This document shows, piece by piece, positions 1-64,000 of a DNA stretch of 64,000 nucleotides (position 1 is the first letter of the stretch; each line of letters opens with the position of its first letter). Origin of the DNA: Octopus vulgaris (taxonomy: Eukaryota); contig OX597820.1 in assembly GCA_951406725.2 (NCBI GenBank), positions 104,594,001-104,658,000 on the forward strand, in the 5' to 3' direction. The position numbers and the translations under genes are program-made. The notes under the pieces are model-generated. The model was not told the DNA's origin. It ran no database searches and worked only from the letters and a program-made list of their open reading frames with translations.

Positions 1-213
1 AAATCCACATGCAACTGATGTTTGGAAGTGACTGAGTGAAAGACAGTGGCAGGCAGTGAATGCCTGGGTCTGCAGGAGGCCTTCATTGCCAGATGCTGCC
101 ATAGTTATCATACACACAGCTGCCCCATGTCTAAAAATCGATTATTTATTTATTTATTTATTGTGGTTATAAGTGCAGATGGTCTTAAGTTGTATAGGTC
201 ATAAGTCTAGGAG

Positions 214-273
<60 letters not shown>

Positions 274-1360
274 ATGAACAATGGAAATGAATGGTGAGGA
301 GACAACTGTATGGTTAATACACTTTAAAAATATTGGAAAGTTATAGTTTTATTAGTGTAATGATAGCAGTGCCAATGATAATGGATATTTATAATTTAGT
401 ATCTGCATGCCAGTGATGTTTGACAAAATTCTGAAAAAACCTACAAAATACTAGAATTTAATATATTTAAGAAATGAACAGGTTCAGCTTTTATGGAGTT
501 GTATTGTTGTTCTTAGCCCCATATCAGCTGTGACTGGGCCAATCTATAACACACTGCTGGCTGAACGAGTAGATGCGTCCCACATATCTGTTGCTTAAAT
601 TATACCTAATTTAGAACTATGTTAACTGCTCCAGCCTGCAGTGATGAATTGCATGGAATACAGTGTGACAACCTGGATATGAAGTACAGTGTCTAATTCA
701 TTCCTGTACACATGCAGATTCTGGTGGTGGCCATACAGAGGCAAGCAATGTGGATTTGGTCAGCATCACAATTACTGAGTCTCTGAATATATTGTTGGTG
801 ATATACATCTCAACATGGTGTTGTTTTTTGAGGCTGTTGTTATTAATGTATCATAGAATTTAGTAACTACCTATTTTTGAGTTTGTTTGTTTTTTTCCAC
901 AGTGGTATATGTCTGTGCCTACATTTAGCTTAACTACATAAACATGTAGTCTCTCATACTGTTTAGAAGTCAAACAGCATTTCCCAGATCAATTATTAAA
1001 AAAAAAATCCCATAAAACTTCAAATAACAAGTGCAAATTTATTTTTCTTTCTTAAATGAAATTTTTTGCTATTAATAGAAATAATAAAGATATTTATTTG
1101 TTTTACAATTTGCTAATGAAAATACAAAAAAATATTTTTTTCTAAAAAGGAATGGAAAACGTATTGCCAATTCAGTGGCAGTGGTTCAATCCTACAATTC
1201 TGCGTATATAGCATGTGTCCATTACTCTAGTGTTAAATTGACCTATAGCTTCTGAATGGAAATTGGGCAGAAACTTTTTTATGTGTGATGTGTGTGTGTC
1301 CATCACCAATATTTAACCTTATATCTTCCAATGCTGTGAGTTGCATACGGCACCAAACTT

Positions 1361-4210
1361 CGGACGGACGGATGGGCGGATGGATGGATTAGTCACACAG
1401 GGCTGCACACAGACGGGACAGATTACAAAGTAGAGCTTTTCTTTTTTTGGAGGAAAAAAAAAAGGTGGGGTAGGTTTTTGATTAAAAGGGAAAGGAAAAA
1501 AGGGGAAAAAGAAAAAAAAACGATCAATAGGGATCGTGTATCAGAGTGTCATGATGTACGGTGTAAAGGGGGAAGCAGATAAGGTTTATCCGTGGGAAGA
1601 AAAGCCTACGGAAAAGGCCACGGTAACCTCGGTCAATATTGTTACATGTTACCACATTTGTTTGCAAGTGGGTAACCCTCTGTTTTCAATTTCTGGGTTC
1701 ATAGGATTATGCTCAAGGTGGCTTCGTCATTCATACGTGCCATCCTTACTACATTCACCCATCTTTTTTTAAACATTCGCTACGCAAAACTTGCCTCTCT
1801 ACTCTCACTTTCCTTTTCAAGTGATACTTGAAGAAGTTGATGAAAGATTGTCCGGAGAGGAAAGTGTTTGTCTCCAATCCTTTCAGACGCGTCCACCAGA
1901 TACATTCTTTCGCCATAGCCACAAGGATGATGAAAATAGCTCTTCCTTCCCGTTTGAAGGAAGGAGGCGTGACAATATTGACGATAGACTCGGCTAATAA
2001 ACCGACTCGTCCCACACGTGACAGTAGTTGTTTGACATAAACTCACAGTTCGGAAATTGTTGGACACTGCACGAGTGCGTGCAGAACGGTTTCGTTGCTC
2101 TGACCGCATCTCGGGCAGGTCGGCCCCGTGTTTCTCGAGCCGTGTCTGTAGAGCTTATCCCAAACGGGTAGCGCTTCTCGGTAGCACTGCCAGGCCAGGG
2201 ATCTCTGGAAGTTGTCCATGGGCCCTGGCCCGAAAGTCGTCCCGAACAGGCGGGTCAGGTAGTCCTCGTCGACGTCCAGGTTCGCCCCGAGCTCGTCGTC
2301 GTACCTCCCCTCCACTAATCCCCTATAGAATGCTTGGGTTGTGTTGGAGTCACTCAAGGTCGACCCGGGGCGGCAGAGTTGCTTGGGAGCAACGCGACAC
2401 TCGTGGTGCCATTCGCCCTTCCTCGGCCTCTTTTTGATCCACGACTGCAGTTCGGTCATGGAGACGAGTTGCGAGAAAGCATGCCTCACAAACGGCGACC
2501 ACACCTGTTCACCGTCGTCTACGTAGATCCTGAGATGTCGCAGTCTCAGCGCGTGTCTGCGCATCATCAACAACGGCATGCCCAGTCCTCCTTTTAACGG
2601 GTGTTGGCAGCAAATGGATCGCCTGACCATCGGGACGCATCCTTTCCAGAAGAAGCGAAAGAGAATGCGTTCTAGTTTGGTGATGGTAGGGTCGGGACAA
2701 GGCACGACGGTCAGGCGGTAGTAGATGACGGACGCGATGTACGTGTTCGCCACCTCCGTCCGGCCCATTGTCGGGTGAGAGTGACCACCCTACTCGTTAT
2801 CTCGTTCCAGTTCTCCATTTGGAGGTCCGGACCAAACCAGACCCCGAGCAACTCGACCGGACCGTCGGTCTAGCGTCCCATGATGAGGCGCTGGTGGACG
2901 GCATGGACTTGCTTCTCCAGATACCGAGTCGCAAGCCCACTGACTTTTCCCGTTTGATTTTCGCTCCTGTCACCGCTTCGTAGTTTTTCAGTGTCTCGCC
3001 GACTTGCTCGATGTGCTTGTGGCTAGACACTATGACGGTGACGTCGTCCGCGTATGCAGACACGCTCGTCCCGCATCCCAGTTCTCGCGGGATGCCCCTC
3101 AGAGTTGCCAGCTTCAGCAATAATGGCTCGAGAGTCAATACGTATAGAAGCGACGAGAGGAGGCATCCCTGACGGACCGAACGTGCGATGTCGAAAGGTC
3201 TCAATAGATGTCCATTTACGCGAATTAACGAACGGATGCCTCTGTACAAAGCGGCTATCCAGCCGTGGAAGACGGGACCGAAACCAGCCGCTCTGAGGAC
3301 TGCCTCCAAGTATCGATGGTCTACCCTATCGAAAGCTTTCGATTGATCAGCGCCCCACCCATGCCAGGTTCCTTAACTACCCTGTCTATGATGTAGCGCA
3401 TCAGGTGGAGGTTGTCATGGATGCTCCGGCACGGCGCACGTTTGTGCCTTGTCGACCAGTTTCTCGATGACAAGCGCCAACCTCTTGGCTAACACCTTGG
3501 TCAAAATTTTCAAGTCTGCATTAAGCAGAGTGATGGGCCTAAAGTTATCTATTACATTCCCCTTGTTTGGATCTTTTTTCACCAGTGTTACGGCTCCTTG
3601 GCTCACAAAACCATGAATGCTCCCGTTTTGCTGCCAGTTGCAGTACACCGCTGCCAAGACGTCTCCAAACAAGTCTGGCATACAACAGTAAAGCTCGTAG
3701 GGTAGACCATCCAGACCCGGCGATTTGTTCCACGATCATTCTGCCATCACATCCTGCACTTCCGCCGCCATGATGGCAACTTCGCAGCGCCCTGCCTCTC
3801 TTGTCGAGAGCCGTGGTAGGCTGTGTAGGTAGGCACTGAAGTCCACCCTACGTTCTTGCCCGCCACTCGTCCCGAACAGTCGGGCAAAAGCTGTTGAAAG
3901 GCCTCACACATTTTACTTGGCTCGATCAATTCGCGCCCCTGTTTATCTACCAGAGACCGAATGGTGGCTTTGTTGCCCTGTTGCACCTCTGCCACCCGGG
4001 CCTCTCTCGCGGCTCCAACACCTTCGTTCCTTAGAGCACGCATCCTAGCTCTGACAACACACCCTTCGTGTTTGGCGTTGAAGTGTTGGTCGAGGGTCAG
4101 CCTCGCCGCCAAAACGTCGGGTGCGATGCCGCTTCTAATTGCCTCTCCTAGCTTCTTAACTAGCTCACCCTCTACTCTATTTCTATCTATGGCTAGTGCT
4201 TTGCTGTACT
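1361..4210 (-). mobile_element. Tx1-like (L1 group) non-LTR retrotransposon, copy A, 5'-truncated, with (CCAT/CCGT)n tail
   Basis: Minus-strand ORF pieces carry RT motifs (NFRPITLLNADLKIL, SVRQGCLLS, AYADD) and C-terminal CPRCGQSNETVLHALVQC; 3' UTR is similar to copy B; ends in a GGAT/GGAC repeat at 1361-1389. Confidence 0.9.
1755..4210 (-). pseudogene. Frameshifted ORF2 remnant (RT plus C-terminal CCHC zinc finger) of Tx1-like copy A
   Basis: ORFs 3747-4112, 3415-3681, 2797-3309, 2043-2768 and 1755-2015 are colinear with ORF2 of copy B. Confidence 0.9.
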
Positions 4211-4248
4211 AGATAGATAGATAGATAGAGAGATGGATGGATGGATGG
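4210..4248. repeat. (GATA)n-(GGAT)n microsatellite between the two Tx1-like copies
   Basis: tagatagatagatagatagagagatggatggatggatgg. Confidence 0.95.
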
Positions 4249-4558
4249 CTTTTTATTGTGGCCACACAGGGCTAAACACAGAAAAAATGGACGAAATACA
4301 ATGTAGAGTTTTTCTTTTCGAGGTGGGACAAACAAGGAAAAAACGTTCAATCAATAGGGATCTGTGGGTTATTTGGTGTATAAAAAGCAATATATATATA
4401 ACGTTCCCCCAAAAAGAGAGCGGGGGGGGGGATCGCTATTGTTCACAGTTTAGGTGTAGCCTTGGAAAGAAAAAGCCTACAAAAAAGACCAAGGTCACCT
4501 CAGACAGTTCGAAATGTACACAAGAGTAAGTCACCTTACCTCTCGTTGTCTCTTTTGG

Positions 4559-7500
4559 TTACACATTTACGCTTAAAATGGTGTCGTCTTTCATACAGAC
4601 CATTTTTGCCACATTTACGCACTTTTTATTGAAACATTCGTTCGACAAAGCCTTCCTCTCTATTCTCATCCTCCTTTTCAAGTGGTACTTGAAAAAGTTG
4701 ACGAGAGACTGACCAGAGAGGAAAGTGTTTGTTTGTAGCCCTTTCAAACGCGTCCACCACACACATTCTTTCGCCATAGACATCAGCGTAACGAAAACCG
4801 TTTTCCCTTCCCATTTAAAGGAAGGTGGTGGAACAATATTCACGACAGACTCGGCCGATAAGCGGGCCCGTCCTACACGCGACAACAGCTGTTCGACGAA
4901 GGTCCACAGCTCTGAAATATCTGAACACTGCACGAGTGCGTGCAGAACGGTTTCGTCGTTCTGACCGCATCTCGGGCAGGTCGGTCCGCTAGTGGTTTTC
5001 GAACCGTGCCTGTAGCTCTTCTCTCGAACAGGTAGTGCGTCTCGATAGCATTGCCAAGCCAGGGATTTCTGGAAGTTATCCATAGGCCCCGGCCCGAACG
5101 TCGTCCTGAGAAGGCGGGTTAGGAATTTCTCGTCGACGCCCAGGTTTTCCTCGAGTGTGTCGTCGGACCTCCCCTCCACTAGTCCTCTGTAGAACGCTTT
5201 AGTCGTTTGTAAGTTGCACAAGTTTGATCCCGAACGGCAGAGTTGCTGTAGTGCTTGGCGACACTCTCGGTGCCAATCGCCCAGTTTCGGTCTCTTCTTG
5301 ATCCACGTTTGCAGTTCGGTCAGTGAGACGAGCTGCGGGAAGGCGTGCCTCACAAACGGCGCCCACACCTGTTCACCGTCGTCGATGAAGTTCCAGAGAT
5401 GTCGCAGCCTCAGCGCATGCCTGCGCATTATCAACAACGGCATGCCCAGTCCTCCATTTAACGGATGTTGACAGCAAATGGACCGCCTCACCATCGGAAC
5501 GCCACCCTTCCACAGAAAGCGGAAGAGTATGCGTTCCAGTTTGGTGATGGTAGCATCGGAACAAGGCACGACGGTCAGGCGGTAATCGATGACGGATGCG
5601 ATGTACGCGTTCGCCACCTCCGCCCGACCTTTTAGAGACAGCTTTCTCTCGGCCCATGTTTGGCTGAGAGCGACCACTCGTGATCTCGTCCCAGTTCTTA
5701 TCCATTTGGAGGTCCGGACTGAAGCAGACCCCGAGCAATTTAACCGGTCCGTCCATCCAGCGTCCCACTACTGAGTCGCAGTTGGACGGTATGGGCTTGC
5801 TTCTCCAGGTGCCGAGTAGCAAACCCACTGACTTTTCCGGGTTAATTTTCGCTCCCGTCACCGTTTCGTATTCTTTTAGTGTCTATCATCTGGATGTGTT
5901 TTTCGCTCGACACTATGACGGTGACATCGTCTGCATATGCCGACACGCTCGTCCCGCAACCCAGTTCCCGTGGGATGCCCCTCAGTGTCGCCAGCTTCCG
6001 CAGTAGCGGCTCGAGAGTCAATACATACAGAAGCGCCGACAGGGGACATCCCTGACGGACCGAACGCGTGATGTCAAACGGTTTCGACAGGTGACCGTTC
6101 ACCCGAATTACCGATCAGATGCCGCTATACAAGTCAGCGATCCAACCGCGGAAGACGGGACCGAAGCCAGCCGCCCTGAGGACAGCCGCCAAGTACCGAT
6201 GGTCGACCCTATCGAAGGCTTTAGACTGATCCTAATTCATCAGCGCCCCACCCATGCCAGGATCCTTAACTACCCTGTCCACGATGTAGCGCATCAGATG
6301 GAGGTTGTCATGTATGGTTCTGCCCGGCACGGCGCATGTTTGCGCTCTGTCGACCAGTTTACCAATGACAAGCGCCAAACTCTCGGCTATTACTTTGGCC
6401 AAAATTTTCAAATCTGCGTTGAGCAGAGTGATGGGCCTGAAATTATCTATAAAATACCCCTTGTTTGGGTCTTTCTTCAGCAACGTCACTGCACTTCGGC
6501 TCACGAAACCGGGGATTCTCCTGTTTTGCTGCCAGTTGCAGTAGACTGATGCCAAGAGGTCGCCAAACAAGTCTGGCATTTGACAATACAGCTCGTAGGG
6601 TAGACCATCCAATCCAGGCGACTTATCCCGCGCGCAGCCCGCCATCGCATCCCGCACGTCAGCGGCTGTGATGGGACTTTCACAACACTCCGCTTCTCCT
6701 GCCGAGAGCCGCGGCAGGTCGGTCAGGTAGGCACTGAAATCCATCCCGCGTTCTGACCCACCACTCGCACCAAACAGTCGAGCAAAGTGCTGTTGAAAGG
6801 CCTCACACATCCTTTCGGGTTCGAATAAACTGCATCCCTGTTGATCTATTAGAGACCGAATGATGGCTCTGTTGCCACGTTGCGCCTCCGCTACCCGGGC
6901 CTCTCGCGCAGTTTCGATCCCTTCGTTCCTTAAGGCACGCATTTTAGCTCTGATGACGCAACCTTCGTGCTTGGCGTTGAGGTGTTGGTCGAGGGCCATC
7001 CTCGCAGCCAGCACGTTGGTTGCGCTGCCAGTGGTAAGTGCCTCTTCTAGTTTCTTAACCAAGTCTCCCTCTACTCTATTTCGATCTATCGCTAATTCCT
7101 TGCTAAACCTAATTGATTCCGATTTTACTGCCATTTTCAGGGCGAACCACCAGCGGTTGTTAACGACGGCGCCCGCCAGCGCCCTCTTAATTAACTCGCT
7201 AATCCGGTTCCTGTAAACCTGTCGCGCTAAGAGCGACGTGTTTAGTTTCCAGTAACCGGGACCCTGTCTATGTGTCTTATCTAAGTCGAGCGTACACGTC
7301 ACAAATTTGTGATCTGTGTAGCTGACTATTTTAAATTGTGGGCATCCTACACTATCCCTATCCGCTGTCCTGCATAGAATTTTATCTAGATAAGATCTCG
7401 ACGATCCGATGCGGTTTGTCCAAGTCCACGTTGGCACGTTCGGATGGTCGAGTCGGAACCTGTCAGACAAATGGAAACGTCTGAGTAGGTCTTTGAGGCA

Positions 7501-7975
7501 CTTACACCCCCTTCTATTCCTATCCATTCCCACATAATCTAGATGCGTGTCCAAGCTAGCGTTCCAATCCCCTACTAACAGTAAAGGTCTAGACGTACCC
7601 AGGAAAAGCTCTAGACGTCTGAAGAAATCCGTCCGACCCGTTAAGGACGGTGCATAAACTGCCATCAGACGGAATGCACACCCATTTCTGCCATCACGTC
7701 CAAGACAACCAGCCTAGGAATATTGTTCTTACTTTTACATTTAGACTCCTTCGAAAAATCACCGCGGTACCTCCACCACCCATGTTCGGCAGACAGGGAG
7801 AAAAATAAATGTCGAATTGATCGCCAAACATGGACGCGAGGGCCCGCGGCTTGCTGAGTCTGGTTTCACTGATAGCTACTATATCCACGTTCAGTGACTT
7901 GATGTCGTTTAGAAGGTAACCTTGCTTCCAAGCCGACGCCAAGCCATGCGCATTCACACAACCTAATTTAAGCAT
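4559..7975 (-). pseudogene. ORF2 of Tx1-like copy B: APE endonuclease, reverse transcriptase, zinc finger; several frameshifts
   Basis: MLKLGCVNAHGL..ISETR, VYAP, GDWN, YLD, YTDH (APE); GYWKLN; SPGLDGLPYE; QGCPLS, AYADD; GGLGMP; CPRC..ETVLHALVQC. Confidence 0.93.
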
Positions 7976-8049
7976 AATTGACGTTTACGAAATTTGTGTT
8001 TCAGACACTACATTGGAAGAGACAAGAGGCAAGAGGGAAGGTCACTTAC

Positions 8050-9864
8050 TCATTTCGAAAGTTTCAGTTTTTTCTTCTTTTGTAGTGTCTTTGAGGAGGT
8101 GTTTGAATAGTTTTTTGGATAGGTATCTTTGAAACCCCCTACCGCATTTGGAAATATGGTTTTCAGTGTATGGTGTTGTGTTTGTATTATGTGTACAATT
8201 CTTATGTGTGTCGGTGGTGTTGTGCGTGGATGATTATTTACTTTAAAGTCATCTTCACAGATGTTTGTGTTAGATGCAATGCATTCCATTAGTTTTTTAT
8301 TGTCCGTGTCTATTGCTGTTAGATGTGTGTGTGGTTTTGCGGTATCGTTGATGGTTTGATTGTCTAAGGGGGGGGGGCTGTCAGGAGTTAAATATCTCCC
8401 TGCTTTACTTGCTTGTTTGGTGGGCTTTTTTTATCTTTTCCTTTTACCCCCTGTGGCTTTTTGCCATTCCGTCGAACTTTCGTCGTTGGCATTTGCGTTA
8501 ATATGTATGTTTGTAGAAAGTGTTGTTATTTGTGCGGTGTTTGTGTTGTTGTGGTGTTAGGGGTAGAATTTGTCTTCTCGTCACTGTTATCTGTTTTCTT
8601 AGTTGTCGTCCTTGGTGCTGGTGTTGGTCTGTTTTTGATGTTGGTTGTGGTTTTGCTTCTTTATTTGGTTGCGACGTCAACGGTAATTGTGTTGGTGCTG
8701 TTTCTTTTCTTGGTGATGTTGTTGGGGTTTGTTTGCTAGTTTGTTGTTGTTCGTGGCGTTGTTCCATATTTCTATATAATTCTTGTATCAGTTGTGGGTT
8801 TGGTGGTGTTGGTAGCAGAGGTTGTTTTCATTTGTTTTCTGATTTGTTTTTTCTGTCCCAGAACGCACTTTGCGATTAAGTGGTCTGGGCTGCCACAGCT
8901 GTAACATCGTGGTTTTTTACCTTCCTCTACCACATACAGGCTTTGGCCATTTTCCAAATATATAATGTTTGGTAAATTCTCGATAGAAGACCCATCGATT
9001 TCCTACTCCAATTATCATTTTTAACAACGGCGATTTCTAATATGTTGTCCATTTGGGTGGGATTTCGGGCGGGACATTTTTTATTCTAATTTTACTCACT
9101 CTTTGTCCCATGTAATATGGGACCATAACAAGTTCTTCATTTTGCAATGTCTCCGTAGAGTGAGCTTTTGCCACTTCCTGGTTATGGAAGCGGACCACCA
9201 CTGTATTAAACTGGGGGCCCCAGTTTATATATTCTTTTGTTTTCATTATGTTTTTTGCACATTTTTCCACGTTTGTTTTTGTTATTTGTTCGTTTTTTTT
9301 CGTGTTTTTCCTAATAATTCTATATAGAATTGTTCGCTTTTCTACATCTTCTCTAATATGTTGTGGTGTGTGTAGAATCAGGTTTTGTCCTGATGTTGTG
9401 AAGAGTGATCGTGTCTCCATCAACTCTTCATTTGTGAAATATACAATTTCTCTTTTTTGACGCGGGGTGTCAGCGAAATTCACAGTTCTCTTCTGGCAGT
9501 TGTTGTCCTTGTATGTTTTTGTTGTTGTTGAATCAGAATTATTGTCGGTTGTTGTAGTGTTAGTAGCTTTTTCAGGGACTGTTACTTTTGTCTTGTTAAT
9601 ATTATCTTCACCATTAATAGGTGAGATAATCAAATCTTGTGAAACATCATGGTTATTTATATTTACTTCATTTTTGTTGTTGTTGTTGTTGTTGTTAACG
9701 GTTGTTGTGTCAGTGGTAGTTTTGGTGTTGGTGGTGGTGGTGGTGTTGATTACAGTTTTATCATTCTTTGTAGCAGCGTCTTTGTTGACTGTCTTTCCCA
9801 AAGCAGGAAAATCCTCCTTAGAAAAAATCGCAGAATATTGCTCTACGATAAGATTTCTCGACAT
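8050..9864 (-). pseudogene. ORF1 (gag-like) of Tx1-like copy B, frameshifted
   Basis: ORF 9037-9864 has a Thr/Asn-rich N-terminus and an RRM-like region ending IRIKNVPPEI; CYSCGSPDHLIAKC (CX2CX4HX4C) at about 8870-8910; low-complexity C-terminus lies directly upstream of ORF2. Confidence 0.82.
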
Positions 9865-10267
9865 TTTTTATCGAGAAATAAAAATCAATTGATGAAAATG
9901 CCCCTAGGGGCGAATTCTACATTTAAAAAACACCCAAACGAAATTTGGGCGTTTGAAAAGTTGAAAACTCCGAAAATATAAAATGTAAACAAATGGATGC
10001 AACAGAGAGAGAGAGAACAGCGTCTATGCGTTATGAGGAACGCTTCGGCGACATTATGTAAAAACAAACTATAGAAGCAAAAAATTTTATATATAATCAA
10101 AGCTGAAACTGCCCCTAGGGGCAAAATCCCCTCCGGAAAACACACCCAGACGAAAGCTGGGTGTCTTACACACTCCGTGCGCGAAAATTTGAAACGAAAC
10201 TTTTGCAAAAACACAATAAAAAGGGCGATTGACTTACGAGCCGATCCAAAATGAACACTATCGATCG

Positions 10268-10289
10268 AGATAGATAGATAGATAGATAG
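10268..10289. repeat. (GATA)n at the 5' flank of Tx1-like copy B (possible target site duplication)
   Basis: agatagatagatagatagatag matches 4211-4228. Confidence 0.9.
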
Positions 10290-11340
10290 CAGTGGCGTGC
10301 GGTGACTTCCGGGGTTGGGCATGCAATGAATCTCTTTGCCCCACCCCCGGCAATTTTTCAATAAAAATTTGTTCAAATTCCTACGATTTTATTGGAGATT
10401 CTGAATATGCAAACACCCCCGCATGACCTAGAATAAAAGTAAACGTCGCCCTGGTACTATTTAAGAAGAGTGGTCCCGTTGCGCGCGCTCGCGCATCCGC
10501 GCTGGCTAGTCGTGACTAGTCGATCATACGACTATCTAGCAAAGTAAATAAATTTTTTAAACAAAATATATAAAACACAAAAACACAAAGTAAGGATCGA
10601 CTAGTCACGACTAGCTGGCGTGGATTCTCGGATGCGCGCACCGGGACCATTCTTCTTAAATAGTACCCAGGATTTTTAAATTGTTTGCAATACTCATCAA
10701 ATTTGTTGAAATTCGAAAGTTCCATGAATTTAAACTCTTCTAAGGATGAATATCGTACTTTTATTTGGTCAACTATTGTACTGATAATTTTGTTATAAAG
10801 CATTTTATAATGTCGTTGGGGCTCAATAGATATATTCTTGGATCTCTGAATTCCGATTCCTGCATCGACTCCATATTTTTCCCCTAACATATAAAAGATT
10901 GAAAAATTATCAAGTTTGTTTTCGAGTACAGTTCTAGTTTTATCTATTTGCTCTTTACAATACACTATGTCATGACTTTTACTCTGGAGGATATTAAATA
11001 AGACGTCAGTAAAAGAAAAAATCTCACTGAATACTTCTAACAAAAATAAGAAATCAGGAGCTTTTAAAGTGTGTAAGAATCCAATTGCTGAATTTATGGT
11101 GGTATCATCCCATGCTTCAGGATTTTCAATGATGTGCTCAAAAAGACTGATTATGAAATTATAATTTTCCTTTGTGGTAATAATAAGCCGCGAGGAGTAA
11201 TTCCATTGCTGTTGCCTTCGGAAATCTTTTTTTTAACAATGTTATCTAATGCCCTTTTCGGTGTTTTCGTAAAAAATGTACTCAGTCCGTTTATTGTACA
11301 AAAAATATATTGCATTCTTTCATAGCAGAGCATGATTGTG
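10290..11340 (-). mobile_element. hAT-family DNA transposon fragment (ZMYM1-like transposase remnant, one terminus)
   Basis: Starts CAGTGGCGTGCGGTGA (hAT-like TIR); minus-strand peptides FFTKTPKRAL and FLFLLEVFSEIFSFTDVLFNILQSKSHDI resemble hAT transposases; no second TIR found. Confidence 0.7.
10453..10667. mobile_element. MITE-like element with long imperfect terminal inverted repeats, inside the hAT remnant
   Basis: ggtactatttaagaagagtggtcccg..ctagtcgtgactagtcgatc versus gatcgactagtcacgactag..cgggaccattcttcttaaatagtacc. Confidence 0.8.
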
Positions 11341-11729
11341 AAAGAACTAAATTTCTAATGGATGTTGTAACTGACATCTTTATCTTTTAATGACCATATA
11401 TGATTGGATAATTTTGTCGCTTTCCTTAAGTCCCAGTGCCGAAAACTCAAGGTGTGGTTATTGAACCTGGCCTTGAAATTACCCTCTGTAAGGCCCACAT
11501 ATTTCTCCGTCTTTAAAGGCCATGGACTGAAGATGTGAATTTTTTTTTTGTTTTTGTGCCCGGATCAGACCCGGAACATTCATGATGTGAATTTTCCGAG
11601 TCCTCTCCACCCCCTTTCGCGAGCGTGCATTTTTTTGTCATATTCGTTTAGAGCAAGTTGTTTTACACATATTACACTATTTTTTTTGTTTTTGTGCCCG
11701 GGTCATGAATGCTCACAGAAACCATAAAC

Positions 11730-12308
11730 GGTAAGCCACCTTATAGTCCGGACATGGTACCTAGTGACTACTACCTGTTCCCTAAGTTGAAAGAACATTT
11801 GGCCGGAACGCGCTTCAGCAATAAGGACGAGGTAAAAGATGAGGTCCAACGCTTCCTCATCGAAGCTAGTATGATATGGGCATACAAAAAACCGCCCCAG
11901 CACCTACAAAAATGCATCGACCGAAATGGCAATTATGTGGAAAAATAGATAAATGTTCAAACTTTAAAATGACATAAACGTTATCTTTATATATAAAAGT
12001 GAAGTTGTGTGTGTGAGACTCTGTCTCCTCCGATTTAGATTCCTAACTACTCCCACAGTTTAACCAAAAGCGGGTATCTTATACCTTCTGGGTATTAGCG
12101 CGCGTCTACGATGAGTCTACGATTAAAAAAAAAATTTACCATTATTTTTCCGCATTTTTGCTCGGGTTATATAAGGGAAGTAACTCTCTAAAAATGCTTA
12201 TATAGTTATTTCCCTTACAAACCCGAGCAACGCTGGGCGATACTGCTAGTTGACAATAAAAGTTTCTGTGATTTCTAAATATTTTTCGAGACCTTACTTT
12301 TGGGATTA

Positions 12309-12316
<8 letters not shown>
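11730..12316 (+). mobile_element. mariner transposon 3' fragment, interrupted by a Helitron
   Basis: PPYSPDMVPSDYYLFPKLKEHLAGTRF...CIDRNGNYVEK; TIR-like end ccttacttttgggattactctcata. Confidence 0.85.
11984..12249 (+). mobile_element. Non-autonomous Helitron-like element
   Basis: 5' TC, subterminal hairpin cccgagcaacgctggg and 3' CTAG, inserted between A and T; related copy at 35133-35529. Confidence 0.8.
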
Positions 12317-12351
<35 letters not shown>

Positions 12352-12356
<5 letters not shown>

Positions 12357-13255
12357 AAAGTAAAAAAAAATATACAAACTGGGACAAGAACGTGAAACAT
12401 TTAGAAGACGACACAAAAAACACGGACGGGACATTCGAAGCCTTCAATCTTCATTCAAGAACCGGATCATCTTCGCAATTTCGGCTGATTAATCTTGAGA
12501 TTGCTCCGACCTGGGCAGCCCCAAAGGAAAATCTAAGCCAAGCGCATTAGATTCCTTGGAAGAAAGCTTCGAATGTATACAAAACAAGGACGGAAAACGG
12601 ACGATGTTACACGAATAAAAATACAAAAATACGTAAAAACAATAATGATAATAATAACAACAAAACCAGGACGTCAAGGACAAGCGTCTTTTCGACAGGA
12701 CGAGTAAAGTTTTGAGCTGGCGTTAGAAGAGTGCCTTAAGGCCACAGAGAGACAAACAAGTGTGTCTTGCCACAATGACTGCTGGACGCGAAAGAACAGC
12801 AGTTGTTGGTTGGTCACGTGAGGGAAAGAAAAAGGAAAAAGAGGGACAGAGGAAGAGAGAAAGAAGGGGAACAAGGAACGAGAGGCAGAGAAATGTAGGA
12901 GAGGGGGGACAGATGAAGAGAGAAAGAAAGAAGGGGAACAAGGAACAAGGGAGGAGGAGAAGAGAGAGGGAGAAAGAGACAGATCAAGTGGAGTGCAAAG
13001 TGTGAAGGCAGAGAAATGTAGGAGAGGGGGGAGAGAGACAGTGTTGTAGAGTCGTACCATGTGTTAAAGAATATATACTTACGTATAGGGTCAAAAAGGA
13101 GTACGTAGCCGCTTATGTACATATGTAAAAGTAAAAAAATATACAAACTGGGACAAGAACGTGAAACATTTAGAAGACGACACAAAAAACACGGACGGGA
13201 CATTCGAAGCCTTCAATCTTCAGCCAAGAACCGGATCATCTTCGCAATTTCGGCT
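12352..13255 (-). mobile_element. Non-coding PLE/retrozyme-like element with about 135-bp terminal direct repeats (769-bp period), flanked by (TA)n
   Basis: 12352-12486 is repeated at about 13121-13255; contains the rearranged hammerhead-like motif. Confidence 0.65.
12448..12520 (-). ncRNA. Rearranged hammerhead-like motif (first core C mutated to A)
   Basis: Sense: GGCUG-N11-GCAAUC-UCAAGA-uuaau-CAGCC-GAAAUUGC-N14-UCUUGA-AUGAAGA; the truncated repeat at about 13217-13255 has intact CUGAAGA. Confidence 0.55.
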
Positions 13256-13274
13256 ATATATATATATATATATA

Positions 13275-16200
13275 TCATCATCATCATCATCATCATCGTT
13301 TAACGTCCGCTTTCCATGCTAGCATGGGTTGGACGATTTTGACTGAGGGCTGGCGAACCAGATGGCTGCACCAGACTCCAGTCTTGATTTGGCAGAGTTT
13401 CTACAGCTGGATGCCCTTCCTAACGCCAACCACTCCAAGAGTGTAGTGGGTGCTTTTACGTGCCACCGGCACGGGGGCCAGTCAGGCGGTACTGGCAACG
13501 ACCTCGCCCGAATCCTTTTATACATGCCACCAGCACAGGTGCCAGAAGGCGATTTTGGTAACGATCACGCTCGGATGGTGCTCTTGGCACTCTACTAGCA
13601 CGAGCACAAGTGCCAATAAGGCGACGCTGGTAACGATCACGCTCGAATAGTGTCCTTTAAGTGCCACTGGCACGGAAGTCCGTTAGCCGCTGTCAATAAT
13701 CACGCTCGTATGGTGCTCTTTGCACCCTGCTAGCACGGACGCCAGTCATCGAATTTGATTTTTGCTTTTGATTGGTTGATTGATTTCACTTGCCTCAACA
13801 GGTCTTCGCAAGCAGAGTTTTAGAGTCCAAAGGAGGAAAAGATACGCATAAGCGGGCTGGTTACACCCCTGACATAGGCCATGAGATTATGGTTTCATTT
13901 GGCTTGCCTGGTCTTCTCACGCACGGCATATTTCCAAAGGTCTCGGTCACTAGTCATTGCCTTGGTGAGGCCTAAAGTTCGAAGGTCGTTCTTCACCACT
14001 TCATCCCAGATCTTCCTGGGTCTACCTCTTCCACAGGTTCCCTAAAACGTTATGGTGTGGCACTTTTTCACACAGCTGTCCTCGTCCATTCTTACCACGT
14101 GACCATGCCAGCGCAGTCGTCTCTCTTGCACACCACATCTGATGCTTCTTAGGTCCAACTTTTCTCTCAAGGTACCTACACTCCGTCGAGTATGCACACT
14201 GACATTATACATCTATCGGATCATACTGGCTTCATTCCTCGCGAGATTACGCATGTCCTCAGCAGTCACAGCCCATATTTCACTGGAGCTTACGCATGTC
14301 CTCAGCAGTCACATCCCATATTTCACTGCCATGTTGAATGGCTGTTCGTACACAAGCGTCATACAGTCTACCTTTTACACTGAGTGAAAAGCCCTTTATC
14401 ACCAGCAGAGGTAAGAGCTCTCTGAACTTTGCCCAGGCTATTCTTATTCTAGCAGCTACACTTTCAGTGCACCCCTGCTACTGCTACCTAGGTAACGGAA
14501 GCTATCAACCACTTCTAGTTTTTCTCCCTGGAATGTGGTGGAAGTTGTTCTCTGCGCATTTTCAGTGTTTATTGCTCCTGAGCATCTGCCACATACAAAA
14601 ACTATCTTCCCCGTTAGCCACATTTTGATATTACTGCACCTCTTATGTGTCCATAGCTTACACTGGGTGTATCTTATAGAGTTTCTACCTACACCCCTAC
14701 TACAGATTGAGCAGGGCCATCTACCTGAAGGGATTTGTGGTTTGCCTGCCTCCTTACATATTAGGACTTTGGTTTTAGCTAGGTTGATTCTAAGGACCTT
14801 CGATTCTAATCATTGTTTCCACACTTGAAACTTCGCCTCTAGTTCTGATGGTGACTCAGCAATTAGAGCAAGGTCATCAGCATAGAGGAACTCCCAGGGG
14901 CATCCTGTCTTGAATTCCTCCGTTATTGCTTGGATGACTATGATAAATAGGTGGGGGCTGAGAACTGAACCTTGGTGGACCCCTACGTCTACCATGAATT
15001 CTTCAGTGTACTCGTTGCCAACCCTCACCTTACTTACAGCGTCCCTGTACATGCCTTGCACAGCTCTCACTAACCATTCATCTATCCCTAGTTTCCTCAT
15101 TGACCACTAGATAAGGGATCGGGGGACCCTGTCAAAGGCTTTCTCCATGTCAACAAAAGCCAGGTACAGAGGTTTATCTTAGGATAGGTATTTCTCCTGC
15201 AGCTGTCTTACCAGAAATATGGCATCAGTGGTGCTTTTCCCTGGCACGAAACCAAACTGCATATCATCCAAGCTGACTCTCTCTCTAATCAGTTGGGCTA
15301 TGACCCTCTCCGTAACCTTCATTACCTGATTCAACAGCTTGATACCTCTGTAATTATTTGTATCTAAAGCTTAACTTTTACCTTTGTAGCAGTTGACTAT
15401 TATGCTGCTACACCAGTCATTGGGTATGACTTCTTCGAGCATCACCTGATTAACTATACGGGTGACTAGGCTATAGCCGACATTGCCAGATATTTTGAGC
15501 ATCTCCGCAGTAATTCCTGATGGGCCTGGGGCTTTCCCTGTTTTCATGCTTCTAATTGCCTTAACTACCTAGGAACTGTCAACTCAGATAGCTGGTCCCT
15601 CTGTTGGGTCGATGTTCGGCAGACTCTCTTTATCCCATCCATTTTCCTTATTCAGCAACCTTTCATAGTGGTGTCGCGAAACCTCTCTCTTTGCATCCTC
15701 ATTCAGCGCAAGTGAACCGTCATCCATGCGAACACATTTCTCTCCTACCACATCACGATTCTCTCTCACACACTGTCTTGCAACACGAAATACCTCAAAT
15801 CTTTCGTCCTCACGGCGCAGAACATTGGCAAATCTTTTCTTATCTGCTTCCCCTCTGGCTAAATATACCTGCCTCCTAGGTTCCCTTCTGGCAGTCTGAT
15901 ACACTTCCCTGCTACCGCCGTTCTCCCAGTCCTTTCAAGCCTGTTTCTTTTGTCTAATAGCCCTGTCAACAACATTGTTCCACCACCACGTTATTTTGGG
16001 TCGGGAGGGGACTTTGCACCATCCACAGATCTGGTCGGTGGCCCTTAGCAGGTTGTCCTGTAGGAACCTCCAGTGTTTTCTATACCATGTGAAGCTATAT
16101 CCCCTTCTATTTCGTCAAAGGCTTCGAGTAATATGTCTCTAAATCTCTGTCCATTTGCAGGATCTTTAAGTCTCCAGACCTTTCTTCTCCTTGATGGTCG

Positions 16201-16521
16201 TCTTCTGGGCATCCATTTAGCCCTGATCCCGAAGTCACTAACTACTAGTCTATGTTGTGGGGTACATTCTTCGCCTGGGAAGGTTTTGGCATTTTTAAGC
16301 AGCCATCTTTCCCTTTTTCTGGTGAGGATGTAGTCGATCTGACTAGTGTGTCTGCCAGAGCGGTAGGTGACTAAGTGGCAGGAAGGTTTTCTGAAGTTAG
16401 TGTTGCAAACCATAAGTTCATTTGCGTCAAATAACTCCAGCAGCCTGGTTCCCTCCTCATTGCGAGAGCTAAAACCATAGCCTCCATGTATGTCATGGAA
16501 GCCCCCGACATGTTGTCCAAC
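13275..16521 (-). mobile_element. RTE-clade LINE, 5'-truncated and degraded, with (GAT)n tail
   Basis: SQIDYIL, QHRLVV (APE C-terminus); GVHQGSVLSP, LYADD (RT); LRWHGHV; 3' hairpin ccatgctagcatgg followed by (GAT)n. Confidence 0.9.
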
Positions 16522-16801
16522 ATATATATATACATATATAGTATTACATACATATGAGAGGGATTACCTCAATGTGGACACCCTAATATATATATATGTA
16601 GACTTTTTAATCATCTCATAATAATGACTTTTATGACTTTTATTACTACCTCAGTCCTTCTAAATGTATATATCTGTCGTTACCTTTCATAAAAAGCCCT
16701 TTTCTTTTTTTTATTTACAATGTGCATTTTCTTTGATTTTTCTTATTTTCCCCTTACATTTCCACGTGTATTTTATATTTTCTTTTTATAACATATTTCT
16801 A

Positions 16802-16802
16802 C

Positions 16803-16837
<35 letters not shown>

Positions 16838-16839
16838 AG

Positions 16840-16887
<48 letters not shown>

Positions 16888-16893
16888 AGATAT

Positions 16894-16940
<47 letters not shown>

Positions 16941-16945
16941 ATATG

Positions 16946-16982
<37 letters not shown>

Positions 16983-16984
16983 AG

Positions 16985-17030
<46 letters not shown>

Positions 17031-17035
17031 ATATG

Positions 17036-17068
<33 letters not shown>

Positions 17069-17070
17069 AG

Positions 17071-17112
<42 letters not shown>

Positions 17113-17153
17113 AGATATGTATATATATATATATGTATGTATGTATAGATATG

Positions 17154-17236
<83 letters not shown>

Positions 17237-17529
17237 AGATATGTATATATATATATGTATAGATATGTATGTATGTATAGATATGTATATATATATATAT
17301 GTATAGATATGTATGTATGTATAGATATGTATATATATATATATGTATAGATATGTATATATATATATATGTATAGATATGTATGTATATATATATATAT
17401 GTATAGATATGCATAAATATATGTATATATATATGCATATATATATGTATAGATATGTATAGATATGTATATATATATGTATAGATATGTATATATATAT
17501 ATAAACGTGTATATATATGTATTGATATG

Positions 17530-17566
<37 letters not shown>

Positions 17567-17588
17567 GCATGTGTATATATGTATATAA

Positions 17589-17629
<41 letters not shown>

Positions 17630-17671
17630 TGTATAGATATTTATGTATATATATATATATATGTATATGTA
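16802..17671. repeat. Compound (TA)n/(TATG)n/(TAGA) microsatellite, about 870 bp
   Basis: Direct inspection. Confidence 0.97.
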
Positions 17672-17923
17672 TAAAAATAAAAAATGGGACAAGAACCAAA
17701 ACATCCGGAGAAAAATGGGACAGCAAAACATCCGGAGAAAAATGGGACAGCAAAACATCCAGATAGACGATACAAAGAAAACATGGACGGTTCATTCAAA
17801 ATTTTCTTTCCTCAGTCGAGTACCAGAATATCTTCGCAATTTCGGCTAATTATACTCGAGATTGCTAAATCTGGCCAGCCCCAAGGAAAAACTAAGCTAA
17901 GAGCATTAGATTCCTGGGAAGAA

Positions 17924-17925
<2 letters not shown>
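17672..17925 (-). mobile_element. Fragment of the same repeat superfamily as 12352-13255 (diverged subfamily), with a 27-bp stutter at the 3' end
   Basis: Shares gcaatttcggct, gagattgct, cagccccaaggaaaa and gcattagattcc; aaaatgggacagcaaaacatcc repeated 2-3 times. Confidence 0.7.
17809..17880 (-). ncRNA. Rearranged hammerhead-like motif, core nucleotides intact
   Basis: Sense: GGCUGG-N9-GCAAUC-UCGAGUA-uaa-UUAGCC-GAAAUUGC-N13-UACUCGA-CUGAGGA. Confidence 0.65.
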
Positions 17926-17974
<49 letters not shown>

Positions 17975-18257
17975 TATTAATATTTGAGGGAATAAATCCA
18001 AAACTTACAAGAAAAAAAATTCAATTTAGAAATACTAAATCAAATTTCACACAATATAATATATATCTAAATAATTAGAAAAAAAACACCTTTTATAAAT
18101 TCAAAATGAACAATTAAATTACACCATCTAGAAAATTACATATAATAGAAATATTAACATTAAAATAACAATAAAGTGTCAATGATTAAATAAATTGCAA
18201 TAATAATAATAATAATAATAATAACAATAATAATAATAACGCATATAAATTGTAGAA

Positions 18258-18346
18258 TAACGACACGTGTTTCGTGGCTATATTTAAGAAATAATCATAG
18301 TGGTAGAGAAATCACTTCGATATAAATATAGTCACTCATCAGGTTA
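18258..18346 (-). ncRNA. Type I hammerhead ribozyme (minimal palindromic stem III, long stem II)
   Basis: UAAC CUGAUGA GUGACUAUAUUUA..UAAAUAUAGCCAC GAAAC ACGU GUC GUUA. Confidence 0.85.
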
Positions 18347-18801
18347 AAAATAAACTAGAACAATAAAATAATTAATTAATAAATATACTTTAATATATAT
18401 ATATATGAAAATACTAAATATACATAAGTGAAAACTAAAACAATACTTAAATTATTAAATACTTTAAAATTAAATAAAATACACAAAGCTAGTACAAGTC
18501 ATTAAATTGTAATCAAAATAAGAAATGGTTCAAATAGAGACAAACTCCTTAAATAAGCTAACCATATAATCAATATACATGTGTAGTATCTATAGATTTA
18601 ATATAAGAATCTATAAAAAAAACTGACTAAATATCAAATAATATAATACCAAATTAACTTAAAATTTAATATTACAAATAAATAAGCTACCTAATAATTA
18701 AATAATATATTGTCTGACTAAATAAATTCTTAAATTAAATTAAATTTAATTCGTTAGATCCCTTTATATATAAATATATATATATAAATATATATATATA
18801 A

Positions 18802-18844
<43 letters not shown>

Positions 18845-18845
18845 C

Positions 18846-18974
<129 letters not shown>

Positions 18975-18975
18975 T

Positions 18976-19035
<60 letters not shown>

Positions 19036-20536
19036 AAGGGAATTAATATGTATCAATATACATAAAAATATAATAGTGAGAATAATATTTTAATGGAAAG
19101 TAAGAAAACCTATCAGCCCCAAAATTAAAGAAAGGTGCAAAAATATTAGAATCACAGAACAATACACTAAGAAGATGTACAATCACAATCAATAGTCCTA
19201 TACAAAGCCAGTCAATAACAATAACAATGATAAACTATAACTAAATAATAATATTACAACAAACAATAATAATAACAAGAAAAATAATATTTCAAAAACA
19301 TAACGAAATAGAGAAACGATAAAATGTCAAACTTTGCTTTACGAAGTGAAAGAGTAACTGATTTTTAAAGTAGACAGTTAAAACGTTTATAAAATTTATC
19401 GCGTGGAGACTTAGAGCAAAGAAATAGAATAAATACCCAATGAAATGACAAATATTTTAATCAATGAAAAATACGAAAAAACGAAAAAACATTAAAGCCT
19501 CATGAACTAAAGAAATTTGAGAAAAAAACACAACTTATGGAGAAACTAATATGAAGACATCCAACTAAAACTAACAGGCACCTATTAATATATCAATAAC
19601 AAAATTAACCACAGCTAAACATTAATCCCAAATTAATACAAAATCCAAACGAAAAGGAGAAAAGAACGTTGCTAATTTAGTTGAGAAGATATCGCTAGAT
19701 TATAAACGTAAATAATAGTTCTTAGCGTCTATAAGAAATAAAACTCGTGGAGACGTTGCGTGGAAAAACAGAATAAAAACTATTAATGGAAAAGGCTAAA
19801 ATGAATTTTTTAATGAAATACGGGAATTATCTAAACTTCATGAATCAAATAAAATTAATAAAAATAGTAAAAATAGTATATTAAGTATTACTTGTTCAAC
19901 AACACTACCCGGACCCTACAACAAGTCGTACGCGATTATAAATATTATTATCATTAATATTATGATTATCAACATAGTTATTAACATTATTAATATTATT
20001 ATTAATTATTACCATCACTACCAAAATCCAATCTACAACAAACTGTCAACTAACGTCAAATTAATTCACAGCCGACTATCCCCCTAGCATTCAACCTTTC
20101 CTATAGTCCAAAACTCATCTCAAACTCACCATCAACAAATATTATTCGTTATTATATTTAAAATATTACTATAATTTATAATAAAACAGTAAAAAATAAT
20201 ATAATACTATTAACTAATATCTACAATAAAATAAATAAGCCACATAAGACAAAATAAGGTTTAATAATACTAAAAATAAGTTAAATGTAATATATAAGTA
20301 CATAAAATTAAAATATCATTTAATTTAACAGACTATTTACTATAAATTTAAAGTCTAAATAATAAGTAATCAAATAAAATACATATATATTATGTTGAAA
20401 ATAATTTATATTACTATAATATTTATTTAAAAATAATATAATTATTTATTTATCATTTAAATCTATTATAAAGGTACTTTAATTTATGTTTACATTTAAT
20501 TTTACGTTCGTCCAAAGAGTTATCAACGCACAATTG

Positions 20537-21584
20537 TTATGAAATAATATCTGCCCTAATTTCGTTATTACAAAGAGAACAACTATTACTCCCTATAGTA
20601 TATGATTTAGTCCTACAAATAATATCCCGATTTAATTTATTTTTAATAGATCTAAATTTAAGGTTCCAAATATATTTATTGAAACCTGTTGAGTTTATAA
20701 GATTTTTATTCCTAAAAGAATACATTTGTTGGGAAATTCTATTTTTAATTTTATTCGAAGTAGACCCTATATAAATAGTATTTAAATTATGATGATTCAA
20801 ATTCTTATCATCTATTATAGTTACCCTACATCTATAGACTACATTATCTAAATTACAATAATTTTTCAATTTACATGTAGACTTATCCCTGCATGTACAA
20901 GAAATCAACTCTTGGTCTTTATTATTATAATTAGAATTAATATTTAATCTATCTTTATAAAATTTCTTTAATTTAAAAATATTACATGAAGAAATTATAT
21001 TACCAACATTATTAGTTGTAGAATAACCTACTCCCAAATTATCTTTAGAAAAATGTTATAATATTTTTTATTATCTCTAATAAATATTTCAATTATATGT
21101 AAAATCTCTTTTATAAGATTTGTTTTAACCTGAGTCCCAAAAGGAATAATTAACCAAATTTTATTTTTATTTATATCTTTTACATTATGATTATAATTAA
21201 TATTATTATTATTATTATTACTATCATTATAATTATTATTATAACTATCATTATTATTACTATAATTATTTACAATATTATTAAATTTATTACCTTCTTT
21301 AACTGAATTAAATTTAATCTTATTTTTATTTATACTTTTATTTTTATTATTATTACCATACTTTTTATTTTTTATTCTAATATTAAATTTAAGATTTCCA
21401 TCATCAAAATTCCTATTATTATTAAGGCGATAAGTTCCTAAATAAGATTTATCATAACACAAACAATTAGGTTTATCATTATAAAAATCATTTAAATAAT
21501 TATCTTTTAAATTATAATTACGTTTACAAATATTAAAGAATTTAATATTATTATTGTATCCAGCCTCATTCAGGGCTTTAGTAT
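20537..21584 (-). pseudogene. PLE linker plus GIY-YIG endonuclease remnant
   Basis: YTKALNEAGY; KIWLIIPFGTQVKTN; CTCRDKSTCKLKNYC; VVYRC..IYIGST..KNR; KYIWNLK; CSLCNNE. Confidence 0.82.
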
Positions 21585-21605
21585 GTTTGTATGTATGTGT
21601 ATAAA

Positions 21606-21950
21606 CGAGTGGAACTCAAAACTTATCCGCACTTTTGCCATAACATATCCTTATTTGTGGCCACGTGATCGGAGTTTGAGCCTGATCGCACCATTTTTTT
21701 CCTGGTTTTACAGTGTAAGCATGGTTGCTCCGCTAGCAATGTGCACCAAGGAAGAACAAAGAGCAGTGATCCGATTTCTCTGGTTGGAAGGTGTGTCAGA
21801 TGCTGAAATTCATCGGAGACTTTTAGCACAATACGGGAACAGTGCCCTTCCGCGTAGAAGTGTGTATGAGTGGATTGAGAAGTTTAAAAGTGGCCGAACA
21901 AGCGTGACGCACGAAGAGGGACCAGGACGCCCGTCAATCTCCACCAATCG
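21606..21950 (+). mobile_element. mariner 5' fragment (HTH domain)
   Basis: EQRAVIRFLWLEGVSDAEIHRRL..VYEWIEKFKSGRTSV..GPGRP. Confidence 0.88.
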
Positions 21951-22059
21951 ATCAGGTGACCACAGTAGTACCAACTATGAAAATGCTTGCGCAGAAGGTA
22001 GTGTGACAATAATAAAGATATGTTATTGCGAAAGTACGGATAATTTTCGACTTCCCCTC

Positions 22060-22095
<36 letters not shown>

Positions 22096-22134
22096 GTGCA
22101 GCACGAAGCTTTATCCGTGAACATATATATATAT

Positions 22135-23213
22135 AGGGTGCTGTGAATAAATTACGTAAAAATGAAAATAAAATTGACACCTCATTTAATAGATATATAT
22201 CTTGAAATATTAAAGAGTAAATTTATTCAATAAATCGCCATTGGTTCAACCACCACTCCGGAATCTCCTGCAACTATTCTGGACGGTCTCCTTGTTTAAG
22301 TTGGTAAACGCTGCCATAATCCTTGCCTTCAGTTTATCGTTAGTGTTACATGCAGTTTTGTTTGTCTCTCGCTCAACTACGCCCAACACATATTAATCAA
22401 GAGTTTGCAGTCTGGAGCGTTAGGTGGCCAGATGTTAGGCGTGATGTTGTCGCAGAAATTATCTGACAGCCATGACTGGGTTCTCCTGCTTGTGTGGCAT
22501 GGTTCAGGGTCCTGTTGCCAGACATAGGGTCCTCCAGCAACAACTCTCTTGACCCAGGACAGCATACATCTTCCAGGCACTTAATGTAGGCTTCCGTGTG
22601 GCCGTGTGGGAAGATGAATGGAGGCATAACGTCACCATCACTAGTGATCACTCCAAAGACCAAGATGTTGACCGGATGTTTGATTTTTATCACTCGGTAC
22701 ATGTTCTGAGGACACGGCAAGCCAAAGGTTGTTCTGTGTGTTCACCAACTGGTCCTGGTAGAAATTTTCTCATCTGAGAAAAACCAAAGCATGTTCGGTT
22801 GGAGGGGATGCTTGGGTTTATTCAAAAGCTTCACAGCGCAGTCTTTCTTTTTGTTCTTGATGGCTTGGGATAAAAATTGGCCCTTTCTCATCTTGTATGA
22901 AGAATACCGAATATCTTCATGCACTACCTGCCTGATAAGAAACTCAGACACTCCCATGTCCCTGGCAATGGACCTGATTGAGTAATCACTGTCAATCATG
23001 GCCTGGATCTCACCAACAAATTCGGGAGTTCTTTTTTTATCAAAACAATCCGAGCTGATATATCTTCATAATCACCATTAGACTTATTCAACACTTTCGG
23101 AATCCTCTGCGTTGTCCTCAGATTGACACCTAAGCACTCTGAAGCTTCCGGTGCAAATGCCAAGCAGCACAGCAAAATTAAAAATATAAAATGACGACAA
23201 TTTACCCATTGTG

Positions 23214-23217
<4 letters not shown>
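22135..23217 (-). mobile_element. Tc1/mariner superfamily element, DD37D (maT)-like, degraded
   Basis: WFFSDEK, VFGVITSDG, WQQD..H, WPPNAPDC; spacing fits 37 residues although the third D is mutated; degenerate TIRs inside (TA)n. Confidence 0.8.
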
Positions 23218-23281
<64 letters not shown>

Positions 23282-23349
23282 GTGTGTGTGTCTGTCTGTC
23301 TGTGTGTGTATGTGTGTATGTGTGTGAGTGTTATTTGATGTACCACACC

Positions 23350-24420
23350 CACAGGCATCGCTGATAATAGATCTCCAAGCCATTGTCAGCAGATTTGTGA
23401 TTTTCCTTGGGAAAATACTTACCTGATTTACCATTCCTCTAGTGTTTTTATTTACTAGCTTACTCTGCTCGTCTCTTCTCAAGACCGGCATCGACTCGCT
23501 ATCTCTTTAGGCATCATTTAGTGATGCTACATAGACACAGCTACAGTTATTAATGAGCTGATCTTTAATCGATGAGATCAACTCTTCCCTAATTCCACGA
23601 TAAATTTCTTAATTTGACAGCGCATTGGTTATAATTTATAATTTGAATGTTGTGGGGCTGATGCATGCAGTCGATATTTGAATAGTTCATCCAACCGTGA
23701 TAAGGGCGTTTATTTTGTTTGTTTGTTTGTTCGTGTCACGCCTCTCCTTATCTCTACTCTGATGGGAATGGCATTCAGTTAAGCGGTCTTCGCTGACTGT
23801 ACGATGTGTTCTGATCATCATTCCCTCCGAATAGCTTTTTACATTTTTAAGTGCTAAATCTATAAGCATTACAAAAAGAAGTAGAGAAGTAGGTACCCAC
23901 CTCTTGTGGGTGTCAGCTGGTTGTGAATTCTTTGGTGGTAAACTGCATGAGTGCTTATCCAAAATATTGCCTTAAAAGTTCCCTCACACATCTTGAAATG
24001 CAGAAAGAAGTCAATATTTCAAGTATCAATACATGGATAACTGACTCATGGGTTATAAGTCATGCCAAATAACGAGAGTCTGTCCTTCCTTCTTAACACA
24101 TTGAATAGAGCTCCTACTTAGCCGGACATGTTTAAAGCTGACTGAAAATCCAAGAGCATCGACTTTGTAAACATATACTCATGTATTTTTCAATGCGAGG
24201 AAGCTTGAAATCCATTTCGCCAGCACTCAAAATTTCTTCACCATTTCAATGAGACGAGACCCTATCAAATGGCATTGGTAAAACTAATGATGTCTACTCC
24301 TACTGCAGATCCTCTGTAAATTACGAGTCCCGTACTGAGATTCCTTCTCTCTATGATCGCTGCCGTCAGAGCAACAAGACACTGAGAATTCTAGATCAGT
24401 GTTTATGAATTTTGTATAAG
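23350..24420 (-). mobile_element. Highly degraded CR1/L2-like RT remnant
   Basis: Only scattered motifs on the minus strand (VD..F..FDRV-like, KWISSFL, LE.RR-like). Confidence 0.45.
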
Positions 24421-24979
24421 GTATTATTATTGCTTCTTTGACGCTTATACGTCAATTCTCTACATGGATATATGTGTGTGCGTCAGTGTGTATGTATGCA
24501 TATATGTATGTCTATATAGAGAGACAGAGGGGGAGAGAGTGAGAAAGAGAGAGTTGGTGTGCTCGAATTAGGCATTTCACTTTTGGCAAGGGAGAATAGG
24601 GGAAATAGACGAAGTAGACGCAGTAAGTTTATCTCTTGACTAGTTCTAAGTTAATGGTTGCAGGACAAAAATGGGCTGGAAATTGATTGCGAGGTTTCGC
24701 TTGTTCTGAGAGAAGCGGACTGAGCATAATTGATTAAAATGGTGAAATTGCGCTGGAATAAACTGTATGTGGGTGACGGGATGAGGAGAGACGAGTGATC
24801 TGGAAGAGCCTCAGTGAATGTGACTGGATACTAGTTATATTTGATAATCAGATACCATTGTAGTTATGTAGAAAAACAGGGAAACAAGGACATCAGGCAT
24901 CTGTAGACCAAAATGTGAGCTCTGTATAAGAAATCTGAGGCGATGTCGTCTAGTATTTTCTTTCGAAAAAAACAAAAAA

Positions 24980-25203
24980 CGAGGAGATACTGAAAAGTTC
25001 CTGGTTTTGGGTAAAAGAAAATACAGGAAGATCAGTTAATTATGATTTTATTCAACATCTTCACCATTCAGCTTCACATCACTTATTGCAGTGATCTTTC
25101 AGGGTTTTTTTTTCTAAATCCTGTAAAAGAGCTAGGACGGGTGGGCCTCCAACCAGGCTTTCCGCAGGATCCTTAAAGCCAGGAACTTTTCAGCACTCCC
25201 TCA
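24980..25203. mobile_element. mariner-derived MITE
   Basis: cgaggagatactgaaaagttcctgg ... ccaggaacttttcagcactccctca; sibling at 31894-32121. Confidence 0.75.
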
Positions 25204-26189
25204 TACTCCGAAATGCAATCCATGAACGGGATGTTCTCGTTGTTGTTCTTATTGTTGTAGACGACAACGAAATCAGCAGCAGCAGCTATGAGAATAATGA
25301 TGAAGGCAGCGAAGGCCATAATGCCGAATCTTCATAATCATTACCATGATGAAGAACTTGACGTTAACCATGTCCATGACATAAAATCGAATTGAGTGAA
25401 GTGGTACTGGTTGTAATGGTGACGATAGCAATAGCGAAGATGGTAGTGGCAGATGTGATAGAAATGGTGGCAGCGGTGATAGTGACGGAGGTGGCGGTGG
25501 TGGTGGCGGTGGCGGTGGCAGCAATGGTGGTGTCGCCTTTTCTTTCATTGTCCTCTTTTACTGTTGCCAGCGGCTCGTTAGCCGTTGTTGTTACTGCTCT
25601 AGATACCGCAGACAACTTCTTCGACTTTGAAGTAAAGCTATCATCATCATGATCATTATCATCATTGTCACTATCACCACCACCACAATCATCATCATTA
25701 TCATTATCACCATCAATAACAACAAAACAACAACAGCAGGAATAATGAAGAGCAACAACTTCGAAAACCGTTCTCAGATCCGTCGGTGTAGCTGTGAATC
25801 CATCCAATCAGGAAATTTCCAGTGTTTAGATCATTAAAATCCACACATTTACCAATTCTACTTTATCTTTTCCCTTCCATTTTCTTTTTAACTTTGATTT
25901 GTTTTATTTTATTCACTTATTTGTTTATTTAACTTTTGTCAACTTATTTTATTCACACACACATTCACACGCACACAGACATACTTATTTCTGGGGGTGG
26001 GGTGGGAGGGAGGTCGTTATTATTGTAATTTTCCTTCCCTTTTCAAAGAGCGAAGCCGCTACAGTCGATTAACAACCTACAGACTTTATCATGGCGAAAC
26101 TAACCATCATCGACATATTATGTATATGTACATAGGTTTATACATATATATTCATATATACATTTATATAGGTGCATACATATATGTAT

Positions 26190-26256
<67 letters not shown>

Positions 26257-26257
26257 G
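26190..26257. repeat. Pure (GATA)n microsatellite
   Basis: Direct inspection. Confidence 0.97.
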
Positions 26258-26408
26258 TATATGTATGTACATATACATACATATATCATATCATATAATG
26301 TATTATATTATGCTATATCATATTATATTGTCTGTCCAAATCGCTAAAACTTAACTTGTGTTTTCATAACTTCCGTGTCTCGTCTACATTGTATGGAATT
26401 TCCAGCAA

Positions 26409-26471
26409 CCGTATCTGATGTTTGTTGATAACGAAACTGCGAAAACTCCCATGTTGAGCAGTTGATAACGG
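26409..26471 (+). ncRNA. Degenerate type I hammerhead-like motif
   Basis: ccguau CUGAUGU uu GUU gau AAC GAAA CUGC..GCAG UU gauaacgg; A9 is lost and the stem I register is imperfect. Confidence 0.4.
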
Positions 26472-26899
26472 GTGACCTTCACAATTTTTCCATTTGTTTG
26501 TACTTTCAACCTTTGTACTTAATTCCTCCCCTTTTTTATATTGTGATACACCATTTAGTTTTATGTATCGTAATACTTATAATTTCGCCGTGGTATCACC
26601 CACCCTCGCTCTCTCTCTCACCTCTTTTTTTGTATTCTGTAACGTATCTCTCGGCTCAGTCCCCTTTATTAATATCTATCACCTTCCCACTTCTACTTAG
26701 TCTCTGCACTGTTCTTTTCGTTAGCTTACTTTCCAATTTAAGCTCAAACCTTACCATATACTTCGTTTTCTGTCCATTGACGCACATAAACTGTATTGTC
26801 TTGTATTGTTTTGTTTTATTGTCATCGTAAAAGACTTGCGTTTCTTATTTCTTTTTGCTGTACCAGTTACTAAGGCGTCGTTGATAAGAATTTAACCAC

Positions 26900-27785
26900 A
26901 TATATATAGGGGAAAAGTAAAAGGAAACAAAGAAAATGCACATTAGGGTAATGGCTTTTTTTTATAAAAAGAAAGATATATACATACAAATAAATTATTT
27001 GAGGTGGAATTAAGAAGTATAAAAATCATTATCATAGTAAGTCATACCAGTTTCGTCATCGCTGTTCACTGTCTTTGAATCAACACTGATTTCCAAACGG
27101 TGTTGGGTCTAATAGTACCTGAGTGAAAAGATTGCTTGCAAGGGAGATAAGCAGTCCTGAAAGTGATGCAATTAGATTAACATGATTAATAGAGTATGAA
27201 TGGTATATGGGATGTATCAGGATTAGTGGGATTATTGGTAAGTTGTGGCTGATATTTATTAATGAAAGTTGCCTCTTTATTTAGTCTTTGCTGTACTGAG
27301 GTGTTCTGGGAACATTAATAAAAATGGAAAATTAGGAAGTTTGGTTTTAAGTTCCTAACATATCTAAGTGCTCACTGAACTGTATCTATATATTGTGAGA
27401 AGCGGATTTGTTCTTTGTGAAGCGTTGTTCTTCGTCTGAGGGACATTCGTGTTTGGCCTATATAGTGGTTTTCCCCCCACCTTTTAGAGGGTTCAAAATT
27501 TTGCTTCAAACACGGTGAAATATTTAAGATAAAGTCAAATTTCACTTGTACCTCTGAAAACCTAATCTATGTGATTACCTGCTTAGGTTGCAGAAACCAC
27601 TATATAGGCCAAACACGAATGTCCCTCAGACGAAGAACAACGCTTTACAAAGAACAAATCCGCTTCTCCCAATATACACAGATACAAGTCAGTGAGCAGT
27701 ATATATCTTTGCTTTTATTTCTAAAAAGCCATTACTTTTATATCTAGTGTGCATTTTCTTCTTCTTTTTACTTTTCCCCTATATA
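26900..27785. mobile_element. Penelope-like (Neptune-type) GIY-YIG fragments arranged as a divergent fold-back
   Basis: Plus strand encodes FTCTSENLIYVITCLGCRNHYIGQTRMSLRRR; inverted copy at about 27365-27470; inverted 3' tails at both ends. Confidence 0.8.
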
Positions 27786-27879
27786 ACACTAGTAGTCTTT
27801 TTTTCTTTGAAATCTGTTTATATATATTTGCAAATCTATGAGAATTACTTAATACAGTTTTAAAGTGTAACGGTGATGT

Positions 27880-28072
27880 TTAGCACGCCGGGCGAAATGC
27901 GTAGCCGTATTTCGTCTGCCGTTACGTTCTGGGTTCAAATTCCGCTGAGGTCGACTTTGCCATTCATCCTTTCGGGGTCGATAAAGTAAGTACTAGTTAC
28001 GCACTGGGGTCGATGTAATCGACCTAATCGTTTGTCTGTCCTTGTTTAGCCCATTGTGGATAATAAAGAAAT
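27880..28072 (+). mobile_element. SINE family 1 (tRNA-derived)
   Basis: B-box-like ggttcaaattcc plus gtcgactttgcc..catcctttcggggtcgataaa body; several copies in window. Confidence 0.75.
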
Positions 28073-28124
28073 ATATTTTTTAAAAGCATGCTATGAAATC
28101 TTATATAAGGATGTTACTAACCTT

Positions 28125-28408
28125 TTTGGGGATTTGGTAGACGAAAACTGAAAGAAGTCCGTCATATATATGCACATATATTTGTGTAACTTTGTGTCTG
28201 TGTTTAGTCCCCCTCCCCCTCTTGACAACTGGTGCTGGTGTGTTTACGCATCCGTAATCTAGCGGTTCGACAAAAGAGACCGTTAGAATAAGTATTAGGC
28301 TAAGAAAGAATAAATCCTGGGGTCGATTTCTTCGACTAAAACCCTTTAAGGAGGTTCTCCAGCATAGCTGAAGTCAAATGACTGAAACAAGTAAAAGAAT
28401 AAAAGAGA

Positions 28409-28410
<2 letters not shown>
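28125..28410 (+). mobile_element. SINE family 2, 3' part
   Basis: Aligns with 57733-58140 (cttgacaac..ggggtcgatt..tccagcat..gaaacaagtaaaagaat). Confidence 0.75.
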
Positions 28411-28471
<61 letters not shown>

Positions 28472-28519
28472 TATTTATATCTCTCTTCTTTTTTTAACCT
28501 TTAAGAAGATATATATTCA

Positions 28520-28730
28520 ACATGTTGAGCAGTTAATCGCTACACATTTTTTTCTTTCCCCGTTTTTTGTTCTCTCTCCACTTTTTCTCCTCTCAACCCT
28601 TTCTGTCGAAGAGCGTAGGCTCGAAACTGCAAATACTTTTCCATTCTTCCCGAGCGTTAAACTAATAGACCTGCTTGTTGTTCCCTCACCTATCTTCGTC
28701 TTTTGTTTTCAGTAAATTTTGTTTTTTGTT
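28520..28730 (+). mobile_element. PLE-like tail repeat with a degenerate minimal hammerhead-like motif
   Basis: CUUU CUGUCGA A GAGC guag GCUC GAAAC at 28599-28627; second copy at about 36050-36225. Confidence 0.5.
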
Positions 28731-29299
28731 TGTATGTGTGCGCGTGTATTCTTTTCTTCGTTTCAGCCATGCGACTGCAGTCATGCTGGAGCAATGAAGA
28801 ACACACATATAAAAGGGTTAAAATCAATAAGAAGAAGCAGGAGTGCCATGGTATGAAATAACATCAGAAAGTTAAGAGTTGGCAAATAAATACGGGCGGG
28901 TGAATTAAAGTCGCTACTATGGTGTTCAGAGATACGATCCTTTAACCTATGTCATGTGTTACACTTGGTTCCGCAGCGGGGAAAATTCCGGACTGTGTGT
29001 TAGAAAGGGCTTACGTGCTACAGGTTAAAAGTTCACTTAAATTGGACACCGTTCGAAGAAGGGGTGTGTGCATTCATGGAATACGGAAGTAACAGGATCT
29101 AAGCAAAGGCGGCAGAAAGTGAATGCAGCAGAAAGTGAAGGCAACAGAAAGCGAAGGCAGCAGAAAGGGAAGACGGTAGAAGGCGGCAAGAGGAACAATC
29201 GAAGAAAAAATGCATTAGAATAGACAGTAGTGGTGACAGCAAGCGGCCAAGAGTGGAACGGATGCAAGAAATGAGGTAGGGAAGAGAAACAGGCAAATT

Positions 29300-29900
29300 A
29301 TAGACATCGGACGTAGAGAGTGATTTTTAGGTAGTCAATGGTGACATAGATGTCAAGAAAGTTGACTGAGGAAGAGAAAATGGTGGAAGCAAGTTCACCG
29401 TGTGTGGAAAGAATCAACGAAATCAATGAAGGTGATGAGTTGAGTGTGGGTGAGATAGCTGGCTCATGTATAATCATTTATGTACCTACCATGGTTCTGC
29501 AATAGGACCAGTCAACTGGATAAATATTTGAGCTTTTGTGGTAACCAGCAAACAAATTAGCATTACTAGAACCCACCCTAGTTCTTATATCCAAACCACG
29601 GAACTTTTGGTAAACTTTCTCACGGAAATAGAAACAATTCAAGATATAGGCACGCTCATCGAGACAGAAGAGAGGAGAGATGCTGTAGTTAATGTAATGA
29701 AATTGTCCAAGAAATGCTTGAGGGAAAAGACTATTGCAGTGTGGGATGAATAATCCACAAGGAATTAATATCCAGAATGAAGAAGAGGAGTGAAGTGCTA
29801 GGAGAAAGAAAGAATTGAAGATGTGAAGAACGTGATAAGAGACAAGACGGTGGAAGGGAATGGCAGTTGCGTGTCGATCTTCAATTCTTATACAATTTCC
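29300..29900 (-). pseudogene. Penelope-like reverse transcriptase remnant
   Basis: LLFILDINSL, ILNCFYFREKVYQKFRGLDIRTRVGSSNANLFAGY and VNFLDI resemble PLE RT motifs. Confidence 0.7.
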
Positions 29901-30133
29901 CATCTCTCAGTCTAAGGTGTTATTTCACACTATGGCTCCGTTGCTTCTCATTATCACAAAGAACATCACCTCATCTTCCGCATCAGCTACTCTTCTCTTT
30001 CTCACTCTCTCTTTCTCGCTCCCTCTTTTCTCTTTCACACGCTCCCCCCCTCTCTCTCTCTCCCACACACATACACACTCTCTTACCCCCCTCTCTCTCC
30101 TACGAATAGCGTTGCCATGTTTACATAAATATA

Positions 30134-31385
30134 GAGGGGCGTTCAATAAGTAATGCCCCTGACCCACTTCCCATTGAGGTAGAGCAACGAAACTTGGCAC
30201 AGTTATTAGTCTTTTTCTACATAGGAACCACTCAAAGTTGCGAATTTCTCCCATCATTTGATGCAGCTCTAGAGACCGTTTTTGTAGAAGACCCCAGTTT
30301 GGTCCTCCAACCACGACATGACTTCAGAAATCAAGGCTGCATCATCTGGGAAACGTTTTCCTTTCAAAAACAACTTCATGGCTGGGAAGAGGTGAAAATC
30401 AGAGGGTGCAAGGTTAGGAGATGAGTTCATAGCCATACGCCTGTGCTTCTGATCTGGCGAAACGCGAGTTGTGGACCGGAGCGTTGTCCTGCAGGAGGAG
30501 GATGCCTTTGCTGGTGTTGCCCCGCCTCTTGATTTTGATAGCTTCTCTTAATTTCCTCAAAAGTGAAGCATAATAGGCTCCTGTAATTGTGGTACCCTTT
30601 GCCAGGAAATCTGTCATCACTTCTCCGTCCTGGTCCCAGAAGACTGTGAGCATGACCTTGCCAAGCAGAGGGCTGCACCCTTGCCTTCTTTGGAGGAGGT
30701 GAGTCACGGTGCTTCCACTGTATTGACTGGGCTTTGGTCTCTGGATCATAGTGATTGACCCAGGTTTGAAAAATTTTGACTCATCTTCTTGGCACATCTC
30801 CAAATTCATCCTCGAGCACTCGATGCGTTCTTGCTTCTGGAAAGGCGTGAGCAACCTGGGAATCCATCTGGCAGACACCTTTCGCATATGCAAATGGTCA
30901 TGAATGATAGTTTCCACAGACCCGGTACTAATCTTGACCTCATGGGCTATTTGGCGAATAGTTATGCGTCGATCTTCCAAAATGGCAGCCTCAACTTGAC
31001 GGACAGATGCCTCATCAATGGCAGAGGTGGGGACCGGATCTGGGAGCTGTTTCCATAGAGTTCCGACCATGTTTGAATTCACGATGCCAGCGTTTTACAA
31101 GGTCATATGATGGGGCATCATCACCATAAGTTACTTTCATTTCATCAAAAGTCTCCCGTGGTGTGCGTCCTTTCAAATACAAAAACCGGATCACTGCTCG
31201 ACACTCAACAGGCTCCATTTCACACTTGACTCAGTTCAAACACCTGTAAATCAGAAACCACAATTAGTTCAGAGCTGTAATTTGTCACTTAATCTATAGA
31301 GATATAAATAAGTGCACATGCACAATGTCAGCTAGATCAAACAACTGCAAGTGGGTCAGGGGCATTACTTATTGAACGTCCCTCG
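30134..31385 (-). mobile_element. Near full-length mariner transposon with about 36-bp TIRs, TA flanks and frameshifted transposase
   Basis: gaggggcgttcaataagtaatgcccctgacccactt / aagtgggtcaggggcattacttattgaacgtccctcg; CRAVIRFLYLKG, KVSARWIPRLLT, LLQDNAPVH. Confidence 0.95.
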
Positions 31386-31893
31386 TACCTTACATCATTG
31401 CTACCATCCTCCCACATTGCACCATACCATGACACTCAGATATCCCTCATTTGCTACACACAAATGCAATACGTCTTTACTCCCACATAAACTTGCTACA
31501 TCACGCATAGGCACAAGCATTAGCACAAAAGTCTGTGAGTGTGTGTATGTGTATGTGTGTGTGTGCGTGCGTACGTGTGTAACTTTAAGAATAACTGTTG
31601 CAGGCAACAATACGCGAACTTTTTACTCTTTGACACAGTGTAGATTCTATTTATCATCTGTATAAATAAGAGCAAAGTGCATTTAACTACACACAGAGAC
31701 ACCAATATTTTGATTTCCTCATTAGCCCACTCATTTCTTCTTTTTTATTTCTCTCACTCTCTCTCTCTCTCTCTCATTCTCTCTTCCCCCTTTTCCCTAA
31801 CTATTCTCACTGCGACTCTGATTATATCACTTCCGGTCAAGCTATCCCACTCCTCAACTCGTTTACACAAACCCTGCTATGTAAACAAATATA

Positions 31894-32121
31894 CGAGGTG
31901 GTGCGGAAAAGTTCTTGGCTTTGGATAAAAGAAAATACAGGAGGAGCAGTTAATTATGATTTTATGTTGCATATTTCCCTCTCAGATTCACACACTTATT
32001 GCAGCGGTCCTTCAGCTTTTCTAAGCCCTGAAAAAGAACTCGGACAGTCGGGTTGTCAATCAGGCTTTTCGCGATACCCTTTTAGATGTTCCTGATACCA
32101 GGAACTTTCCATCACGCCTCG
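31894..32121. mobile_element. mariner-derived MITE
   Basis: TA-cgaggtggtgcggaaaagttcttgg ... ccaggaactttccatcacgcctcg-TA. Confidence 0.8.
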
Positions 32122-32264
32122 TAAATACGGTGTCGTTTATCTAGATCGATGAATAAAAGTCCAGTACTGAGGTAGATTCCTCTCTCTTTCCCCTTTTTTT
32201 CTAAGTGGACTGAGATGGTGATTTCGTGGATATTTGGACACGAATTGGCAGAAAATTATCTCCT

Positions 32265-32900
32265 GGTAGTGGTTGAGGGCTCGTTAGAAACGTATTGATA
32301 AGGCAATTCCAGAAATTTATGAAACTCAAAAATTTCTCAAAAATCTGGAGGCTGAAACCTAATTTCATATTTGGTCATTTTGGTCCCGAAAATAAAAAAA
32401 TTTGGCATAATTTGAGTTCAAACCACACTTGGAAAGTGGGTGGAGGGCTCATTGGAAGCGATTCATAAGGCTATAAAAATTGCAAATTTTCAACAATTTT
32501 AGGGTCTAGGGCCGAATTTCCATATGTGAGCATTTTAAGTTAAAACATAAAAACGGGTATCGGTTGGACGAAAAGAAGGTAGTTGAGACTTTGTTGGAAG
32601 TGTATTGGTAACACAATTTAGGAAACTTACGAAACTTGAATTATTTTTTTTAATCTGGGTAACTAGGGCCGAATTTCCATGTTTGAATATTTAAGACCGA
32701 AAACACACAAATTGACATGATTTGAGTTAGGTAACGATTGGAAGTTGGTTGAGGGCTCATCAGAAGCGTATTGATAAGATGATTATGAAAATTTATGGGC
32801 TCATTGGTCTGGACCTAAATCTCCATAAATCTAAGGGCCTAAACATCCTTTTCAAAGTTTGGACCCAAAACACCTAAACGGGTATAATTGGATTAAAATG
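32265..32900. repeat. Degenerate tandem repeat, about 4 units of 140-170 bp
   Basis: gagggctc..gaagcgtattgataag and ctagggccgaatttccat recur (32275, 32443, 32585, 32751). Confidence 0.7.
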
Positions 32901-33589
32901 AATAACAAATACGATTTACTACAAAAATAAGCTTAACGTCATCTTGTTAAGTAATCATCAGATGTTACACCAGTACTAGCCACATTTTTGTTTTTACAAT
33001 GACGAATTGAGGGTCTATATACATCACATAATCTTCAAAAAGGTGAGCCTACATTTTCTCATCAAGGACCAATGGATGCGACACAGTCCACATCCTCTTC
33101 AGAGTATCAACGATGTTTATCACTTAAGAAGTTTACCGTGATAAATTGGTTCTAAATTCTTAAAACTTTATTGCAACCTTCCATTCTACTGTCATCTAAG
33201 TTTCCAAGTCCTTCACCGTCAATCATTTTTCAGAAGTGGCCTGGAACTTTTATGTAATGTCGGAGTGATACTTAGCCAGTGTTCAGATACATGTTGATTG
33301 TGGAATCGAGGAAAATTTTCAAAAACAAAAATGTGAAGATCTGTGCCCTTACTGAGCCAGCTTATGAATGACGGAAAAGGACATTCCAGCCATGACCTTA
33401 CTGTTTTTTTACCCGTTGATAGGACTGTCTTTTACTCGTTCATGGTTTATATAGTATAAACCAATGCGACCTTCTATTGTTCTTATTTTAGGATAGTAGG
33501 GTTTCAGTTGCGAGACATTTGGCTGGTGTTTCTAGTAGATCCAGTGACCACTCAGAGTTTACTCAGTTTTTTGATGATTGTGTTTAGTT

Positions 33590-34021
33590 GGCGGCGGCGA
33601 CGGTGGTGATGGTTGTGATGGTCTTTTATACACAGTAGTGGTGGTAGTGATTATAATGAGTGGCTTTAGTGATGGAATTGTAATGGTGACGGAATGGTTG
33701 TGGAGGTGACGATGGTGATGATGGTAGTGGTAGTGGTAGTGGTGGTGGAAGTGGTAGTAGGAGTAGTTGTAGCAGCAGTGGTTGTAGACACACTCGTGTA
33801 GGCACGGTTTGCCTTCCTGGTAGACACTCCCAGTCTACGTTCGTGGCAAAAACGGTGGCGGAGGGGCGAAGGTGTTGGTCGTAGTGAGGGGTATTGCAGC
33901 TGGTACTGGTGGTGCAGCAGCGTAGTTGTGGTGTTTCTGTTGAAGAAGGGCGTGGTGATGAAATGTTCTGACGAAATAAGGGGCCAAACCACAATTATAC
34001 TAATGTATTCCGCGTTTTTTA

Positions 34022-34076
<55 letters not shown>

Positions 34077-34560
34077 GGTGGTGGTGGTGGTGGTGGTTGT
34101 GGTTGTGGTGGTTGTGGGTGGTGGTGGTCGTCGTCGTCATAGTCGTACCGTGGTAAGAGAAACGACTGAGGGGGAAAATAATTGGGGAAATGATGGGATG
34201 CGTAGGAATATGGTAACATCACATATAATGATTTGAAAACGGACGATAAAAATTGAGGCAATCGCGAGGCAGTGGGGGGAGGAAGAGGAGGAGGGGTGAA
34301 GGGGAGGGGAGGGCAGGAAGAAGAAGAAGAAGAAGAAGAGGAGGAGGAGGAGGGGGAAAAGAACAACAACAACAACAACTACGACGACGACGATGACAGC
34401 AACAACATCAGTAACAGCAGCAACAAGAAAGAAAATAAAATGAAGGATTAACAACTACAACAACAAGCTGAATCACATAAATGACAGCTATTATGATGAC
34501 GAAGATGACGCACAATCATAATGATGACAATGACAAGAAAGTCAGTGCCGACGCTGCCAA
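33590..34560. repeat. Trinucleotide low-complexity tract (GGT, GTT, GAA, CAA)
   Basis: Direct inspection. Confidence 0.9.
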
Positions 34561-35132
34561 TAACGATGAAGATAGCAGGAACAGCATAAGAACCACGAAA
34601 GCTGTAAGAAAACGAGAAGTAATCTAAAAAAACAAGCAACAATAACAAGAATAATTATATAAAACAAAGATTAGGAGAATGGTCCAGAATAAGCACAGGA
34701 ACATGAACAAAAGAGACCACAGAAAGAAAATGAGAATTACAGCAAAAATAAAGAAAAATTATAGATATGGGTTTAGTAAAACTACGACAAAAAGAAAAAG
34801 AAAAATAAGTAAAGGAGTAATAGAAACAAAAAGCAACATTTAAAAAAAATATATATCATTATGAAAGTGATCTCAGAATTCCAGATACAAAGGTGGTAAA
34901 TGGAAGGAAATAATGAAATAAGACAATAAATAAAAAAATAAACAAAAATATGAAAGAACTAAAGCAAAAAAAGGAAAGAATGGAAAAGAAATTTACATAG
35001 ACTTCCTTCTGAATTAGGAATTGTTTCAAAGTTAGAAATGTTTTAAATATCGGTGTACTAAGCAATGTTAAACTCATTCATTTCCCTTGTCTTTTTTTTT
35101 TCTTTACAGTCTGAAACATATATATATATATA

Positions 35133-35529
35133 CTAGCAGTATCGCCCGGCGTTGCTCGGGTTTGTAAGGGAAATAACTATATAAGCATTTTTAGAGATGT
35201 AAAGTATAATAGCCATCTCAATATGGCTAACCACAAAGAGGGGGTGTTACTGTAGCTTTTTACGTTCTGAGATTTAATAATACATTTTTAGAGAGTTACT
35301 TCCCTTATATAATAACAAAAAAAAATGCATTAACAATGGGAAAAAATTATGGTAATTTTTTTTTAAATCGTAGACTCATCGTAGACGCGCGCTAATACCA
35401 AGAAGGGCTCGATATGAATCACGACTATAAGATACCCGCTTTTGGTTACACTGCACCGCAAAATGTGGAAGTAGTTAGGAATCTAAATCGTAGGAGACAG
35501 ACACACAACTTCACTTTTATATATAAAGA
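35133..35529 (-). mobile_element. Non-autonomous Helitron-like element
   Basis: Reverse-complement relative of 11984-12249: TC start, cccgagcaacgccggg hairpin, CTAG end. Confidence 0.82.
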
Positions 35530-36193
35530 TATACATACATATGACTAGTTTTATATTTATATGCATGTGTGTGTGTATGTAGAGACATATATATATGTAT
35601 ATATATATTTATGTGTGTGTGTGTGTGTGTGTGTGTCTGTGTCTGTGTCGATACATACATATACACATACACGTGTGTGTATATGTATGTATGGACATAT
35701 GTATATATACACCCCACCACACTTGCTTTACCCACTCTCGCCTCCCCCACCTCCCAACACCATCACACCACACCACACACCACAACACCTTACACCACCA
35801 TACCACACAACACATCAGATCACAACACACCACCACGCACATCAGCACTGACCACTTCCCAGACCCACATTTCACACCTACACATACACACACACACGTC
35901 AAGGTCATCAGCTCTCTTCCACACCCACATACAAACTCTCTTATACACACGCACGCGCACCTTCGTTTTTGGGATCACCACTACTTTATTATCTTCCCTT
36001 CTCCCATGCTCTCCTGTGTGACCCTTCTGTCCGGCATTCGCCATGATAGATCGCTAGCCACTACACATTCTTTATTTTCTCTCCTTGTTTCTTTCTGTGT
36101 TCCTTTCTCTGGAAGAGCGTAGGCTCAAAACGACTTTTTCACTCCCGAACGTTATACTAATACATCTGTTTGTTGTCTACACCACCTGTCTTC

Positions 36194-36234
36194 GTCTTTT
36201 GTTTTTTTTTTGTGAATTCTCCCTATACATATAT

Positions 36235-36271
<37 letters not shown>

Positions 36272-36361
36272 GTCAAGGTATATATTACTCGTGGTAGAAT
36301 GTTACCGTCGGTTTATACATATGTATATATGTATATATGTAAATATATATATATGTATATA

Positions 36362-36438
<77 letters not shown>

Positions 36439-36652
36439 ATAATAATAATAATAATATTATTAGGGAATAAATCCAAACTTACAGGGAAAAATTAGATTTA
36501 GGATTAAATCCAACTTTATAGTATAAATATATTATATTATATTAAATTAGAGATAAAACCACTATTAGGCAAATCAAACAGTGAAAAACATAAGCCAATA
36601 CATAAAATTGTCTTTGTCTTTTTTTTTTTGTGAATTCTCCCTATACATATAT

Positions 36653-36689
<37 letters not shown>

Positions 36690-36777
36690 GTCAAGGTATA
36701 TATTACTCGTGGTAGAATGTTACCGTCGGTTTATACATATGTATATATGTATATATGTAAATATATATATGTATATA

Positions 36778-36854
<77 letters not shown>

Positions 36855-37034
36855 ATTATAATAATAATAATAATAATAATATTATTAGGGAATAAATCCA
36901 AACTTACAGGGAAAAATTAGATTTAGGATTAAATCCAACTTTATAGTATAAATATATTATATTATATTAAATTAGAGATAAAACCACTATTAGGCAAATC
37001 AAACAGTGAAAAACATAAGCCAATACATAAAATT
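36194..37034. repeat. Near-perfect tandem duplication of about 420 bp
   Basis: 36194-36609 is repeated at 36610-37034, differing mainly in microsatellite length. Confidence 0.9.
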
Positions 37035-37544
37035 AATTTTAAAATATAAAAGTTAAAAATAAAAAATTATTTAAATAATTTAAACTTATAAATTTTATAT
37101 ATATATACAAATATATATATATGTATATATGTATATTTTTATATTTATATATTATTTTATTTATTAATTAATTAACTAATTTTTTTATTTTTTATTAAAA
37201 AATTTTTTTTTTAATTTTATTTTTTAAATATCAAAAGTATTAAAAGTTTAATAAAAGATATATATATATATATATATATTAGAAGAAATGAGGTACTCAG
37301 AAAATCGGATGGTTTATATTTACAGATATTTATTTGTATATTACATTTTTTATACATCATATAACTTAGATCATGTATTAGCGCTTTCTCTCATTCTAGT
37401 GGGGTTTTCAAATCAACCTAAGTTCCTGTGTGAAAAGTTTTGACTATTTTATAGTGATATTGAGTTTGTAGTGGTGGGGAGGAATATAAGACAGTACAAG
37501 AGGGTGATGGATGAGGAGAAAGTGAGAGAGAGAGAGCATGCGCG

Positions 37545-37815
37545 CGTGTGCTATAGCCTCAGGCCGACCAAAGCCTTGTGAGTGGATTTCGTACATGGAA
37601 ACTGAAAGAGGACTGTCGTATATATTTGTGTGTGTGTGTGTGTTTGTATCCCCATCATCGCTTGACAACCGATGTTGGTGTGCTTACGTCCTCGTTACTT
37701 AGCTCAAAGACACTGATAGAATACGTACTAGGCTTATAAAGAATAAATCCTGGGGTCGATTCCTTCGACTAAAGGCGGTGCTCCAGCATGGCCGTAGCAA
37801 GTAAAACAATAAAAA
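37545..37815 (+). mobile_element. SINE family 2 copy
   Basis: ccgaccaaagccttgtgagtggattt..cttgacaaccgatgttggtgtg..ggggtcgatt..ctccagcatggcc. Confidence 0.75.
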
Positions 37816-38104
37816 AACTAAGCTATTTTGATACCGAGCAACGCCGGGTATCTCTGCTAGTTTTTATATAAATTATATAATCAAAAATCCTTGTCGACTC
37901 TCCAGATACGTAACCTGGTAACTCCTTCCATGATGGGAACTCTGTCACTAATCCAGTGATATTACGTACAACATTTATACGTCTCTGAAGATTTGGCAAT
38001 ACACTTTGATTATATAATTTCTATCATATATCCGAAACTTTATGTAACGTAGAACCAAGTCCAAATATTATGACACACTCTCACATACACACATACGTGT
38101 CTTT

Positions 38105-38151
<47 letters not shown>

Positions 38152-38184
38152 CGGACTTTGAACATTTTTATGTGTCTTTTTTTC

Positions 38185-38790
38185 AGGGACAGCTTAATGT
38201 ATTGGTGGCCAGTGCACGACGTTGGAGAGCATAAAGTTGTAGTTGAGAAAAACTTAGCTTACATGGACGATTGGAAGCCATCTGAATATTGGAAAAGAGT
38301 TACCAGTATCACGATTATTCGCGTCGACTATCAAAATGCCGACATAATGACAGCTGCTTAATGCTCTGTGAACACTGTAAAGGCTGTAAGACGAGACAAG
38401 GATGACTACAACGGAGATTACGAAGCCGTGACGAGCAGGGATTCTAACTTCATCCGCGCGCCGGATTTCATCCAACAACTGCTGGACAAGACGGTGGAAG
38501 ATCCGAGCAAGGGAATCCAGGATTTAACTGGAGAGATGGGTTTTGGATTTGCCACCATGGAACTGGCTCTGAATGAAGACCTTTGCAATTTCTGACTGCT
38601 AAAGCCAAAGTGAACTACTTGGCGAAAGTAAAGAAGCTCCTAAACAAACGGAGGCATCCTGTTGAGCCGGGGATTATCTGGTTCTTCTCAGATGAAAAGA
38701 AATTTTACCAGGAAGAGTTGTACAACAACTAGAACAACAGGTGGATTGCCTACAAACCTATGTGATGCCCCTTGTATCATGAAAACATAG
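38185..38790 (+). mobile_element. Degraded DD37D/Tc1-like transposase fragment
   Basis: IIWFFSDEK and colinear similarity to 22135-23217. Confidence 0.6.
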
Positions 38791-39305
38791 ACACAACTCA
38801 CAACACACACACACACCTACATACATACACAACACATGTACACTCAGCTCAGAAAGAAAACAACTACATGACAATAGACATCGCAAAGAAAGAATATTGA
38901 TCAACCGCATCAATAAGAATCAAACGTCCCCAAGAATAACAATGGACGATGTAGTCTCTGATAAACAAAAAACTCCGAGTGTCATGGCTAGAACGCTTTT
39001 GATCATACGTCTACTCGGTGAGAACAGATCTGAGGTTACACAGCAACAAAAATATCTCGAGTCACTGACGGTGTCTTAAAGGGGCCATTAAAATTACTAG
39101 AAATGGCGGTTAAATCTCACTGCAATCACATCCTAAAAAGGACTCATTGGACGCACATAAATGATCTTTTTGAAATGTTTTTGAGCATATGTCAGCTCAG
39201 TCAGCAATTCAAGGTTAACCAAGAGCTAAAAACAGCAACAGCAACATCGACAGTACCTGTTGAAATACACCTACTCTCAAAAAGAAGCACACACTTTGCT
39301 TCTTC

Positions 39306-39343
<38 letters not shown>

Positions 39344-39609
39344 CACTTATTTTTTATACACGTATATATACATACATATATGTTAACATAAGTTCATTTA
39401 CTCCATCAAACGACCTTGTCTGTACAGGTACACAAGTGTGCCACATATCAGATGTCGAAATGATCACAGAGCAATGTGAAATGAAGTGTTTTGCTCAAGA
39501 ACACGATGCACCCCACGGTCTGGGAATCGAAACCACAATCTCGTGATCATGAGTACAGCACTCTAACAATTGTATATATCAGAAGGTTTGGAGGTGATGT
39601 ACACATATT

Positions 39610-39807
<198 letters not shown>

Positions 39808-39961
39808 TGTATGTATGTATGTATGTATGTATCCCTTTTCGGTTAATTATTATTTTGTTTACACACAGATATATAAGTTACTTCCTGTAAAGAAACTCAA
39901 TGTTGGCAAGAAATTGACATTATTATATTACTGATAAATATTTTATTCTCGGTTTCGCTAA

Positions 39962-40305
39962 CATGTCTTTATTCAGTGTATCAAGGACTACTTTGTCGAA
40001 TGTACTTTGATTCAGGTTACCTAGAAACAACTTAGTCGATTGAACCTTTATGTAGGGTATCTAGAACTACTTTGTCGAATATCTCTTTATTCGGGGTACC
40101 AAGGACTTCTTTGCCGAATACATCTTTATTCTGGGTATCAGAATAAAAATTTATTCAGTGTATTAAGGACTACTTTTTCGTATGTATCTTAATTCAGGGT
40201 ATCTCGAAATACTTTGTCAAATGTATCATTTTTCATGGTAGCTAGGATTACTTTATCGAATCTACCTTTATTTGGCGTATCTCACACTACTTTTCTTGAA
40301 AGGAT
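39962..40305. repeat. Minisatellite, about 39-bp unit, roughly 9 degenerate copies
   Basis: ctttgtcgaat-like anchor at 39991, 40031, 40070 and 40109. Confidence 0.85.
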
Positions 40306-40619
40306 ATTTTTATACTTTCAAAACTATATATATTTGAAAATTTGACGGCTATTTTTAGCGGATCTAGCGACCACATTGAAGGTTCCCTCAGTGTTGTTGT
40401 TTAGCTCTGGACCAACCCTGGTCGATCAGGCTTATGATGAAAGACATTCCATTTGAGATCATCCTGCTTTTTTCCTATTTGCAGGAAATTCAAGATCACG
40501 TTATCCGGCGTTTCTTTATTCTAAAACGGTGCGATATCATTTGAAGAAGACTTAATGACTATTGATAGCGAGTCGAATAACCATATAGATGGTTGTCTCG
40601 GTGAATTTAGTGATTTCAA

Positions 40620-40830
40620 ATTTTGGCACAAGGCCAGCAATTTCAGGGGAGGGGTTTAAGTGGATTAACTAGACCCCAAAGCTCGACTGGTACTTATTTT
40701 ATCGACCCTGAGAACATTAAACGCAATGTTGACCCCGGCGGCATTTGAACTCAGAACGTAAGGACAGACGAAGTGCTGTTAGGTATTTTAGTATTTTACC
40801 CAGCGTAATAACGATTCTATCAGCTCCCCG
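40620..40830 (-). mobile_element. SINE family 1 copy
   Basis: Reverse complement of the 27880 family. Confidence 0.7.
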
Positions 40831-41524
40831 TCTTCTCTCAGTGAATTTATTTCTGGAAAATAGTTGAATCATTGAAAGACAAAGTTAGCTTCAACAGGAA
40901 TTATCTATGAAAACGAAAGACAGCACAGTTCCATTTCTTTACTGAACAATATTTAGCCTAGCTTTCTACTGACTATACTCCCACGTATGTTATGATTAAT
41001 GACAAAGCAATAAAGATGCTTATCTAAAAACAAAAACAAAAAAAGCATCTCCTCTATTATCGGCAAACTATAAGCTCAAATATACAGAGAAAAAATATTT
41101 GAAAACAGTGTTGAAGCCATCAATATAAAATTGAAAGTTTACCTAAAAAAAATTCGTTGTTTCCAAAGACATATTTTATTAATGGTGTCAGAAAATTAAC
41201 TGAAAGCTCTCCATAATTTCTGGATTGTCATATTAAGGGCAATCACCTTTTTTTATTTTTTATTATTCATGGCTTTGATTAATGAACAAGCAAGACAAGA
41301 GCAAATCGAAACGTATGTATATAAAGCGTGTATATTCATTTGCTTGTTCTTAGATACGATTGTGGTAGCGGACCCAGGCGATGATGATGGGGTGGTGGTG
41401 ATGATGATGATGAGGATGATAATGGAGGAGGAGGATTATGATCCTGATGATGATCGTGACCATGGCGGTTGTGGTGGTGGTAGTGGTGGAGGACGATACT
41501 GACGATAGTGATGACGTTGATGAT

Positions 41525-41697
41525 GGGTTGGCAGAGTCGTTATCACGTCAGACAAAATACCGAACGGTATTTTGATCGTCTTTACGTTGTGGGTTCAAAT
41601 GCCGCCGGGGTCGACTTTGCCTTTCATCCTCTCGGGGTCGATGAAGTAAGTGCCAGTTGAGCACTAAGTTTGATTTAAATGACTTAGCCCCTCCCCT
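41525..41697 (+). mobile_element. SINE family 1 copy inside (GAT)n
   Basis: gggttcaaatgccgccggggtcgactttgcctttcatcctctcggggtcgat. Confidence 0.7.
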
Positions 41698-42594
41698 AAC
41701 GATGACGTTGATGATGATGATGATGATGAGGATGATTGCTTTGATTACAATGATGACTTTGATATTGATGATGATGATGGTTATGTCTGTTATGATGACA
41801 ATGAATATGATGATGTTGACGATGATGACGACGACAACAACGAAGAAGATGAAGCTGGTGATCAATATGTATTGTGGTGCTACGAATGAACTAAGAAAAA
41901 AAAAACAAAAAACAAATACATATATCAGCCCACTTTCTTTTATATACTTTTATTTCCAACCAGTGATTAGGAAAGAAGAGAAAAGATAAAGCAATTACAA
42001 AACAAGAAAATTTCTGCTGTAAAAAAGAAAAATTGATCCACTACCTCAATAAGTATCAATCACTCTAGAAATTCAGTAAACGGATGTGGTATCGAGATAT
42101 CCACCATTTGTTAATACCAAGGTAACACGTCGACTTCGATAAAGCTGTTATAAATGACTTTCACACTGAGTGTAAAGTGAGCAGCTTTACGTGTTATCTG
42201 AACCCTTCGTTCCTTTCTGTGACTTTAATCTACCTATCTGCCTTATAGACAATACGTTTCTAGACTACAATGCCGTAACTATTCTACCACTTGTTTCTAG
42301 AAGAGAAGATAATGAACACACTTTACTGGTTTCCATTTATACAAGGATAGCCTGACTATGAAGGAGTGGTGCTAGAGCTGCGAAATCTTGCATGCATGAA
42401 TTTCAATTATTCTTATTAATAACAGCATTGTTTCTTTCCAGCTAAACTGACATCTGACTGTTCAAAGAAGATTTCAACAGTAACTGGTAACGACTTCTTC
42501 TGAAAATTGTGGTATTATCAAGTAGCTGTAGAAAAAGGGTTTAGCCCCCAACTATATTCATGTTGACAGTGTTACTATATTAGGGTTGCTACTC

Positions 42595-43450
42595 GAGGAG
42601 ATAACACCTGCCGGCGTTGCGGCAGCGCGTCGAAACAATCTCCCACACCAGTGTCCGCGCCTAAAAATGCAGAGGCTGGCCAGGCACACACGAATCTGCC
42701 GGCTGGCGGCTAGGCAGGCCGAGCGTTACGGTTGGGTAGTCGGCTGGCAGCCGGTCTACTGCGTACCTGGGACCTAGCCCTGCGATGGAAATGCAGGGAA
42801 TCGTGGGCTCGAAGTACGCGCAACTGTGTACGGGACTGACGGTTAAACCAAAAGAAGCCACGAGATGTACGATGCGGCATTGATTGCCTACCGGTCGGAC
42901 AACGAAACCGAGTCACTGACAGACGGGTACGACAGTGACAGAGATCCGGCATGGCAACGGAGGACATTCGAACTCGATCGCAACGGAACACCGCACCGCA
43001 ACTGCTGATCGTTGCCTAACGACCCTGGCGAACGATCTGAACAAATATCACGAACGCAAGCCTGGTCGCAGGTACGCGGTAGACTAGCTCCCAGCCGACT
43101 ACCCAGCCGTAACGCTTGGCCTCTCTAGCCACCAGCCGGCAGATTCGTGTGTGCCTGACCAGCCTCTGTGTTTTTAGACGCGGACACTGGCCACTGGTGT
43201 GGGAGATTGTTTCGGACGCGCTGCCGCAACGCCGGCATGTGTTATCGCCTCGGCCTCCACGGGTCAGGCACTCCCGGGTGGCACCCCACGGATCAGGCAC
43301 TCCCAAGTAGCACTCCTCAGAAATCCCTCCCGGTTGTGTCACCCACCTGTTTCCAATCGGGTCAGACTTGAAGGTGCCCACAAATACTCCCTGGGCGGGC
43401 TGCGACGCCCACCTCTTCTCTCGAGTGTCACTTTAGCAGACATCGTTTGT
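42595..43450. mobile_element. RLE-type (R2/NeSL-like) non-LTR C-terminal fragments in inverted orientation
   Basis: CRRCGSASETISHTSGQC..RLVRHTRIC..GWVVGWE on minus (43016-43381); related copy on plus at 42595-42775. Confidence 0.75.
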
Positions 43451-44445
43451 GTCAGTCCGTAGAGGAGACTGGACAGATAATACTGCTGAAAGAGAAAGAA
43501 CTTTTGACGAGGCTCGGTAGAGCATAGCTGCTCATTGTTGGACACGTTTTTCCATTGGTGGGCAACATAGAATTCACCACACACATCTTAACTCCAATAA
43601 CACAACCTTTATATTTGATATTGAAGAAACTCTTCCAAGGTCGTTTATCCTACTCGTTTTCATGTCTTTAGAGATGCGATATGTTTTGCAAAACTCCTCT
43701 AGCTTATCTGTTATCAACCGCAGCACAATGCCATATTGTTAGAGATTAGGTGGAACATAATTCATTCGCGCCTAACCTTATCATTTGGCTCCCTAAATAC
43801 CATTTATTATTCATAGTTCTCCCGTGTACCTTATTTGCCAACCAGAGATTTCTGAGCAGAAATACGTTGAGACTCTAAAAATTAAATTGTTAACCTAAGT
43901 TTGTTTGGATTTTTATCAGAAAAATTGAGTCAATAGTCCTGCAGGTGTGTGTGATGAACTTAGGTTAACTACTCAAGTCTGATCTTCTACAAATAGAAGA
44001 ATCCGAACTGCGAAATTAAGCGTATTGAGATATTGTGATACGTATTAAGCAACAAAATGAAAACGTTGGTCAAGCACAACTATTCCTCTACGTTACACGA
44101 CAAAAAAGGCTGTAATTAATATACATTCTACCGTCTACAGTTGCTTCTGATCTTGTGTCACCTCACGAAAGTATCGGATTAGTATCTATATAAAATAGTA
44201 TAGATCAATCGGGAATTGATCCGAAGGTGCATACTCGGCAAGTTGACAGTTTAACACCTTTCCATTTATGTTCGCATGTACACACATGATGAGAGAGCAT
44301 AGGTCTGGATGGTCTTCTGGATAGTATTTCCTGAGCGACAAACATTTAGCACTCTGATGCGTGAAGAAGACAATTGGTAGGAGACGATTTTCGAAACCCA
44401 TTCTTTGCTAACGTCGAATCTTTCACGACTTGTTGCTTTCGCACC

Positions 44446-44480
<35 letters not shown>

Positions 44481-44849
44481 TATCCCCACCATCACTTGAC
44501 AACCGATGTTGTGTGCTTACGTCCTCGTTACTTAGCTCAAAGACTCACAACACTTCCATCTGTCCATCTAGCATTTATTTATTTCCTTTGAAGCGCTTCG
44601 CAGAACCCTAGCACATCGTTTCTGATTTTCCTCTTCTCTTCAATTAGATTAGCCTGCAGTATACTGAGGTCTATTTATTCACATTGTAGCTTTGAAATGA
44701 AGTCACCATGCTGGCTAGGCGATCAGGCCATGATTAACTTTTCAGTTTGGCTAGCTTTCAACCTCTATCGCATATACTATGAGCTCAGTTGTCCGGTATC
44801 TCTGTAGCTTAGCTGGACCTAGTAGGGCATAGCTACCGAACAACCATTG

Positions 44850-45930
44850 TCACTGTTGCACCACTATGTTAAAGTGCGAAAGTGAAGAGCTTTAGAAAAT
44901 ATTCATTCTACGCTTCAATCGCTATCTGAAGGAGGTTGAAATACTCTCGATGTGAAATAATCGAATACCGTTGAATGCAAGGTGTCGAGATGCAATACAT
45001 CAAACTGTTCAGATATGCGAATTCTAGATGCACATCAGATATAGCTCTGCTATCGCTACCAGTAAGATTTCCAATTCGGAAGGGCATCAAACTATGAGAT
45101 GCCAACCTCCAAAGCTCTTCATTGTATGTCTAGAAATGGTCATCAGAAACATTGACTGGACAGGTGGCGTGAGCATCAACGATGAGCTACTAACACACTT
45201 CCGGTTTGCAGATGTTGAACTATGGCCGAAACTACATCTCAGATGCAGACTATGCTGACAGAACTCGACAACCATTGCTCAACATTAGACTTTAAAATGA
45301 ACCGCATGAAGACAAAATACATGCGGTCGGGAGACGCAGGTCAAAGCCGAATGGGGGGGGTGGGGTGAAATCGTAGAAGTAAAGGGCATCTACTTACGGC
45401 ACACAGTGAATATGCAATGAAATATGGATACCGAAATCTCAAAGAGAATAAGGCAGAATGGAAGACATTTACCTCAATAAAGGTTGTACTCAAAGCAAAG
45501 CTAGACAATATCAAACGTGCTAGACTGTTCAACAGCACCGTCCTACTTGTGCTCTTATACGCACATGTAGGCTATTAATACGAGGGAAGAATATTGATTG
45601 GCTATAACATAAAGGACCATGGAAGGATCCATGCTAGGAATATCATTACGAGAGCGTATTCGAAATGAGATAATTCGGCAACAGAGCGGAGTTAATGATA
45701 TGATTGCAGTATACAGAAAGCATAATTATGCTAGGTCGGACACGTCGCAAAGTACACCGACAACCCGTGGCGCAGACGCCGAGTGATATCCAAGAGATCG
45801 AAAGAAGCCACTTGGCTTAGAAGACCTCTACGATAATGGGAAAGCAATTTATTTAAGTGATTTAGCGTAAGATGGAAAACAATGGCGCAATCAAGAAAGA
45901 ATTGGAAGCGCTTTTTGACCAGCGATGTAT
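44850..45930 (+). mobile_element. Degraded RTE-clade LINE 3' half
   Basis: LTHFRFAD, KMNRMKTKYM, LFNSTVL..LLY, MEGSMLGISLRERIRNEIIRQQSGV, GHVA. Confidence 0.7.
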
Positions 45931-46810
45931 AACAATATCTGGTAGTCTAGTCGATACAGACATTAATAACGCACTACACAGCGTTTTAGACTTGAGCTAT
46001 AATATAAGTAGAATATACCTGTAAATAAACAGACATTTTATACATACATATATCCAGGTCTATTCCCCATTCTTTTAGGAGGTGGTAGCCACAACAAAAC
46101 ACACCCCAGGCATTCCATTCATTTCCCAGTTCAAAGAGGCGAGCTCCGTCCTATGGTCGGGTCAAGGCATAGAACGCATCCCCCAATATCGGGGGATGCG
46201 TAAAAATAGTAAACAAAACTATAACAACCCGGGAATTTTTCTCTTTGTGAGAGAAAGTGGAGTCAATCTGATTAGTTTTCATTTTTTATTAATTAGTAGT
46301 CTTATAGTTGTTTATAGTATACATAAACTAGGACATGGCGAAATTGGTTAGTTTAAATCGGAAAACAATGCATATATGATAAGGTGAGTTTATTAATCAT
46401 GCCTTCATTTATTTATCTATAGTGTTCTACAGAGCAAAAGAGGATAATTTGAAATGGGATATCAGGAATACCGGATAGAGAAGTGAGAGTGATCTGGTGA
46501 TTTAAAAAAAATTTATGAGTGAATGTACCTGGACTAGTGGTTCGAATGTTATAGCCACAATAGTATGCTAATGGTTTTGGTTGCCTGACTGGGCGGTGTG
46601 TTGTGTTCTTGTGTAAAATACTTCATTTTACGTTGCTCCAGTCCACTCAGTTGTAAATAAGTTTCAGTAACATCTGGAAAGTTAACCCTGCGACGGACCT
46701 GCGCAGCCCGTGCAGGAAGACTGTTGTAAACTCAGTCACTTATACGCTTACTTATACGCCAAGGAAACCGAATTAAGCTCAGGCCTTGAGTCTCAGGACT
46801 CATGACAGAC

Positions 46811-47480
46811 CTACAAGGTGCATTCCAGAAGTTTTCAGATTTCTTCAGGAGAGACATTTATCAATTTGAAACAAGTACAAAATTAATATCCTTTAAAGTA
46901 ATAGCCTCTGACATGAATGCAATTCGTGTAACGCTCCAGCCATTTTGTGATGGTCCTATGGAATCCTCCAAAGTGAAGGTATCCAGGATCCTTGTAACTA
47001 CCCCCATCGTCTTCTCCTTCAGCTTGAAGAATAACTTGAAGACCTGAACTTCAGAGAGGGTGAGAAACTATTTTGATGCCCATCTCTAACAGGGTGAAAT
47101 TGTCGACTATGCGCTGTCATGGTGCAGGTGCCCTGGGCTTTTGCAACGAAATCTTTTACTGAGATCCCTCAAAATCTGCACAAAGTATTCTTTGTTGACC
47201 GTCAGGTTAGAGGGAATCCACTGCATGTATATGATGTCCCTCACTGTCCCAAAAGAGATCATAATGGACTTGCTTTGTTGGCCTCTTGTGCCAACGAAAA
47301 ATAGATGCTCAGTCATGCAAGTTAATACGTAAGCAGAATAGTGCATTTCATAAGCTTCTGTAGCGTTTTTACCCAGTTTAACACAAAGCTTTATTGCATA
47401 GCGAGCGACCAAATTGCCTTCACGTCTCGACTGTATTCTGTAACCTAGTCAACAATATAACAAAGGGTGTTTAATAAGGT
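46811..47480 (-). mobile_element. Internally deleted mariner
   Basis: RYAIKLCVKLGKNATEAYEM; TVNKEYFVQIL; HHDSA. Confidence 0.75.
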
Positions 47481-47571
47481 GTATTCAGGGTGCTGATGCA
47501 GCCGTCTCCTTCAGCCTAAAAGTTGGCAGACCAGATTACTAGATGTATAGTAATGATATACTAAAATTACA

Positions 47572-47899
47572 ATGCTATGTCACTACCAGTTCAAATATGT
47601 TTGTGGCACTATGGACTAATAAACAAGTCATTCACTGTGTTTTGTCCTGGAGAAAATTTCTCGCTGTTGACAGCGCCCTCTTTCCAAACAGTGAGATGCA
47701 GCATTTCGGAGTGATTATCTCCTCTTCGGTCACAGACACTGGACAGAGGGCGCTGCAAACTGATGAAGGATAGTGATTCTCTTATACTATTTCAATCATC
47801 GTGCGATGTCAACAGCGAGAAATTTTCTCCATGAGAAAATACAGTGAATGGCTTGTTTATTTGTCCAAATGTGTCACAAGCATATTTAACATAGCATTT
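47572..47899. mobile_element. MITE-like fold-back element with about 100-bp imperfect arms
   Basis: ggagaaaatttctcgctgttgaca / tgtcaacagcgagaaattttctcc; outer aatgctatgt / acatagcatt. Confidence 0.75.
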
Positions 47900-47984
47900 A
47901 TACATATCACTGCTTAACGCTCCTACTCCATAACTAAAATTTCAATAAACTAGGAGAGTTTTAACTGCCTCTCCTAAAGAATAA

Positions 47985-48446
47985 AAAACTCAGACACTCC
48001 CATGTCCCTGGCGATGGACCTGATTGACTTGGAGGGATCGTTGTCCATCGTGGCCTGAATCTCACCAACAAATTCAGGAGTTCTTTTCTTATCAGAGCGA
48101 TCAGACTGAGTTTTCCGTCTGTCGTATCTTCGTAATCACCATTAAGCTCGACCAACTCCTTCCGAATCTTCTGCACTGTCTTCAGACTGACATCCAAACT
48201 CTCTGAAATGTCTGTATTGGAGCTTCCAGCGCAAATGCCAAGCAGCACAGCATGTCGTTTCCAAATTTCTGGCAGAGTGAATTGCGTCATGGTACTGTTT
48301 TCTTGTGTTTGTTTGGTTTTTTTTTTTTTCACAGACTGCGCCCAACTGACCATACAATACTGTGTAATCGACAAAATCGGAAACAAACAATGCACATGCG
48401 CGAAATAAAAAGTATAAAATGACGACAATTCACCCATCGCACTCTA
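47985..48446 (-). mobile_element. 5' fragment of the DD37D-like family
   Basis: Aligns with 22940-23217, including the terminus aaaatgacgacaatt. Confidence 0.8.
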
Positions 48447-48997
48447 TGTGCTTGTGTTTGTGTGTGTGTGTGTGTACATTGCATACAGTACAAAACATAT
48501 TAACATGGAATTGCTGCCACCCAACCATTTCCAGTAAACCATTCTGAGAATCGCCCCGAGGTTCCTCATTATCATAAAATTACAACGAGCGACAGGAAGA
48601 TGATATTACACTCCTGCAAACATACGTTCCCTTGCTTCGTGCGCTCCTTTTTCTCTCTCACGACTATACGATTGCATTCGTATAGCTTAGTCTTCGAGCA
48701 ATTAGCTTCGAGCAATTAGTTTTTATTAGCTAGCACCAATTATTTAACTATTCGGTTTCTCATTTTTTTTTTTGTTTTTCATTTTTAGTCTCCGTTTTGT
48801 ATTTTTTAAAAATGTATTTCTATAGATTTTCAATAGAATTTAGAGCCAGTATTGAGAGTTACAACGTTTCGTATATGAATACTTCTAAGTAAACGATGTA
48901 ATCGAAGACAGAAAATAGGTAATTAGTGCATATTCATATTGCTCTTTCTTCAACACCACATCTAACCAATTCACTATCCACGAATACATTGCTTAAA

Positions 48998-49222
48998 TAC
49001 ATTATTTACATTTGACGGATATTTGTCCTCATCATGTTTGTTGTTAACACGGCATTTCGGCTGATGTACCCTCCAGCCTTCATCAGGTGTCTTGGGGAAA
49101 TTTCGAACCTGGGTTCTCATTTTTCGATGTTATTATTATTATTATTCAGGTCACTGCCTGGAATCGAACTCGGAATCTTGGGGTTAGTAGCTCGCGCTCT
49201 TAACCACTATGCCATATGCCCG
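48998..49222 (-). mobile_element. tRNA-headed SINE-like element with an internal minimal hammerhead
   Basis: A box TGGCATAGTGG, B box GTTCGATTCC, (AAT)n linker, then GACAC CUGAUGA A GGCUG..CAGCC GAAA UGCC GUGUU. Confidence 0.75.
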
Positions 49223-49375
49223 TGGGGGAATTATGGAGTGAATTCTAGGGCTTATAAATCTAATATTAATATATGGAATACCCTGTTTCATTTTGCAACC
49301 ATAATATACTACCAAGCATGTAAGGTTTATAACTCAATACTGTGTCCCGAAATTTTGTGGGGAGGGGGCCAGTCG

Positions 49376-49436
<61 letters not shown>

Positions 49437-49542
49437 TACATATATATATATTTATGTATGCATGCATGTGTGTATATATGTGTGTGTGTGTATGTGTGTG
49501 TAACACAATTGGATACACCGACTTATATTCTTTCACACTCTT

Positions 49543-49690
49543 GGCACAAGGCCCGTCGATTAGATCGATCTCAGTGTGCAACTGGTACTTAATTTATCGA
49601 CCCCGAAAGAACGAAAGGCAAAGTCGACCTCGGCGGAATTTGAACTCAGAACATAAAGACAGATGAAATACCGCTAAGTATTTCGGCCGG
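49543..49690 (-). mobile_element. SINE family 1 copy, cut by the RTE insertion
   Basis: ttatcgaccccgaaagaacgaaaggcaaagtcgacctcggcggaatttgaactc. Confidence 0.7.
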
Positions 49691-49691
49691 T

Positions 49692-52600
49692 CGGCAAGGT
49701 CGAGGATGAGGTCCCAGACTAAACACGACCAAACACCAGCATCTAGACCCCAACGGCGAAGCAGGTAGTGGAGGTCAATCTCAACCCCTCATTCAGTGAC
49801 TCCGGCGAAAGAGTGTAATACCTGGCGGGTAGGCGGGATAAAGGCGAATGGACTCCGGCAGCTCGCTGCAACCAGCCTCACCAAGACTGCACGTCTCAGT
49901 TCTTTGAGCCGCAGTGGAGAAGTTCTTGGTCAAGTGCGTGCGCGTGGCCGTCGCGCAGCCACGATCACCTCAAACAATTTACTCAGCGACTAAATTCGTC
50001 TTTCTACTCTTTGAGTCTCAAAACAAAAATGCCCAATGCCGATGGTATCGCGGGCGCCGAAGGTAAGTCTGGAAAGCTGGAAGCCTTTAATCCGTGACTA
50101 CACATTGGCGGCGAATCTTAGATGGTTGCTCTCCAATGAATAGCCGTGACATTGGAGTTCGGCCATTGGACTCGTGACTGGGCTGGCCTATTTAGGATTA
50201 CTGCAACCCACCCCTTAAGGGGGAGCCCTAGAAAAGATGGGGTAAACATCGGACACGGCAACTCGATCTGGCCAGCATACCGCGGCTGGCGGACCTTCCG
50301 CTCAGCGGTCGGAACTCTACTTCTGTTCGTCCACCATTGACTACTAAATGCTTTGTTTCGCAACCTCTCACTTTCGCGGCCTGGAACATCTGCACTCTCC
50401 AGAGCAAGAGTAACATTAATCGTCCGGAGCCACGTACAGCCTTCGTCTGCAAGGAACTTACCCGCTTCAACATCGATGTGGCAGCCTTAAGCGAGACTAG
50501 GCTTCCCGGAGGAGGCAGAATCAGAGAAGCTGGTTTCTCTGATGCTAACGAACCACGCGTCAATGGAGTTGGCCTTGCCATCAAAACGAAACTCGTGGAT
50601 GAAAACAGACACATCCTAACTGCTGTCGGCAAGCGCCTGATGACTGTTCGAGTCTCGCTCATTCGAGACAGATTCCTTACGCTAATCTCTGTGTACCCTA
50701 CTCTCACATCTTAAGAGGATGTCAAGGCTTCGTTCTACAATGTGCTGGACCGCACCATCCAGACAGTCCCCGCGCACGACAAACACGTCGTGTTGGGGGG
50801 CTTTAACGGCAGAGTCGACAGTGACCATTGTCTGTGGAACGACACTTTTGGTCATCACGGCATTGGGAAATGCAATGCCAATGGCCAGCTCCTTCTTTGC
50901 ACCGAGCACGAACTCATCATCACCAACTCCCTACCCGACAAAAGACGACCTGGAAACACCCACGGTCTAAACACTAGTACATCCTCGACTACGATCTGAC
51001 AAAATCCAAGGGCAGGCGAGATGTACGCATCACCTGCTCCATGCTTGGTGCAGATGGCTGCAGGACGGATCACCGCCTTCTGATTTCTCGCCTGACATCA
51101 AGTTATGCCTTCCACCAAAGCGAGTCTCAGCAAACATACCTTGCCGAAGCTTCGACTGCACCAAACTCCAGAACTCACAGGCATCCCAGAACTTCAGGGA
51201 ATCCATTGAGAGACACCTGATGGTCTTCCCAGAGCCGACCTCCATTGAGGTTTGCTGGACCAGCCTTCATGGTGTCATGACCGCTGCCGCTGAGGAGATG
51301 ATTGGCTTTGCCCAGAAGAAGAACCAAGACTGGTTTGACGAGAATGATGAAACCATCTCCCGTCTCAACAAAGCCAAATTCCGGATGCGCCTCACCTTCT
51401 AGAACCATGCCACTTCAGAGAACAAACGAAAACACCAGCAAGCATTAGCAGAATGCCAGCGAGGAGTTAGAGAAGCTCAGAACATCTGGTGGCAGAAAAA
51501 AGCAGGGGAGATGCCAAACTATGCGGACCAACGAGACTTGCGCCGCTTTTATGCCGCAACCAATGAGATCTTTGCACCACAAGATCATTAGTGGGTGACC
51601 TGAAGAACGCAGCTGGCTCTTCGATAATCGACACCCAAGGAATTCTCGTTGGAAGTCCCATTTCGAGATCCTACTTAATGACCACTCACGCACAACAGAC
51701 GATCTCCTCCAAAACACCCCACAGCTCTCCATCCGCCAGCGGATGTCCCTGCCACCCATGAAGCCGGGCAAAGCTCCGGGACCAGACAATATCCCGTTTG
51801 AGTTTTTCAAGCATGGAAGTCCTGAGCTCAGAAATCATCTGACGCTCCTTCTCAAGATCTGGGAAAGACTTCCGCGATGCAACTATCATCACCATCTACG
51901 AAAAGGGAAACCGAAAGGATTGCAACAACTATCGGGACATCTCACTCCTGAGTATTGCAAGCAAGATCTTCGCCGGTATCCTACTCAATCTCCTCCTCAT
52001 TCTCGCTGAAGACGTCCTCCCTGAGTCCCAGTGTGGCTTTCGACTCTCTCAAGGCACAATCGACATGATCAGGAGAAATGTCAAGAACAACAGCCCGCAA
52101 TGTTCTTCTTCTGGGATCTAAAGAAAGCCTGAAATGTGGGACGTCATTGCCCTGGTTCGCTCCCTTCACGACAGCATGGTGGGTAGGGTTTTCCATCAAA
52201 ATGCCCTCTCATACTCGTTTCCCATCACTGGGGGGAGGACCTTAAGCAAGTATGCATTCTTGCACCAACCTGTTTCTCTTTGTACATGGCCGCCATGTTC
52301 AATGAAATCCCACTGGACTCACCTTCCATCAACATGCGCTATCGCTTGGATGGCGGACTCTTCAATCTCGCACGTCTCCGCGCAAAGACGAGGACCTCCG
52401 CCATCTCAGTCCGTGAGGTTCAGTATGCCGACGACAATGCCACACCGAGCCGGATTGTACATGACCTACAAAGGACGGCCGATCTTTACAACGCGGCTTA
52501 TGAACGCTTATATGTAAATATATTAAAGACCAAGACCCTGATCCAACCTGCACCAGGCCAGAACAGTCCACCTATGAACATTAGCATCAACGCCCAATCC

Positions 52601-52740
52601 CTAGAAGAAGCTGAACACTTCTCATACCTTGGGAGTATTATTTCGAAGACCCACCCCACGTGTGAAAAGGACTTGGAAACCGGATCAGTGCGGAGCACAC
52701 CACCTTCGGTAGACTCATCCAATGTGTATTCCTCAATCAA
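49692..52740 (+). mobile_element. RTE/BovB-like LINE with 5' UTR, APE and RT; degraded and 3'-truncated
   Basis: FAAWNICTL..RPEPRTA..IDVAALSETRL, GVGLAI, GGFNGRV, TDHRL, GKAPGPDNIP, QYADD, FSYLGS. Confidence 0.9.
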
Positions 52741-53613
52741 TCACGCCCGTCTCTTGTATTGTCCTAACCTCCACCTTAACTTTAAGAACGTTTTTTCAAT
52801 TTCAGACAGACAATCAATTTTTTTGATCTTTTTATATGTGGCGAATTTTTGTGGTAACTGTAAAGCATGCATTTCATCTGTATCTAGCTGTACTGCACCG
52901 TATATTCCAGAGGTATATTTGTTGTTGATGATGTTGGTAACCATGCCTGTAACAATCACTTCAACAATAAACTCAAGTGGATGAAATAGCAACAACAACA
53001 ATCTCAGCATGTTAATGCAGCATTCCTGGCCAGGCGAATACTTTCCATTGCTTTCCATTGCTCATGCAGAAGCTGTTCATGCAGCATTTTGTGGTTGTCT
53101 AATTAAAGTATCATGGGACGATTCATTTGCGCTCCTTCTGGTCAATTTCTCTGCTACCGCCGTTTTTCATTCAATGGAGGATCTCTTCTTTGGAAACATT
53201 ATGCCAAGAAATATGACGTAAACTAAGATTGACAACTGTACGTTAATAATGAAATGTCAATAAAAAAGGTAAATAATATCAATAACCTAGTAAACTTTAA
53301 GAGATACATGCAATGAACTGAGATGACGCTGCTATGTTAATAATTAAATGTCAATAAAAAGTATTAATTAATATCAATATTTTAAAAAGACAAAAAATGT
53401 TCAACAGAAGAAGTTTTACCTAATAACACGCCGAAGCGGACGAATCGTGCTGGATGTAAGGGGAAACAATCAATTTCTGAAATTTACTTCACAAAGAGTT
53501 ACTTCCCTTACTCATTATGTGAAAATATTTTTAAGAATCTAAAACCATTTCTGGAACATAAGTAATGTATGCTCCCAGTTGCGAACTTGAGAAGTTATGC
53601 AGGTTTACACGCG

Positions 53614-53684
<71 letters not shown>

Positions 53685-53859
53685 AGTTATATATATATGG
53701 ATTAGATTTTATTGAATCAAACATCTAGCACAATCTGTAATCTGATATATAGCCTTGTACAAAGTTATATGTATGTTTGTGATATCCAGTAAAAGGAGAA
53801 GTCCTACTCTATGACAGCATCGGTATCCGATACCCAAAGAGAAGTTTTAGATGATATTG

Positions 53860-54030
53860 GTTTCAAAATTTTACAGAAGTCCAGCAATTTTGGGGGAGAG
53901 GATAAGTCTATTGCATCAACCCCAGTGCTCATCTGGTACTTATTTTATCGAACCTGAAAGATGAAAGGCAAAATCGACCTAGGTGGAATTTGAACTCAGA
54001 ACGTAAAGACGGACAAAATGCGGCTAAGTA
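53860..54030 (-). mobile_element. SINE family 1 copy
   Basis: ggtacttattttatcga..aaaggcaaaatcgacc..gaatttgaactcagaacgtaaagac. Confidence 0.7.
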
Positions 54031-55619
54031 TGATTTTTTTTTTCCAGATCATCGCCACAGTACAGATTTGAACTTGATACCCTAATTAAATCGTTGACAT
54101 ACTAACCGTTGTCGCCTCGCTTTCTGTTTGCTCTAAAGAACGATGTTTAGTGATTCGTATTCTGTACGCTAAAGGTCAACCAGCGGCTGAAATTCATTGA
54201 ATGTTTGGACCACAATGTAAGAACTGTATTTTTAATGCTACCAACAGTTCATGAATTTATTTTAAAATATTCAGAAATGGTTGCACAAACGACGCGTCTC
54301 AAAACGGAGCTGAATACCAGGATACGCCCTGTACTGATGACAGTAGTGAACGAATCTGTAACAATGATCTGTTGACTTGATAGATAAACAATATGCAAAC
54401 TTGGCATGCTGCTGTCTGTGGATCCATTCACAACTGGCTAGGCTTTAGTTAAGTTTCTACTAGATGGATACCATGACAATTAACTGAACTGCACAAACAA
54501 AACTACCAACTGCTTTTGGAAGGCTTTGATAAGGAAGGTGGCGCCATCTTGGAAAATATAGTTACTGTTTAGGATTAGTTAGGCTTATACGTAACTGCGT
54601 AATTATTTTTACGTATGGAGATAATTACTTTTGCTCTTTAGGAAGGGTTCGCCTCGACTGAGAAAACGTATGATCTTAAGACGTTCTATCCATGATCATT
54701 CGTTCAAAGATATTCTCTTCTTAATCATTTTGTTTATTTGTTTTTTTTAAAATATATTTAGGATATCGTTATACAACGTGCTGTTTCCTTTTTGCCTCGT
54801 GTGTTAAGATCATTCATATCGGTTACATTACATCATTTGTGCCCTACGGCAACACCTATTTTCAACAACAACAACAACAACAGTAATAATAATAGTAATA
54901 ATAATAACAATAATGATAATAATAATAATTTTCATATTGACCACAGGGCCTGCAAGAAACATTTAGAACGATACAAAGGCAAGGGACAGTGGGATTTACG
55001 TAAGCATATTAACAGTAAAAATCAGTAATAATTAACAAATAATTATAAGATCAAAATTCCCTTATAGTAAATGAATGTCACCTGGGAGAAAAATAGTGAG
55101 AAAAGATGTTTGTAAGAAATGGTCAGGTGGTAGAGAAAGAGTGTAAGATGGTGTATGTGGGTGTGTGTGTGTGTGTGTGTGGATGCACAAGCGTACGTAG
55201 GGGTGTTAAAGAAACAAGATGGAGGAGATGGAGTGTGAGTGTGTGCGTGCATGTTCGTGAGGTTTTTTAAAGTATGTGGCGCAGTGGGAAGATGAGTGTT
55301 CGTGAAAGTTGCATAGGTTTATTGAGGACAAGTAGTATGTGTGGAGGTGAAATGGAGTGGCCGGAAGAGTGTTGGTGTGAGTGCGTTACATGGGAGCGGT
55401 GTGGTAGTGGCATGGAAAGGGCGAGTAATGTGAGGCGAGGGATGGAGAGGAAATATATTAGAAGACTTGTGGAGGAGAGAGTTGAGGCCGAAATTTTGAA
55501 AAGAAAATTCTGTGGCATTTTTAACATAATCATTTTAAGTGCATTCTCTCAATTCTTACGGTTAAATGTATAATTCATTTTTACCTTAATTTTTTTTCTT
55601 TCTTTCGTTGCAGATTATT

Positions 55620-56460
55620 TTATACTATAGGCTTAAATACGTATCGATTTTACCTTTTCAAAATAGGTCTAGATCAAACGATATTAGACACTGCGTATGT
55701 ATGAATTCAAAATGAGCTCTTCAGCAAAGCAGCTTTTTGTCTATGGAATGAAACTGGACATGCCAAAAACGGTTTGTTTAGCTTTGCTCAAGAAATGTTT
55801 CTCTCGTAGACTCCTTTCAATCTGGACAACAAAATTCTGTTAATATTGAGTTTCTGAAAACTGTAGTTGAGGAAAATCCAGAGCAAACTGCATGAGAAAT
55901 AGCAAAACAGTTCAATTCAAGTCACACCTCGATCGTAAAACACTTTCTGGTGCTCGTCATTGAAGAGTGAAAACGATGGTGGTTAGCACCTAATGAGAAA
56001 GGAGTCTCCATTAGCAAACCAGGTCTATACTGAAAATTGTATGCTCTTTACTTGGTAGGATATGAAGGAGGTCGTCTACAATGAAGTGTTAAACCAAAAT
56101 GAAACAATGCGGGAAAACATTGTCACAAAAATTTTCAGAAAAGGCGTCCGCCATCGGTCAATCGTAAACGGGTGTTGCTCTTATACTATAACGCAAGACT
56201 ACATACTTCCCAAGTAACTAAAGAAAATATTATGGTAGTAAATATGGAAGTTTTGCCTTCATTTTCCTTATTCTCCGAGTCTTGCAACATCTGGCTACCA
56301 TCTCTTTGGATCATTTCTACATTATTGAGAAGGAAAACTTTTTATTAATTGAAAATATGTTAAAAATGATAATGTACGTTTCTTTGCTTTAAAACCGAAA
56401 GAATTTTGCGCCCGAGGGATCAACAATTTGTGAAATAGAAGGGATTATTTTATCAATGAA
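55620..56460 (+). mobile_element. Very degraded mariner-like remnant
   Basis: Traces of LL..YNARLH and YSP.LATSGYHLF-like motifs. Confidence 0.5.
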
Positions 56461-57613
56461 GAGAAATATCATCTTGATAAATTTGTCGATAATACAGCTT
56501 TACGATTTCCTCTACGACAAACGACAGTCAATTGTTTTTCTTTTTTTCAACCAAAATCGATTAATCCTAATGATTCCAGTTGATCGACTGCTGATGCCAA
56601 TTCACGATACTATTTCAAGTACAACCAGAGATTTCCTGAAAATTATTTCTATTGCAATAATTTCGATTTCATTGTCTCAATCAACATCAATATAGCCAGT
56701 CAACAAAATTGTCTCAAGATTCGCCCCTAATTCACTAAATCAACCGATGAATTTTAATTCTTCCCCTGCGAACAATTGGCATCAGAAAAGGTCTTTTCAA
56801 TCAATTTAGTTCACTGCTTTTCCTCCCATTCTTCATGACCAGACAACTAAGTCAAAATAGTTGAATACTATTGTATAAAGGTGTTAGATATTTATGTATA
56901 AAATGTGGTGTCGGCGCTGGTGGTGATGACGGTGATATTAATAGTAATTTAGCTGACGTTGGTGGTGTTGGTTAATGGTTTGTGTACTGGTTATGCTAGT
57001 GAGGTCGATGATGATGGCGGCGGCGGCAGTGGCGGTGGCGGTGGAGGTGGTAATTGTGGTGAAGGTAACGTCATTAGCTTTCATGTTATTTTGCTGGTGG
57101 CTGACGGAACGAAAATATACCGGACCTACTAGGAATGTGTTGACACGAACTGCCGCAAGAATTTTATTAGCAAAATTGTTAGAGCTAAAAATTATATCAA
57201 GTTTCTCCATTTATTTATTTGTCCATTTCTCTCTCTCCCTCTCTTTCTTCCTCTCTCTCTCCCCCTCTCTCTCCCCCTCTCTCCCTCTCTCTGCTCAATA
57301 TATATACATATTCATGCATATACTTATATATGTGTGTCTGTACCAGTGTGAAGAGAAATACCACAATTATAGACCTTCATTCTAGAAATAAAAACTTGTT
57401 ATGTGTAAAGCGACTATTACACAAAGCTTCTCAGTCAACGCCTTTTCCGAGAAATTTGCCAATAGCTTAAAGATATTCGTGAAATGTCAAGTAACTTGAC
57501 AGTCATATATGAGTATACACACACACACACGCACACACATACATACATGTGTGTATATATATGTATGTGCGTATGTGTGTGTGTATATATATATATATAT
57601 GTATGTATGTATG

Positions 57614-57725
<112 letters not shown>

Positions 57726-57732
57726 CATATAT

Positions 57733-57896
57733 AGGCGTAGGCGGGGCTATGTGACAAGAAGCTTGCTTTCCAACCTCATGGTACCGGGTTCACTCTCACT
57801 GCGTGACATCATGGACAAGTGTCTTCTACTATACTCTCGGACCGTCCAAAGCTTTGTGAGTGGATTTAGTAGGCGGAAATCGAAAGAAGCCTGTCG

Positions 57897-57937
<41 letters not shown>

Positions 57938-58140
57938 ATCTGTGTTTGTCCTCCCAACACCACTTGACAACCGATGTTGGTGTGGTTACGTCCCGGCGAA
58001 TTAGCGGTTCGGTAAAAGAGACCAATAGAATAAGTACTAGGCTAACAAGGAATAAGTCCTGGGGTCGATTTCTTTGACTAAAGGCGATGTTCCAGCATGG
58101 CCACAGTCAAATGACTGAAACAAGTAAAAGAATAAAAGAA
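57733..58140 (+). mobile_element. SINE family 2, near full length
   Basis: Degenerate tRNA-like head (gggttcactctcac), internal (TG)n and (aaaagaat)n tail; other copies at 28125, 37545 and about 44400. Confidence 0.75.
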
Positions 58141-58161
58141 TAAAAGAAGTTATATACATAA

Positions 58162-58251
<90 letters not shown>

Positions 58252-58262
58252 CAATACATACA

Positions 58263-58417
<155 letters not shown>

Positions 58418-58577
58418 TAGGGATATTAGCCAACCGAATATGGCTAGGGACAGGGCAGGGTGGTGGGGGTGTCACTGTTGCATTTAGCCCCAGGCGAACA
58501 TCAACGTCACCAGATAGGCCTGACGCCATCACGGCGTCCTCTATCCTGCAAAGGGAGATCATTCACCAAGAAGCCGA

Positions 58578-58631
58578 TACCACACACGGACCTAGGTTTC
58601 AAGGTGTATTGCCTATTATCAACGTGTGGTA
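58578..58631 (-). ncRNA. Type I hammerhead, U3-A8 core variant (left arm)
   Basis: Reverse complement of 58981-59034. Confidence 0.75.
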
Positions 58632-58980
58632 GGCATCGCTTCTCGATGAACGACCAACTTTGCAAGATATGTATAAGGATTTTCAAGTAAATACATTTAC
58701 TGATTTCGAAAATCTGTTCGACAGCAATAATAATTCTCTAAATGAGATATAGACAGTGACTGCTCCGTAATATAAGGGATATTAGTCTAACGAATATGGC
58801 TAGGGACAGGGCTAATATTCGGTTGGATAATATCCCTTATATTACGGAGCAGTCACTGTCTATATCTCATTTAGAGAATTATTATTGCTGTCGAACAGAT
58901 TTTCGAAATCAGTAAATGTATTTACTTGAAAATCCTTATACATATCTTGCAAAGTTGGTCGTTCATCGAGAAGCGATGCC

Positions 58981-59034
58981 TACCACACGTTGATAATAGG
59001 CAATACACCTTGAAACCTAGGTCCGTGTGTGGTA
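58981..59034 (+). ncRNA. Type I hammerhead, U3-A8 core variant (right arm)
   Basis: CACACG UUGAUAA U AGG caauaca CCU U GAAAC CUAG GUC CGUGUG. Confidence 0.75.
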
Positions 59035-59283
59035 TCGGCTTCTTGGTGAGTGACCTCCCTTTGCAGGATAGAGGACGCCGTGATGGCGTCAGGCCTATCT
59101 GGTGACGTTGATGTTCGCCTGGGGCTAAATGCAACAGTGACACCCCCACCACCCTGCCCTGTCCCTAGCCATATTCGGTTGGCTAATATCCCTTATATTA
59201 CGGAGCAGTCACTGTCTATATCTCATTTAGAGAATTATTATTGCTATATATATATATATATATACAAATCAATAAATGGTGGG

Positions 59284-59327
<44 letters not shown>

Positions 59328-59384
59328 AATGTGCGTGCGTGCGAGTGTATGTGTGTGTATACCTATATGCATACAAACAAGATA

Positions 59385-60010
59385 CATTTCCGGATTTATC
59401 AGACTTTTTCAAGAGACATTTATTTCAAACAAGTACAAAACTTCGATTTCCTTCGAAGTAGGATCCTCTAACTTCAATGCACTTGTTTTGATGCTCTAGC
59501 CATTTCGTGAAAGCGCCATGGAAGTCCGCCAAAGTGACGATGTCTACTACCTCGTTCATCTTCAAAACAATTGTCTCTGAGGTTCTCCTTCAGCTTGGGG
59601 AACAACCAAAAGCCACAGGGGACAAGGTCTGGACTGTAGAGAGGATGAGTGACAGTTTTGATGTCCATCTCTGTCAAGTAGTTGGTTACCAGAATGCTCG
59701 TCGCTGAGCATCTTCAGAACAGACTTTACTCAAATTTTGCATATGTTCAGATTTTCGTGCATAATTCTATGTACAGTTGCTACATCAACTCTAAACTGTA
59801 TGCTTGTTGTCTTTAAAAGACACACGGTGGTCGTCATTCAGAAGATTGAAATTTTTCTCGACCAGCTCAGATGTTCTGAAGTCCTTCTCCCTCCTATGCC
59901 TTTCATCGTCTCTCACCTCATCTCTGCCTTCCTTGAAACTCTTATGCGAGCGAAAAAGTTATTCCATAAGCAGTCTGGAGCATTTCATAAGTTTCAGTAG
60001 CGTTTTTTCC
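59385..60010 (-). mobile_element. Internally deleted mariner
   Basis: TVTHPLYSPDLVPCGFWLFPKLKENLR. Confidence 0.8.
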
Positions 60011-60095
60011 ACCGCCCCTCTCTATCTGTCTTGGTGTTCACATCTCTTGCAAACTGACCGTACATTTTTTTCCTTCTATGCATTTTCTTTTGTGC

Positions 60096-60130
<35 letters not shown>

Positions 60131-60465
60131 CATTTCTTTTAAAAATTTTTCTTTCATTACACAGTTTTCAATTTTGATGACGCCGGCCTTCTTCGTATGT
60201 TTCAACAATGGCTCCACGGCATTTTTCATATACCACCCTAAGCTATTTTCCTCTGTTTCGATACAGTCTTGGGAACTGATCAAATCTCTCTTACCCTTTC
60301 TCCTGGTAAAGTACAGCCTATCGGTGTCACTCTTAGGGTGGAAGGTTCCGTGTACTGTCAACATTTTCTTGGTCTTGGTATCCATTTTCATCACTTCTCT
60401 TTTGCCATTCCCGCTCCATATCGAAGTGATGCTATCGCCTAAGTATTTAACTGCTTGGATTTTAT
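60131..60465 (-). pseudogene. R4/Dong-like non-LTR RT C-terminal fragment
   Basis: MDTKTKKMLTVHGTFHPKSDTDRLYFTRRKGKRDLIS.QDCIETEENSL. Confidence 0.65.
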
Positions 60466-60489
60466 TCCATCGATTCAATTATTATTGTT

Positions 60490-60557
<68 letters not shown>

Positions 60558-60563
60558 CATCAT

Positions 60564-60616
<53 letters not shown>

Positions 60617-61422
60617 TATCATTGAGTGAGAGAGCACATGCCATCAAAGTGACACAGGGGTCAAATATACGAAGCCCAGTATACCCATCATGACTACCCG
60701 TCTGATAAGAGTACACCAGGCACATGCATCACAACCAATCACAACATAGTGATTTCATATCAAGATTAACAGCGCATGACTTTGCAGGAGGGGCCCAGTT
60801 ACAATTTTTTCAGGTCGAGTAGCCCATCACGCTCAAAAGATCCCTGAATAAGGATTGTTTAAGGATGTTGAACGAACCACCCATGTTTCCAAAGGTGAAT
60901 TATCCAAACCTCCAAGAATTCCTTTCAACACATGGCTATGATGCTCCCCCACTAATTCTGCTCGTGATCAGAGATGCACATAGTGTCAGCCACTAAGGGG
61001 CATGCTCAAGTGGTTACGGTCAAACAACTGAGAAGCAAATCTCTGGTATTGAGCAGAATATTTGCTGTAGCCCATCATTTATACTAAGTCAAAACAATGT
61101 ACATGATAACACTTTCAATCAGTTAAGATCAGAAGCCATGAGAGCTAGTGCCTGGTACTGTATCAGGGATTGTTGTAGTTGTTGTTGTTGTTGTTGCTGT
61201 TATCCCACTGCCTGTTCTAAACTCAATTTGGTTGTTCGATAAACTGAATGACCTACTCCCAAATTAACATGTAAGCGGGTGAGCGTTCCATAGATTCGTA
61301 AAGCCTCAATGTTATTCTCAGGAAGAACTAGTATTGTACAGAGTGTTAGAAAAATACCATGCAGTGGGATTGATCCTAAGATCTCGTGATAGCTCTCTCT
61401 GTCTTCTTTCTCCCTCTCTCTC

Positions 61423-61475
<53 letters not shown>

Positions 61476-61476
<1 letters not shown>

Positions 61477-61788
61477 GAGGCGCAATGGCCCAGTGGTTAA
61501 GGGCAGCGGACTCGCAGTCGTAGGATCGCGGTTTCGATTCCCAGACCGGGCGGTGTGTGTGTTTATTGAGCGAAAACACCTTAAAGCTCCACGAGGCTCC
61601 GGCAGGGGGTGGTGGCGAACCCTGCTGTACTCTTTCGCCACAACTTTCTCTCACTCTTTCTTCTGTTGGCCTGCTCGCTTAGCCAGCGGGGTGGCGTCAT
61701 TTGAAGGCTAAAACAATGCGAAGCGCATTGTGACCAGCGATGTGTAGCAACATCTGATAGCCTGGTCGGTCACGGTGATCACGGTGAT
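61476..61788 (+). mobile_element. tRNA-derived SINE (family 3)
   Basis: A box TGGCCCAGTGG, B box GTTTCGATTCC, tail (cacggtgat)2, flanked by TG/TA repeats. Confidence 0.8.
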
Positions 61789-62311
61789 ATATATATATAA
61801 TGTAATACGTCATTTCAATTACCAAAACAGCAGGATTTTATTCAAGAATGATTTGTTTGGAATATCTGGCAGATCCAGTAAGTTTATGTAAGGGCTCTAT
61901 TTTTAAAACGCTCCTCTAAGTACCTACAAGGTTGTGTCGTTGTTGCTAGACGTTTGGTGCTGTTTCTGACTTGTTTGTGACGCTTATGGTTGAGGTGCGA
62001 CTGGGGATGATGGTGGTAGTGGTGTTGGCAGTGTTCACAATGGCACTGGTGTTTTGTTTGTAAAATTTACGGTAGGTGTTACGAACATTTCAAGAATTTT
62101 ACAAGATATTTCAAAATAGATTAAGATCAGATAGGCGTTTGTAAATAGCATTCATATTACGTTTCCTTTATATATTTTTCGAAAAAAAAACTATTTTACG
62201 CATTTTATATTTTTATCTTTTTGTTTTTGTTTTTAATATCAGAGATTCAGAATGGGCAAGAGCAATTTTATGAAATAATTTTTTAAATTAATATATTTCT
62301 TAAGCAGACTA

Positions 62312-62312
<1 letters not shown>

Positions 62313-62399
<87 letters not shown>

Positions 62400-62426
62400 G
62401 TGTGTATATATATGTGTATATATACA

Positions 62427-62479
<53 letters not shown>

Positions 62480-62574
62480 CTATATATCTATATATATATG
62501 TATATATATATATATATATATATCTATATATATATCTATATATATATATCTATATATATATGTATATATATATG

Positions 62575-62606
<32 letters not shown>

Positions 62607-62700
62607 TATATATGTATATATATGTGTATATATATGTATGTATATATATATATATATATATGTATTATATATATGTGTATATATATATATATATATATAA
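62313..62700. repeat. Compound (TA)n/(TG)n microsatellite
   Basis: Direct inspection. Confidence 0.95.
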
Positions 62701-62913
62701 TAAATTAATAAATAAAACATATGCATATATACATACATATATGTACGTACCTACCTCTACATGTATATATACACGCATATATAGGTACAGGACACCAAAC
62801 AACGTCGAACACAAGGAGAAACGAAAACATAAACACAAAATCAAGGAACTGGACATTTTTCTTAAACAACAAAAAATAGAGTACAGGACAAATACCACAA
62901 GGAAAATTCCCCT

Positions 62914-62991
62914 TCTTCAGTCGCCATGGTTTCATCTATTCTGCGTTTCGAAGGTGAAGGCGATACGCATCTTCAATAGAAACGTTCCTTC
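62914..62991 (-). ncRNA. Rearranged hammerhead-like motif from a different repeat family, core intact
   Basis: Sense: GAAGG-N17-UGCGUA-UCGCC-uuca-CCUUC-GAAACGCA-N16-GGCGA-CUGAAGA. Confidence 0.65.
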
Positions 62992-63504
62992 CCGCGAAAA
63001 GCAAATTAAATAAAATTTGAGATCTTTTTGCGCAGGGGTAACAAAAACAGGACAGAAACGACAGTACAAAATATAAACAGTAAAAGACAGGACAAGGAAA
63101 ATAACAAGACAAGAAGGGCTGTTAAGCCGAACGAGAAAAAGTATTACGAACGCTATTTTTGAGAACGGCGAAGGAGCAACAGAAAATGCCGTCCACACTT
63201 TAAGGAAGTCAGGCCAGAAAGACAGTAGCAGAGCTCTCATCGCGGGTCAACGACGGGAGGGAGGTGGAGGAGAAAGAGAAAGGGAGAGAAAAAAAGGGAA
63301 TGGTTGTGAGGAAACCAGAAAGAATGAAGAATGATATATATATATTTGTTGTGCAAGATTTTTATGTGAAATCGTGTGTTGAAACAGATATTGTTGTATT
63401 TCGGAATGGTCATTTTGCCAGTTTAGCCAAATACACGTACTATATATTTGGTGTTACTTTGCTTCAGTGTTATTTATTTTTTACATTAATCTTAATCTTA
63501 TTTC

Positions 63505-63549
63505 GGCCAGAGTTCTTTCGTCACACTCCTGTGACCGCATCAATGGTCC
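63505..63549 (-). ncRNA. Degenerate minimal type I hammerhead-like motif
   Basis: GGACCA UUGAUGC G GUCAC aggagu GUGAC GAAA GAAC UC UGGCC. Confidence 0.45.
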
Positions 63550-63789
63550 TTTGCTTTCTTCTTTCTAATTTGTGTGTCTCTCCTTACTAACCGTCAGCCA
63601 TTTTGTATTTCTATTGTATGTGTCTTCATTTGCGCATGCGTATATCTCTACGTGCGTCTATGTTTAGTTAGTGTGTGTGTGTGTGGGGGGGGGAAATGCC
63701 TGTAATATTTGTATCTTCTGTTTATATACGTTCGGGTAATTTGTTTTTGTTTTTGTTTATTCTTATTTTGTTCATGTGTTTACACCCAC

Positions 63790-63853
<64 letters not shown>

Positions 63854-64000
63854 CATCATTATCATTATTATTATTATTACGTATGCTTGTATCTATATAT
63901 GTATTTATGTATAACAACAATATTAGTAATAATAATTTATATATATATAAGTATGTATGTATGTATGTATATATATATATATTATTCAAAGAAATTCCAA

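Follow-up and report, generated by a model that had tools for sequence, protein, structure and literature searches.

The minus strand of positions 62991-62914 of the window, as we call the whole 64,000-nt stretch of Octopus vulgaris DNA analyzed here, carries a full hammerhead core in the block order S-G-C together with four helices. It lies in a dispersed non-coding repeat, which we name family A, and we have very little doubt that this hammerhead-like fold is real and conserved. From the sequence we predict that the 5' strand of stem II is supplied from upstream of the core, with the chain open between A9 and G10.1, and that the RNA likely cuts itself after GUA, between 62964 and 62963; we give this reading a probability of about 0.7. 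The S-G-C order has already been published (Eckert et al. 2023, PMC10085705); the new feature is the position of the stem II strand upstream.

Read 5' to 3' on the minus strand, the fold begins with GAAGG (62987..62991), the putative 5' strand of stem II, whose first G is G10.1 and which pairs with 62954-62950, and continues with GUUUC (62979..62983), the 5' strand of an extension helix linking stems I and II, which pairs with 62933-62929. Block S (62959..62969) comprises the stem III 5' strand UGCG (62969-62966), the UA of U16.1-A17 (62965-62964), after which the cut is predicted, and the stem I 5' strand UCGCC (62963-62959). Block G (62942..62954) holds the stem II 3' strand CCUUC (62954-62950), GAAA (62949-62946) and the stem III 3' strand CGCA (62945-62942). 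After it come AUGAAAC (62929..62935), the GAAAC part of which (62933-62929) is the 3' strand of the extension helix, the stem I 3' strand GGCGA (62925-62921) and the core box CUGAAGA (62920-62914), with no stem II strand directly after it. The hammerhead core boxes CUGANGA, GAAA and UH are all present, and stems I, II and III flank the core with the closing pair G10.1-C11.1 when the upstream strand is taken as stem II. With its S-G-C order, the fold lacks the nested, circularly permuted junction of types I, II and III. All 20 evaluated pairs (five per helix, the core U-A pair being counted with stem III) are Watson-Crick, which bears out the minus-strand letters and helices of the initial annotation. 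A UAUU/AAUA pairing that it also proposed exists in the window copy and is private to it, most copies having UAUC/AGUA.

The alignments of Eckert et al. (PMC10085705) place the stem II strand of type SGC after CUGANGA, usually with one bulged U between. Family A could likewise be an ordinary type SGC, with stem II formed by the downstream GGGG after a bulged A and with GAAGG as a competing strand or a relic, which we consider unlikely. The segment concerned (AGGGG, 62900..62913, minus strand) would need a 1-nt bulge, the same as in the published SGC RNAs, and two G.U pairs. In family A this pairing is well kept, with 98.8% of cells paired in 21 copies; when a bulge of 0-2 nt is allowed and the best of 3 start positions is taken, 77 of 84 copies offer a downstream strand that pairs over 4 bp or more. 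However, as an isolated duplex in the window copy the downstream helix has only four pairs, two of them G.U, and 0.0 kcal/mol, against five Watson-Crick pairs and -4.6 kcal/mol for the upstream one, and its GGGG is predicted to fold locally in a small hairpin. Moreover, the downstream strand is found in 1 of 37 copies of family B, 2 of 23 of family N (the Naiad-type family described below) and none of 14 of family D, whereas an upstream strand of at least 4 bp, taken as the best of 35 start positions, is present in 70/84 copies of A, 30/37 of B, 20/23 of N and 4/14 of D. The base that follows CUGANGA cannot pair with the base before GAAA, the run being 0-1 in 92/92 descriptor matches. Families B and N exclude the downstream option, and family A alone does not; the initial annotation had posed this choice between GAAGG and GGGG, which family A does not decide and in which the other families favor the upstream strand.

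The simplest reading of the fold would be a circular permutation of type SGC, its last two strands having been moved to the 5' end, which opens the chain between A9 and G10.1. A break at this point is plausible because the same junction holds an extra nucleotide in Penelope-like hammerheads, which keep a nucleotide between 9 and 10.1 as well as the G10.1-C11.1 pair (PMC4209133).

The fold recurs in sequences unrelated to family A. A copy of family B, matched in the window by the descriptor (17809..17885, minus strand), has the same fold with unrelated sequence; the best match between the 62.9-kb and 17.8-kb copies is 12 nt (BLAST, E 0.09). Family B has the same build as family A, with a monomer of 740-780 nt, and no sequence in common with it. 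No helix has the same sequence in the different families, yet all of them keep the core boxes and G10.1-C11.1. The earlier proposal that a rearranged hammerhead-like fold is common to unrelated repeat lineages is therefore supported, and covariation inside family A adds to it. The GG before the upstream strand, listed as kept in the initial annotation, is not a general feature, the Naiad-type family having UU at this place.

Within family A, 21 copies were hand-chosen from the set of 84 to span the subfamilies; 97.6% of cells pair in these copies, against 38-48% in slid controls. Stem III reads UGCG/CGCA, UACG/CGUA, CAUG/CGUG or CGUG/CGCG according to subfamily, and position 17 alternates between A and C among the subfamilies. 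Double changes affect three pairs, two of them in stem III and the third in the extension helix, where 97.3% of cells are paired and the change, from G-C to A-U, occurs in 2 of the 21 copies. The upstream strand of stem II pairs in 100% of cells, and neither stem I nor stem II of family A shows a double change in these copies. The count of doubly changed pairs does not exceed that of a shuffle control (54/500), and the covarying changes of family A go back to a small number of subfamily events and are not independent. One stem I pair of family B, which sits at a CpG site, covaries among 31 copies, with G-C in 14, A-U in 10, G.U in 3 and no pairing in 4.

A three-block scan of the window returned the S-G-C order at 62965/62949/62920 and 17861/17843/17815, along with one further, weaker match of different block order. 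The full four-helix descriptor, which adds the upstream stem II strand and the extension helix as fourth and fifth strands, matches the window only at 62920 and 17815. In dinucleotide shuffles it gave 1 match in 40 and then 6 matches in 300, no shuffle having two, and the chance matches scored 19-25 pairs, comparable to the real ones (20 and 24). A single match on its own therefore has a p of only about 0.02, and it is the recurrence of the fold and its covariation, rather than the window copy by itself, that carry the case. An unbiased descriptor scan of 400 kb gave one match, of family A, and none in 10 shuffles, a difference in the expected direction and of low power.

These numbers bear on whether the pairing arose by chance in one founder sequence and was then multiplied by transposition. 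Matches of equal score do occur in about 2% of shuffled windows, an Rfam scan of the window returned no hammerhead at E<=1 but only microsatellite noise, and nested MFE folding gives nothing out of the ordinary (z 0.22), as a pseudoknotted fold would lead one to expect. Such an origin is nevertheless hard to reconcile with a strand order and a 3'-end location that recur in three unrelated families and in Naiads of five phyla, with the double changes within families, and with the empty shuffles of 400 kb. It is largely refuted by the cross-family recurrence, and we regard it as very improbable.

Further repeats depart from this build to varying degrees. In family B2, a partial tandem with a tail-like junction at 12380..13255 (minus strand) consists of a whole monomer with a broken core box and an upstream partial copy, the latter having an intact core box and no cleavage block; its stem I and extension helix differ from those of family B and still mostly pair. 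Family D (locus L149, 230-400; loci L236-L250) is another repeat with the same core order, with 1351 first-look candidates, 262-nt tandem units in L245 and a 3' end not tied to (TA)n. It fits the fold poorly, as the count of 4/14 indicates; its upstream stem II strand has only 3-5 bp and stands beside a G-run of variable length, and its helices resemble those of the box-jellyfish Naiad. A kink-turn between stem III and the extension helix was considered as a defining feature and dropped, being present in 15 of 21 copies of B and 10 of 10 of N, but in 1 of 57 of A.

Other elements of the window lie close to the family B copy. About 450 nt upstream of it, at 18342-18255 on the minus strand, a hammerhead-like motif of conventional order (CUGAUGA...GAAAC...GUC) stands at the 3' end of an AT-rich element, and a similar motif occurs just downstream of the family B copy in locus L037. 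Decayed frames at 20537-21615 (minus strand) resemble, by eye, the C-terminal GIY-YIG endonuclease of Penelope/Poseidon-type elements and are probably the body of the element that ends near 18.2 kb; this remnant has no meaningful Pfam match. Its GIY-YIG-like label, like the Naiad-type label of the RT discussed below, comes from by-eye comparison with the published Naiad consensus sequences and with motifs typical of these proteins. Elsewhere in the window, several frames at 2043-9867 (minus strand) are the decayed remains of a non-LTR retrotransposon that encodes endonuclease and RT domains and seems to be present twice.

Family A itself has a monomer of about 860 nt, whose longest ORF has 84 codons. 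A 22-base core pattern has 1047 exact matches in the 2.8-Gb genome, and its reversed control has none. The window copy (62691..63334, minus strand) is truncated at the 5' end and covers positions 219 to ~862 of the monomer, limits that follow from its flanks and from BLAST comparison with other copies and with the locus L014 monomer. TA-rich microsatellites bound it on both sides, and the one at the element's 3' end (62300..62700) is the likely insertion target; the TA-rich 3' end had been placed within 100-200 nt and lies slightly beyond, ~215 nt from CUGAAGA and 263 from the cut. Copies share one common 3' end and vary in 5' truncation. The extent of the monomer follows from the longest ones, in which the 3' end runs head to tail into a fixed start. 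Arrays are mostly partial tandems, inverted truncated pieces adjoin several copies, and six loci run 37-45 nt into the next unit before a microsatellite begins, as tail-like ends. Two 9-kb stretches (L206 and L207), 373 kb apart on C1, are 99.6% identical and represent either a segmental duplication or an assembly duplicate.

Insertion at (TA)n and truncation at the 5' end, together with partial tandems, inverted pieces and short tails, give the repeat a Penelope-like anatomy. Partial tandems are among the Penelope-like traits named by Craig et al. (PMC8557442), as are truncated copies in inverted orientation and a tail of 30-40 bp; Frangieh et al. (PMC11167929) relate this tail to a pair of internal sites at which reverse transcription starts. 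The (TA)n preference of family A is not diagnostic of the Naiad clade, since this target is common to Naiad and Hydra clade elements (PMC8557442). No autonomous family A element was detected: the longest upstream open frame contains YIDD, YVDD or YADD in 0/84 copies, the monomer has no ORF with an N-terminal GIY-YIG and an RT, and its BLAST search against 20 Naiad-type loci gave no match.

Among 54 published Naiad consensus sequences, 10, with hosts ranging from ctenophore to octopus, end in the same fold according to a by-eye reading of the regions around each listed CUGANGA match, which misses matches split by a line end. These are Bfor (stem I of only 2 bp), Amil, Anas, Aacu (one mismatch), Obim and Ovul, together with others named by file position only, namely, a Clytia family, probably Movir-2, a rotifer-group family and a crustacean family. 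By this reading, most Naiads have no such motif, bivalve Naiads have no 3' match, and the motif of the Esco Naiad looks degenerate. Two spider and several ostracod Naiads have the S-G-C order with other helices, in variants where stem II is a local hairpin or where the strand after CUGANGA pairs before stem I. Nematode Naiads show hammerheads of the usual order with a very long stem II; none of these spider, ostracod and nematode motifs is reported as a hammerhead. Craig et al. (PMC8557442) describe Naiads as lacking canonical hammerheads and give only the annotations "HHR_core" and "HHR_half_core," with half cores 35-50 nt apart in eight Naiads.

Octopus-type Naiad elements occur in the same genome as family A. 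The core of the Ovul type (family N) has 273 exact matches, against none for the control. Among 15 loci identified through their ORF-end motif, 7 carry this core 670-985 nt beyond the ORF stop motif; locus L174 carries both RT homology and a Naiad-type core. The Naiad-type RT fragment has no Pfam match and owes its label to a by-eye match to the published consensus. From the shared fold and target, the partner enzyme of family A may be of the Naiad type.

In the mechanism that we propose, stem III and the extension helix would form one bent arm, the far end of which ties the outer ends of stems I and II and would do the job of a loop I-loop II contact. A Naiad-type RT/endonuclease would copy the family A repeat in trans into (TA)n. 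During read-through of a tandem junction, the upstream stem II strand would be made, then the bent arm and lastly CUGAAGA, and transcripts of tandem units would be cut after GUA once this last part is made. The cut would likely set the RNA 5' end or free a monomer.

Of 30 family A copies selected through their 3' part, 27 begin >11 nt upstream of the cut, whereas a linear monomer running from cut to cut would give insertions of at most ~270 nt. An enrichment of 5' insertion ends at the cut was looked for and rejected, with 2 of 30 lying within 10 nt. Upstream partial copies start at unit 468-734. Since most insertions cross the cut site, a linear cut-to-cut monomer should not be the template, which leaves either RNA that has stayed uncut or a circle closed by re-ligation; the circle is a tentative choice, which we hold somewhat doubtful. 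For a Poseidon element in vitro the template is uncut RNA (PMC11167929). In three of the 30 copies (L117, L118 and L138) the first base falls at unit 567-568, within the upstream strands of stem II and the extension helix. L117 has a short inverted piece at this point, and reverse transcription may have stalled at the fold. A dip in RNA contig depth at 62961-62979, seen in 3 of 4 presumed-RNA runs, was rejected as a sign of cleavage because subfamilies A2-A4 drop under the 85% threshold at 62942-62998, so that the dip is confounded by subfamily divergence.

That family A copies cross the cut site intact would also suit a fold that is real, hammerhead-derived and unable to cut on its own, either because it needs the protein of the element or because it acts as a signal for binding or reverse transcription. 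The hammerhead of the Poseidon element cuts only with protein and is not needed for insertion in vitro (PMC11167929), metazoan Penelope-like hammerheads have low activity (PMC4209133), and in the searchable literature, outside which subscription journals lie, we found no paper testing a backbone break at A9/G10.1 and hence no precedent for it. On the other hand, the catalytic boxes, U16.1-A15.1, a non-G at position 17 and G10.1-C11.1 are kept across unrelated families while the helices change, the pattern expected from selection on catalysis. Lack of autonomous cutting is an improbable explanation, if slightly less so than the use of the downstream GGGG, and self-cleavage with the upstream stem II strand remains our preferred reading.

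Among known RNAs, type SGC (HRIMA-1 and its variants), found in metatranscriptomes and shown to cleave (PMC10085705), is the closest. It shares with family A the S-G-C order, the short stem I-II linker, the intact core boxes and an additional helix that connects stems I and II at their far ends. In type SGC, however, CUGANGA comes before the stem II 5' strand and one of the interaction strands, whereas in family A these two strands lie ahead of block S and join stem III. That study assumes that CUGANGA and its adjacent stem strands (block C) are inseparable and reports that, one GCS candidate aside, none of its RNAs was found in genomes of known organisms; family A, by contrast, resides in an animal genome at high copy number, with cleavage predicted only. 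Like Naiads (PMC8557442), family A has (TA)n insertion, partial tandems, inverted truncated copies and tails of 30-40 bp; unlike them, it lacks an ORF, and its resemblance to the Naiad-type 3' end is one of fold only, not of sequence. Non-LTR retrozymes (PMC4209133; 10.64898/2026.07.22.740005) resemble it as non-coding tandem units with one hammerhead each and Penelope-like machinery. Their hammerheads and those of pLTR elements, however, are of type I, often minimal and dimeric, while family A has a full stem III, a different wiring and one hammerhead-like motif per unit that is not of type I. The preprint on animal retrozymes (10.64898/2026.07.22.740005), in the parts available, deals with type I only, and PMC10085705 is merely cited by a 2026 paper. 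We found neither this wiring nor a hammerhead in Naiads described in the searchable literature, outside which subscription journals and bioRxiv supplements lie.

Taken as a whole, we lean, by a small margin, toward a natural hammerhead whose catalytic strand is open at A9/G10.1, contrary to the published assumption on block C, and that is the missing ribozyme of many Naiads (in at least five phyla) and of their satellites, with monomers that are circularized and reverse-transcribed. If it cleaves, the best-studied small ribozyme would gain a fourth point at which its chain can open, and the fold would be a hammerhead in animal genomes that is not circularly permuted, of which none is reported in searchable papers. 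A ribozyme with a core box as its last part would also be useful for engineering clean RNA ends. Cleavage would explain why descriptor searches called Naiads hammerhead-less, would imply that many such motifs have been missed in invertebrate genomes, and would offer a direct test of the role of hammerheads in Penelope-like transposition.
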